From: Arenicellales bacterium
GTDB taxonomy: Bacteria > Pseudomonadota > Gammaproteobacteria > BMS3Bbin11
Assembly (NCBI GenBank): GCA_029287855.1
Contig: JARFQI010000071.1
Location: forward strand, 1 to 40,223
DNA length: 40,223 nucleotides
Direction of reading: 5' to 3'
Translations under genes and position numbers: made by a program
Notes under the pieces: generated by a model
Told to the model about the DNA's origin: nothing
Databases searched by the model: none
The model's input: the letters and a program-made list of their open reading frames with translations, nothing else
Part shown: positions 1-40,223 of the stretch, piece after piece
Numbering within the stretch: position 1 is the first letter of the stretch
Layout: every line of letters begins with the position of its first letter

Positions 1-18
1 ATAGAATCTCCTGATCAG

Positions 19-92
19 GCGGGTGTCGTATAATGGCATTACCTCAGCTTCCCAAGCTGAAGACGTGGGTTCGATTCCCATCACCCGCTCCA
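19..92 (+). tRNA. tRNA-Gly (anticodon CCC)
   Basis: Acceptor stem GCGGGTG/CACCCGC, anticodon arm TCAGC-TTCCCAA-GCTGA, T-loop GGTTCGATTCC, encoded CCA at 90-92. Confidence 0.97.
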
Positions 93-203
93 TCTCGCAC
101 TACTGGAATGCCATCTTATAATTTGAGTCTAACCGGCACAGTTAATGCTGAACCGGTCTAACTGCTTTCATCATGCCATCTTTGTTAGTAGATACTGCAT
201 AGC

Positions 204-674
204 CTAGTGAACATGACCATGGGAAATTTCTTCTTCAGTCGCCTCTCTCACGCTAACGATTTCAACATCAAAGTTCAGCACTACACCAGCGAGTGGGTGA
301 TTTGCATCAACGGTGACCTGCTCGCCATCCACTTTCGTTACGACGATATGCTGCACCGACCCATCTGATGTCTGCGCTTCAAACGACATACCTACTTCAA
401 CTGATTCCACACCCTGGAATGCCGCTTTATCAACAGTCTGCGTCAATTCCGGCATTACTTCCCCATAACCCTCAGCAGGTTCAACGGTCACTTGCTGAGT
501 ATCTCCTTCAACTTTTCCCACCAGCGCTTTTTCCAGGCCAGGTATGATATTTCCCGCACCGTGCAAATATGTCAGCGGCTCAGAGCCTTCTGAGCTATCC
601 AGCACATTCCCTTCAATATCTGTAAGCTTATAATGCATACTGACCACTAAATTATCACCAATCAACAAAGACAT
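204..674 (-). CDS. slyD: FKBP-type peptidyl-prolyl cis-trans isomerase SlyD (short His tail)
   Basis: Motifs YLHGAGNIIPGLEKAL, VTVDANHPLAG, VREATEEEISHGHVH; RBS AAGGAG upstream. Confidence 0.93.
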   Translation of the reverse strand: MSLLIGDNLVVSMHYKLTDIEGNVLDSSEGSEPLTYLHGAGNIIPGLEKALVGKVEGDTQQVTVEPAEGYGEVMPELTQTVDKAAFQGVESVEVGMSFEAQTSDGSVQHIVVTKVDGEQVTVDANHPLAGVVLNFDVEIVSVREATEEEISHGHVH

Positions 675-1079
675 AGCTACTCCTTCTGTTTAATAAGACA
701 TTCATATGTAATAGTAAAATAACCTTAAATTTCGTGTACTTAGCCCGAAACCTTTTACTCAGGATTAGCTACCGACAAAATTTGACCAACATTATACGGG
801 CTAGTATGTATAAAATTCTATTGTATTTTATTCTTTTGGACGCGCACGGACGGCCATGCCGATGCCCGATCTATAGATTTCTCACAGTTTACATGCCTGC
901 TTTACCTGAAATATCCCTGGATCGAATATCTCGCGCGCAGGTGAAAATTGTTTAACAGGTTAAGCTATAAGTCTGCATGTCAAATCAGTCATTAGTATGC
1001 TTGCCTGAATCTATCATTTCCGTATACCCTTGTTAAATAAACCCTACTCAACTTTGATAACAGCCAACAGAGCCAGCAG

Positions 1080-1622
1080 ATGAAACTCACATACCCAATA
1101 ATCCTGTCACTTACTATTTCTCTACTAACATTCCCTCTGGCCTCACATGCCGGCGCTGAAAGCGGTGTATACCTTGGCGCAGGCATTGGAAATTCAACCA
1201 TAGACGGTGCCATTGGCGACGATACTTTTGATCTTGACACTAATGGCTACAAGCTAATACTTGGATACAATTTCGGCATAGTACCTCTGATTGATTTAGC
1301 TATTGAAGGTGCCTATGTGGATATGGGTGATGAGAAAGTTGGTGACCTCACTTTTTCGCAAACTTCATTTAATGGCTTCGGTCTTCTCGGCTTCAGTTTT
1401 GGTCCAGTCGGTCTGTTTGCCAAAGCGGGTGTAGCAGCCTGGGATACTGAAAGACAAATTGGTAATTTAAAGACAACACTGTCTGGCACTGACCCGGTCT
1501 ACGGCATTGGTGCGCGCGTACAGATTTTCAAAGTAAGCGGAAGAATTGAATACGAGTATTATGACCAGAGTGACTTTGATGACGTCTATATGACGTCAAT
1601 CAGCCTTCTCTACACTTTCTAG
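1080..1622 (+). CDS. Outer-membrane beta-barrel protein (OmpA-like transmembrane/porin family)
   Basis: Signal peptide, GVYLGAGIG first strand, alternating beta strands, YGIGA and RIEYEY motifs, C-terminal YTF. Confidence 0.8.
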   Translation: MKLTYPIILSLTISLLTFPLASHAGAESGVYLGAGIGNSTIDGAIGDDTFDLDTNGYKLILGYNFGIVPLIDLAIEGAYVDMGDEKVGDLTFSQTSFNGFGLLGFSFGPVGLFAKAGVAAWDTERQIGNLKTTLSGTDPVYGIGARVQIFKVSGRIEYEYYDQSDFDDVYMTSISLLYTF

Positions 1623-1681
1623 CTGTTGTTTAAATTCATAACTACCTGGTAATTGGCTCATCATGACCAGGGGACAGGAAG

Positions 1682-2290
1682 ATGTATCTAGCATCAATGT
1701 TAATAAATAAGGCGCACCTGGCATTTCTTGCCATTTTATTGTTATTGATTACACACTCTTCTTTAGCAGCAGAGATGCTACAGATGGAGTTTTGGGAAGA
1801 AGATAACGTCTATCATTTACGTTCAGCCAGCATTATAAATGCTCCTCCTGAGCTTATCATCAGCACACTGCTCGATTACAATAACTTCTACAGGCTGTCA
1901 GGGGGGATAAAGGAAACCCGCTATCTTGAGCCTGACCCCGATGGCGTACCAGTAGCATTAACAGTAATAGAAAGCTGTGTATTGTTTTTCTGTAAACAGC
2001 TTATAAAAACAGAGCGTGTACTGCACCCATCAAACAATGAGGTCATTCTTGAGGCTGATCCCACACGCAGTGATTTCAAATTTATGCACAGCCGCTGGAG
2101 CGTAAGAGAGATTGGTGGGTCTACTGTTCTCAGTTATGACATGGATATGCAAGCTGACTTCTGGATACCGCCATTGATAGGAGCATGGGCAATCAAACAC
2201 AAGCTCTATAGCTCAGCTATGAACATGGCGCAACGCATGGAAATGATGGCAAGAACTGGCACGCCATTGAATAAATTTAAAATTCAGTAG
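1682..2290 (+). CDS. Exported START/SRPBCC (polyketide cyclase-like) domain protein
   Basis: Signal peptide; INAPPELIISTLLDY, SRWSV and DFWIPPLIG patterns typical of SRPBCC proteins. True start may be a few codons downstream. Confidence 0.6.
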   Translation: MYLASMLINKAHLAFLAILLLLITHSSLAAEMLQMEFWEEDNVYHLRSASIINAPPELIISTLLDYNNFYRLSGGIKETRYLEPDPDGVPVALTVIESCVLFFCKQLIKTERVLHPSNNEVILEADPTRSDFKFMHSRWSVREIGGSTVLSYDMDMQADFWIPPLIGAWAIKHKLYSSAMNMAQRMEMMARTGTPLNKFKIQ

Positions 2291-2401
2291 TTACAAAAAA
2301 TGCTTCATTTTATTTTGTGCACTAGGCTATACTGAGATCAATCACCCAGAGAGGTGCAATGATTACGATGTCCTAATACCAAGCAGGAAGGAGTAGCCTA
2401 G

Positions 2402-3805
2402 ATGGAAAAGATTCAGCAAGTTTCCACCGACATATCAGAACAACCTATTCTCTACATCCTCGACACCAACGTACTAATACACGACCCTTCAGCCATTCTG
2501 GAATTTGAAGAACATCATGTCATCATACCAATGACTGTTCTCGAAGAACTCGATAACCTTAAAAGTGGAAGGCAGGCGATCGCTGCCGACTGCCGACAGG
2601 CAATACGCGGCATCGATGAAATTCTAGGCCGTGCATCCCCTGAAGAAATTGAAAACGGCATACCGATACGACGTGGAGACAAGGGTCCCTGCCGCGGAAG
2701 CCTGTCTATTTTAATGACTCATACTGCTGAGAATATTGAAATACTGCCAAAACATATCAACGACAACAAAATTATCAATGATATCTGCCTGTTAAAACAG
2801 AGCCGGCCCGACCAGCGCACCGTGCTGGTCACCAAAGACATAAACATGCGACTTAAGGCCAGGGGCTGCGGCATCGAGTCAGAGGATTACCATAGCGATC
2901 AGCTGGTCTCAGATATTAACCTTCTGGATGCCGGCTATCTTGAATTTGAGGGCAGTTTCTGGGATCACATTGATAACGTTGAAACTGAACAGCAGTCAGG
3001 GCGCACCTTGCACAAAATTGCAAGACAGCAACCGGTACAGGAAATCTATCCGAACAATTTCATTATCGACGAACAGGGGATGATTGCGCGTGCCGTCGAG
3101 GTTAACGAAAATAGCATCACCCTGCTGCATATGGAGCATGCCCGGTTTTTACAGCAGGAAGCATGGGGACTGCGGCCCAGAGACATTTACCAGGCGATGG
3201 CATTAAATCTCCTGCTCGACCCTGATATCCATCTCGTTAGTCTGACTGGCTCTGCCGGCTCAGGAAAAACCATCCTGGCTCTGGCTGCCGCAATTGAAAT
3301 GACTGTCGCAACCAAAATGTATCGTCGCATTATCGTTACACGCAGCACCCAGGGACTGGACGAAGACATCGGCTTCCTTCCCGGAACCGAAGAGGAAAAG
3401 ATGGAGCCCTGGTTAGGAGCTATCACCGACAACCTGGAAGCACTTCATTATGATGACGAAGACACTGATGGCAGTATCGACTATATCCTTAAAAAAGTAC
3501 CTCTACATTTCAAGTCCCTGAACTACATACGAGGCCGCAGTTTCCAGCACAGCTTGATACTCATTGATGAATCACAGAACCTGACACCGCACCAGATTAA
3601 AACAATTGTCACTCGCGCCGGGACCGGATCAAAGGTTATTTGCCTGGGTAATTTATCCCAGATCGACACCCCCTATCTCAGTGCCACTAGCTCTGGCCTG
3701 ACCTATCTGACAGAGCGATTCAAGGATTTTAGCCATGGCGGAAGCATACAGCTGCAGGGAGTGCCGCGCTCACTGCTGGCGGAATATGCTGAAACAAACA
3801 TGTAG
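2402..3805 (+). CDS. PIN-domain PhoH-family ATPase (PhoH2/YlaK-like)
   Basis: PIN motif ILDTNVLIHD and LVTKDINMR; Walker A GSAGSGKT; RGRS, IDESQN and GFLPG PhoH motifs; RBS GGAG. Confidence 0.93.
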   Translation: MEKIQQVSTDISEQPILYILDTNVLIHDPSAILEFEEHHVIIPMTVLEELDNLKSGRQAIAADCRQAIRGIDEILGRASPEEIENGIPIRRGDKGPCRGSLSILMTHTAENIEILPKHINDNKIINDICLLKQSRPDQRTVLVTKDINMRLKARGCGIESEDYHSDQLVSDINLLDAGYLEFEGSFWDHIDNVETEQQSGRTLHKIARQQPVQEIYPNNFIIDEQGMIARAVEVNENSITLLHMEHARFLQQEAWGLRPRDIYQAMALNLLLDPDIHLVSLTGSAGSGKTILALAAAIEMTVATKMYRRIIVTRSTQGLDEDIGFLPGTEEEKMEPWLGAITDNLEALHYDDEDTDGSIDYILKKVPLHFKSLNYIRGRSFQHSLILIDESQNLTPHQIKTIVTRAGTGSKVICLGNLSQIDTPYLSATSSGLTYLTERFKDFSHGGSIQLQGVPRSLLAEYAETNM

Positions 3806-4200
3806 CTGGCTGCACTAATCGCCACATCTAGAAAATGCCTGGATAAACAGGAAAGATTGACATTTAATTTATTATTATCAAAAGGTTAATTGTGATTCGC
3901 GGCTATTTATAACGAACAAAAGCAGTACTGGGTGATGAAAATAACTAAATATCGCAATACTACTTAAGTGTCCTGGTTTGCTATATCTATAAACCTGGAA
4001 TACCTGATAATCACAGGTTATATATTTCTTCATACACCCCCACTTTCATTTTATAGTTCTGATAATGTAGTACCATGAATCCACTAATTTGCTTTTGATG
4101 CCTGAATCCTTACGAATCGGTATCTGTACATGTGTGCTTCTTCGGTGTAATTTACGCATAAATAAAAAGCTCTATTACCAAATCAAATATTGAGAATGTA

Positions 4201-4992
4201 ATGTTTTTCAACCCAAGGGATGAACTGAATAAAGAATTGAGGGACAGGCTGATAGAACTGTCGGATGAATTTCTGTACGGCGAAGACGGCCTTATGGCAA
4301 GTGCTATTGGGAAATGGATCACCTATCACATGCTGTTCACCAGTGATGAACCCTCAGAAGACAGTAGTTCAGATGAAGGCATGGAAGTAGAGCATATAGA
4401 AAGTATCGAAGATTTTCTCAATAGCGTCTCAGGAAGCCATCACTGGAAACAGCTGGAATCCATTAGCCTGGAATCCAAATCTGAATGGATAAAACAGGCA
4501 TTGAAGCAGATCATTAACGGTGAAGTGGAAGTTGATAATGAACTACGTCGCTATGTCAGCAGCATCGTCGACCAGGATAAACTGGTTCGATATATTAACG
4601 AAGATATCGAAAACCACACAGCAGCGCGTAAACAATGGCTGGAAACATATATCCAGCAACCTGTAATGCCTGTAATCATGAAATATCAAAGCGTTGCTTC
4701 TAGCCTGGATTCTCATGAACAAAAGAAAAAAGAAGACCAGAAAAATTTGATCAACCAGGCGGAAGAGGCAAACGTTCGCGTTAAAAATGCATTGAAGAAC
4801 TACGGCAATCTAGAGCAGCGCTATGATATAGATACCGTTGACGCTATCCTTGATATGCTGGAAGAAGTTGTCAAGGAAGACAATATCAGCGAAAACGATG
4901 TCGCAAACTTTGTCCTGATGAATGCCCCGCGCTTTGATGAGGATGTTCGTTATTTGCTGACAACACGATTTCCTGTTTCACAGGATACTTAG
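4201..4992 (+). CDS. Hypothetical acidic cytoplasmic protein
   Basis: 263-aa ORF with no competing ORF and protein-like composition; no motif recognised. Confidence 0.65.
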   Translation: MFFNPRDELNKELRDRLIELSDEFLYGEDGLMASAIGKWITYHMLFTSDEPSEDSSSDEGMEVEHIESIEDFLNSVSGSHHWKQLESISLESKSEWIKQALKQIINGEVEVDNELRRYVSSIVDQDKLVRYINEDIENHTAARKQWLETYIQQPVMPVIMKYQSVASSLDSHEQKKKEDQKNLINQAEEANVRVKNALKNYGNLEQRYDIDTVDAILDMLEEVVKEDNISENDVANFVLMNAPRFDEDVRYLLTTRFPVSQDT

Positions 4993-5070
4993 TGCATTAG
5001 TAATTCTCCCGCTACTGAACTGTGCAATGAATATCTCCAGGGATGGTCATAATATGCAGTGACACCCTTA

Positions 5071-5104
5071 TTGATAATCTAATCCTGTTGATAATCTAAT
5101 CCTG
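5071..5104. repeat. Exact 17-bp tandem duplication TTGATAATCTAATCCTG x2
   Basis: Copies at 5071-5087 and 5088-5104, read directly. Confidence 0.9.
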
Positions 5105-5442
5105 GCTAATATTCTAAGCATATATTACCGTTAATCCGAGTTGTTGTAATTCCTTCCTGATTGCTGCTTAACCTGTTTCTAACTTACTATAATTACGTAC
5201 TATTTTGCTAACTAGTGGTGTTTCACGTATCCTTCATCTGGTATCGTTTAGATAGCGTTAGAAAAATACATAATAACTATGACTTTACCTACACTAGGAA
5301 CATTTAATATCACTGTCAGATAATTTAACACTAATGAAAATAAGTGGATGTAAGTTATTGAATTGTATTAGTGGTATAGATATTGCAGGACAATCCCCAG
5401 TACAATGCTATTCAACGAATAACTACAACGAATAATTACAAA

Positions 5443-6912
5443 ATGCCTATTCCGCCAACTGTAAAAGTTCTTCTCATCGACGACAAGCCGTATGATGGGC
5501 AGCTGGCCGCCCTGGTTTTACATCACCAGATACCTCATGCTGAGATTACAGTCATTGATGATGCAATAGAATTTGCAGAACATTTGGCGTTGGGGGAATT
5601 TAACCTGGTCATTACCGAAAGGCACCTAAGCTGGGCAGAAGGTGATCGTATTCTTGACAGCATCAAACGCCTGCATCCAAATTGCCCTGTAATATATTTT
5701 TCTGCAGAGAAAACCCCAATAAGTCAAAGTCAAATGGGAAACAGCCAGCCTGACGACCAGATAAAAAAAGGCAGTGCTGGATTCCTTCATCTACCAATAA
5801 GCGTAAGCCAGTTATTGCAGCCTAGTGAGAAAACCGAAAATAAAAGTAGTACATCCAGTCCACTCTTAGACCGCATGCCAGTCGGAGTTTTCTCTCTCGG
5901 TCGTGATGGTCGCCTGAACTGCCTAAATTCATCCTGCAGCAAGATTTTCAAGCTAGCTGATCGAAATGAACCCGGTGATACTCTATTACAGGATCTGCTT
6001 GTTGATGACACAACGCGTTCAATTATTAGCCGTGTATTACAACAGGGAGAAGCTATAAGTGATCTTGATGCTCAATTGCTCCAAACGGAAGAGACCCCTT
6101 GCTGGATACGCCTCAACTTATGGCCAATTGAGAAGTCGGATGATAGCACGCATCAATTCGAAGGCAGTGTGACTGATATTTCTTCCTTCAAGAATGCAGT
6201 TTCCAATCTATCACGCAATGCAGCCGAACTCAGTCGCTCTAATGCTGACCTGGAAAAATTTGCTTATGTCACATCACATGACTTGCAGGAGCCACTAAGC
6301 TACATATCACGCTATGCAAATTTATTGCAAGAACGTGGAGACCTTGATGATGACTCAGAGCGCTTCATGGAGCATATTCTTGATAGTAGCAAGCGCCTGC
6401 AATCTATGGTTGATGACATACTTGAATATTCACGCGTCGGGACACAGGGCGATGAATTTGACCTGGTAGATTTTGGCGAACTAGCAGATTCCGCAGCCAG
6501 GAATCTGGATAAATCTTTCAAGGAAAAACATGCAATATATAAACGCGGAGACCTCCCTGTTTTACGCGCAGATGGCCGACAGATTAAGCAGTTATTCCAG
6601 AATTTACTTTCAAATGCGCTTAAATTTTCAGGAGATAAACCGCCCAGGATTTTAGTGACAGCTAGAGAGAAACCCGAGCATTGGGAGTTCTCGGTACAAG
6701 ACAACGGCATCGGCCTGGAAAAGGAAGACCGAAAACGAATCTTTGATATGTTCCAACGCTTGCACACAAACGAGAAATATCCAGGAACTGGCATTGGACT
6801 GGCCGTCTGTCGTAGCATAGTTGAACGACACGGCGGTACCATAAGAGTGAAATCCGTCCCTGGCAAGGGATCAATTTTTGCCTTCACAATTCGGCACAAA
6901 ACCTCATCCTGA
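5443..6912 (+). CDS. Cytoplasmic sensor histidine kinase, REC-like/PAS/HisKA/HATPase
   Basis: N-terminal VLLIDD receiver fold, PAS (DRMPVGVF...WIRLNL), H-box FAYVTSHDLQEPL, N-box QNLLSNALKF, G boxes DNGIG and GTGIGL. ATG 5443 preferred over TTG 5383. Confidence 0.9.
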   Translation: MPIPPTVKVLLIDDKPYDGQLAALVLHHQIPHAEITVIDDAIEFAEHLALGEFNLVITERHLSWAEGDRILDSIKRLHPNCPVIYFSAEKTPISQSQMGNSQPDDQIKKGSAGFLHLPISVSQLLQPSEKTENKSSTSSPLLDRMPVGVFSLGRDGRLNCLNSSCSKIFKLADRNEPGDTLLQDLLVDDTTRSIISRVLQQGEAISDLDAQLLQTEETPCWIRLNLWPIEKSDDSTHQFEGSVTDISSFKNAVSNLSRNAAELSRSNADLEKFAYVTSHDLQEPLSYISRYANLLQERGDLDDDSERFMEHILDSSKRLQSMVDDILEYSRVGTQGDEFDLVDFGELADSAARNLDKSFKEKHAIYKRGDLPVLRADGRQIKQLFQNLLSNALKFSGDKPPRILVTAREKPEHWEFSVQDNGIGLEKEDRKRIFDMFQRLHTNEKYPGTGIGLAVCRSIVERHGGTIRVKSVPGKGSIFAFTIRHKTSS

Positions 6913-6937
6913 GGCAAAATATGACGAGAAGTCGCGC

Positions 6938-9064
6938 ATGAGTAGCGAATACACTACTGAGCTATCTGTACTGCTGATTGAAGACCAGCCAGCGGAAGTT
7001 GATTATATTCGCGAAATACTGTCTCAGGTTCAGAGTTGCAGCTTTTCAATTACCCATAGAGACCTGCTGCAAGACGGCCTTGAATTACTTGAAGATACCC
7101 ACTTCGATGTTCTGCTTCTCGATCTGTGCCTGCCCGATAGTACAGGTTACGTCACTTTTACACAGGCACATAAGGCCTTCCCATCCGTGCCAATAATTCT
7201 CATCACTAACATAAACGATGAAAACCTGGCTGTTCGCGCTGTCCGAGAGGGAGCTCAAGATTATCTTATCAAGCGAAAGATGGATAGCGAGTTACTTTCC
7301 CGCTCTATACGATATGCCATCGAACGACAGAATGCAGAAGAGGCGTTACGTATCAGCGAAGAACGTTATACATTAGCTATGTGTGGTGCTAATGATGGTA
7401 TCTGGGACTGGGACCTGAATCGAGGAGATGTCTATTATTCAGAACGTTGGCAAAGCATCCTGGGCTTTAATGATAAATTACCCCCCAACATCAATACCTG
7501 GACAGATCGCATACACCCGGATGACAAAGCAGATTTCAACCGCGCGCTCGAGAACCATTTAGCTGGTAATTCCGCCCATTTCTCGCATGAATACCGAATT
7601 CTTACAAAAGATTCCGGATATATATGGGTATTGAGTCGTGGTATAGCAGTGATGGACCATAGTGGCCATAGCATGCGCATGGCCGGCTCCATCACGGACA
7701 TCAGCCCACGCAAACGTGCCGAAGAACAATTGATCCACGATGCTCTACACGACAATCTCACTGGCCTGCCAAACCGCAATCTGATAATTGATCGACTCGA
7801 CCATGCCATTGAACGTATTCGTGGCCGAGGGGCACATTCTATCGAATTTGCTGTACTTTTTCTTGATCTTGACCGATTCAAGAACATTAACGATAGCCTT
7901 GGACATAGCGTCGGTGATGAACTACTCGTTGTGATTGCCAATAAATTGAGTGAAATCGTTCGCCCGGGCGATACGGTTGCACGACTAGGGGGTGATGAGT
8001 TCGCAATACTACTACCTGAAGTCAATACCCTTTCAATGGTCACCCATATAGCAGACCGGGTGCTATCAGAATGCGCCATGCCTGTAGAAATCAACGGCCA
8101 CGAGATTTGCACCACTGTCAGCATTGGTATTGCTCTGGGAACTGAGCGCTATACCTCATCTCACGAAGTGCTGCGTGATGCTGACATAGCCATGTACTGG
8201 GCTAAATCTGAAGGCAAAGCATGCTATGAAATTTTTGATCGAGAAATGCATAGTCGTGTGGTCAAACTACAGCGGCTTGAACTGGAGTTACGCCAGGCTG
8301 TAGAAAAAAGTGAGTTTGTAATCCACTATCAACCGATTGTGTCGTTGACGAATAACAGCATGGTAGGATTTGAAGCCCTGATACGGTGGAATCATCCGGT
8401 ACGGGGCCTGGTACCGCCAATGGAATTCATTAGTACAGCTGAGGAAACTGGCCTTATTGTTCCACTGGGGTGGTGGACCTTGAGAGAGGCATGCGCACAA
8501 GCGAAACAATGGCAGGATAAGTTCCCTTCTGATCAGCCTCTTTCGATTAGTGTCAACATCTCAGGCAAGCTCTTCAATCAACCTGATATGATGTCGAATT
8601 TACGCAACATTCTTCAAGAAACTGGACTCCCCCCCACCAGTCTACGCCTGGAGATTACTGAAAGCGTCCTCCTGGATCATGCAGACGTATCTGTATCCAA
8701 GCTCGCTGAAATGCGAAATCTCGGAGTTGGTCTGCATGTAGATGATTTTGGCACTGGCTATTCCTCGCTAAGTTATCTACAAAAATTCAATTACGACACA
8801 CTCAAGATTGATCGCTCTTTTGTTAACCAAATGGATCTCAATAATGGTTCGAGCGCCATCGTGCAGTCGATAATTACACTTGGCAAGCTGCTAAATATGA
8901 ATATCATTGCCGAAGGCGTAGAAAGTCGTGAACAGCTAAAAAGACTAAGGGAACTAGAGTGCCCGCAGGTACAGGGATTTCTGTTCTCAAAACCGATAGA
9001 TTCAAAAGCCGCCACACATCTTCTAGGTTCCCCGGTTCAGTATTCCAGCACCTATGTCATGTAG
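6938..9064 (+). CDS. REC-PAS-GGDEF-EAL c-di-GMP cyclase/phosphodiesterase
   Basis: REC with intact Asp (LLLDLCLPD), PAS (GIWDWD...IHPDD), RPGD I-site plus GGDEF, EAL, DDFGTGYSS. ATG 6938 avoids overlap with the kinase. Confidence 0.93.
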   Translation: MSSEYTTELSVLLIEDQPAEVDYIREILSQVQSCSFSITHRDLLQDGLELLEDTHFDVLLLDLCLPDSTGYVTFTQAHKAFPSVPIILITNINDENLAVRAVREGAQDYLIKRKMDSELLSRSIRYAIERQNAEEALRISEERYTLAMCGANDGIWDWDLNRGDVYYSERWQSILGFNDKLPPNINTWTDRIHPDDKADFNRALENHLAGNSAHFSHEYRILTKDSGYIWVLSRGIAVMDHSGHSMRMAGSITDISPRKRAEEQLIHDALHDNLTGLPNRNLIIDRLDHAIERIRGRGAHSIEFAVLFLDLDRFKNINDSLGHSVGDELLVVIANKLSEIVRPGDTVARLGGDEFAILLPEVNTLSMVTHIADRVLSECAMPVEINGHEICTTVSIGIALGTERYTSSHEVLRDADIAMYWAKSEGKACYEIFDREMHSRVVKLQRLELELRQAVEKSEFVIHYQPIVSLTNNSMVGFEALIRWNHPVRGLVPPMEFISTAEETGLIVPLGWWTLREACAQAKQWQDKFPSDQPLSISVNISGKLFNQPDMMSNLRNILQETGLPPTSLRLEITESVLLDHADVSVSKLAEMRNLGVGLHVDDFGTGYSSLSYLQKFNYDTLKIDRSFVNQMDLNNGSSAIVQSIITLGKLLNMNIIAEGVESREQLKRLRELECPQVQGFLFSKPIDSKAATHLLGSPVQYSSTYVM

Positions 9065-9160
9065 CCATGACTTCTAATTGCTAATATAGACACCGCTACT
9101 GTAAATCTAGACAGGTAATACAAACACTAATAATTAACTGTAAGGTTATCTAGTGACTGC

Positions 9161-10201
9161 ATGGACTTCGCTGACAAACTCCTAGAATGGTACGAACATC
9201 ATGGCCGCCACGATCTTCCATGGCAGGTACGTGGCGATCCTTATCCAGTCTGGATTTCCGAAATAATGTTACAGCAGACGCAGGTAACAACGGTGATTCC
9301 TTATTACGAACGTTTTATCAGTCAATTTCCATCCCTGCAGGACCTCGCTGCTGCAAATCTCGACCAGGTGTTACACCTGTGGAGCGGACTCGGCTATTAC
9401 GCACGTGCCAGGAACCTGCATAAGACCGCCAAAATCATTACAGAACAGTACAGCGGCAACTTTCCAGAGGAAATCTCTGAACTGGTTGCTCTACCGGGTA
9501 TCGGCACATCGACAGCAGGAGCAATACTTGCTCAGAGCCTGGGGCAACGCCATCCAATACTCGATGGCAACGTAAAACGCGTGCTGGCTCGCTATTATTG
9601 TATTGAAGGATGGCCCGGCCACCGTGAAACAGAAAAACGACTCTGGCAGCTGAGTGATCACAACACGCCATCTACAAAAATTACTGATTATACTCAGGCG
9701 ATAATGGATTTGGGTGCTACCATCTGCAAACGCGGTAACCCCGATTGTCCAAATTGCCCCGTCTCAGGTGATTGCCAGGCTTTTCTATTAGACAAAGTAA
9801 ATGCTTACCCACATAAACGAAGGAAAAAGACCTTACCAGTTAAAACCACGACTTTTCTGTTACTCAAAAACGAACAGGGCGAAGTTTACCTGACTCAAAG
9901 ACCGCCAACCGGGATTTGGGGAGGCCTTTGGTGTTTGCCCGAACAAAGCCAGAATTCAAAGAATAAATGGAATCTTGAACATCTGTCTGTTGATATCCTC
10001 ACTGGTGAAGCCTTACCCGTTATCCGCCACACCTTTAGTCACTATCATCTCGATTTCACCGTGATACCCGCATCAGTAGAGGGGGATCACTCCTCAGGAA
10101 TCATGGAGAGTACACCAACAGTCTGGTATAACCCTGCCCAACCGAGCCAACTTGGATTGGCCGCCCCGATTAAAAAAATTATCCACGCATCAGAGGTGTA
10201 G
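9161..10201 (+). CDS. mutY: A/G-specific adenine glycosylase MutY
   Basis: WISEIMLQQTQV, GLGYYARARNL, HhH LPGIG, DGNVKRV, 4Fe-4S motif C-x6-C-x2-C-x5-C. Confidence 0.97.
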   Translation: MDFADKLLEWYEHHGRHDLPWQVRGDPYPVWISEIMLQQTQVTTVIPYYERFISQFPSLQDLAAANLDQVLHLWSGLGYYARARNLHKTAKIITEQYSGNFPEEISELVALPGIGTSTAGAILAQSLGQRHPILDGNVKRVLARYYCIEGWPGHRETEKRLWQLSDHNTPSTKITDYTQAIMDLGATICKRGNPDCPNCPVSGDCQAFLLDKVNAYPHKRRKKTLPVKTTTFLLLKNEQGEVYLTQRPPTGIWGGLWCLPEQSQNSKNKWNLEHLSVDILTGEALPVIRHTFSHYHLDFTVIPASVEGDHSSGIMESTPTVWYNPAQPSQLGLAAPIKKIIHASEV

Positions 10202-10202
10202 T

Positions 10203-10475
10203 ATGACGAAAATGGTAAATTGTGTAGTTCTTGGCAAGGAAGCCGAAGGCCTTGAACGCAGCCCCTATCCAGGAGAACTCGGTGAGAGGATCCTGCAGAA
10301 TGTATCACAGGAAGGCTGGCAGAAATGGATGCAGCATCAGACCATACTGATTAACGAAAATCAGCTCGCGCTTTTCAAACCTGAAGCACGTAAATTCCTC
10401 GAGGAAGAGATGGAAAAATTCTTTTTCAAAGGCGGTTCACAGGTACCCGAAGGCTTTGTCGCTCCGACAAAATAA
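10203..10475 (+). CDS. yggX: Fe(II)-trafficking/oxidative damage protection protein YggX
   Basis: MVNCVVLGKEAEGL, PYPGELGERI, W..HQTILINE; starts 1 nt after the mutY stop; conserved mutY-yggX synteny. Confidence 0.93.
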   Translation: MTKMVNCVVLGKEAEGLERSPYPGELGERILQNVSQEGWQKWMQHQTILINENQLALFKPEARKFLEEEMEKFFFKGGSQVPEGFVAPTK

Positions 10476-10493
10476 AGACACTGAAAATCCCCT

Positions 10494-10522
10494 TTTACAA
10501 TCGACGCCAGCGCGCTTATAAT
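10494..10522 (+). promoter_or_regulatory. Sigma70 promoter of tRNA-Phe
   Basis: TTTACA (10494-10499), 17-bp spacer, TATAAT (10517-10522), GC-rich discriminator TCCGCCC. Confidence 0.75.
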
Positions 10523-10541
10523 TCCGCCCTCTTCTCGATGT

Positions 10542-10617
10542 GGCCAGGTAGCTCAGTCGGTAGAGCAGGGGATTGAAAATCCCCGTGTCGGCAGTTCGAT
10601 TCTGTCCCTGGCCACCA
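10542..10617 (+). tRNA. tRNA-Phe (anticodon GAA)
   Basis: GGCCAGG/CCTGGCC acceptor stem, GGGGA-TTGAAAA-TCCCC anticodon arm, TTCGA T-loop, CCA end. Confidence 0.97.
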
Positions 10618-10772
10618 TTTCTAATTCCTGTGCACATTCAGGAAAACACCGTAACACCACTTCTTTGCTTAACATTGAAGCGCCTAAGGACAACAATTTG
10701 GCGCGTTATGTCGTGATGAATTCAATAATCAGCGATATATTGACTTCTACTCCCCACGACAGACCAAAAAAG

Positions 10773-10952
10773 ATGAAAAACACGATTGAAGCCAACTTAC
10801 ATGCGGAAATTGATTTCTGGCGTTCATTGATAGAAGAATGGAAAAAAACACATAACGAGCCAGTCAATTCCAGAATTGAAGAAGCCCTGGCACTGGCGGA
10901 ATATAAGCTAAAGCAGCATCAAATGACGAACACAAACATGCGCCTTCATTAG
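10773..10952 (+). CDS. Small hypothetical helical protein (59 aa)
   Basis: MKNTIEANLHAEIDFWRSLIEEW... amphipathic helices; start uncertain (ORF open from 10665). Confidence 0.45.
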   Translation: MKNTIEANLHAEIDFWRSLIEEWKKTHNEPVNSRIEEALALAEYKLKQHQMTNTNMRLH

Positions 10953-11090
10953 ATATTAACACTCTTCTAATTAGCTAGCTGTTTGACGATTCGAAAAGCC
11001 GCACGAAGATACGAAGTCTGATTCTTTCTTCATTTTCCCGATAGACACACTATTCGGATTACCCATGGACCTGCCGCATCAAGACCAGAA

Positions 11091-11357
11091 TCACTGTTCC
11101 ATTTCAAAAGTACGGTTTGCACCTGTATCAATGTCATAGAGTTCTATCTGTACTGTTTTACCAAACCCATAGACAGAGGTAACCTCTGCTGTACGGTATT
11201 CTTCTTTGCTGTAATCGTAGTAGGTAATTTCTTTCCCCGGGGTAGCCAAGCTGCGGCTACTGAGCATGATATTTGTGCCCTGTTCAGTGTCCTGACCAAC
11301 CCATGCGAACACAAGCGTTGGCAAAAGTAATAAAATTAAAAACGAAAATACTCTCAT
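11091..11357 (-). CDS. Small secreted protein, DUF5334-like
   Basis: Signal peptide ending VFA-W; pattern W-G-D...PG-EI-YYDY..EY...EV.SV...G.TV.IELYD..TG..RTFEM matches my recollection of DUF5334; RBS AGAGGG. Confidence 0.65.
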   Translation of the reverse strand: MRVFSFLILLLLPTLVFAWVGQDTEQGTNIMLSSRSLATPGKEITYYDYSKEEYRTAEVTSVYGFGKTVQIELYDIDTGANRTFEMEQ

Positions 11358-11654
11358 TGTTATACCCTCTATTAGTGACAGCAGGATGACTGTTTACTGA
11401 ATTATTATTGTTTTTGATTTGCTTATCTGCCGTTAATTTAAATGTAGCAAGTATCTAGTGTTTTACAATGACATTAATTATATTTTCATAAATAATTTAC
11501 ATATATCTCATTTAAATCAGAAGGTTGCGATATTTATTTTTCTTATTAAGAGCTTCATTTTATTTCAGTTTCGGGGTAAACGCAGTCATATAATTGTCTT
11601 TTCATTATCCACAATCAGCTATGAATATTATCTAAAATTTTTCGATTCGCCTGT

Positions 11655-12341
11655 TTAATCGGATTTACCGGGCAGCGCCTGTCTATCGATTACCACTTCT
11701 GAATTACCAATGGAATTCATCATAGCCACTGGCAGTAGTTCACCCTGTTGCCAGCGGGATACCGCAACGGCCTTATCCTTCCCTGTAATGAGGAATAATA
11801 GCTGTCGACATTGTCCCAAAATTTCCGCACTTAGACTGACTCTCTGTGCTGGCAACTTTGGTGCATCAAAAATGGGCAGGACTGTTTTTCCTGATATGTG
11901 GGCCTGGCCCGGAAACAAACTCGCCGTATGGCCATCTTCTCCCATACCTAGCAACACCATATCGAAGGGCGGAACGCCTTCAAGCAATGCAGCATATTGC
12001 TTTGCTGCTTTTGCAGGTCCTGCTTCTGCCGGTATCACGTGTATCTGTGATGCAGGTATGCCTACCTTGCTAAACAGTGTTTTATCTGCCATAAAACTAT
12101 TGCGGTCTGGATGATCTATCGGCAGGCAACGCTCGTCACCAAACCAGACATGCCAATGCTCCCAGTCACAGCTAGCCATTGCCAGCAATGCGTAGGTCCT
12201 CGCTGGTGTATTACCACCAGCGAGAACGATATGAAATTCACCCCGTGCTGCAATCGCCAGCTTCGATGCCTGCACGATACGATCACGAGCAGTACTTGCT
12301 ACTGCATCAGGATTTTCCAGTACAGTCCATTTCATACTCAA
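11655..12341 (-). CDS. pgl: 6-phosphogluconolactonase
   Basis: LAGGNTP, FGDERC, LLGMGEDGHTASLFP; close to zwf and gnd. Start may be ATG 12335. Confidence 0.93.
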   Translation of the reverse strand: MSMKWTVLENPDAVASTARDRIVQASKLAIAARGEFHIVLAGGNTPARTYALLAMASCDWEHWHVWFGDERCLPIDHPDRNSFMADKTLFSKVGIPASQIHVIPAEAGPAKAAKQYAALLEGVPPFDMVLLGMGEDGHTASLFPGQAHISGKTVLPIFDAPKLPAQRVSLSAEILGQCRQLLFLITGKDKAVAVSRWQQGELLPVAMMNSIGNSEVVIDRQALPGKSD

Positions 12342-12502
12342 TATTGCAACCCGATTTAATTAATTGCCATTTACCATGTAATCATTGCACAAATACATAA
12401 ACATCTGCGTACCAATCTATTAAAATACCCTATATCTTTTAAATACGGTAGACGGGACTCCCTTGATCACCTCTACTGTTTTCATATAACCCGGAGATAC
12501 TA

Positions 12503-13129
12503 ATGAGTGATGCTCTAAATTACCTGATTGCTGCCCGTCCTGATGCAGTTCTGCCCTACTTCAAGATGCTTAAAGAGGCGGGAAAACATCTCGATACCCG
12601 TACACGTGACCTGATCTCGGTAATAACCAAGGTTGACGCACAGACTGAAGGCGGCTTTCGCCAGTACCTGACACGTGCGTTGCGTAACGGTGCCAGCGCC
12701 AATGAAATCCTAGATGCCCTGTTCATGGCATTTCCTACCCTAGGTTTTGCCAAGATTGTCTGGGCAACAGAAATACTGCTGGACATGGATATACCGGAGT
12801 TTCATCCTGATAACCTGGATGCTGTTCCGGAATGGCATTCGATCGGGCCTGTTGATGAGTTTGCTTCCGGCGAAATCAGCTACCGTGAATGTGGTGGCCG
12901 CAACCTGTATATATATCGAGACGGTGATGAGTTCCGTGTTTACGACAGCCGCTGTCCGCACCAGGTGACTAACATACCGCATCTGGCACTGGATGGCACA
13001 AAATTGACCTGTCCCAAACACCATTGGGTGTTTGAAGTCACCACCGGTGAATGCACAGACGTCGGTAATCGTCCTCTAAACGAATTCAAACACGAAATCA
13101 AAGACGGCGAGTTGAAGGTTTTCTGGTAA
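12503..13129 (+). CDS. Carboxymuconolactone-decarboxylase/AhpD-like domain fused to a Rieske [2Fe-2S] ferredoxin domain
   Basis: N-half LDTRTRDLISV...RALRNGASANEILDAL (CMD fold); C-half CPH-x16-CPKH Rieske ligands; RBS GGAG. Confidence 0.8.
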   Translation: MSDALNYLIAARPDAVLPYFKMLKEAGKHLDTRTRDLISVITKVDAQTEGGFRQYLTRALRNGASANEILDALFMAFPTLGFAKIVWATEILLDMDIPEFHPDNLDAVPEWHSIGPVDEFASGEISYRECGGRNLYIYRDGDEFRVYDSRCPHQVTNIPHLALDGTKLTCPKHHWVFEVTTGECTDVGNRPLNEFKHEIKDGELKVFW

Positions 13130-13146
13130 ATAAATATCAGAAACGA

Positions 13147-13208
13147 GACTAAGGATAAAGGAAGAATGGAAACACAAATCTAAGTCTTTTTGTCTTTAGT
13201 CCTTAGTC
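13147..13208. terminator. Long inverted repeat between convergent genes (possible bidirectional terminator/stabiliser)
   Basis: GACTAAGGATAAAG (13147-13160) pairs with CTTTAGTCCTTAGTC (13194-13208) with one bulge; no clear U-tract. Confidence 0.4.
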
Positions 13209-13219
13209 GAAGATTTCCC

Positions 13220-13783
13220 CTAGAGCTGGTTGTCACCGCTACGTCGATTTTTCGCAGCCAGCGCTAGCATAATCATTCCCCAGCCATTGAAAATCAGTTC
13301 AATGGCTACAAACATGCCGATCACCCATAAACCGGACTCCGGCCAGTTATTCAAAATCATAATGCCAAGAACAATAGCTGCAATACCGCTGATCAGGGTC
13401 CATATCCACCCGGCTACCCCCTTAAGTTGAAAGGCCATAATAATCCGCACTATACCTACTGCAATTAAAGCCCATGCAATAAACAGTGTCAGCGTTGTCG
13501 ATGCAAGCAGCGGATTCTTCACCATGATGAAACCAACAGCGACATAAAGCAGGGCAATAAGTATCTTCCCTATAAGTGACCAGCCTTTAAACCGGAATGC
13601 ATCGACGAGTTGAAAGCCACCGCCAATTAAGATCAAAAATCCGAAGAATGTTACTGTCGTCAGAGTCAGGGCAAACGTTGCCCCGATACCTATCGTCCCG
13701 AGGATTACCATCAAAATACCAATAGCAAGTATCCAGCCCCATTTCTTGCCAATTTCGTTCATTGCCACTGTTTCTAAACTCAT
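13220..13783 (-). CDS. hdeD: HdeD/DUF308 family membrane protein
   Basis: About six hydrophobic segments, WGWILAIGILMVILG, NWPESGLWVIGMFVAIELIFNG; RBS AGGGAG. Confidence 0.8.
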   Translation of the reverse strand: MSLETVAMNEIGKKWGWILAIGILMVILGTIGIGATFALTLTTVTFFGFLILIGGGFQLVDAFRFKGWSLIGKILIALLYVAVGFIMVKNPLLASTTLTLFIAWALIAVGIVRIIMAFQLKGVAGWIWTLISGIAAIVLGIMILNNWPESGLWVIGMFVAIELIFNGWGMIMLALAAKNRRSGDNQL

Positions 13784-13853
13784 TATGTAGCTCCCTGTAT
13801 TTTATTGAATCATGTAAGCTACTATTAGCAGCCACATGATATTTTGAACTTCA

Positions 13854-15356
13854 TTATGACACCGGGTCCATAGTTTGTCGCCATTGTGTAGCAGTCTTAT
13901 CAAAGATGGCCCTGCTCTCTGGTGGCCCCCAGCTTCCAGCTGAATATTTATCCACTGGTGTATCTTCCTTTGACCAGGCATCAATCACAGGGTCAACCAC
14001 TCTCCAGGCGTATTCAACTTCATCGTTGCGAAGAAAAAGAGATCTATCGCCACGCAGCACATCAAGCAATAAATCTTCGTAAGCATCAACACGCGCATCA
14101 CCCTCATCCAGTAATGAAGCATTGAGGCTAATCTGGCGAATCTGCATCTCCAACCCCGGCTCTTTGACCGTTACTTCCATACGCACACAATTACTGGGCT
14201 GGATACCCAGCACTAACCAGTTTGGTTTCATACCGTTCCTGCTCACATCTCGAAATAACTGCTGTGGCGGATGCCGGAAACAGATAGAAATCATCGACTG
14301 GCGCTGTGCCATACGCTTGCCGGTACGCAGGTAGAAAGGCACTCCTCTCCATCGCCAGTTATCGATATATAGCTTCAATGCGGCAAAAGTTTCCGTAGTA
14401 CTGTTAGCAGGAACATCCTGCTCTTCAAGGTAGCCTATGACTTCTTCATTACCAATGACACCCGCTGTATACTGCGCGCGATATGCCCGCGTTTGAAAAT
14501 CCTCTTTGGTAATCGGGCGAATAGATTTCAACACCTTGACCTTCTCATCACGCAGATCTTCTGCATCCATTGTTGCCGGGGGTTCCATAGCAACCAGTGT
14601 CAATAATTGAAGCAAATGGCTCTGTATCATGTCGCGCATAGCGCCACTACTATCGTAATACGCGGCTCGTGTACCTACACCCGCTGTTTCCGAGTGCGTA
14701 ATCTGCACATGATCAATGTAATTGCGGTTCCATAACGGCTCAAGCATGGTGTTGGCAAAGCGAAACACATTTACATTTTGTACCGTACCTTTACCGAGGT
14801 AATGATCAATACGATAGATCTGGTGTTCAGTTAAATATCGGCTAATACTGGCCTGCAGGACTCGTGCACTACTCAAATCGTAGCCAAAAGGCTTTTCAAT
14901 AACTACACGGCGCCAGTTTTCTGTCTCCTGTAATAGATCACACTCACCTAGCCCCTCGATTACCAGGCCGAATTCCGCTGGCCTGATCGCCATGTAGAAA
15001 GCGATATTCGAAGAAAGTCTTGCAGATGATATCTCTGACTCCAGGTAATTCTTCAATGATGACCATATATCCGGCTCACTGTAATCTACTTTGAAGTAAT
15101 CCAGGCGGAGCGCAAACCGTTTAAATACATCCGCATCGAAACGTTCTCCTGCACTTGATTCAACCCAGTTTTGTACTTCAGCAATACATTTAGCCTTATT
15201 CCAGTCACGTCGGCCGGTCGCCAGTATTTTTGTCTCAGGATGTAACTGGCCAGCCTTGTCCAGCAGGTACAATGCCGGCATTAACTTAATCTTTGAAAGA
15301 TTACCCGTGGCACCAAATATCACCAGTGTTGCCTGCTCGCGCTTAGTCGAACTCAT
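13854..15356 (-). CDS. zwf: Glucose-6-phosphate 1-dehydrogenase
   Basis: IFGATGNL, EKPFG, RIDHYLGK, RWRGVPFYLRTGK. Confidence 0.97.
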   Translation of the reverse strand: MSSTKREQATLVIFGATGNLSKIKLMPALYLLDKAGQLHPETKILATGRRDWNKAKCIAEVQNWVESSAGERFDADVFKRFALRLDYFKVDYSEPDIWSSLKNYLESEISSARLSSNIAFYMAIRPAEFGLVIEGLGECDLLQETENWRRVVIEKPFGYDLSSARVLQASISRYLTEHQIYRIDHYLGKGTVQNVNVFRFANTMLEPLWNRNYIDHVQITHSETAGVGTRAAYYDSSGAMRDMIQSHLLQLLTLVAMEPPATMDAEDLRDEKVKVLKSIRPITKEDFQTRAYRAQYTAGVIGNEEVIGYLEEQDVPANSTTETFAALKLYIDNWRWRGVPFYLRTGKRMAQRQSMISICFRHPPQQLFRDVSRNGMKPNWLVLGIQPSNCVRMEVTVKEPGLEMQIRQISLNASLLDEGDARVDAYEDLLLDVLRGDRSLFLRNDEVEYAWRVVDPVIDAWSKEDTPVDKYSAGSWGPPESRAIFDKTATQWRQTMDPVS

Positions 15357-15359
15357 TCA

Positions 15360-16808
15360 TCAAACCTCATATCGGCCGGACGATACATCACCCCCCTCAC
15401 CGGTCCAGTCAGTATGAAAAAATTCTCCGCGTGGGCGATCTATACGCTCATATGTGTGGGCACCGAAATAGTCCCGCTGTGCCTGTATCAGGTTGGCAGG
15501 TAAGTGACCACGTCGATAACCGTCAAAAAAAGCAAGTGCCGATGACATCGCAGGCAAAGGAATGGACAGTTCGATCCCCAACTTTACGGCTTCTCTCCAA
15601 CCCGCTTCAGATATTTTAATTTCACTTATAAAGAACTTATCGAGCAACAGGTTTTCAAGATTTTCATTTTCATCATAGGCCTGCCTGATATTGCCGAGAA
15701 AACGACTTCGAATGATACATCCTCCCCGCCACATCAAGGCAATATCACCAAAATTCAATCGCCATCCATATTCAATTGCAGCATCTCGCATCAACATATA
15801 GCCCTGGGCATAGGAAATAATCTTCGATGCGTAGAGTGCATCATGGATAAACTGGATCACCTGTTCCCTGTCGCCATCAAAAATGGCATGTGAACTCGAA
15901 AGCAGAGTATCTGCACGCACACGTTCATCCTTGATTGCGGATAAACAACGTGCAAACACTGCTTCACCAATCAAAGTCAACGGTACACCGAGCTGCAGTG
16001 CACTGATGCCGGCCCATTTCCCCGTGCCTTTCTGTCCTGCCGCATCAAGGATGCTGTCAAGCAGAGGCTTACCTTCGTCATCTCGAAAAGCAAGAATATT
16101 TGCGGTGATTTCTATCAGATATGAATCCAGTACCCCTTCATTCCATGCTGCAAAGGTTTTCTGGATTTCGTCTACAGTCATACCAAGTCCTGATCGCATC
16201 AGGTGGTAGGCTTCAGCAATTAATTGCATATCGCCATATTCGATTCCATTATGAACCATTTTCACATAGTGGCCGGAACCTGCCGGCCCCACCCACTGAC
16301 AGCAAGGTTCACCATCAACTTTTGCTGAAATGGCCTGCAATACCTCTTTGACTGCTGGCCAGGCGCTTTCATCGCCACCTGGCATAATAGAAGGTCCATG
16401 CCGCGCGCCTTCTTCTCCGCCGGAGATACCTGCACCAATAAAATGAATTCCCTCTTTTAACAGTTCCTGATATCGACGATTGCTATCAGTAAAGCGGGAG
16501 TTACCGCCATCAATAAGAACGTCTCCCTTGTCCAATAGTGGTAAAAGGCGGCCAATCAAATCGTCTACCGGTTTGCCGGCACGAATCATCATAATGATCT
16601 TACGCGGAGCTTCCAGAGACGAAACAAAGCCCTCGAGAGAGCCATGGCCGGTAATATCTGAAGAATCTGCCGGTCCTTCTAAAAAATCTACAAGTTTGCT
16701 TGCCGTGCGATTATGTACCGACACTTTATAGCCGTGATCGTGTAAATTTAGTGCAAGATTCTGCCCCATTACGGCAAGACCAATTAGTCCAATATCTGCT
16801 TGTGGCAT
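15360..16808 (-). CDS. gnd: 6-phosphogluconate dehydrogenase, NADP-dependent, decarboxylating
   Basis: GLAVMG, SGGEEGA, KMVHNGIEYGDMQ, QAQRDYFGAHTY; RBS AGGAGG. Confidence 0.97.
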   Translation of the reverse strand: MPQADIGLIGLAVMGQNLALNLHDHGYKVSVHNRTASKLVDFLEGPADSSDITGHGSLEGFVSSLEAPRKIIMMIRAGKPVDDLIGRLLPLLDKGDVLIDGGNSRFTDSNRRYQELLKEGIHFIGAGISGGEEGARHGPSIMPGGDESAWPAVKEVLQAISAKVDGEPCCQWVGPAGSGHYVKMVHNGIEYGDMQLIAEAYHLMRSGLGMTVDEIQKTFAAWNEGVLDSYLIEITANILAFRDDEGKPLLDSILDAAGQKGTGKWAGISALQLGVPLTLIGEAVFARCLSAIKDERVRADTLLSSSHAIFDGDREQVIQFIHDALYASKIISYAQGYMLMRDAAIEYGWRLNFGDIALMWRGGCIIRSRFLGNIRQAYDENENLENLLLDKFFISEIKISEAGWREAVKLGIELSIPLPAMSSALAFFDGYRRGHLPANLIQAQRDYFGAHTYERIDRPRGEFFHTDWTGEGGDVSSGRYEV

Positions 16809-17039
16809 TCCAATCCTCCTGTTACAAGTTCATCTATGGCAACTATTTATACTAGATATTGCCAGTGTTTTAGTTCAAACATGAGAACAATGTTAAAATC
16901 TAACATGATCCATCGCGTGACGGCTTAAATCCGAAAAAAAATTTGTTTGAAACCATAGCGCCGGTTATTGAATGTGTGAGATTATTTCATTATTAAATAC
17001 TGATATACACTTCAGTCGGACTAAACATGGGCTTCTAAG

Positions 17040-18020
17040 ATGAAAAATATTAATACAGCTACTCTATTTCTTATTACGTTATTAGTTTCTTCTACTAGCT
17101 GGGCAGTTGCACCACCGCTCGGTGAATGGGAACTATTATTTGAGAATGATGACGGCCGCGCTGTTGCTCTTGATGTTTATCATGAAACGCCTGTCATTAT
17201 AGATGTAAAAGGCCACATGTATTTTGTGAATAAAGAAATAGGTGAAGAACCCAGCGGTGAATGGTTTAGCGAAGTCTACGAAAGCTGGCAAAGGGTCCCT
17301 GGCGGTGGTGAAGCTATGGATATCAGCATAGACGGTGACGGAGTGCCCTGGGTTGTCGGTATAAACAGCCATAAAGTTTATCACCTGGATGGCCCGATAG
17401 AAGGTGACCTTTCTGCGAATTCACATCATGGCTGGATCGAGCATCCTGGCAACGCCAAAGCAAGACGCATATCAGTTTCAAAGACCAATGGAACACCTTA
17501 TATCATTGGTGCGTTTAGTGGCATAGTCTTCAAGGGAACTGGCACTGGATGGACCGCACTATCTGCCACACTCCTTGATAGTCAGGGACAAAACTTGAAC
17601 ACACCTTTAAATGCGATAGACCTTTTTGCAGAATCCTACAATGCCGGTGATAGTGAGAACCCGGATTTGCGAGACCTTGTCTTTGCGATTAACCAGGATA
17701 AAAGAGTCTTTCTATTTGTCCCTGAACAGGATGCATGGCTGGAGTTGCCCGGTGATGCCAGGGCCGTGTCAGTCGTTTCCTCCGGAAAACTGGTTTATAT
17801 AATAGGTGAAGATGCCAAATTTTACGGCCTTGATCTAACTACCGATAAAACATGGACACCTGCCGGACCAGGAACAGGCAAGGACCTCGCCTTCAGCCAG
17901 ATTGATACTTTCCAGCCATTCGTTAGCCAGAACGGCAATATAGCGCCTTCTTCGAGCCATCGCCATGTCTGGACCATAGGTGAAAAAGGTCAGGTATACA
18001 GAGCATTTGTCGCCTACTAG
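17040..18020 (+). CDS. Secreted tectonin-like beta-propeller protein
   Basis: Signal peptide; repeated blades WQRVPG..AMDISI..VPWVVG, WIEHPG..ARRISV..PYIIG, WLELPG..AVSVV..VYIIG, WTPAGPG.GKDLA. Confidence 0.6.
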   Translation: MKNINTATLFLITLLVSSTSWAVAPPLGEWELLFENDDGRAVALDVYHETPVIIDVKGHMYFVNKEIGEEPSGEWFSEVYESWQRVPGGGEAMDISIDGDGVPWVVGINSHKVYHLDGPIEGDLSANSHHGWIEHPGNAKARRISVSKTNGTPYIIGAFSGIVFKGTGTGWTALSATLLDSQGQNLNTPLNAIDLFAESYNAGDSENPDLRDLVFAINQDKRVFLFVPEQDAWLELPGDARAVSVVSSGKLVYIIGEDAKFYGLDLTTDKTWTPAGPGTGKDLAFSQIDTFQPFVSQNGNIAPSSSHRHVWTIGEKGQVYRAFVAY

Positions 18021-18487
18021 AGATTCAATGAAACAGCAGGAGACTAAATTACAGCACATGTGAACTGAGGTTTAACACAAATTCATTTCAGGCAGCCACT
18101 GAAATCACTGTAACTCGCATTAACTGTAGCCAGATTTAACCAGCTGCTAAATAGGTGGTTTTTTCATACTAACTGAACAGATGCCACTCAAAATATTTAA
18201 TTAACTTACTCATATTCAATAAGTTAATTATTTACACATAGAAACACACCTGCCGACATCGAGACGCCAGGGGGTAAAAACGTTGCCAATCTATTGGCGT
18301 GAATAGTCAAGCTTCGCTGGTCATTTGAAAGTAGACTTATCGCTGAATTGGACTGCTTTTGCCGTTAAGAATTTTTATATTTACTGTATAAATGTAGTAT
18401 TGACTGGATATGTTAGAATAATCGGCTAGCCTATAAAGAGAAGCATTTTTTCGAGCAACAATTCCAACCAAACACCAGAGATCACGA

Positions 18488-19402
18488 ATGAGATTTAAAC
18501 GCGGATATAAAACATCACTTTTTGTTGTCACAACGATCGTTGCCGGTGCTCTGCTGGCATCGGGATGTGTCTCTGTGCCAGAACAGACACAAATCGTAAA
18601 TAAAGAGCTGGATGAAGACCGCTCTATAAGTGAAAGCAGCTGCGATATCAACCGCGCCAGTCTTTATTCTTATAAGCAGCAAGATAGAGCACACGAACTG
18701 GATTCAAGCAATATCACACTGTTGAACTGGAATATCTATAAAGGACAAAAAAAGAACTGGTCCACCGACTTCCGTGAACTAAGCAATGATAAAGACCTGG
18801 TGATCATTCAGGAAGCACAACTGACCTCCGAGGTAAAAGAAACGCTTAAAAAACAAAGCATACACTGGACGTTGAACACCGGTTTTTTTGTTAATGATGA
18901 AGCTACCGGGGTACTCACTGGATCCAGAGTTAAGCCTGTATCAAGCTGTGGACTGAGAACTACTGAGCCGTTCCTGCGCCTGCCTAAAACAGTCCTGGTG
19001 AATAAATATGAACTATCGGGCACTGATGAAAAACTGCTGGTTGCCAATATCCATAGTATCAATTTCACACTAGGCACCGAAGTTTACAGTGAACAAATCA
19101 ATGCTCTCACTGCAGCGATTGCTCAGCATCGCGGTCCAGTTATCGTTGCCGGTGATTTCAACAGCTGGAGTGATAAGCGAAAAGAGATTGTAAACGCCAT
19201 GGTTCAGGAGCTTTCACTAAAGGCCGTCACCTACAAAAGCAGCAACAGGGTCACCATATTTGGTAATGAAATAGATCATGTCTTTTACCGTGGCCTGGAA
19301 AGCCTGTCCAGCGAGGCACAGAAAGTGACCTCATCGGACCACAACCCGATCAAGGTGACATTCAGGGCACTGCCTGCCGAACAAAAGCTAGCCTTGAACT
19401 AG
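18488..19402 (+). CDS. Endonuclease/exonuclease/phosphatase-family lipoprotein (YafD/UPF0294-like)
   Basis: Lipobox LASGC; NWNIYK, IQEA, NIHSINF, AGDFNSW, DHVFYRG, SSDHNP. Confidence 0.88.
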   Translation: MRFKRGYKTSLFVVTTIVAGALLASGCVSVPEQTQIVNKELDEDRSISESSCDINRASLYSYKQQDRAHELDSSNITLLNWNIYKGQKKNWSTDFRELSNDKDLVIIQEAQLTSEVKETLKKQSIHWTLNTGFFVNDEATGVLTGSRVKPVSSCGLRTTEPFLRLPKTVLVNKYELSGTDEKLLVANIHSINFTLGTEVYSEQINALTAAIAQHRGPVIVAGDFNSWSDKRKEIVNAMVQELSLKAVTYKSSNRVTIFGNEIDHVFYRGLESLSSEAQKVTSSDHNPIKVTFRALPAEQKLALN

Positions 19403-20296
19403 AGATTTGACTACATCGTTACGCTTATTTTTCCAGATAGCCCGCTAAAACGTAGCAGCTGAAACAATGATCTTTTAGCTGCCCTGGCAACGATTAGGTA
19501 AAGTATACATCTCAGCACAGGTTTTTCCCGGCGATATTTTTCCTGGGACCACTCTGCCATCGTGTAGAAACCCTCTTTGGTTCTAGGCATACCAAAGGTA
19601 CTCGCAACATCCTCATAACTGGCCGTGTTTTCAGGCAGTCATTGTGTTTAGTGAAAGTCTTGATATCAATAATATATCTCGAAGAAAAATTCGGTTACGA
19701 AGCTTCAATCCACCCAACCACAATCAATGATTCATTGCTGTAATTTCCTGGTTCAGTGCGCTGTTAACGGCTGAAGATAGAAGCCATATTTTATCTAGCT
19801 TTTTACGAACAACGGAGTAAGCCAGGTAATTTTCCTCTTTCTACATCGAGATGGGTGGGCGCCCTGGTTCCAAAAGCGAGTGCCTTATCATATCTGTTCA
19901 ATACTAACGCCTCTCTGTATCCGGCAGGGCGATGATATTCAAGCGACAGGGCGGGGGCCGTGTGCATAATCACAACCGTGAAAAACAACAACACACAGGC
20001 TCCGCAGCACCTGCCTGAGACCATTCTTCGAAGGATATTATTGTCCCCATAGGCAGTGATTGATTCTTCTCTGCCACACTGGCAGATATTGCATGCGTTA
20101 GAATTACAAACAACGATGAACATGAAGTGAGTCTGAATTTCTTCAATTTGGGAACATACAAAAATTTTCTCGTCTATGGTTCCTACTGCTTATTAAATGG
20201 AATTAAAAGGCTCGATATTTATGATTGGGTCTGACAAACTGAATATTCTTCCGAAATTTTCCTTTTATTTAGAAAATAGAACGCCCTGACATCAAG

Positions 20297-22807
20297 ATGA
20301 CATCTGGAAAAATATTTACTATCGTCTTCAGGGTTATTGTGATTCCTGTCGTACTGATCGGCACACTTGTTGCGGTATTATCATATGCCAATATTTCCGT
20401 ACCTCTAGAGGTAGCACGAAAACAGTTCGTTTCAAAAGCCACAGACGCAGTAGGGCATGATGTCCGTATAGATGGCGAGGTGCGCCTCGCTATCAGCTTT
20501 TTCCCAACCCTCGTCGTCGATCAAATTCATATCAGCAATGCTCCACAATGGTCAGCAAAAGACATCCTCAGAATTGGCGAAGCCCGTGTGCAGCTTGCCC
20601 TGCTGCCAATATTATCAGGCAGATTTGAATTTGTTGAAATTTCAGCTTCAGCAGTTCAGGTAAATCTGGAGCAGGCAAGCGATGGAAGCCAAAACTGGGC
20701 GACTCTATTCAAATCAAACAGCAAAACTGAACAGCCCGATGGTAGCTCAGTGAATAAAAGCGCAACATACCGTAATTCAGAACAAGAGAAAGGACGTGTA
20801 TGGATCGAAGAATTCAGTTTATCTGATATCAATGTTCACTACATAGATGAAACTCTCAATAGAGACTTCAACAACAGCATTGATAAACTGGTGATATACA
20901 CACATGAGAAGGATCACCTGACTGCAAGTATTCAAGGTAATACTGAAGATATTCCTTACTTTTTTACAGCCAAATCTGATCTACTCCGGAACCTGATCAG
21001 TCAAAAGCCCTGGAATATGGAACTACAGGGACGGATTGCAGATAAACCTGTAACTCTTGATATACAACTTGAGTTTGGCAAATCCCTTGATGGTACCATC
21101 AGCTTGAATGCACAGGAAGTGGACGCCGGAAAGACACTATCCTGGCTCGGTTTAGTTGATGGCCTTGAGGCGTTTAGTCACACCCTGGTACTCAATGCTG
21201 AACTAAAGGGTGGAACCCTGAAAGGAGTCCTTGATCAATCAACTTTCAAAATTAGCATGAAGGAGGGGTATTGGAACCTGCAGAATCCGTCGCATGAAGC
21301 AAGTCGCAAAATCACATATTCAACAGCGTCACTGTTTGCTGAGCCAGGTAAGCCCATCAAGCTGGAATTTTCCGGTAAAATCGATAATGAATCCCTGCTA
21401 CTGGAACTAACGTCAAACAAACTCGGCGAGTTTTTCAGCGCACAGGATAAAATTCATTTAAATCTAAATGCCGACTTCACACATACGACGATAACCCTCG
21501 ATGGAGATATTGACCTGCCGGTTAGTCGCGAGACATTCAGGACTGATCTGGTTGTTAATGGAAAAAGTCTCGATAAATGGAAGAGATTACTGCAAGCGGA
21601 TATCCCTCCTTTCGGACCGTACCATCTGAGTGGAAAATTCAGCGTAGACGCAAAAGGTTTTCGTGTAAACAATCTGAAGACGACTATTGGCAGCAGCGAC
21701 CTTAGCGGTGAAATATTCATTTCTACCGAAAATGAGAATACACACTGGGATTTAGATCTTGTCAGCCAGAATTTCCAGATCGATGATTTCAGTGTTGAAG
21801 GTTTTTCATTAATCCCCGAGGGCAATATTCTGCTGAGAACTCCAGAAACACCTGTACCGAAAAATGTCATGAAGGAGAAACGGCAAAAAGCATCGAGACA
21901 AAGCTTCCAGGTGTCTCAAAATTATCCCGGCCTTGATGTTAATTTACAGCTCAAAGCCAACAAAGTTCTCTCCGGCAATGATCAACTTGGAGGGGGGAAA
22001 CTTCAACTTCGTGGAGATGAAAACTCTTTGTTTATTGATACCTTTCATCTAGACCTTGCCGGCGGAGCGATTGATGGTGGTCTCGAGCTGCAGTTACATG
22101 ATCAGGGTATAAAAGGGCGGCTCAAATTAAATATGGATAAATTTAACTATGGCATAGTGTATAGACATTTTTATCCTGACTCTCCTGCTGATGGCCTAAT
22201 AAGCACAAGAGTAGACCTTCATCTAGCAGGTCGTAATTTCAAACATGGCCTTGAGCATGCGAGTGGCATAATTGATTTAGCATTCTGGCCTGAGAATATA
22301 GATGCCAGCGTGATCAACCTTTGGGCTGTTAATCTGTTTCTTGCTATCCTGCCAGAACTGAACAAGAAACAATCCAAATTTAACTGCGGTGTAGCACTGC
22401 TTGACATCAAAGACGGGAATCTATCTGAGGAATTGTTATTAGTCGATACCAGTAAAATTTGGATGCAGGGGAATCTTAAGATTAATTTTCAGAAGGAAGA
22501 AGTATCACTATCGCTGTTTCCAAAAGCGAAAAAAGCCAGGTTATTTGGATTGCAGGCGCCTATTCGCATTAAAGGTAACTTCACTGACCTTGGTCTATCT
22601 ATAAAACCCTACGATATAGTGTCTTCTTACATTGCATTTATGGCCAGCCCTTTAACCGCTCCCTTCCAACGCATCTTTAGTAAAAAAATTCCAGAGGACG
22701 CTAGCAGTCTATGTGGTGAACTTCTGGATCGCGATCATCTAAAAGAGGTTTTGGAGGAGATGAGCAAAAAAAGTCCCAGTTTAGACGAAATGTATAACAA
22801 TGATTGA
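20297..22807 (+). CDS. AsmA-family protein
   Basis: N-terminal TM anchor, AsmA N-domain (GHDVRIDG, VNLEQASDGSQNW), long beta-rich body, AsmA-like C-terminus (NCGVA...PIRIKGNF). Confidence 0.82.
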   Translation: MTSGKIFTIVFRVIVIPVVLIGTLVAVLSYANISVPLEVARKQFVSKATDAVGHDVRIDGEVRLAISFFPTLVVDQIHISNAPQWSAKDILRIGEARVQLALLPILSGRFEFVEISASAVQVNLEQASDGSQNWATLFKSNSKTEQPDGSSVNKSATYRNSEQEKGRVWIEEFSLSDINVHYIDETLNRDFNNSIDKLVIYTHEKDHLTASIQGNTEDIPYFFTAKSDLLRNLISQKPWNMELQGRIADKPVTLDIQLEFGKSLDGTISLNAQEVDAGKTLSWLGLVDGLEAFSHTLVLNAELKGGTLKGVLDQSTFKISMKEGYWNLQNPSHEASRKITYSTASLFAEPGKPIKLEFSGKIDNESLLLELTSNKLGEFFSAQDKIHLNLNADFTHTTITLDGDIDLPVSRETFRTDLVVNGKSLDKWKRLLQADIPPFGPYHLSGKFSVDAKGFRVNNLKTTIGSSDLSGEIFISTENENTHWDLDLVSQNFQIDDFSVEGFSLIPEGNILLRTPETPVPKNVMKEKRQKASRQSFQVSQNYPGLDVNLQLKANKVLSGNDQLGGGKLQLRGDENSLFIDTFHLDLAGGAIDGGLELQLHDQGIKGRLKLNMDKFNYGIVYRHFYPDSPADGLISTRVDLHLAGRNFKHGLEHASGIIDLAFWPENIDASVINLWAVNLFLAILPELNKKQSKFNCGVALLDIKDGNLSEELLLVDTSKIWMQGNLKINFQKEEVSLSLFPKAKKARLFGLQAPIRIKGNFTDLGLSIKPYDIVSSYIAFMASPLTAPFQRIFSKKIPEDASSLCGELLDRDHLKEVLEEMSKKSPSLDEMYNND

Positions 22808-22940
22808 GTTATCTGTAGTTGCTTTTATTGTTGATATTTTCACCCTTTATGGGTGAACCCAGTGTTCATACGCTGGCACAATACAGAAAAAATAATAGAC
22901 TTACGCAACAAGGAGAAAAACTTAAAAGAAATCAAATCTC

Positions 22941-22972
22941 AAAAAAAAGGCCCCGCCGATCAAGGGCGAGGC
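22941..22972 (-). terminator. Intrinsic terminator of acs
   Basis: Minus strand GCCTCGCC-CTTGATC-GGCGGGGC followed by C and T8, about 30 nt after the acs stop. Confidence 0.8.
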
Positions 22973-23003
22973 TGTTATTTATGCGTAAGTCATAAAAAGA
23001 TAA

Positions 23004-24941
23004 TTACTTATTAGCCCTGTTCTCGACCAGGTGATCGACTACCGCCGGATCCGCTAATGTGGATGTATCGCCCAGGTTCTCTATCTCATTTTCTGCAACT
23101 TTACGCAGAATACGACGCATAATTTTTCCTGAGCGTGTTTTTGGCAGCCCCGGAGCCCATTGCAGAATATCAATAGTTGCTATCGGCCCGATTTCCTTAC
23201 GCACGAACACTACCAGCTCTTTCTTCAGATCATCAGACTCTTCAACCCCTGCCATAAGTGTTACATAGGCATAAATACCCTGGCCCTTGATGTCATGTGG
23301 ATATCCAACAACGGCGGCTTCAGCGACACTGCTGTGCAGAACCAGTGCTGATTCTATTTCTGCTGTACCAAGACGATGGCCGGAAACATTCAACACATCA
23401 TCAACACGGCCCGTTATCCAGTAATAACCATCCGCATCGCGGCGGCAACCGTCACCGGTGAAATAATAGCCCGGATAGGTAGTGAAATACGTATCAATAA
23501 ACCGCTGGTGATCACCATAGAGTGTACGCATCATACTTGGCCATGGTGCTTTCATCACCAGGTTACCAGAGCATTCGCCTTCCAAAACATTGCCCTGCTC
23601 ATCAACGATCTCAGGCTGGACACCGAAGAACGGCTTCGTAGCCGAACCGGGTTTCATATCTATCGCACCGGGTAGAGGGGTAATCAGATGCCCGCCTGTT
23701 TCAGTTTGCCACCAGGTATCAACAATCGGGCAGCGGGAATCACCAACCACATGGTAATACCATTCCCAGGCTTCCGGATTGATCGGTTCACCTACTGTTC
23801 CAAGCAACTTCAGACTGCTACGGGAAGTTGTCTTGACAAGTTCTTCACCGGAACGCATCAAGGCACGTATTGCCGTTGGTGCAGTATAGAATTGATTGAC
23901 CTGGTGCTTGTCGATCACCTGCCAGAATCGAGATGCATCCGGGTAGGTGGGAATACCTTCAAACATCAATGTCGTCGCACCATTCGCCAGTGGCCCATAG
24001 ACAATATAAGTATGACCTGTTACCCAGCCAATATCGGCGGTACACCAGTAAATATCACCATCATGATAATCAAAAACATATTTGTGCGTCATTGCTGCAA
24101 ACAGTAAATAGCCGCCGGTAGTATGTAGCACACCTTTTGGTTTACCGGTCGATCCAGATGTATACAGAATGAATAGAGGATCTTCAGCATCCATCTCTTC
24201 TGGGGGGCAATCTGTAGATGCTTCGGCCATCATTTCTTCGTACCAGACGTCCCTGCCTTCCTGCCAGGCAACATCACCACCAGTGCGCCGGACCACAACA
24301 CAGGTCTTGACGTTTGGGCACTCTGACAATGCCTTATCCGCATTGACTTTCAATGCTACAGACTTGCCACCACGCACGCCTTCATCAGCGGTGATAACTG
24401 TTTGGCAGTCAGAATCAAGTATGCGATCACGTAGCGAATCTGGTGAGAAACCACCAAATACAATGGAGTGTACTGCACCGATACGTGTACAGGCGAGCAT
24501 CGCAACCGCCGCTTCAGTAATCATAGGCATGTAGATGCAGACACGATCTCCCTTTTTAACACCACGCGACTTCAGCACATTGGAGAATTTACAGACATCT
24601 TCATATAGTTCGCGATAGGTAACCTTTTTATCCACTTCAGGATTATCCGCCTCCCACAGCAATGCCACCTGATCACCTCGTGTTTCTAAATGGCGATCCA
24701 GACAATTGTAGGAAACATTCAGCTTACCGCCTTCAAACCAGCGTATATCACCTTTTGTAAAATCAAATTCCTGAACCTTGCTCCAGGGCTTCATCCAGTC
24801 GAGGAATTCGTTTGCCTGATCTGCCCAGAATCCATCGGGGTCTTCAATCGATCGTTTATACATGGCCTCATACATCTCACTGGTGATGTGGGCATTTTTG
24901 GCAAATTCTTCGGGAACTGGGTATATTTTAGATTCAGACAT
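23004..24941 (-). CDS. acs: Acetyl-coenzyme A synthetase
   Basis: [36 protein letters not shown]; RBS AAGGAG. Confidence 0.98.
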
Positions 24942-25060
24942 GGTGATCTCCTTTGGGACTGTTTTATTATTCAGTGTGGCTCTAGTTATTCATCTAATCT
25001 ATTCGATGTTGCTTGAACTTGCCGAGTGTGTCAAAGGCTGATAGCAATAAAAATGAAAAT

Positions 25061-25747
25061 TTACGATAAAAACTGCTTCAGAGGCAAATTCTGACTACTA
25101 TCCATGTGCCCTATCTGAGCCTGTAACAACTCTGCAGTAGCAATTGCATCACTCAAAGCATTATGCGCCTGGTACATTGGTAAACCATAGCGTTTTCGCA
25201 GATTGAAAAGGCGAAGATCACCCTGTTCTATCTCCTTGTTTCGCCGCTCAAGCCATTGCTTTGCTATCCTCATCGTATCAATAACAGGAAAACGTGGACT
25301 TACTCCGTACAACTTCTGGCAGGCCTGGGTTAAAAAAGTAAGTTCTATCTTTGCATGATGGGCAACCATTATCTTGCCTGCAAGAGCATGCAGCAGGTTG
25401 CCCACCACCTCATCGAGTGGCAGGCCAGCGGAAACGTCATCATCGGTTATTTTATGGATGACTACACTTTGCTCTGTCAGTGATCCGCCGAGCTTTACCA
25501 GTTCATGGCGGGCCGTTGAAAGCTGAATCATGCCATCTTCGATAGCAACATAACCAGCGCTAACAATATGATCCTTGCTCGCATCGAGCCCGCTTGTTTC
25601 AAAATCCAGTGATAACAGAGGCACTGCATGAATATCCCTGCTTCGATCAATCAGCGGGGCTGATAGATACTCACTGATGGCGCCTTCCGGTGCGGCTTCA
25701 AGCATCTTCCTGCGCCTCGATTCTGCACTAAAAAGAAAGTCAAACAT
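25061..25747 (-). CDS. DnaQ-like 3'-5' exonuclease (DEDDh family) of the acetate-permease cluster
   Basis: ExoI LDFETSG, ExoII AHHAKIE (Glu at the usual Asp), ExoIII HNALSD; start overlaps the upstream stop (TGATG). Confidence 0.85.
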   Translation of the reverse strand: MFDFLFSAESRRRKMLEAAPEGAISEYLSAPLIDRSRDIHAVPLLSLDFETSGLDASKDHIVSAGYVAIEDGMIQLSTARHELVKLGGSLTEQSVVIHKITDDDVSAGLPLDEVVGNLLHALAGKIMVAHHAKIELTFLTQACQKLYGVSPRFPVIDTMRIAKQWLERRNKEIEQGDLRLFNLRKRYGLPMYQAHNALSDAIATAELLQAQIGHMDSSQNLPLKQFLS

Positions 25748-27609
25748 CAGCCTATACGATCCGCATGGTAACGCTGAGACAGTGATTCCTGCATCGTCTG
25801 AATGACCTTGAACGCATCTCTTAAGTGCGCCCGCTCAAGCCTCGACAATTGTTTCGGAGATAAAAAATTATCCGCTTTTTCTCCTTTTTTGATTTGTGCC
25901 GCCTGGTGCTCGATTCTTAGCTCGCCGATAAACTCATAGGCATCAAGAAGATTCGCAGCCCCATCCTTACTTAAAGATGGAGTCCCGGCAGCCTGTTTAA
26001 GGCGATCAATGGTACTCACCGCGGTAAGCCCTTCTGCCAGCGCATAAATCCTGGCCAGGTCTATAATTGGCACAATGCCGTTATGTTTCAGATCCAGTGT
26101 ATGTTTGTGTTCACCGTCGTCAATTAAGACAAAATCACGGAAGAATCCTAGCGGGGTCCTATGATGTAAAGCATTAACAGTCATCAGTGCAAGAAACAGC
26201 TGATTGTTTTTTGTCAGTTTGGATATTTTTTTCTGAATTTTGGTCAGTAGTTTTTTTTCTCCGTAAATCACACGGATGTCAAAGAAAATACTCGATAACA
26301 TTAGTGATTTTGGCTTCGGAGTATTGATCCACTTAGTAAAATAACCGGTCCAGACCTCTTGCGTCTGGCACCATTCCGGATTCATCGCCATGGCGTTGCC
26401 AGGACAATAAATAAAGCCACAGGCATCCAGACCGCCGCAAACATATTCAGCGAGTTGACTGAACCACCCGGCATCCTCAGGCTTCATCTCATTCGAGATG
26501 ATCAGGCCATTATCCTGGTCTGAATGAGAAGACTGCTCACGCCGGGCCTGTGACCCTGCTGCAACCCAGGCAAAGGGGACCGGCGCCGGTCCAAATTTCA
26601 TTTCTGCTAACTCAATCAGTCGTCGTGTGATTGCACTGCTGACAGCCGTTACCGCCCTGCCAACATGCTCCGCAGACCCTCCTGTGCTGACAATCTGCAA
26701 CTGCAGGTCAGGAATCATCTTACTGACTTCTGCTAAAGCTTCAACCGTCTCGGCACGACTTATTGAGCGGGTGATATGAACGGCATTTTTTCCCTCCTGC
26801 CGGATCAGGTCGGTTGCCGTAACAATACCCATAGGTTTTCCATCATCAATGACAGGTAGATGGTGAAAATTCTTGCGCGTCATCACCATCAGCGCATCAA
26901 ATGCCAGTGAATTGCTGCTCATGTGTATCGGATCAGCAGTCATGATGGCACTTACCAGAGAGTCAGGTGACAGTCCCTTTGCCAGGCAACGCGATCTAAT
27001 ATCGCGGTCAGTAATGATTCCTGCAAGTTTTCCTGCATCTGTAATAAGCAATGACGAAACGCCTTCTTCAGTCATTTTAACCGCCGCTTCATAAATTGAT
27101 GAATCATGCTCAATATCGATAATGTCTTCGCTTAATAGCTGACTCAACGGTGTGTTCATAAGCGTAGCGGTCTGTGACGCCTTTTGCTGTGAACTCCTTA
27201 CTGCATCATTCAATCTTCTATGGGGAGTATCTTTAAGAAATGCGACTACCTCAGGGTGCTTTGCAACGATATCAAACAGCACGCTGCAGGGAACAGAATA
27301 AACCAGGGTATCTTCTGTGGTCCTGGCTTCGAAAGTATTACGCCCTTCGTCTACACAGAAAGTGGTACATAATTCACCTTCAGTCAGCATGCCGTAGAGT
27401 TCATTGCCTGCGGTATAGAGTGACACTGAACCCTGCCGGATAACAAATAAAGATGAAGGGCTTTCGGTATCTACCGGCAGGGCGTTGCCTCTTCTTATAT
27501 ATCGAATCCCAATTTTACGCACAAGACTATTCAAAGCCTCTTCCGACAGTAAATCAAACGGTGGAACCTCTGCAAGGAAATCACGAATTTCCTGTAACTC
27601 TATTTCCAT
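25747..27609 (-). CDS. cNMP-binding/CBS-pair/nucleotidyltransferase (DUF294, DUF294_C) protein
   Basis: N-terminal cNMP-like domain (PPFDLL...IRQGSV), CBS pair (GIITDRDI, HHLPV), NTase GSQARREQ..SDQDN, CPGNAMA.NP.W, DLKHNG. Confidence 0.9.
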   Translation of the reverse strand: MEIELQEIRDFLAEVPPFDLLSEEALNSLVRKIGIRYIRRGNALPVDTESPSSLFVIRQGSVSLYTAGNELYGMLTEGELCTTFCVDEGRNTFEARTTEDTLVYSVPCSVLFDIVAKHPEVVAFLKDTPHRRLNDAVRSSQQKASQTATLMNTPLSQLLSEDIIDIEHDSSIYEAAVKMTEEGVSSLLITDAGKLAGIITDRDIRSRCLAKGLSPDSLVSAIMTADPIHMSSNSLAFDALMVMTRKNFHHLPVIDDGKPMGIVTATDLIRQEGKNAVHITRSISRAETVEALAEVSKMIPDLQLQIVSTGGSAEHVGRAVTAVSSAITRRLIELAEMKFGPAPVPFAWVAAGSQARREQSSHSDQDNGLIISNEMKPEDAGWFSQLAEYVCGGLDACGFIYCPGNAMAMNPEWCQTQEVWTGYFTKWINTPKPKSLMLSSIFFDIRVIYGEKKLLTKIQKKISKLTKNNQLFLALMTVNALHHRTPLGFFRDFVLIDDGEHKHTLDLKHNGIVPIIDLARIYALAEGLTAVSTIDRLKQAAGTPSLSKDGAANLLDAYEFIGELRIEHQAAQIKKGEKADNFLSPKQLSRLERAHLRDAFKVIQTMQESLSQRYHADRIG

Positions 27610-28085
27610 TAATTAGCCCCCCATGGCCCGGAATGTGATATTGGGAATTCTGCATAATACCTTTTCTGGTCTGTTTCCAATGCAATACGTATTAACAATT
27701 GATCATCGGCTTTAAGATTACTCAGCTGCCTGAGAGGTGCTATCCAGTGAGAAGAATCTGTAACTCTTTGCATCACCATACCTTGAGTTACTCTATCCGA
27801 TTGTGCAAGACCCATTGTTACACCGTCGAGATCACGATTTGAATCAATAAAAAAATGCCTGTCATCGGATTTCAAAGTAATCACCAGCCCGTCTTTTTTC
27901 AACATACAGGGCTCTTCTGGCATCCTGCAGTCTGACGCGAGTTTTAATTCATGGGCAACAGTGTTTTGCGCCTCAGAAGTCAGCAGTTCCTCTTCTTTAG
28001 ACGACTGGTAGAAATCAGCGGCGATAAAACCACCAATGAGTAAAAATGGAGCGATGATGGTTGCGGCTTTAATATGGGGTGTCAT
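27609..28085 (-). CDS. Hypothetical membrane-anchored periplasmic protein
   Basis: N-terminal hydrophobic helix, C-x6-C pair; stop overlaps the next ATG (TAATG). Confidence 0.7.
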   Translation of the reverse strand: MTPHIKAATIIAPFLLIGGFIAADFYQSSKEEELLTSEAQNTVAHELKLASDCRMPEEPCMLKKDGLVITLKSDDRHFFIDSNRDLDGVTMGLAQSDRVTQGMVMQRVTDSSHWIAPLRQLSNLKADDQLLIRIALETDQKRYYAEFPISHSGPWGAN

Positions 28086-28149
28086 GGAATAACGCTTTAA
28101 GTTTTAAGTTTTAAGTTTTTCATGCTTCATATAGCTGAAGCATAAATGA

Positions 28150-28175
28150 AAAAGGCTCCCGAATGGGAGCCTTTT
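28150..28175. terminator. Bidirectional intrinsic terminator after actP
   Basis: AAAAGGCTCCC-GAAT-GGGAGCCTTTT perfect inverted repeat. Confidence 0.8.
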
Positions 28176-28192
28176 AATATCAACCGGGTAAA

Positions 28193-29974
28193 TTAATGTC
28201 CGGTTGCAGAGCCTGACCCAATAGGGACACGAATGTCTTCTACCAGATGCTGAATATGCTCTGGGGGTGGTGCTGTCATCTTTGACACAATAATTGCTAC
28301 GGTAAAGTTGACTACGGCACCTACTGCACCAAAGGCATTTGGTGAAATACCAAAGAACCAGTTAGCTCCCATGTCACCAAGGAAATCGGTGCCTGGGATA
28401 AACATGATGCCTTTGTGCTGGAACACATAGAGCATGGTTACACTAATGCCGGAAATCATTCCCCAGATTGCACCTGCACGGTTCATCTTCTTATTGAAGA
28501 TACCCATCATCAGGGCAGGGAAGATCGATGCAGCGGCGAGACCAAATGCAATGGCCACTGTTCCTGCGGCAAAATCTGGTGGATGCAGTCCGAAGTAACC
28601 CGCCATCCCGATAGCGCCTGCCATCGCAATTCGACCTGCCATCAATTCACTTTTCTCTGAGATAGATGGCATAAAGATACCCTTCAGCAGATCATGTGAG
28701 ATTGATGATGCAATGGCCAGCAACAAACCAGCAGCTGTTGATAGCGCTGCAGCAAGTCCACCGGCAACGACCAGAGCGATTACCCAGTTTGGTAGTTTGG
28801 CAATTTCCGGATTGGCAAGTACCATGATGTCACGGTCAACCTTGACCATTTCATTACCTTTCCAGCCAAATGACTCTGCCTTGGCAGCAAACTCTTCGTT
28901 TTTGTCATTATAATACTGGATCCTGCCGTCACCGTTTTTATCTTCATACTGCAGCAAACCGGTCGTTTCCCAGTTTTTCATCCACTGCGGACGTGCTTCG
29001 TAGCTGAGGTTTCCTTCAGGCGTACCAACTTCGCCTACCTGGATGGTTTCCATCAGGTTCAGACGAGCCATGGCGCCAACAGCTGGAGCAGTCGTATAAA
29101 GAATCGCAATAAAGACAAGCGCCCAGCCTGCAGTAGAACGGGCATCTTTTACTTTAGGAACGGTAAAGAAACGCATAATGACATGTGGCAGGCCGGCGGT
29201 ACCGATCATCAGTGTCAGGGTATAGACAAACATATTCAGTTTGCTGCCCATTACCTGCGTCGTGTACTGCTTAAAGCCAAGGTCAGTGACTACCAGGTCC
29301 AGCTTGTCCAGCATAGACATCGAACCATCTACCATATTAGAGCCAAGTCCGATCTGTGGCAATGCCACACCGGTCAAATGCATGGAAATAAATACAGCCG
29401 GAACTGTATAGGCAAAAATAAGGATGACGTACTGTGCTATCTGCGTATAGGTGATACCTTTCATGCCACCCATCACAGAATAGATGAAGACGATACCCAT
29501 ACCAATGTATAGGCCGGTGTCATAATCCGTTTCAAGGAAACGTGAAAAGGCAACGCCAATACCTTTCATCTGGCCGATAACATATGTTATCGATGCAAGA
29601 ATCAGACAGATAACGGCAACCACGCGTGCAGTTCTGGAATAGTAACGTTCTCCAATAAACTCCGGCACTGTGAACTTTCCGAATTTCCGCAAATATGGTG
29701 CTAGCAACATGGCCAGCAGTACATAGCCGCCGGTCCAGCCCATCAGGAATACAGATGCGCCATATCCATTGAAGGCGATGAGTCCTGCCATGGAAATAAA
29801 TGATGCGGCGGACATCCAGTCAGCTGCTGTGGCCATACCGTTTGCAACAGGATGAACACCCTTGCCTGCCACATAAAACTCACCGGTAGTGGCCGCTCTT
29901 GCCCAGAAGGCAATGCCGATATACACCGCAAAGGTGAATCCGACAACCGTGTAGGTTAATGTTTGAAGATCCAT
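28193..29974 (-). CDS. actP: Sodium:solute symporter, cation/acetate permease type (VC_2705-like subfamily)
   Basis: GMATAADWMSAASF, LRKFGKFTVP, GTAGLPHVIMRFFTV, AALSTAAGLL; adjacent to DUF4212 and near acs. Confidence 0.88.
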   Translation of the reverse strand: MDLQTLTYTVVGFTFAVYIGIAFWARAATTGEFYVAGKGVHPVANGMATAADWMSAASFISMAGLIAFNGYGASVFLMGWTGGYVLLAMLLAPYLRKFGKFTVPEFIGERYYSRTARVVAVICLILASITYVIGQMKGIGVAFSRFLETDYDTGLYIGMGIVFIYSVMGGMKGITYTQIAQYVILIFAYTVPAVFISMHLTGVALPQIGLGSNMVDGSMSMLDKLDLVVTDLGFKQYTTQVMGSKLNMFVYTLTLMIGTAGLPHVIMRFFTVPKVKDARSTAGWALVFIAILYTTAPAVGAMARLNLMETIQVGEVGTPEGNLSYEARPQWMKNWETTGLLQYEDKNGDGRIQYYNDKNEEFAAKAESFGWKGNEMVKVDRDIMVLANPEIAKLPNWVIALVVAGGLAAALSTAAGLLLAIASSISHDLLKGIFMPSISEKSELMAGRIAMAGAIGMAGYFGLHPPDFAAGTVAIAFGLAAASIFPALMMGIFNKKMNRAGAIWGMISGISVTMLYVFQHKGIMFIPGTDFLGDMGANWFFGISPNAFGAVGAVVNFTVAIIVSKMTAPPPEHIQHLVEDIRVPIGSGSATGH

Positions 29975-29983
29975 AATGCCCCC

Positions 29984-30235
29984 TTAACCTTCTTCTACGT
30001 TGAATTTCTTATCGAGCTGATTCATACGCCAGGCGTAGAAGAAGATCAAAAAGACAAACGTGTATATCGAACCCTGTTGTGCAAACCAGAAACCCAGTTT
30101 ATAACCACCCAGGCTGATGTTATTCAATGGTTCAGCTAGAATGATGCCGAACCCGAATGACACAATGAACCAGACGACAAGACATCCGGCAACCAGGCTT
30201 ATATTAGCCTTCCAGTACGCCTCTCTATCACTCAT
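29984..30235 (-). CDS. DUF4212 symporter small subunit
   Basis: AYWKAN...W..VSFG..GYKLGFWFAQQGSIY; ATG 30235 has RBS GAGAGGG. Confidence 0.88.
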   Translation of the reverse strand: MSDREAYWKANISLVAGCLVVWFIVSFGFGIILAEPLNNISLGGYKLGFWFAQQGSIYTFVFLIFFYAWRMNQLDKKFNVEEG

Positions 30236-30569
30236 AATATTATCCCTCTCTTGGTGCAGATGTTGTAAATACAGTAGTAAAAACTGTATCAAATAATAAA
30301 GATTATTTTTTATTAATCCTGTTTTACAGGATCAGCCGATTATAACTACTTATACCCAAATAACAATTGAAAATACGAATGAGTTAGCACCCTGAAATTT
30401 TCTGGGTTATGCCATCAGCAGAATCAAGTCGCTGAAAAAGCGCCTTGATATTACGTGCCACGTCTTATTCTACACAGCCACTTGAGACTTAATAATAGCA
30501 GGCGTAACCTGCACTCATCGAAAACTATAGTCACGCTTAATTAGTGAATCTGAAAACAACTTTTCACTC

Positions 30570-31106
30570 ATGGCAACGGACAGAAAGCACTACTAAAGCT
30601 GGTTCCGACTAGAATGCCATGTGATTCAAGCCTCGAGGAAATCATCAGGGCAATGCAGATTTTTCATGTTTAAACTGGTGAAATCTTGTTTATTCAGAGC
30701 GGTAATGAATCAGAAGCGGTTTATCTACTCCAAGGTGCAGTAGAATAACTTCCGGCAACCAGACTGGACCACGAGTTATCACATCAAATAACAATATGGC
30801 CCGCTATGCAATAGCTCAGTTAAAACCACCCATTCTACTACCAACAACACCCTCTACCACTACACGGAGTGACTATAATATCCTTGATCATATTGCCTTG
30901 ATGGACGATGGCAGTGTTATCAAAGTCATCGAGATGAATGCCGATGAAGATGCGGAGTAGGTGTTTAATCTCCTTTCTTCGCCCACTTTTGCCAAATTAC
31001 CACCAGCGAATGCTAATCAAACGTTAGCGCGTATGGTGAAATAGATGTTAAGGCGAACATGCTCATCATCACAATTCCGCTCCAGCTCATCTCTTTGACT
31101 CACTAG
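30570..31106 (+). pseudogene. Decayed tandem cyclic-nucleotide-binding-domain gene
   Basis: Manual translation across stops and frameshifts: LLKLVP...HV*TGEILFIQSGNESEAVYLLQGAVE* / MARYAIAQLKP / DEDAE*VFNLLSSPTFAKLPPAN..TLARM / EIDVKA; stops at 30671, 30746 and 30958. Confidence 0.7.
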
Positions 31107-31184
31107 GCGCATTTATATCAACGCTGCAGAATTACAGTTATCAACACCAGCAAATAGCTGTAGAAAGCATTTATAGTTCTTATT

Positions 31185-31307
31185 TGCTATCATAGGCGGA
31201 TGAACTCCCGCCAAATTACAAAGTATAGATAGTGTAGAGTTCATGGCCGTGGTGACTGACGAAGGCACCACATCTCCTAAAAATCCGAAATAACAGGAGG
31301 TCTTTTG
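31185..31307 (+). promoter_or_regulatory. Extended -10 promoter and structured 5' leader of the sulfur globule protein gene
   Basis: TG-C-TATCAT (31185-31193); stems ATGAACTC/GAGTTCAT, GTGGTG/CACCAC, and ATCTCCT pairing with the SD AGGAGGT. Confidence 0.5.
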
Positions 31308-31775
31308 ATGAAAAGACTTACACATTTGTTTGCAGCAGCAGTGATTGTCAGTGGTCTTACCCTGGTGCCTGTCGCTGATTCAGAAGCATGGTTCAATATG
31401 AATGGGCCATGGAATAACGGCTCTGGCTGGGGCGGCGGCCCGTGGAATAGTGGCTATGGTGGTGGCCCCTGGGGCGGCGGCCCGTGGAATAGTGGCTATG
31501 GTGGTGGCCCCTGGGGCGGCGGCGCACCATGGAATAGCGGCTGGGGCGGTGGACCTAACTGGGGTGGTGGTGGAATGCCGTGGAACAGCGGTTATGGTGG
31601 AAATCGCTACTACGGCGGTGCCCCTTACTACGGTGGCGGTGCTCCTTACTACGGTGGCGACTACGGTGGCGGCGCACCTTATTACGGCGGATACCCGAAC
31701 TACGGTGGAGATGTACCCGCTCCTGCTCCTGCACCTGAAGATCCTAAATACCCGGCTGTGACGCCTGTAGAGTAA
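31308..31775 (+). CDS. Sulfur globule protein-like secreted Gly/Trp/Tyr/Pro-rich repeat protein (SgpA/B-like)
   Basis: SD AGGAGG 7 nt before ATG; Sec signal ending SEA-W; GGGPWNSG repeats, then GGAPYYGG repeats, then PAPAP tail, as in Chromatiaceae-type Sgps. Confidence 0.72.
   Translation: MKRLTHLFAAAVIVSGLTLVPVADSEAWFNMNGPWNNGSGWGGGPWNSGYGGGPWGGGPWNSGYGGGPWGGGAPWNSGWGGGPNWGGGGMPWNSGYGGNRYYGGAPYYGGGAPYYGGDYGGGAPYYGGYPNYGGDVPAPAPAPEDPKYPAVTPVE
31427..31523 (+). repeat. Exact 42-bp coding tandem repeat (WGGGPWNSGYGGGP) x2.3
   Basis: Identical copies at 31427-31468 and 31469-31510, partial copy 31511-31523. Confidence 0.9.
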
Positions 31776-31804
31776 TTCCGCCTAAACAGGAACAAAGTAG
31801 CAAC

Positions 31805-31834
31805 AAAAAGGGTCGCAAAATGCGGCCCTTTTTT
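31805..31834. terminator. Bidirectional intrinsic terminator between sgp and tolC
   Basis: AAAAAGGGTCGC-AAAAT-GCGGCCCTTTTTT. Confidence 0.85.
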
Positions 31835-31892
31835 CTGCTTTAGTGATCGCCTTGAAACATTCCGGTCAGCCCTTGAAATCTGAAGGCTTTAT

Positions 31893-33233
31893 TCATTCCA
31901 ACCAGCTATTAACGACCTCCAGGTCATTTACACTGAGGTTTCCTGCAACAAGTTTAAGCTGCAGGGTGCTGAGCATGAACTGATACTTTGCTTGTATGTA
32001 ATCTCTCTCCGAACCGTATAGATCACGCACAGCATCCAGCACTTCAACATTTGTATTGACGCCTGCCTGAAAGCCTTCACGCTTCGCTTCAACCGTACTG
32101 TTGCCTGCCTTTACCGCACTCTTCAGGGCCTGCAGACGACTGATGCCGCTTTTTAATGCCTGGTAGGCGGACCGTGATTGTCTGTCAACATTACGTCTTA
32201 TGCCCTCCTGATCTTGCAGCGCCGCCTGGTATAGTGCCCTGGCCTCTTTTGTCCCGGCGACGACACCCCAGCCCTGGATCAGAGGTATGCCAAGCTGCAA
32301 TCCGACGTCTGTATTTTCAGAAACCCGGCCTGAACCGCTCAGACTTCCATCAGCATCAATATTTGAGTGCCTAGCGACCAGGTCCAGCGTCGGCAGATGA
32401 CCTGCCTTTATACGGGCAACCTCTCTATCCGCAATTTCAACAGTTCGCTGCGCTGCCAGATAGTCCAGATTATTATTTAGCGAAGTCTCCACCCAGTAAT
32501 CAAGGTTGTCCGGCGACGGCGGGTCAAGGGGCGGTTTATCTTTCGCAATCACCTTTAACTCGCCGGGTTCTTGTCCGGTAAGTTCTTTTAAAGCAACCAG
32601 TGCATCGCGTAGAGAGAAATCAGCTTCAATGACGTTAGTCACTGCCAGACTATATCTAGATTCAGTGGCATAAAGGTTTGTTACCGTACCCAGCCCCACA
32701 TTCAGACGCTCTTTATCCAGTTCCAGTTGCTCAGCCAGGGCGTTTTTCTCAGCCTCAGAAACCCTGAGATTCTCCTGTGCGACCAGTGCCAGACCATAGA
32801 CACTAGCAACGCGATAAATTAATTCCTGCGTAGCCGCACTGAGGTCAAAAGCCGCCTTCTCGACATTAATTTTTGCCTGTTGATAGACTTGCCATGCGGG
32901 GGCGTCAAATAATGCCTGGCTAAATTCAACTGACCAGCTTTCAATATTGAAATCCGCTTCGCCATCCAGGCCAGGAATATCATCATTGCTGCTATTTTTC
33001 TGGTTTCGTCTATTGGTTCCTGCATCCGCACCAAGAAATGGCAGAAGCCCCGCTCTACCGACACCAAGGCGGGCATTTTCAGCATCATAAATATTAATTG
33101 CAGCTCTGTATTTCGGGTCCTGTTCGGCCGCCAGCTGATAGGTCGACATAATGTCATCAGACCAGGCATTTAGAGAGGCGAGCATAAGCGCCGGCAACAT
33201 CATCCTGCAGCCTATAATCCTTCTTTTTTTCAT
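31893..33233 (-). CDS. tolC: TolC-family outer membrane efflux channel
   Basis: Signal peptide, YQLAAEQDP, two OEP repeats, AGHLPTLDL, EVLDA..LY...RDY..AKY; start may be ~33200. Confidence 0.88.
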   Translation of the reverse strand: MKKRRIIGCRMMLPALMLASLNAWSDDIMSTYQLAAEQDPKYRAAINIYDAENARLGVGRAGLLPFLGADAGTNRRNQKNSSNDDIPGLDGEADFNIESWSVEFSQALFDAPAWQVYQQAKINVEKAAFDLSAATQELIYRVASVYGLALVAQENLRVSEAEKNALAEQLELDKERLNVGLGTVTNLYATESRYSLAVTNVIEADFSLRDALVALKELTGQEPGELKVIAKDKPPLDPPSPDNLDYWVETSLNNNLDYLAAQRTVEIADREVARIKAGHLPTLDLVARHSNIDADGSLSGSGRVSENTDVGLQLGIPLIQGWGVVAGTKEARALYQAALQDQEGIRRNVDRQSRSAYQALKSGISRLQALKSAVKAGNSTVEAKREGFQAGVNTNVEVLDAVRDLYGSERDYIQAKYQFMLSTLQLKLVAGNLSVNDLEVVNSWLE

Positions 33234-33405
33234 AGTGTTACAACCTGATCAAATTGAGTTTTTCTTAATCTGAAATCAATATATTTCTAGTTCGGGTGAT
33301 TTTAAAAGCCCGCCCCGGGAATCGCGTACCTGGTAGCGGCTAATCAACACGGTGTAATAGTAAACATTATTTCCATCGAAATGATAGCATCTGATTGCGT
33401 GGATA

Positions 33406-34224
33406 TCATAAAGGATAAACCGGGTGAGGCTTCTGCTCATCATAAAAGGGCATTACACCTGGGATCAAAGAATCCAGCCGTTCAATTCTCTTGCCTGAAG
33501 ACGGATGTGTACTGAGAAAATCAAACGACGAGCCTCCGGATTCCTTATTCATTTTTTGCCAGAGAGTTACTGCTGCATGAGGGTTATAACCCGCCTTTGC
33601 TGCCAGCTCCAGGCCAATCTGGTCTGCTTCAGATTCTGCTGTTCGGCTATTTGGTAAAGTGATTGCGACTAATGCAGCAGCTGATGCGCCGGTTGCAATA
33701 TTTTGGTTATCTGTTGCCACCGCGACTGCAAGAACGCCCAGTGAAGATGCCATGGCAACAGACATCTTCTCAGCAGTATGCTTCGCCAGGGCATGTGCTA
33801 TTTCATGAGCGAGCACCTGTGCCAGTTCATCATCCGTCGGTTTTATTTTTTCTACCAGACCTGTGTATAAAGCCATCCGGCCACCAGCCATTGACCAGGC
33901 ATTGACTGTTTTCGGGTCATCGATAACTTTCATGCTCCATTTCCAGTTCCTGGTATCCGGCCGCATAATGAGGGCTTCGTAGATCAGGCGGCCAGTGATT
34001 TCGTTTACCCGACCAATTAATGCCTGATCCTTTGATAACTGGCCCTTTTGAGCATACTCATTCATTGTCTGCGCATAGGCTTGTGCAGACTGGGCAATTG
34101 CTGACTCCTCTGAGATTATCAACAGCTGGCTGCGGCCGGTCGGGGAAGTAGTACAACCAGCCTGCATAAAAGCCAACAATAAAGGCACGAATAATATTAA
34201 AACTCTATTACGGTTTTGCATCAT
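33406..34224 (-). CDS. M48-family zinc metallopeptidase lipoprotein
   Basis: Lipobox QAGC, TSPTGRSQL, VNAW.M.GG, HEIAH, ESEADQIG, FLSTHP. Confidence 0.9.
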   Translation of the reverse strand: MMQNRNRVLILFVPLLLAFMQAGCTTSPTGRSQLLIISEESAIAQSAQAYAQTMNEYAQKGQLSKDQALIGRVNEITGRLIYEALIMRPDTRNWKWSMKVIDDPKTVNAWSMAGGRMALYTGLVEKIKPTDDELAQVLAHEIAHALAKHTAEKMSVAMASSLGVLAVAVATDNQNIATGASAAALVAITLPNSRTAESEADQIGLELAAKAGYNPHAAVTLWQKMNKESGGSSFDFLSTHPSSGKRIERLDSLIPGVMPFYDEQKPHPVYPL

Positions 34225-35126
34225 TATTTATCCTGAGTTTTTTCAACCCTGACTGAAATAGTCATTGAGGCACTTTCCTGCTGCCTTGATAACACAGCAA
34301 TACCCCGATTTGTGTTAGCCCCGGATTGATCTATATTGCCAATCACCATCCATTCTCCAAGCTTCCCGCTAACTGAAGTATTAATATTTGATACCGCAAC
34401 AGTCGGTTGAGGGTGATAACCGCTAATTTTCAAATTATTATGCTGGCGACTGACTGTGTTCATCTCCAGAAAAACCTCATCACCATTCAGTCGTGGTATA
34501 GCATAAAAGCCAGTAACCGCTGGGTAAAACTCCGTATTGCCATAACGATATAGACCTCCTGGTCCTGCGATAGCGCCACGATTCCTGACAGGTATTATCT
34601 CGCCAGTTGATATATATGCCTCACGCCCCTCGAGCACCAGCACCTGCTGTGTTATATTTTCTTCAGCTGCACGCGCATGTGATTTCATATTAATCGACAG
34701 GTACTGCTTGTCCAGATGCTGATCATCATCTCTACTGCCCACGGCGGCATCACCATTATTGATGGCAATATTACCGGTGCGTCCCTGAACTGACACTGAA
34801 CCCTGTTGCCCGGTGCGGCTTTGTCCTCGCCGAACACTGATCAGAAGACGGACAGGAGACCTGTCCAGTTTGCCAAGTACGCTACGTATATCTGCCAGTT
34901 GGCGTGGCGTTGCAGTGACTACAAGCTGCCCCTGCATACCGGTAACTGAACCCGATGGTTTAACCAGTGGTCTGACTAGTGGAATGACCTCGTTGATTGA
35001 CCGATAACCGAGAGGTATAACTTCTGTTACCAGTTGCTGTGCACTGGTGACAGGCAATGTGGCAAGGTTGAAGAAAAGCAGCAGGGAAAACCACCTTAAA
35101 TGCGAAGACACCTCAAGCCCCCTCAC
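34224..35126 (-). CDS. Short secretin-like protein (single NolW/N domain plus reduced C domain)
   Basis: Signal peptide, EVIPLGYRS..EVIPLVRP, LDRSPVRLLISV, QVLVLEGREAYISTG, TSVSGKLGEW; GTG start overlaps the lysA stop. Confidence 0.72.
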   Translation of the reverse strand: MRGLEVSSHLRWFSLLLFFNLATLPVTSAQQLVTEVIPLGYRSINEVIPLVRPLVKPSGSVTGMQGQLVVTATPRQLADIRSVLGKLDRSPVRLLISVRRGQSRTGQQGSVSVQGRTGNIAINNGDAAVGSRDDDQHLDKQYLSINMKSHARAAEENITQQVLVLEGREAYISTGEIIPVRNRGAIAGPGGLYRYGNTEFYPAVTGFYAIPRLNGDEVFLEMNTVSRQHNNLKISGYHPQPTVAVSNINTSVSGKLGEWMVIGNIDQSGANTNRGIAVLSRQQESASMTISVRVEKTQDK

Positions 35127-36388
35127 TCATCGGGTAATAGTGATTCCATAGCCATCAGGTCATCCATATTTTCACGCCGACGAACGATATGGAAAACTTC
35201 CCCATCCACCATCACCTCTGGTGGACGGGGACGGGTATTGTAGTTTGAACTCATACTAAAACCATAGGCACCAGATGATCTGATCGCCAACAGGTCACCT
35301 TCCTGCAGTGTTAATTCTCGCTGCCTGGCCAAAGTATCGCCTGTTTCACATACCGGGCCAACGATGTCCCATACTTTTGAATCACCACTTTTACGCGGTA
35401 CCACAGCGACAACCTCCTGCCAGGCATCATAAAGCGCTGGACGCATCAGGTCATTCATTGCGGCATCGACAATAGCGAAATGGTGGCCCGGTGTTTTTTT
35501 CAGATACTCAACGCGTGTCAATAGCACACCGGCATTGCCCGCTATGGCACGCCCTGGCTCGAGAATTAGAGTCAACTCAGACATCTTTCTTTGTTGCAGT
35601 CGCTGACGTAGCGCAAAGACATATTCATCTGGCATCGGTGGTGTTTCATCGTGATAGGCAATTCCAAGTCCGCCGCCAATATCGATATGCTTCAGTTTTA
35701 CTCGTGCTGCTTCCAGCTTCTTTACGAGGTCAAGAACTCTATCCAGTGCTTCCAGTAGCGGGGACATATCAGTTAACTGTGAACCGATATGGCAATCAAT
35801 ACCGACAAGATCAAGCATAGGGTATTCTTTCTGAGCCATTGCGTAGAGCTCATAGGCCTCTTCGACAGGAATACCAAACTTGTTTTCTTTCAGCCCGGTT
35901 GAGATGTAGGGATGTGTTTTCGGATCGACATCAGGATTTACACGCAATGAAACGGGTGCACGTATCCCCATCTGCTCGGATATACTGGCAATTCGCTCCA
36001 GTTCCTCTGCTGATTCTACATTAAAGCACTTGATACCAGCCTGCAGTCCAGTCCGAATTTCTGCTGTCGTTTTTCCTACACCAGAAAAAACCACTCGCTC
36101 CGGGTCGCCGCCAGCGCGGATGACCCGCTCCAGCTCGCCTCCAGAAACAATATCAAAACCAGCGCCCAGCCTTGCCAGCACATTTAGCACGGCAAGGTTT
36201 GAATTGGCTTTTACCGCATAACAGACCAGGTGCGGAGTGCCATCTAGTGCATTTTCAAAGGCCTGATAATGCCGACTCAGGGTTGCCCTCGAATAGACAT
36301 AGGCTGGAGTACCGACATTTTCTGCTATTTCTGCAAGGGGTATGGACTCAGCATGTAATTGCCCGTGCAGATAAGAAAAATGATCCAT
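35123..36388 (-). CDS. lysA: Diaminopimelate decarboxylase
   Basis: YAVKAN (PLP Lys), HIGSQ, EPGR, GPVCETGD, GAYG.SMSSNYN. Confidence 0.97.
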   Translation of the reverse strand: MDHFSYLHGQLHAESIPLAEIAENVGTPAYVYSRATLSRHYQAFENALDGTPHLVCYAVKANSNLAVLNVLARLGAGFDIVSGGELERVIRAGGDPERVVFSGVGKTTAEIRTGLQAGIKCFNVESAEELERIASISEQMGIRAPVSLRVNPDVDPKTHPYISTGLKENKFGIPVEEAYELYAMAQKEYPMLDLVGIDCHIGSQLTDMSPLLEALDRVLDLVKKLEAARVKLKHIDIGGGLGIAYHDETPPMPDEYVFALRQRLQQRKMSELTLILEPGRAIAGNAGVLLTRVEYLKKTPGHHFAIVDAAMNDLMRPALYDAWQEVVAVVPRKSGDSKVWDIVGPVCETGDTLARQRELTLQEGDLLAIRSSGAYGFSMSSNYNTRPRPPEVMVDGEVFHIVRRRENMDDLMAMESLLPDE

Positions 36389-36396
36389 GTATTTTG

Positions 36397-36588
36397 CTAA
36401 TCCTTAGCCTCTGGCTTAACTTCTTTTTCTGTGTTTTCTTGTGTTTTGTCAGCGTCTGCTTCTTCTGCAGGCTCAGCAACTACAGCGGGCGCTGGTTCTT
36501 TTTCCAGATACAGAGGGCCTTTTTGCCCACATGCTGATAACAAAAACAGCCCAGCTAGCAAGAATAACCCTGCAAATCGTATTTTCAT
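36397..36588 (-). CDS. lptM: LPS translocon maturation lipoprotein LptM (YifL/LppL)
   Basis: LSACGQKGPLYL signature directly upstream of lysA; ATG 36588 with RBS GGAG. Confidence 0.85.
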   Translation of the reverse strand: MKIRFAGLFLLAGLFLLSACGQKGPLYLEKEPAPAVVAEPAEEADADKTQENTEKEVKPEAKD

Positions 36589-36701
36589 CAGAAACTCCAG
36601 AATAGTAGAATTCGTGTTTAACAACCCGCACTGCTTTGCACGGGGGTGGATTTTGGCGCTAAGTATAACCCGTGAAAGAAAGTTTCAACACTGGAAAAAA
36701 G

Positions 36702-37028
36702 ATGACAAAAGATAACAATAACGAGGCTTTCAGAAGAACCCTTGAACAACTGGAAGAGTTGCTTGACGAGAGTGACGCCGATATTGACTATGACACCGTC
36801 AGTGACATTCTCACTATCGAGTTTGAAAACGGCAGCAAGATCATCATCAACTATCAAAGTGCCAATGGTCAATTATGGCTGGCTGCGCGCAGCGGCGGTT
36901 TTCATTATGACTATGATGGAGAAAGTGATTGCTGGAAAAATGATCGCAGCGGTGCGGATCTGTTTGATGAACTTTCCAGTCTGGCGACAGAACAGGCAGA
37001 TGAAGAGATAGCCTTAAACCGGAGTTAA
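36702..37028 (+). CDS. cyaY: Iron donor protein CyaY (frataxin)
   Basis: ILTIEFENGSKIIIN.Q....QLWLAARSGGFHY; divergent from lptM. Start ATG 36702 or GTG 36672. Confidence 0.93.
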   Translation: MTKDNNNEAFRRTLEQLEELLDESDADIDYDTVSDILTIEFENGSKIIINYQSANGQLWLAARSGGFHYDYDGESDCWKNDRSGADLFDELSSLATEQADEEIALNRS

Positions 37029-37219
37029 GTTTTCAGTTTTCAGTAGGATTATCATTGAATTGAATACCTGATTATTTGTCACTTTGTTTACTATTCTGAT
37101 ACCTGCATGCTTGCAGGCTTACCAGTCGTTAACAGCTCAGAATCATTAAAGACATGAACTACAGGTGAATTGTCTGAATTCGCCCGGCACAATAGTCACT
37201 GCTAACGAGTTTAACAATA

Positions 37220-38611
37220 TCAATTGCTCGCCATTTGCTTGCGCACTTTTCTGATAGCTGCCAGCACCTGGTCTGGTGCAGTTCCACCCAGGTGGTCACG
37301 CGCACGAACTGAGCCTTCGAGAGTCAACACATTGTATACGTCACCATCTATTTCACCGCTGAACTGCTGCAGACTCTGAAGCGGCATATCGGACAGATCA
37401 CATCCCGCCTGTTCTGCTGCCTGGACTGCTTTGCCTACAATTTCATGCGCGTCACGAAACGGAATGTCTTTCCGTACCAGGTAATCTGCAAGATCAGTAG
37501 CAGTTGAGAAACCACTGCTGGCAGCGCGATACATGGCGCCCGAATTTACTGTCAGTTGAGGAATCATGCCAGCAAAAACACGAACTGCGGCGGTCGCTGT
37601 ATCCAGGCTATCGAACAGTGGCTCCTTGTCTTCCTGATTATCGCGATTATAGGCCAATGGCTGGCCTTTCATAATCATAAAGAGCGCCATTAAATTGCCA
37701 ATCACGCGTCCGCTTTTACCTCGTGTAAGCTCAGCTACGTCGGGATTTTTCTTTTGCGGCATAATAGACGAACCCGTGCAGTAGGTATCGCTGATATCAA
37801 TAAAAGAAAATTGTGCAGATGACCAGATGATGAGCTCTTCAGACATGCGGGAGAGGTGAATCATGATAATGGCAGCCGACGACATAAACTCCATAGCAAA
37901 ATCACGATCAGAAACAGCATCAAGTGAATTTGCTGCAGGCGCGTCGAAACCAAGCAACTCAGCAGTGTAGTTACGATCAACAGGAAATGTTGTTCCTGCC
38001 AACGCGGCCGCACCAAGCGGCATTATGTTCATTCGATCACGGCAATCCGACAGGCGACCCAGATCACGCCTGAGCATTTCTACCCATGCCATCATGTGAT
38101 GGCCAAATGTAACTGGCTGGGCCACCTGAAGATGTGTAAAGCCGGGCATGATGGTATCGTATTCTGCCTCAGCAAGATCGAGTAGAGACAGTATCAGAGT
38201 CTTTAGCTCTGCACTCAGCCTGTCCACCCCCTGTCGCAGATAAAGGCGTATATCAGTAGCCACCTGGTCGTTACGAGAACGCCCGGTATGCAACTTCTTT
38301 CCGACATCACCAATGCTTTCTGTCAGGCGCGCCTCAATATTCATATGTACGTCTTCAAGAGTGCGGGACCAGCTAAAATCTCCTCGTAGAATATCGTCAT
38401 GTATCTGATCGAGGCCAGTGATAATGGCGTCACTCTCGGATGCAGTCAGCACACCGACCCTGGCCAGCATTCTGGCATGTGCCTTGGATCCCTGTATATC
38501 GACATCATACAAACGCTGGTCAAAAGATACTGATTCTGTATATTCCTCAACCAGCTGATCTGTTGCCGCTGTAAAGCGACCCTTCCAGGGTTTTTCTTGT
38601 TTACCTGTCAT
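37220..38611 (-). CDS. argH: Argininosuccinate lyase
   Basis: [32 protein letters not shown]. Confidence 0.97.
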
Positions 38612-38677
38612 TTCTATCCGTTTCCTCTGAAGATCACCGGATTATAACGGCACAGAGAGCATCATTAAATCCATCAG

Positions 38678-38745
38678 ACCGTTCATCATGATATATCAAC
38701 CGCTAGTCTGGCATATCTGGCTGCCCCCATTTAACTGACTAGATT
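38678..38745 (+). promoter_or_regulatory. Putative LytTR/AlgR-dependent promoter of ncRNA copy 1
   Basis: Direct repeats ACCGTTCATC (38678) and ACCGCTAGTC (38699), period 21 bp; -10-like TAGATT at 38740. Confidence 0.45.
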
Positions 38746-38751
38746 TAAGGT

Positions 38752-38845
38752 GAGCATTAACCTTGATCTGGTCTGTTCCCCTCATCAAGCTATACCCCAA
38801 ATCTATAACAGACCAGACCCTACCCCCTTTACAAGGGGGTTTTTT
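38752..38845 (+). ncRNA. Candidate small RNA, copy 1
   Basis: 11-bp stem TCTGGTCTGTT/AACAGACCAGA enclosing a 29-nt loop CCCCTCATCAAGCTATACCCCAAATCTAT, then a terminator; paralogous to copy 2; 5' end inferred. Confidence 0.6.
38822..38845 (+). terminator. Intrinsic terminator with no upstream + strand gene
   Basis: ACCCCCTT-TAC-AAGGGGGT-TTTTT. Confidence 0.8.
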
Positions 38846-39108
38846 AATAATAAATAACCAGTGATTTGGATATACCACATGAATATACAGAACCCGGGGG
38901 CTAATCACACGTCAACGGTCAATTACAATAAAGAATAAATAGAAAGAAACTGGATTGTTCAGGTAAAAATACGTGTTGATGAACAGAATAAAGATTAATT
39001 ATTTCGATTGTTTACTTGCAAAACGGTGTAAACAATGACAAAAAAAGAGACAGCAATGACTGTTTTTCCAGTAATATACCAATATACGAAAGACAAACCT
39101 GTCATAAG

Positions 39109-39176
39109 ACCATTCGTCTGCCCGATTCACCCTGTGATCAGCAAGTTTTTTATACCAGTGCCTCCTGTGGTAATAT
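39109..39176 (+). promoter_or_regulatory. Putative LytTR/AlgR-dependent promoter of ncRNA copy 2
   Basis: ACCATTCGTC (39109), weaker CCCTGTGATC 21 bp later, extended -10 TG-G-TAATAT (39168-39176). Confidence 0.45.
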
Positions 39177-39182
39177 CGTCAC

Positions 39183-39287
39183 CGTTAGTAAATAGCACTA
39201 ACATCCTGGTCCAGCAACCCTCATCTGATACACCCCCGACTACTGGACTAGAAGATTCAGACCCCTTGTTTTCAAGGGGTTTTTTTT
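39183..39287 (+). ncRNA. Candidate small RNA, copy 2
   Basis: 5' hairpin GTTAGT/ACTAAC, stem CTGGTCCAG/CTGGACTAG enclosing a 28-nt loop CAACCCTCATCTGATACACCCCCGACTA, then a terminator. Confidence 0.6.
39261..39287 (+). terminator. Intrinsic terminator upstream of the algZ-like gene
   Basis: ACCCCTTG-TTTT-CAAGGGGT-T7. Confidence 0.82.
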
Positions 39288-39350
39288 ATCGCTACTGCTA
39301 TCATGTTCATTGCCACACCTGAAGTCGATCTTTATGGTCGAGACACTCGA

Positions 39351-40223
39351 ATGAGCAAGAAACAAGCTAAAGCGACAGAGACAATAACGCCTCCTGACTA
39401 CACAACTTCTGTAACGGGTATCCTGTTGCTCGCAGCATTACTGACCAGCCTGGTCATAACTGCGGCTCGGTACAACACATGGAACAGCAGTATTATCCCT
39501 GACTTCAGTGCGCTGCTGGCTGCGAGCATTCTGATTGCAGTATCAGATGCACTGGTACTAAAACTTTTCAATCCAATCCTTAAATCGCGGCCACTCATCA
39601 TCAACCTGATCGCTGCTTATTTGCTGCTAATGTCAACCACATTTATTATTGGCTATGGCCTTTATAACCTTGTTGTTGACAATTGGTCATTTAAGATATC
39701 AGGCGACTGGGCAAAGATTTCACCAATGCAGGTTTTCATTATTGCCAGCATAAGCTATTTTATAGTGTTAATGGTTCTATTACAGAAATCAAAAACCAGC
39801 GCCATCAGAAAATCATTTCAGACCGCCAATCTACAGGCCCTGCAGTCACGTATACGGCCACATTTTATGTTTAACAGCATGAATAGCATTGCCGGGCTAA
39901 TAAGAAACAATCCTGAGATGGCCGAGCATGCATTGCAGGACCTGGCTGACCTGATTCGTGTACTGATGGCCGATGTTCGTAATCTGGTCCCGTTGGTAGC
40001 CGAAATAGAAACATCAAAACAGTATCTGAAAATTGAAAAACTCCGCCTCGGTGACAGGCTCAGCGTACAATGGCATTTAAAACATATACCAGAAAATTGT
40101 TTCGTGCCATCGTTGATTCTGCAGCCACTGCTGGAAAATGCTGTTTATCACGGTATTGAGCCCAGTTTTGGCGGTGGCGTTATTGATATAGACATGCGAG
40201 CTGACAAAGACACGGTAAAGGTC
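39351..40223 (+). CDS. algZ: LytS-type sensor histidine kinase AlgZ/FimS (partial, runs off the window)
   Basis: Not in the ORF track. Manual translation from ATG 39351 gives about four TM helices, then LQALQSRIRPHFMFNSMNSIA, YLKIEKLRLGDRL and LQPLLENAVYHGI; divergent from argH as in Pseudomonas; extended -10 TGCTATCAT at 39296-39304. Confidence 0.88.
   Translation, partial: MSKKQAKATETITPPDYTTSVTGILLLAALLTSLVITAARYNTWNSSIIPDFSALLAASILIAVSDALVLKLFNPILKSRPLIINLIAAYLLLMSTTFIIGYGLYNLVVDNWSFKISGDWAKISPMQVFIIASISYFIVLMVLLQKSKTSAIRKSFQTANLQALQSRIRPHFMFNSMNSIAGLIRNNPEMAEHALQDLADLIRVLMADVRNLVPLVAEIETSKQYLKIEKLRLGDRLSVQWHLKHIPENCFVPSLILQPLLENAVYHGIEPSFGGGVIDIDMRADKDTVKV

What the first reader, a model, noticed from the sequence alone, without database searches (positions are those of the whole stretch)
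38752..39287. Twin paralogous structured small RNAs hidden in the argH-algZ spacer
Seen: the 740-bp spacer contains two strong + strand terminators (38822-38845, 39261-39287) with no credible gene to terminate. Upstream of each is the same architecture in the same order: AGCA(T/C)TAAC (38753, 39194); a stem containing CTGGTC/GAC(C/T)AG whose inner pairs differ but stay complementary (TGTT/AACA versus CAG/CTG); a 28-29 nt loop carrying CCCTCATC and TA(T/C)ACCCC; then an ACCCC...GGGGT-U tract. Conserved loop sequence with compensatory stem changes is the signature of selection on an RNA. Established: exposed C-rich loops act as anti-Shine-Dalgarno seeds in several base-pairing sRNAs, and sibling sRNAs often lie in tandem. 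Inference: two sibling trans-acting sRNAs of about 95-105 nt that I cannot assign to a described family.
Basis: partly seen in the sequence, partly recalled or inferred. Interest (0 to 1): 0.85.

Follow-up and report, generated by a model that had tools for sequence, protein, structure and literature searches.

The report
Twin AlgR-linked small RNA genes
Two related small RNA genes lie just upstream of a two-component sensor operon and carry that system's own type of binding site in their promoters, so they are probably its regulatory RNA output and belong to an RNA family that is not yet catalogued.

Summary
Units A (about 38752-38845) and B (about 39184-39287) each have a 9-11 bp stem, a 28-29 nt C-rich loop and a strong intrinsic terminator. 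A covariance model built only from A orthologues finds 10 of 10 B copies.

They are not dispersed repeats. Each genome has one or two copies, always between argH and the LytS-type kinase gene algZ.

- 11 of 12 genomes of the window's order have it.
- 32 of 41 sampled genomes of a second gammaproteobacterial order have it, in the same synteny.

Across 50 distinct sequences the central helix is 97% paired, and 7 of its 9 pairs show double-sided changes. No Rfam family reaches its threshold.

New here: every copy is preceded by two imperfect direct repeats 12 bp apart, the LytTR arrangement. The first repeat starts 61-62 nt before the -10 hexamer. Their core matches the Pseudomonas aeruginosa AlgR site. 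AlgR, encoded next door, is the only LytTR protein found in this assembly.

Best reading: AlgZR-activated sibling sRNAs whose pyrimidine-rich loop pairs with purine-rich ribosome-binding sites. Discrete transcripts, AlgR dependence and targets remain unproven.

The parts
37220..38611 (-). argH (argininosuccinate lyase), transcribed away from the RNAs
   Evidence: TIGR00838 argH, 648.7 bits against a cut-off of 279.5. Pfam Lyase_1 plus ASL_C2.
38679..38687 (+). Upstream repeat 1 of the A promoter, CCGTTCATC (AlgR-type box)
   Evidence: Position. It is identical to the AlgR-footprinted czcR site quoted in PMC4787818 and matches 8 of 9 bases of the consensus CCGTTCGTC. A box at this fixed offset is present in 39 of 39 distinct RNA genes examined.
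38700..38708 (+). Upstream repeat 2 of the A promoter, CCGCTAGTC, 12 nt after repeat 1
   Evidence: The 21-bp period is the LytTR arrangement described in PMC4064291.
38740..38745 (+). -10-like hexamer TAGATT of A (inferred). No -35 hexamer is visible.
   Evidence: Conserved as TAGATT, TAGTTT or TAATTT in the orthologues. The tool's sigma-70 scan did not call it.
38752..38845 (+). Predicted sRNA A, about 94 nt. The 5' end is inferred from the -10 hexamer and the 3' end from the T-tract.
   Evidence: Fold. Model hits at 98 bits and 84.1 bits. Orthologues in 9 of 10 other genus genomes.
38767..38817 (+). Central hairpin of A: arms 38767-38777 and 38807-38817, 29-nt C-rich loop 38778-38806
   Evidence: Helix statistics.
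38822..38845 (+). Intrinsic terminator of A
   Evidence: 8-pair stem with 5 GC pairs, then a T-tract.
39110..39118 (+). Upstream repeat 1 of the B promoter, CCATTCGTC
   Evidence: It matches 8 of 9 bases of the AlgR consensus.
39131..39139 (+). Upstream repeat 2 of the B promoter, CCTGTGATC, 12 nt after repeat 1
39168..39176 (+). Extended -10-like element TGgTAATAT of B (inferred)
   Evidence: The orthologues read TGaTAGATT or TGaTAAATT at the same place.
39184..39287 (+). Predicted sRNA B, about 104 nt
   Evidence: Fold. It is 91-95% conserved in the genus. Model hit of 90.4 bits.
39184..39202 (+). 5' terminal hairpin of B: GTTAGT / ACTAAC, 6 bp
   Evidence: paired in 10 of 10 sequences but invariant there. 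The sister genus has a hairpin with changed bases at the same place (read by eye).
39206..39251 (+). Central hairpin of B: arms 39206-39214 and 39243-39251, 28-nt loop 39215-39242
   Evidence: (100% paired).
39259..39287 (+). Intrinsic terminator of B
   Evidence: 10-pair stem, then eight T.
39303..40223 (+). algZ-like LytS-family sensor kinase gene, cut by the window end. The start is at 39303 or 39351.
   Evidence: Pfam His_kinase PF06580, 80.8 bits. On the syntenic contig C162 it is followed by a 243-aa REC+LytTR regulator and then hemC/hemD-like ORFs.

Best explanation
A and B are two paralogous, separately transcribed small RNA genes. Each has its own activator-dependent promoter and its own intrinsic terminator.

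B is the ancestral copy. A single B-like gene sits upstream of algZ in the sister genus and in a second gammaproteobacterial order. A is a duplication specific to the genus.

Each promoter carries two imperfect 9-bp direct repeats 12 bp apart, centred near -69 and -48. This is the binding-site layout of LytTR response regulators, and the repeat core matches the AlgR site of Pseudomonas aeruginosa.

Inference: phosphorylated AlgR, encoded immediately downstream with its kinase AlgZ, activates both RNA genes. The RNAs would then be a post-transcriptional output arm of the AlgZR system.

Further inference: the invariant pyrimidine-rich loop, presented on a stable stem, pairs in trans with purine-rich ribosome-binding regions of target mRNAs and blocks translation. 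The U-tailed terminator would serve as an Hfq-binding module.

Shown: sequence and structure conservation, paralogy, synteny, and the promoter-box architecture. Inferred: the transcript ends, AlgR dependence, trans pairing and Hfq use. The targets are unknown.
For: **Paralogy and copy number**
- The A-only model R1 finds 10 of 10 B copies.
- Model R2 finds exactly two matches per genome in 9 of 10 other genus genomes. The own assembly gives four, on two syntenic contigs. The sister genus gives one.

**Synteny and spread**
- R2 hits 32 of 41 sampled genomes of a second order, covering 20 of 25 genera and all 9 families. All have one copy except G196, which also has a weak second match.
- Of the 30 loci fetched there, 30 have an argH motif upstream on the other strand and 29 have the kinase motif downstream.
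- Among metagenome AlgZ loci, 16 of 80 carry the RNA. These are all the loci with at least 47% AlgZ identity that include upstream DNA.

**Structure**
- Joint alignment A9 has 50 distinct sequences. It is 91.6% paired against 76.3% in shuffles, and 21 of 25 pairs show double-sided changes.
- The central helix is 97.3% paired, with 7 of 9 pairs changed on both sides.
- 0 of 500 shuffles reach any measure, and the slid controls reach at most 55.4% paired.

**Promoter**
- A CC[AG][CT]T[CT][AG]TC box lies at a fixed offset in 39 of 39 distinct RNA genes.
- The second order has the same tandem arrangement in 23 of 30 loci by regex. Only 3 other regex matches occur in 182,426 nt of those loci, both strands.
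- By eye, most loci there also show -35 TTGTTG and -10 TATGTT hexamers 17 nt apart.
- The tandem-box pattern occurs only 8 times in the own genome, and 4 of those are these promoters.
- The AlgR consensus CCGTTCGTC and the footprinted variant CCGTTCATC come from passages in PMC4064291 and PMC4787818. The review also describes LytTR regulators as binding two imperfect direct repeats about 12 bp apart.
- Only one LytTR-domain ORF was found in the own assembly, and it is algR.

**Independent gene rather than leader**
- The distance from the RNA's 3' end to the algZ start is 17-94 nt in the window's order and 30-396 nt in the second order.

**Hfq**
- An hfq gene is present in 10 of 12 genomes of the order.
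Against: - No transcript ends are shown. The only RNA-library data are low-depth contigs (2.5-4x) from one oligo-dT sediment study, 90-95% alike. They also cover the flanks and run past A's terminator, so DNA carry-over or read-through cannot be told apart.
- The sigma-70 scan called no promoter at either unit. Neither unit has a -35 hexamer, so the start sites are inferred.
- Within orthologue sets alone, covariation is not above shuffles: 299 of 500 shuffles match for A and 243 of 500 for B. Much of the family-wide signal rests on a few deep splits, and the alignments were fitted to the model.
- The single 9-mer box is not enriched genome-wide: 116 found against about 134 expected.
- The review notes that known P. 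aeruginosa AlgR sites are often not arranged as 12-bp-spaced repeats.
- The boxes of A lie only about 70 nt from the argH start, so they could also serve argH.
- No target above chance was found.
- Hfq was not found in the own assembly, which is 91% complete.
Confidence: 0.6

Rival explanations
1. B, and the ancestral single copy, is a cis-acting leader or attenuator of the algZR operon. Transcription would start at the AlgR-dependent promoter, and regulated read-through of the terminator would set algZR expression as autoregulation. The RNA would be a by-product.
For: In the genus, B's T-tract ends 15-17 nt before a conserved ATG in frame with algZ. No separate algZ promoter is evident there. 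One RNA-library contig spans 39109-39353 across the terminator.
Against: A has no downstream gene, only a variable 200-350 nt spacer. The distance to algZ varies from 17 to 396 nt across the family. The terminators are strong, with 8-10 bp GC-rich stems and 6-9 U. I looked for no conserved alternative anti-terminator pairing and found none. The loop sequence, rather than a switchable structure, is the most conserved part.
Confidence: 0.12
2. The RNAs act by binding a protein that recognises C-rich loops, as a sponge or decoy, and not by pairing with mRNAs.
For: The two C-rich motifs in an exposed loop are nearly invariant over two orders. No mRNA target emerged.
Against: No candidate protein is known or encoded nearby. 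There is a single loop per RNA, unlike the multi-site sponges recalled from the literature. In the second order, the first loop motif is complementary to a Shine-Dalgarno sequence.
Confidence: 0.1
3. The conserved features work at the DNA level only. Regulator sites would control argH and/or algZ, and terminators would insulate algZ. The RNA product would have no function of its own.
For: The boxes of A are about 70 nt from the argH start. Expression of a discrete RNA is unproven.
Against: Double-sided changes keep the central helix paired in 97.3% of cells. The unpaired loop is more conserved than the stems. The box-to-(-10) spacing is fixed relative to the RNA, not to argH or algZ. Insulation does not need these features.
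Confidence: 0.07
4. The units are REP/MITE-type repeats, or they encode small proteins.
For: They are inverted repeats with a conserved core, and short ORFs overlap both units.
Against: Each genome has only one or two copies, always at one syntenic locus. The orthologue alignments have 1-, 4- and 10-nt indels inside the overlapping ORFs.
Confidence: 0.02

Closest known systems
LytTR-controlled regulatory RNAs of Gram-positive bacteria: agr P3 / RNAIII of Staphylococcus aureus and VirR / VR-RNA of Clostridium perfringens. The RNAs are recalled from memory. AgrA and VirR as LytTR regulators that bind direct repeats are from the PMC4064291 passage.
   Same: A regulatory RNA gene lies next to a LytTR-type two-component system. 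Its promoter carries two imperfect direct repeats about 12 bp apart, just upstream of the core promoter.
   Different: No sequence or structural homology was detected, and no such Rfam family appeared. The host is a Gammaproteobacterium and the regulator is of AlgR type. The RNA is about 100 nt with one functional loop, not a large multi-domain RNA. Regulator dependence is untested.
AlgR-binding sites of Pseudomonas aeruginosa, at algD, algC, fimU, czcR and mucR (PMC4064291 and PMC4787818, passages)
   Same: The 9-bp core is shared: window box A1 equals the czcR site, and B1 matches 8 of 9 bases of the consensus. The gene neighbourhood argH / algZ-algR-hemC-hemD is also the same (the Pseudomonas gene order is recalled).
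   Different: Here the sites form a strict tandem with a 12-bp spacer at a fixed promoter position. The review says this is not typical of known AlgR sites. No AlgR-dependent sRNA beside algZ is mentioned in the passages I read.
Rfam RF02837 anti-hemB (Burkholderia RNA 7). The polA-linked C-rich-loop sRNAs ErsA, sX13 and Spot 42 are recalled only.
   Same: A hairpin with a pyrimidine-rich anti-Shine-Dalgarno-like loop is followed by an intrinsic terminator. Sub-threshold cross-hits reach 20-28.5 bits.
   Different: The score is below the 49.5-bit gathering threshold. The own genome has a separate RNA over the cut-off (51.3 bits) at another locus, downstream of polA. The loop motif and synteny differ. 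I did not examine that locus for tandem AlgR-type boxes.
Sibling sRNAs in tandem, such as PrrF1/PrrF2 and Qrr (recalled, no call)
   Same: Tandem paralogous sRNAs share a seed and a regulator-site architecture.
   Different: The regulator class, sequences and structures differ. Here the two copies are only about 73% alike, and A evolves much faster than B.

Membership tests
Rfam RF02837 anti-hemB | Covariance-model score at or above the gathering score of 49.5 bits | tested here: not met
   B scores 20.3 bits and A gives no hit. Relatives score 25.7-28.5 bits.
Any Rfam 15 family | A match reaching that family's gathering score | tested here: not met
   Window 38000-40223 at E up to 1 gave 2 sub-threshold hits. 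16 of the 58 member loci at E up to 0.1 gave 6 sub-threshold hits.
LytTR-regulator-dependent promoter | Two imperfect direct repeats of 8-13 bp about 12 bp apart, upstream of the core promoter | tested here: met
   39 of 39 distinct RNA genes in the window's order and 23 of 30 in the second order by regex. The definition is from PMC4064291.
LytTR-regulator-dependent promoter | Binding by the regulator and dependence of transcription on it | not testable with these tools
   Needs EMSA or footprinting and an algR mutant.
AlgR regulon (P. aeruginosa type site) | 9-bp core CCGTTCGTC or a footprinted variant | tested here: met
   A1 is CCGTTCATC, the czcR site. B1 is CCATTCGTC, 8 of 9. The single 9-mer is not enriched genome-wide (116 against about 134 expected). 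Only the tandem is specific.
AlgZR two-component locus | LytS-type kinase followed by a REC+LytTR regulator, beside argH and hemC/hemD | tested here: met
   PF06580 in the window gene. REC plus LytTR in the 243-aa ORF of contig C162. ORF order. The window itself ends inside algZ.
Hfq-dependent trans-acting sRNA | Intrinsic terminator with a U-tail, and an hfq gene in the organism | tested here: inconclusive
   The terminators are present. An hfq gene is present in 10 of 12 genomes of the order but was not found in the own 91%-complete assembly.
Hfq-dependent trans-acting sRNA | A discrete transcript and an identified mRNA target | tested here: inconclusive
   RNA-library contigs cover the units but show no ends. 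No target above chance was found.
REP / MITE repeat | Many dispersed copies per genome | tested here: not met
   One syntenic locus per genome.
Transcription attenuator (leader) of algZR | Fixed close position before the regulated ORF | tested here: not met
   The distance to algZ is 17-396 nt, and A has no ORF behind it. Alternative pairings were not examined.

The most novel reading that the evidence does not exclude
An ancient small RNA with a ribosome-like anti-Shine-Dalgarno loop is the main output of the AlgZR two-component system in at least two orders of Gammaproteobacteria. It would be wired as RNAIII is to Agr: the LytTR regulator switches on one adjacent RNA gene, which then reprogrammes translation of the regulon. 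In the window's genus the gene was duplicated, and the fast-evolving copy A would have taken on new targets. This would be a Gram-negative counterpart of the agr/RNAIII design, and would imply that part of what is called the AlgR regulon is post-transcriptional.
Probability: 0.3. Interest if true: 0.7.

Novelty: new member of a known kind. Interest (0 to 1): 0.55.

Why it matters
AlgZR (FimS/AlgR) is a much-studied regulator of pili, alginate, cyanide, c-di-GMP and virulence in Pseudomonas. Its signal and much of its indirect regulon are still unexplained, according to the review passages.

A conserved RNA gene physically and regulatorily coupled to algZR would give a direct, testable route for indirect AlgR effects. 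It is single-copy in 20 of 25 sampled genera of one order and duplicated in another lineage. It would also be a Gram-negative example of the LytTR-regulator / regulatory-RNA pairing known from agr and VirR.

It adds a well-supported family (50 distinct sequences, clear covariation, fixed synteny) to the set of uncatalogued bacterial sRNAs. It also supplies a clean natural set of canonical tandem AlgR-type sites, where the review notes that known P. aeruginosa sites often lack this spacing.

Tried and rejected
**Pattern scan of genome contigs.** My degenerate pattern was too loose. It returned 120 stretches in unrelated phyla, and none passed a fuller regex (0 hits).

**Expression.** Four oligo-dT RNA-library runs from one sediment study hold 10-22% of the sampled words.
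- Contigs at 90-95% likeness and depth 2.5-4 cover 38500-38679, 38711-38961, 38517-39000, 38857-39041, 39109-39353 and 39126-39287.
- One contig stops at B's last T (39287). Others run through A's terminator.
- Run X4 laid nothing.
- Contigs cannot show ends or strand, and DNA may be present, so this is no verdict.

**Target prediction in the own genome.**
- Duplex energies over seed-filtered windows gave only self-antisense hits and long bulged artefacts.
- 669 of 26,034 candidate starts had an 8-mer or longer complement, about the chance level.
- A bacteriohemerythrin gene (C110:982) has a 10-nt complement on its ribosome-binding site. No orthologue was found in the other 10 genus genomes, only paralogues at 39-41% identity in 4 of them. 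Rejected.
- A bipartite site in C9 lies inside the coding P-loop of an IspD-like gene. Rejected.
- No meaningful complementarity was seen in argH, algZ, algR or hemCD on C162.

**Sigma-54 promoter.** Considered by eye and rejected, because the GG/GC spacing is wrong and not conserved.

**Mixed A+B MAFFT alignment.** It misaligned the 3' arms, and RNAalifold lost the central stem. I replaced it with model-guided alignments.

**Wider spread.**
- R2 on a 150-genome class sample found 1 of 149 genomes outside the order, G123.
- R3 found nothing above 30 bits outside the two orders. 0 of the 25 loci fetched had the kinase motif, and several were cross-hits to anti-hemB-like RNAs.
- Loci L189-L193 have argH nearby and AlgZ identity of 33-39%. 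They showed no terminator upstream by my regex and no model hit.

**Other.**
- The window hit at 18061-18165 (16.4 bits) lacks the loop motifs and is taken as chance.
- Literature: 'AlgR' + 'sRNA' + 'argH' gave 0 papers. 'algZ / small RNA / intergenic region / argH' gave 53 papers at 3 of 4 terms; none of the 15 listed is about such an RNA. A 12-nt loop string gave 23 papers; none of the 10 listed looked relevant.

**Rows left out before counts.**
- / alignment A8 used 25 of the 28 window-order and metagenome member loci. I left out L010, which is near-identical to the window, and the 5'-cut L173 and L175.
- One search used the 39 distinct rows of 46.
- / alignment A9 used 40 of 58 member loci. 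The 18 left out were near-duplicates or cut loci, chosen by eye before counting: L010, L013, L015, L171-L178 except L179, L180-L182, L187, L274, L281, L284.
- One search used the 30 loci that fetched, out of 33 matches.
Full report
**Observation**

The 740-bp spacer between argH (37220-38611, minus strand; TIGR00838 at 648.7 bits) and a LytS/AlgZ-type kinase gene (from 39303 or 39351; PF06580) holds two units of the same design on the + strand.

- Unit A has stem arms 38767-38777 and 38807-38817, a 29-nt loop, and a terminator ending in a T-tract at 38845.
- Unit B has stem arms 39206-39214 and 39243-39251, a 28-nt loop, and a terminator ending at 39287.
- Both loops carry CCCTCATC and a (T/C)ACCCC motif.

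The scan found 5 terminator-like sites against 0.6 +/- 0.8 expected, all on the + strand. Both units fold as predicted, with z -3.35 and -3.59 and 0 of 200 shuffles as stable. The reverse strands fold about as well, so the T-tracts define the strand.

**Paralogy**

A and B are 73% alike in a pairwise alignment. A covariance model built only from ten A orthologues (R1) found all ten B copies at 31.6-40.4 bits, E 1e-7 to 2e-10 in 68 kb.

**Not a repeat family, not a known family**

In the own assembly (2.33 Mb, 203 contigs) only the window and one other contig match. C162 has the same argH - A - B - algZ order at about 80% identity.

In the window's order (12 genomes, one family, two genera), model R2 hits 11 of 12 genomes:
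- There are exactly two hits in 9 of the 10 other genus genomes. The miss, G008, is 71% complete.
- There is one B-like hit in the sister genus.

Rfam 15 gives only sub-threshold hits. These are Phe_leader at 23 bits and anti-hemB at 20.3 bits in the window, and Phe/Leu leaders, anti-hemB and ncS54 at up to 34 bits in 16 related loci.

**The family is much wider than the genus**

- Of 80 metagenome loci that encode AlgZ relatives, 16 carry the RNA. Thirteen have it in full: ten with A+B, and L183, L186 and L187 with a single B-like copy. L173, L175 and L185 are cut by a contig end. None of the 63 loci L188-L250 does.
- In a 150-genome sample of the class, R2 found one further genome, G123, at 38.2 bits. 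The hit again lies between a divergent argH and algZ.
- Centring on G123, R2 hit 32 of 41 sampled genomes of its order: 20 of 25 genera and 9 of 9 families. All have one copy except G196, which also has a weak second match.
- Of the 30 loci fetched, 30 have an argH motif upstream on the other strand and 29 have the kinase motif downstream.
- A third model, R3, built from both orders, found nothing convincing elsewhere in the class sample. This means 'not found in those searched'.

So B is the ancestral single-copy gene, and A is a duplication in the window's genus. B is 91-95% conserved there and A only 70-79%.

**Structure**

Within orthologue sets alone, pairing is kept (A 86.3%, B 100%) but covariation does not exceed shuffles.

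Over the family it does:
- Alignment A8 has 39 distinct rows. It is 90.8% paired against 82.1% in shuffles, 15 of 25 pairs show double-sided changes, and 0 of 500 shuffles reach these values.
- Alignment A9 has 50 distinct rows from both orders. It is 91.6% paired against 76.3%, and 21 of 25 pairs show double-sided changes. The central helix is 97.3% paired, with 7 of 9 pairs changed on both sides. 0 of 500 shuffles reach any measure, and the slid controls reach at most 55.4%.

Two caveats apply. These alignments were fitted to the model, and many cells inherit the same few events.

The unpaired loop is the most conserved part. In the window's order it reads CCCUCAU...ACACCCC. In the second order the first motif reads CUCUCCUU, complementary to a Shine-Dalgarno sequence, and it is followed by CACCCCCACCCC.

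**Promoters**

Upstream of all 39 distinct RNA genes of the window's order there is a CC[AG][CT]T[CT][AG]TC box. It starts 61-62 nt before a -10-like hexamer. A second imperfect copy follows after 12 nt.

- For A in the window, the boxes are at 38679-38687 and 38700-38708, and the -10 hexamer is at 38740-38745.
- For B, the boxes are at 39110-39118 and 39131-39139, and the extended -10 element is at 39168-39176.

No -35 hexamer is visible, and the sigma-70 scan called nothing there. This fits an activator-dependent promoter but is not proof.

The second order has the same tandem arrangement in 23 of 30 loci by regex, and by eye at least 4 more carry variants. Only 3 other regex matches occur in 182 kb of those loci. 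By eye, in the loci I counted, the first box again starts 62 nt before a TATGTT hexamer, and a TTGTTG -35 hexamer lies 17 nt upstream of it.

Passages of a review state two points. LytTR regulators bind two imperfect direct repeats about 12 bp apart, and the AlgR core is CCGTTCGTC (PMC4064291). A ChIP-seq paper footprints CCGTTCATC at czcR (PMC4787818), which is the exact sequence of window box A1.

The gene after algZ on C162 encodes a 243-aa REC+LytTR protein. It is the only LytTR ORF found in the assembly. The tandem pattern occurs 8 times in the own genome, and 4 of those are these promoters.

I infer that AlgR activates both RNA genes.

**Independent genes or leader?**

The gap between the RNA's 3' end and algZ is 17-94 nt in the window's order and 30-396 nt in the second order. 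A is followed only by a variable spacer. This favours free-standing sRNA genes.

In the genus itself a leader or read-through role for B cannot be excluded, because a conserved ATG in frame with algZ follows B's terminator by 15-17 nt.

**Mechanism**

Three features fit a trans-acting, probably Hfq-assisted, translational repressor that masks ribosome-binding sites:
- A stable stem presents an invariant pyrimidine-rich loop.
- A U-tailed terminator follows it.
- An hfq gene is present in 10 of 12 genomes of the order, although it was not found in the own assembly.

This last step is inference. My target searches gave nothing above chance. Expression data were inconclusive.

**Comparison with known systems**

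In design the system works like agr P3/RNAIII or VirR/VR-RNA, which I recall from memory. It is not homologous to them.

It resembles anti-hemB-type C-rich-loop sRNAs in outline but fails that family's threshold. The genome has a separate anti-hemB-like RNA over the cut-off (51.3 bits) downstream of polA.

Full-text searches found no description of an sRNA beside algZ.

**Verdict**

This is a real, conserved, uncatalogued sRNA family with a strong inferred link to AlgZR. The twin arrangement is a local duplication. My confidence is about 0.9 that these are functional structured RNA genes, about 0.65 that they depend on AlgR, and about 0.5 that they act by trans pairing at ribosome-binding sites.

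Noticed in passing
G000 contig C162:6762-7250 compared with window 38679-39287: The assembly holds two syntenic versions of argH - A - B - algZ at about 80% identity. Every other genus genome has one. The bin probably mixes two related species, despite its reported 0.12% contamination.
   Followed up: partly
G000 contig C80:1808-1897 (minus strand), locus L291: An RNA matches Rfam anti-hemB over its cut-off (51.3 bits). It is a hairpin with a UUCCUCCC loop plus a terminator, directly downstream of a polA-like ORF. Similar matches occur in 75 of 151 sampled class genomes, 9 of them over the cut-off. This suggests a widespread polA-linked sRNA.
   Followed up: partly
G000 contigs C4:2085 (+) and C199:20882 (-): A second intergenic place carries a tandem AlgR-type pair, CCACTCATC-N12-CCATTTGTC. 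It appears on two homologous contigs, between two minus-strand genes on C4. It may be another AlgR-controlled promoter, possibly for a short transcript. Nothing was identified downstream.
   Followed up: partly
window 39288-39353: The stretch from B's terminator to algZ is conserved. It includes an ATG at 39303 that would add 16 residues to AlgZ, and the extension is only weakly conserved as protein. The true algZ start and promoter are unclear.
   Followed up: no
window 18061-18165 (+): A weak hit of the A-only model (16.4 bits, E 0.006). It ends in a terminator-like GGTGG-T-tract but lacks the C-rich loop motifs, so it is probably chance.
   Followed up: partly
L257 (G123), about 110-130 nt upstream of algZ: In the second order's closed genome, a further AlgR-like 9-mer (CCGTTCGCC) and a TATAAT-like hexamer lie between the RNA's terminator and algZ. 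This suggests a separate, possibly autoregulated algZ promoter (read by eye).
   Followed up: no
G001 unit A (L017:1830-1948): One A orthologue carries a 10-nt AT-rich insertion (a TTA repeat) inside the loop, right after the first C-rich motif. The two motifs and the stem are kept.
   Followed up: no
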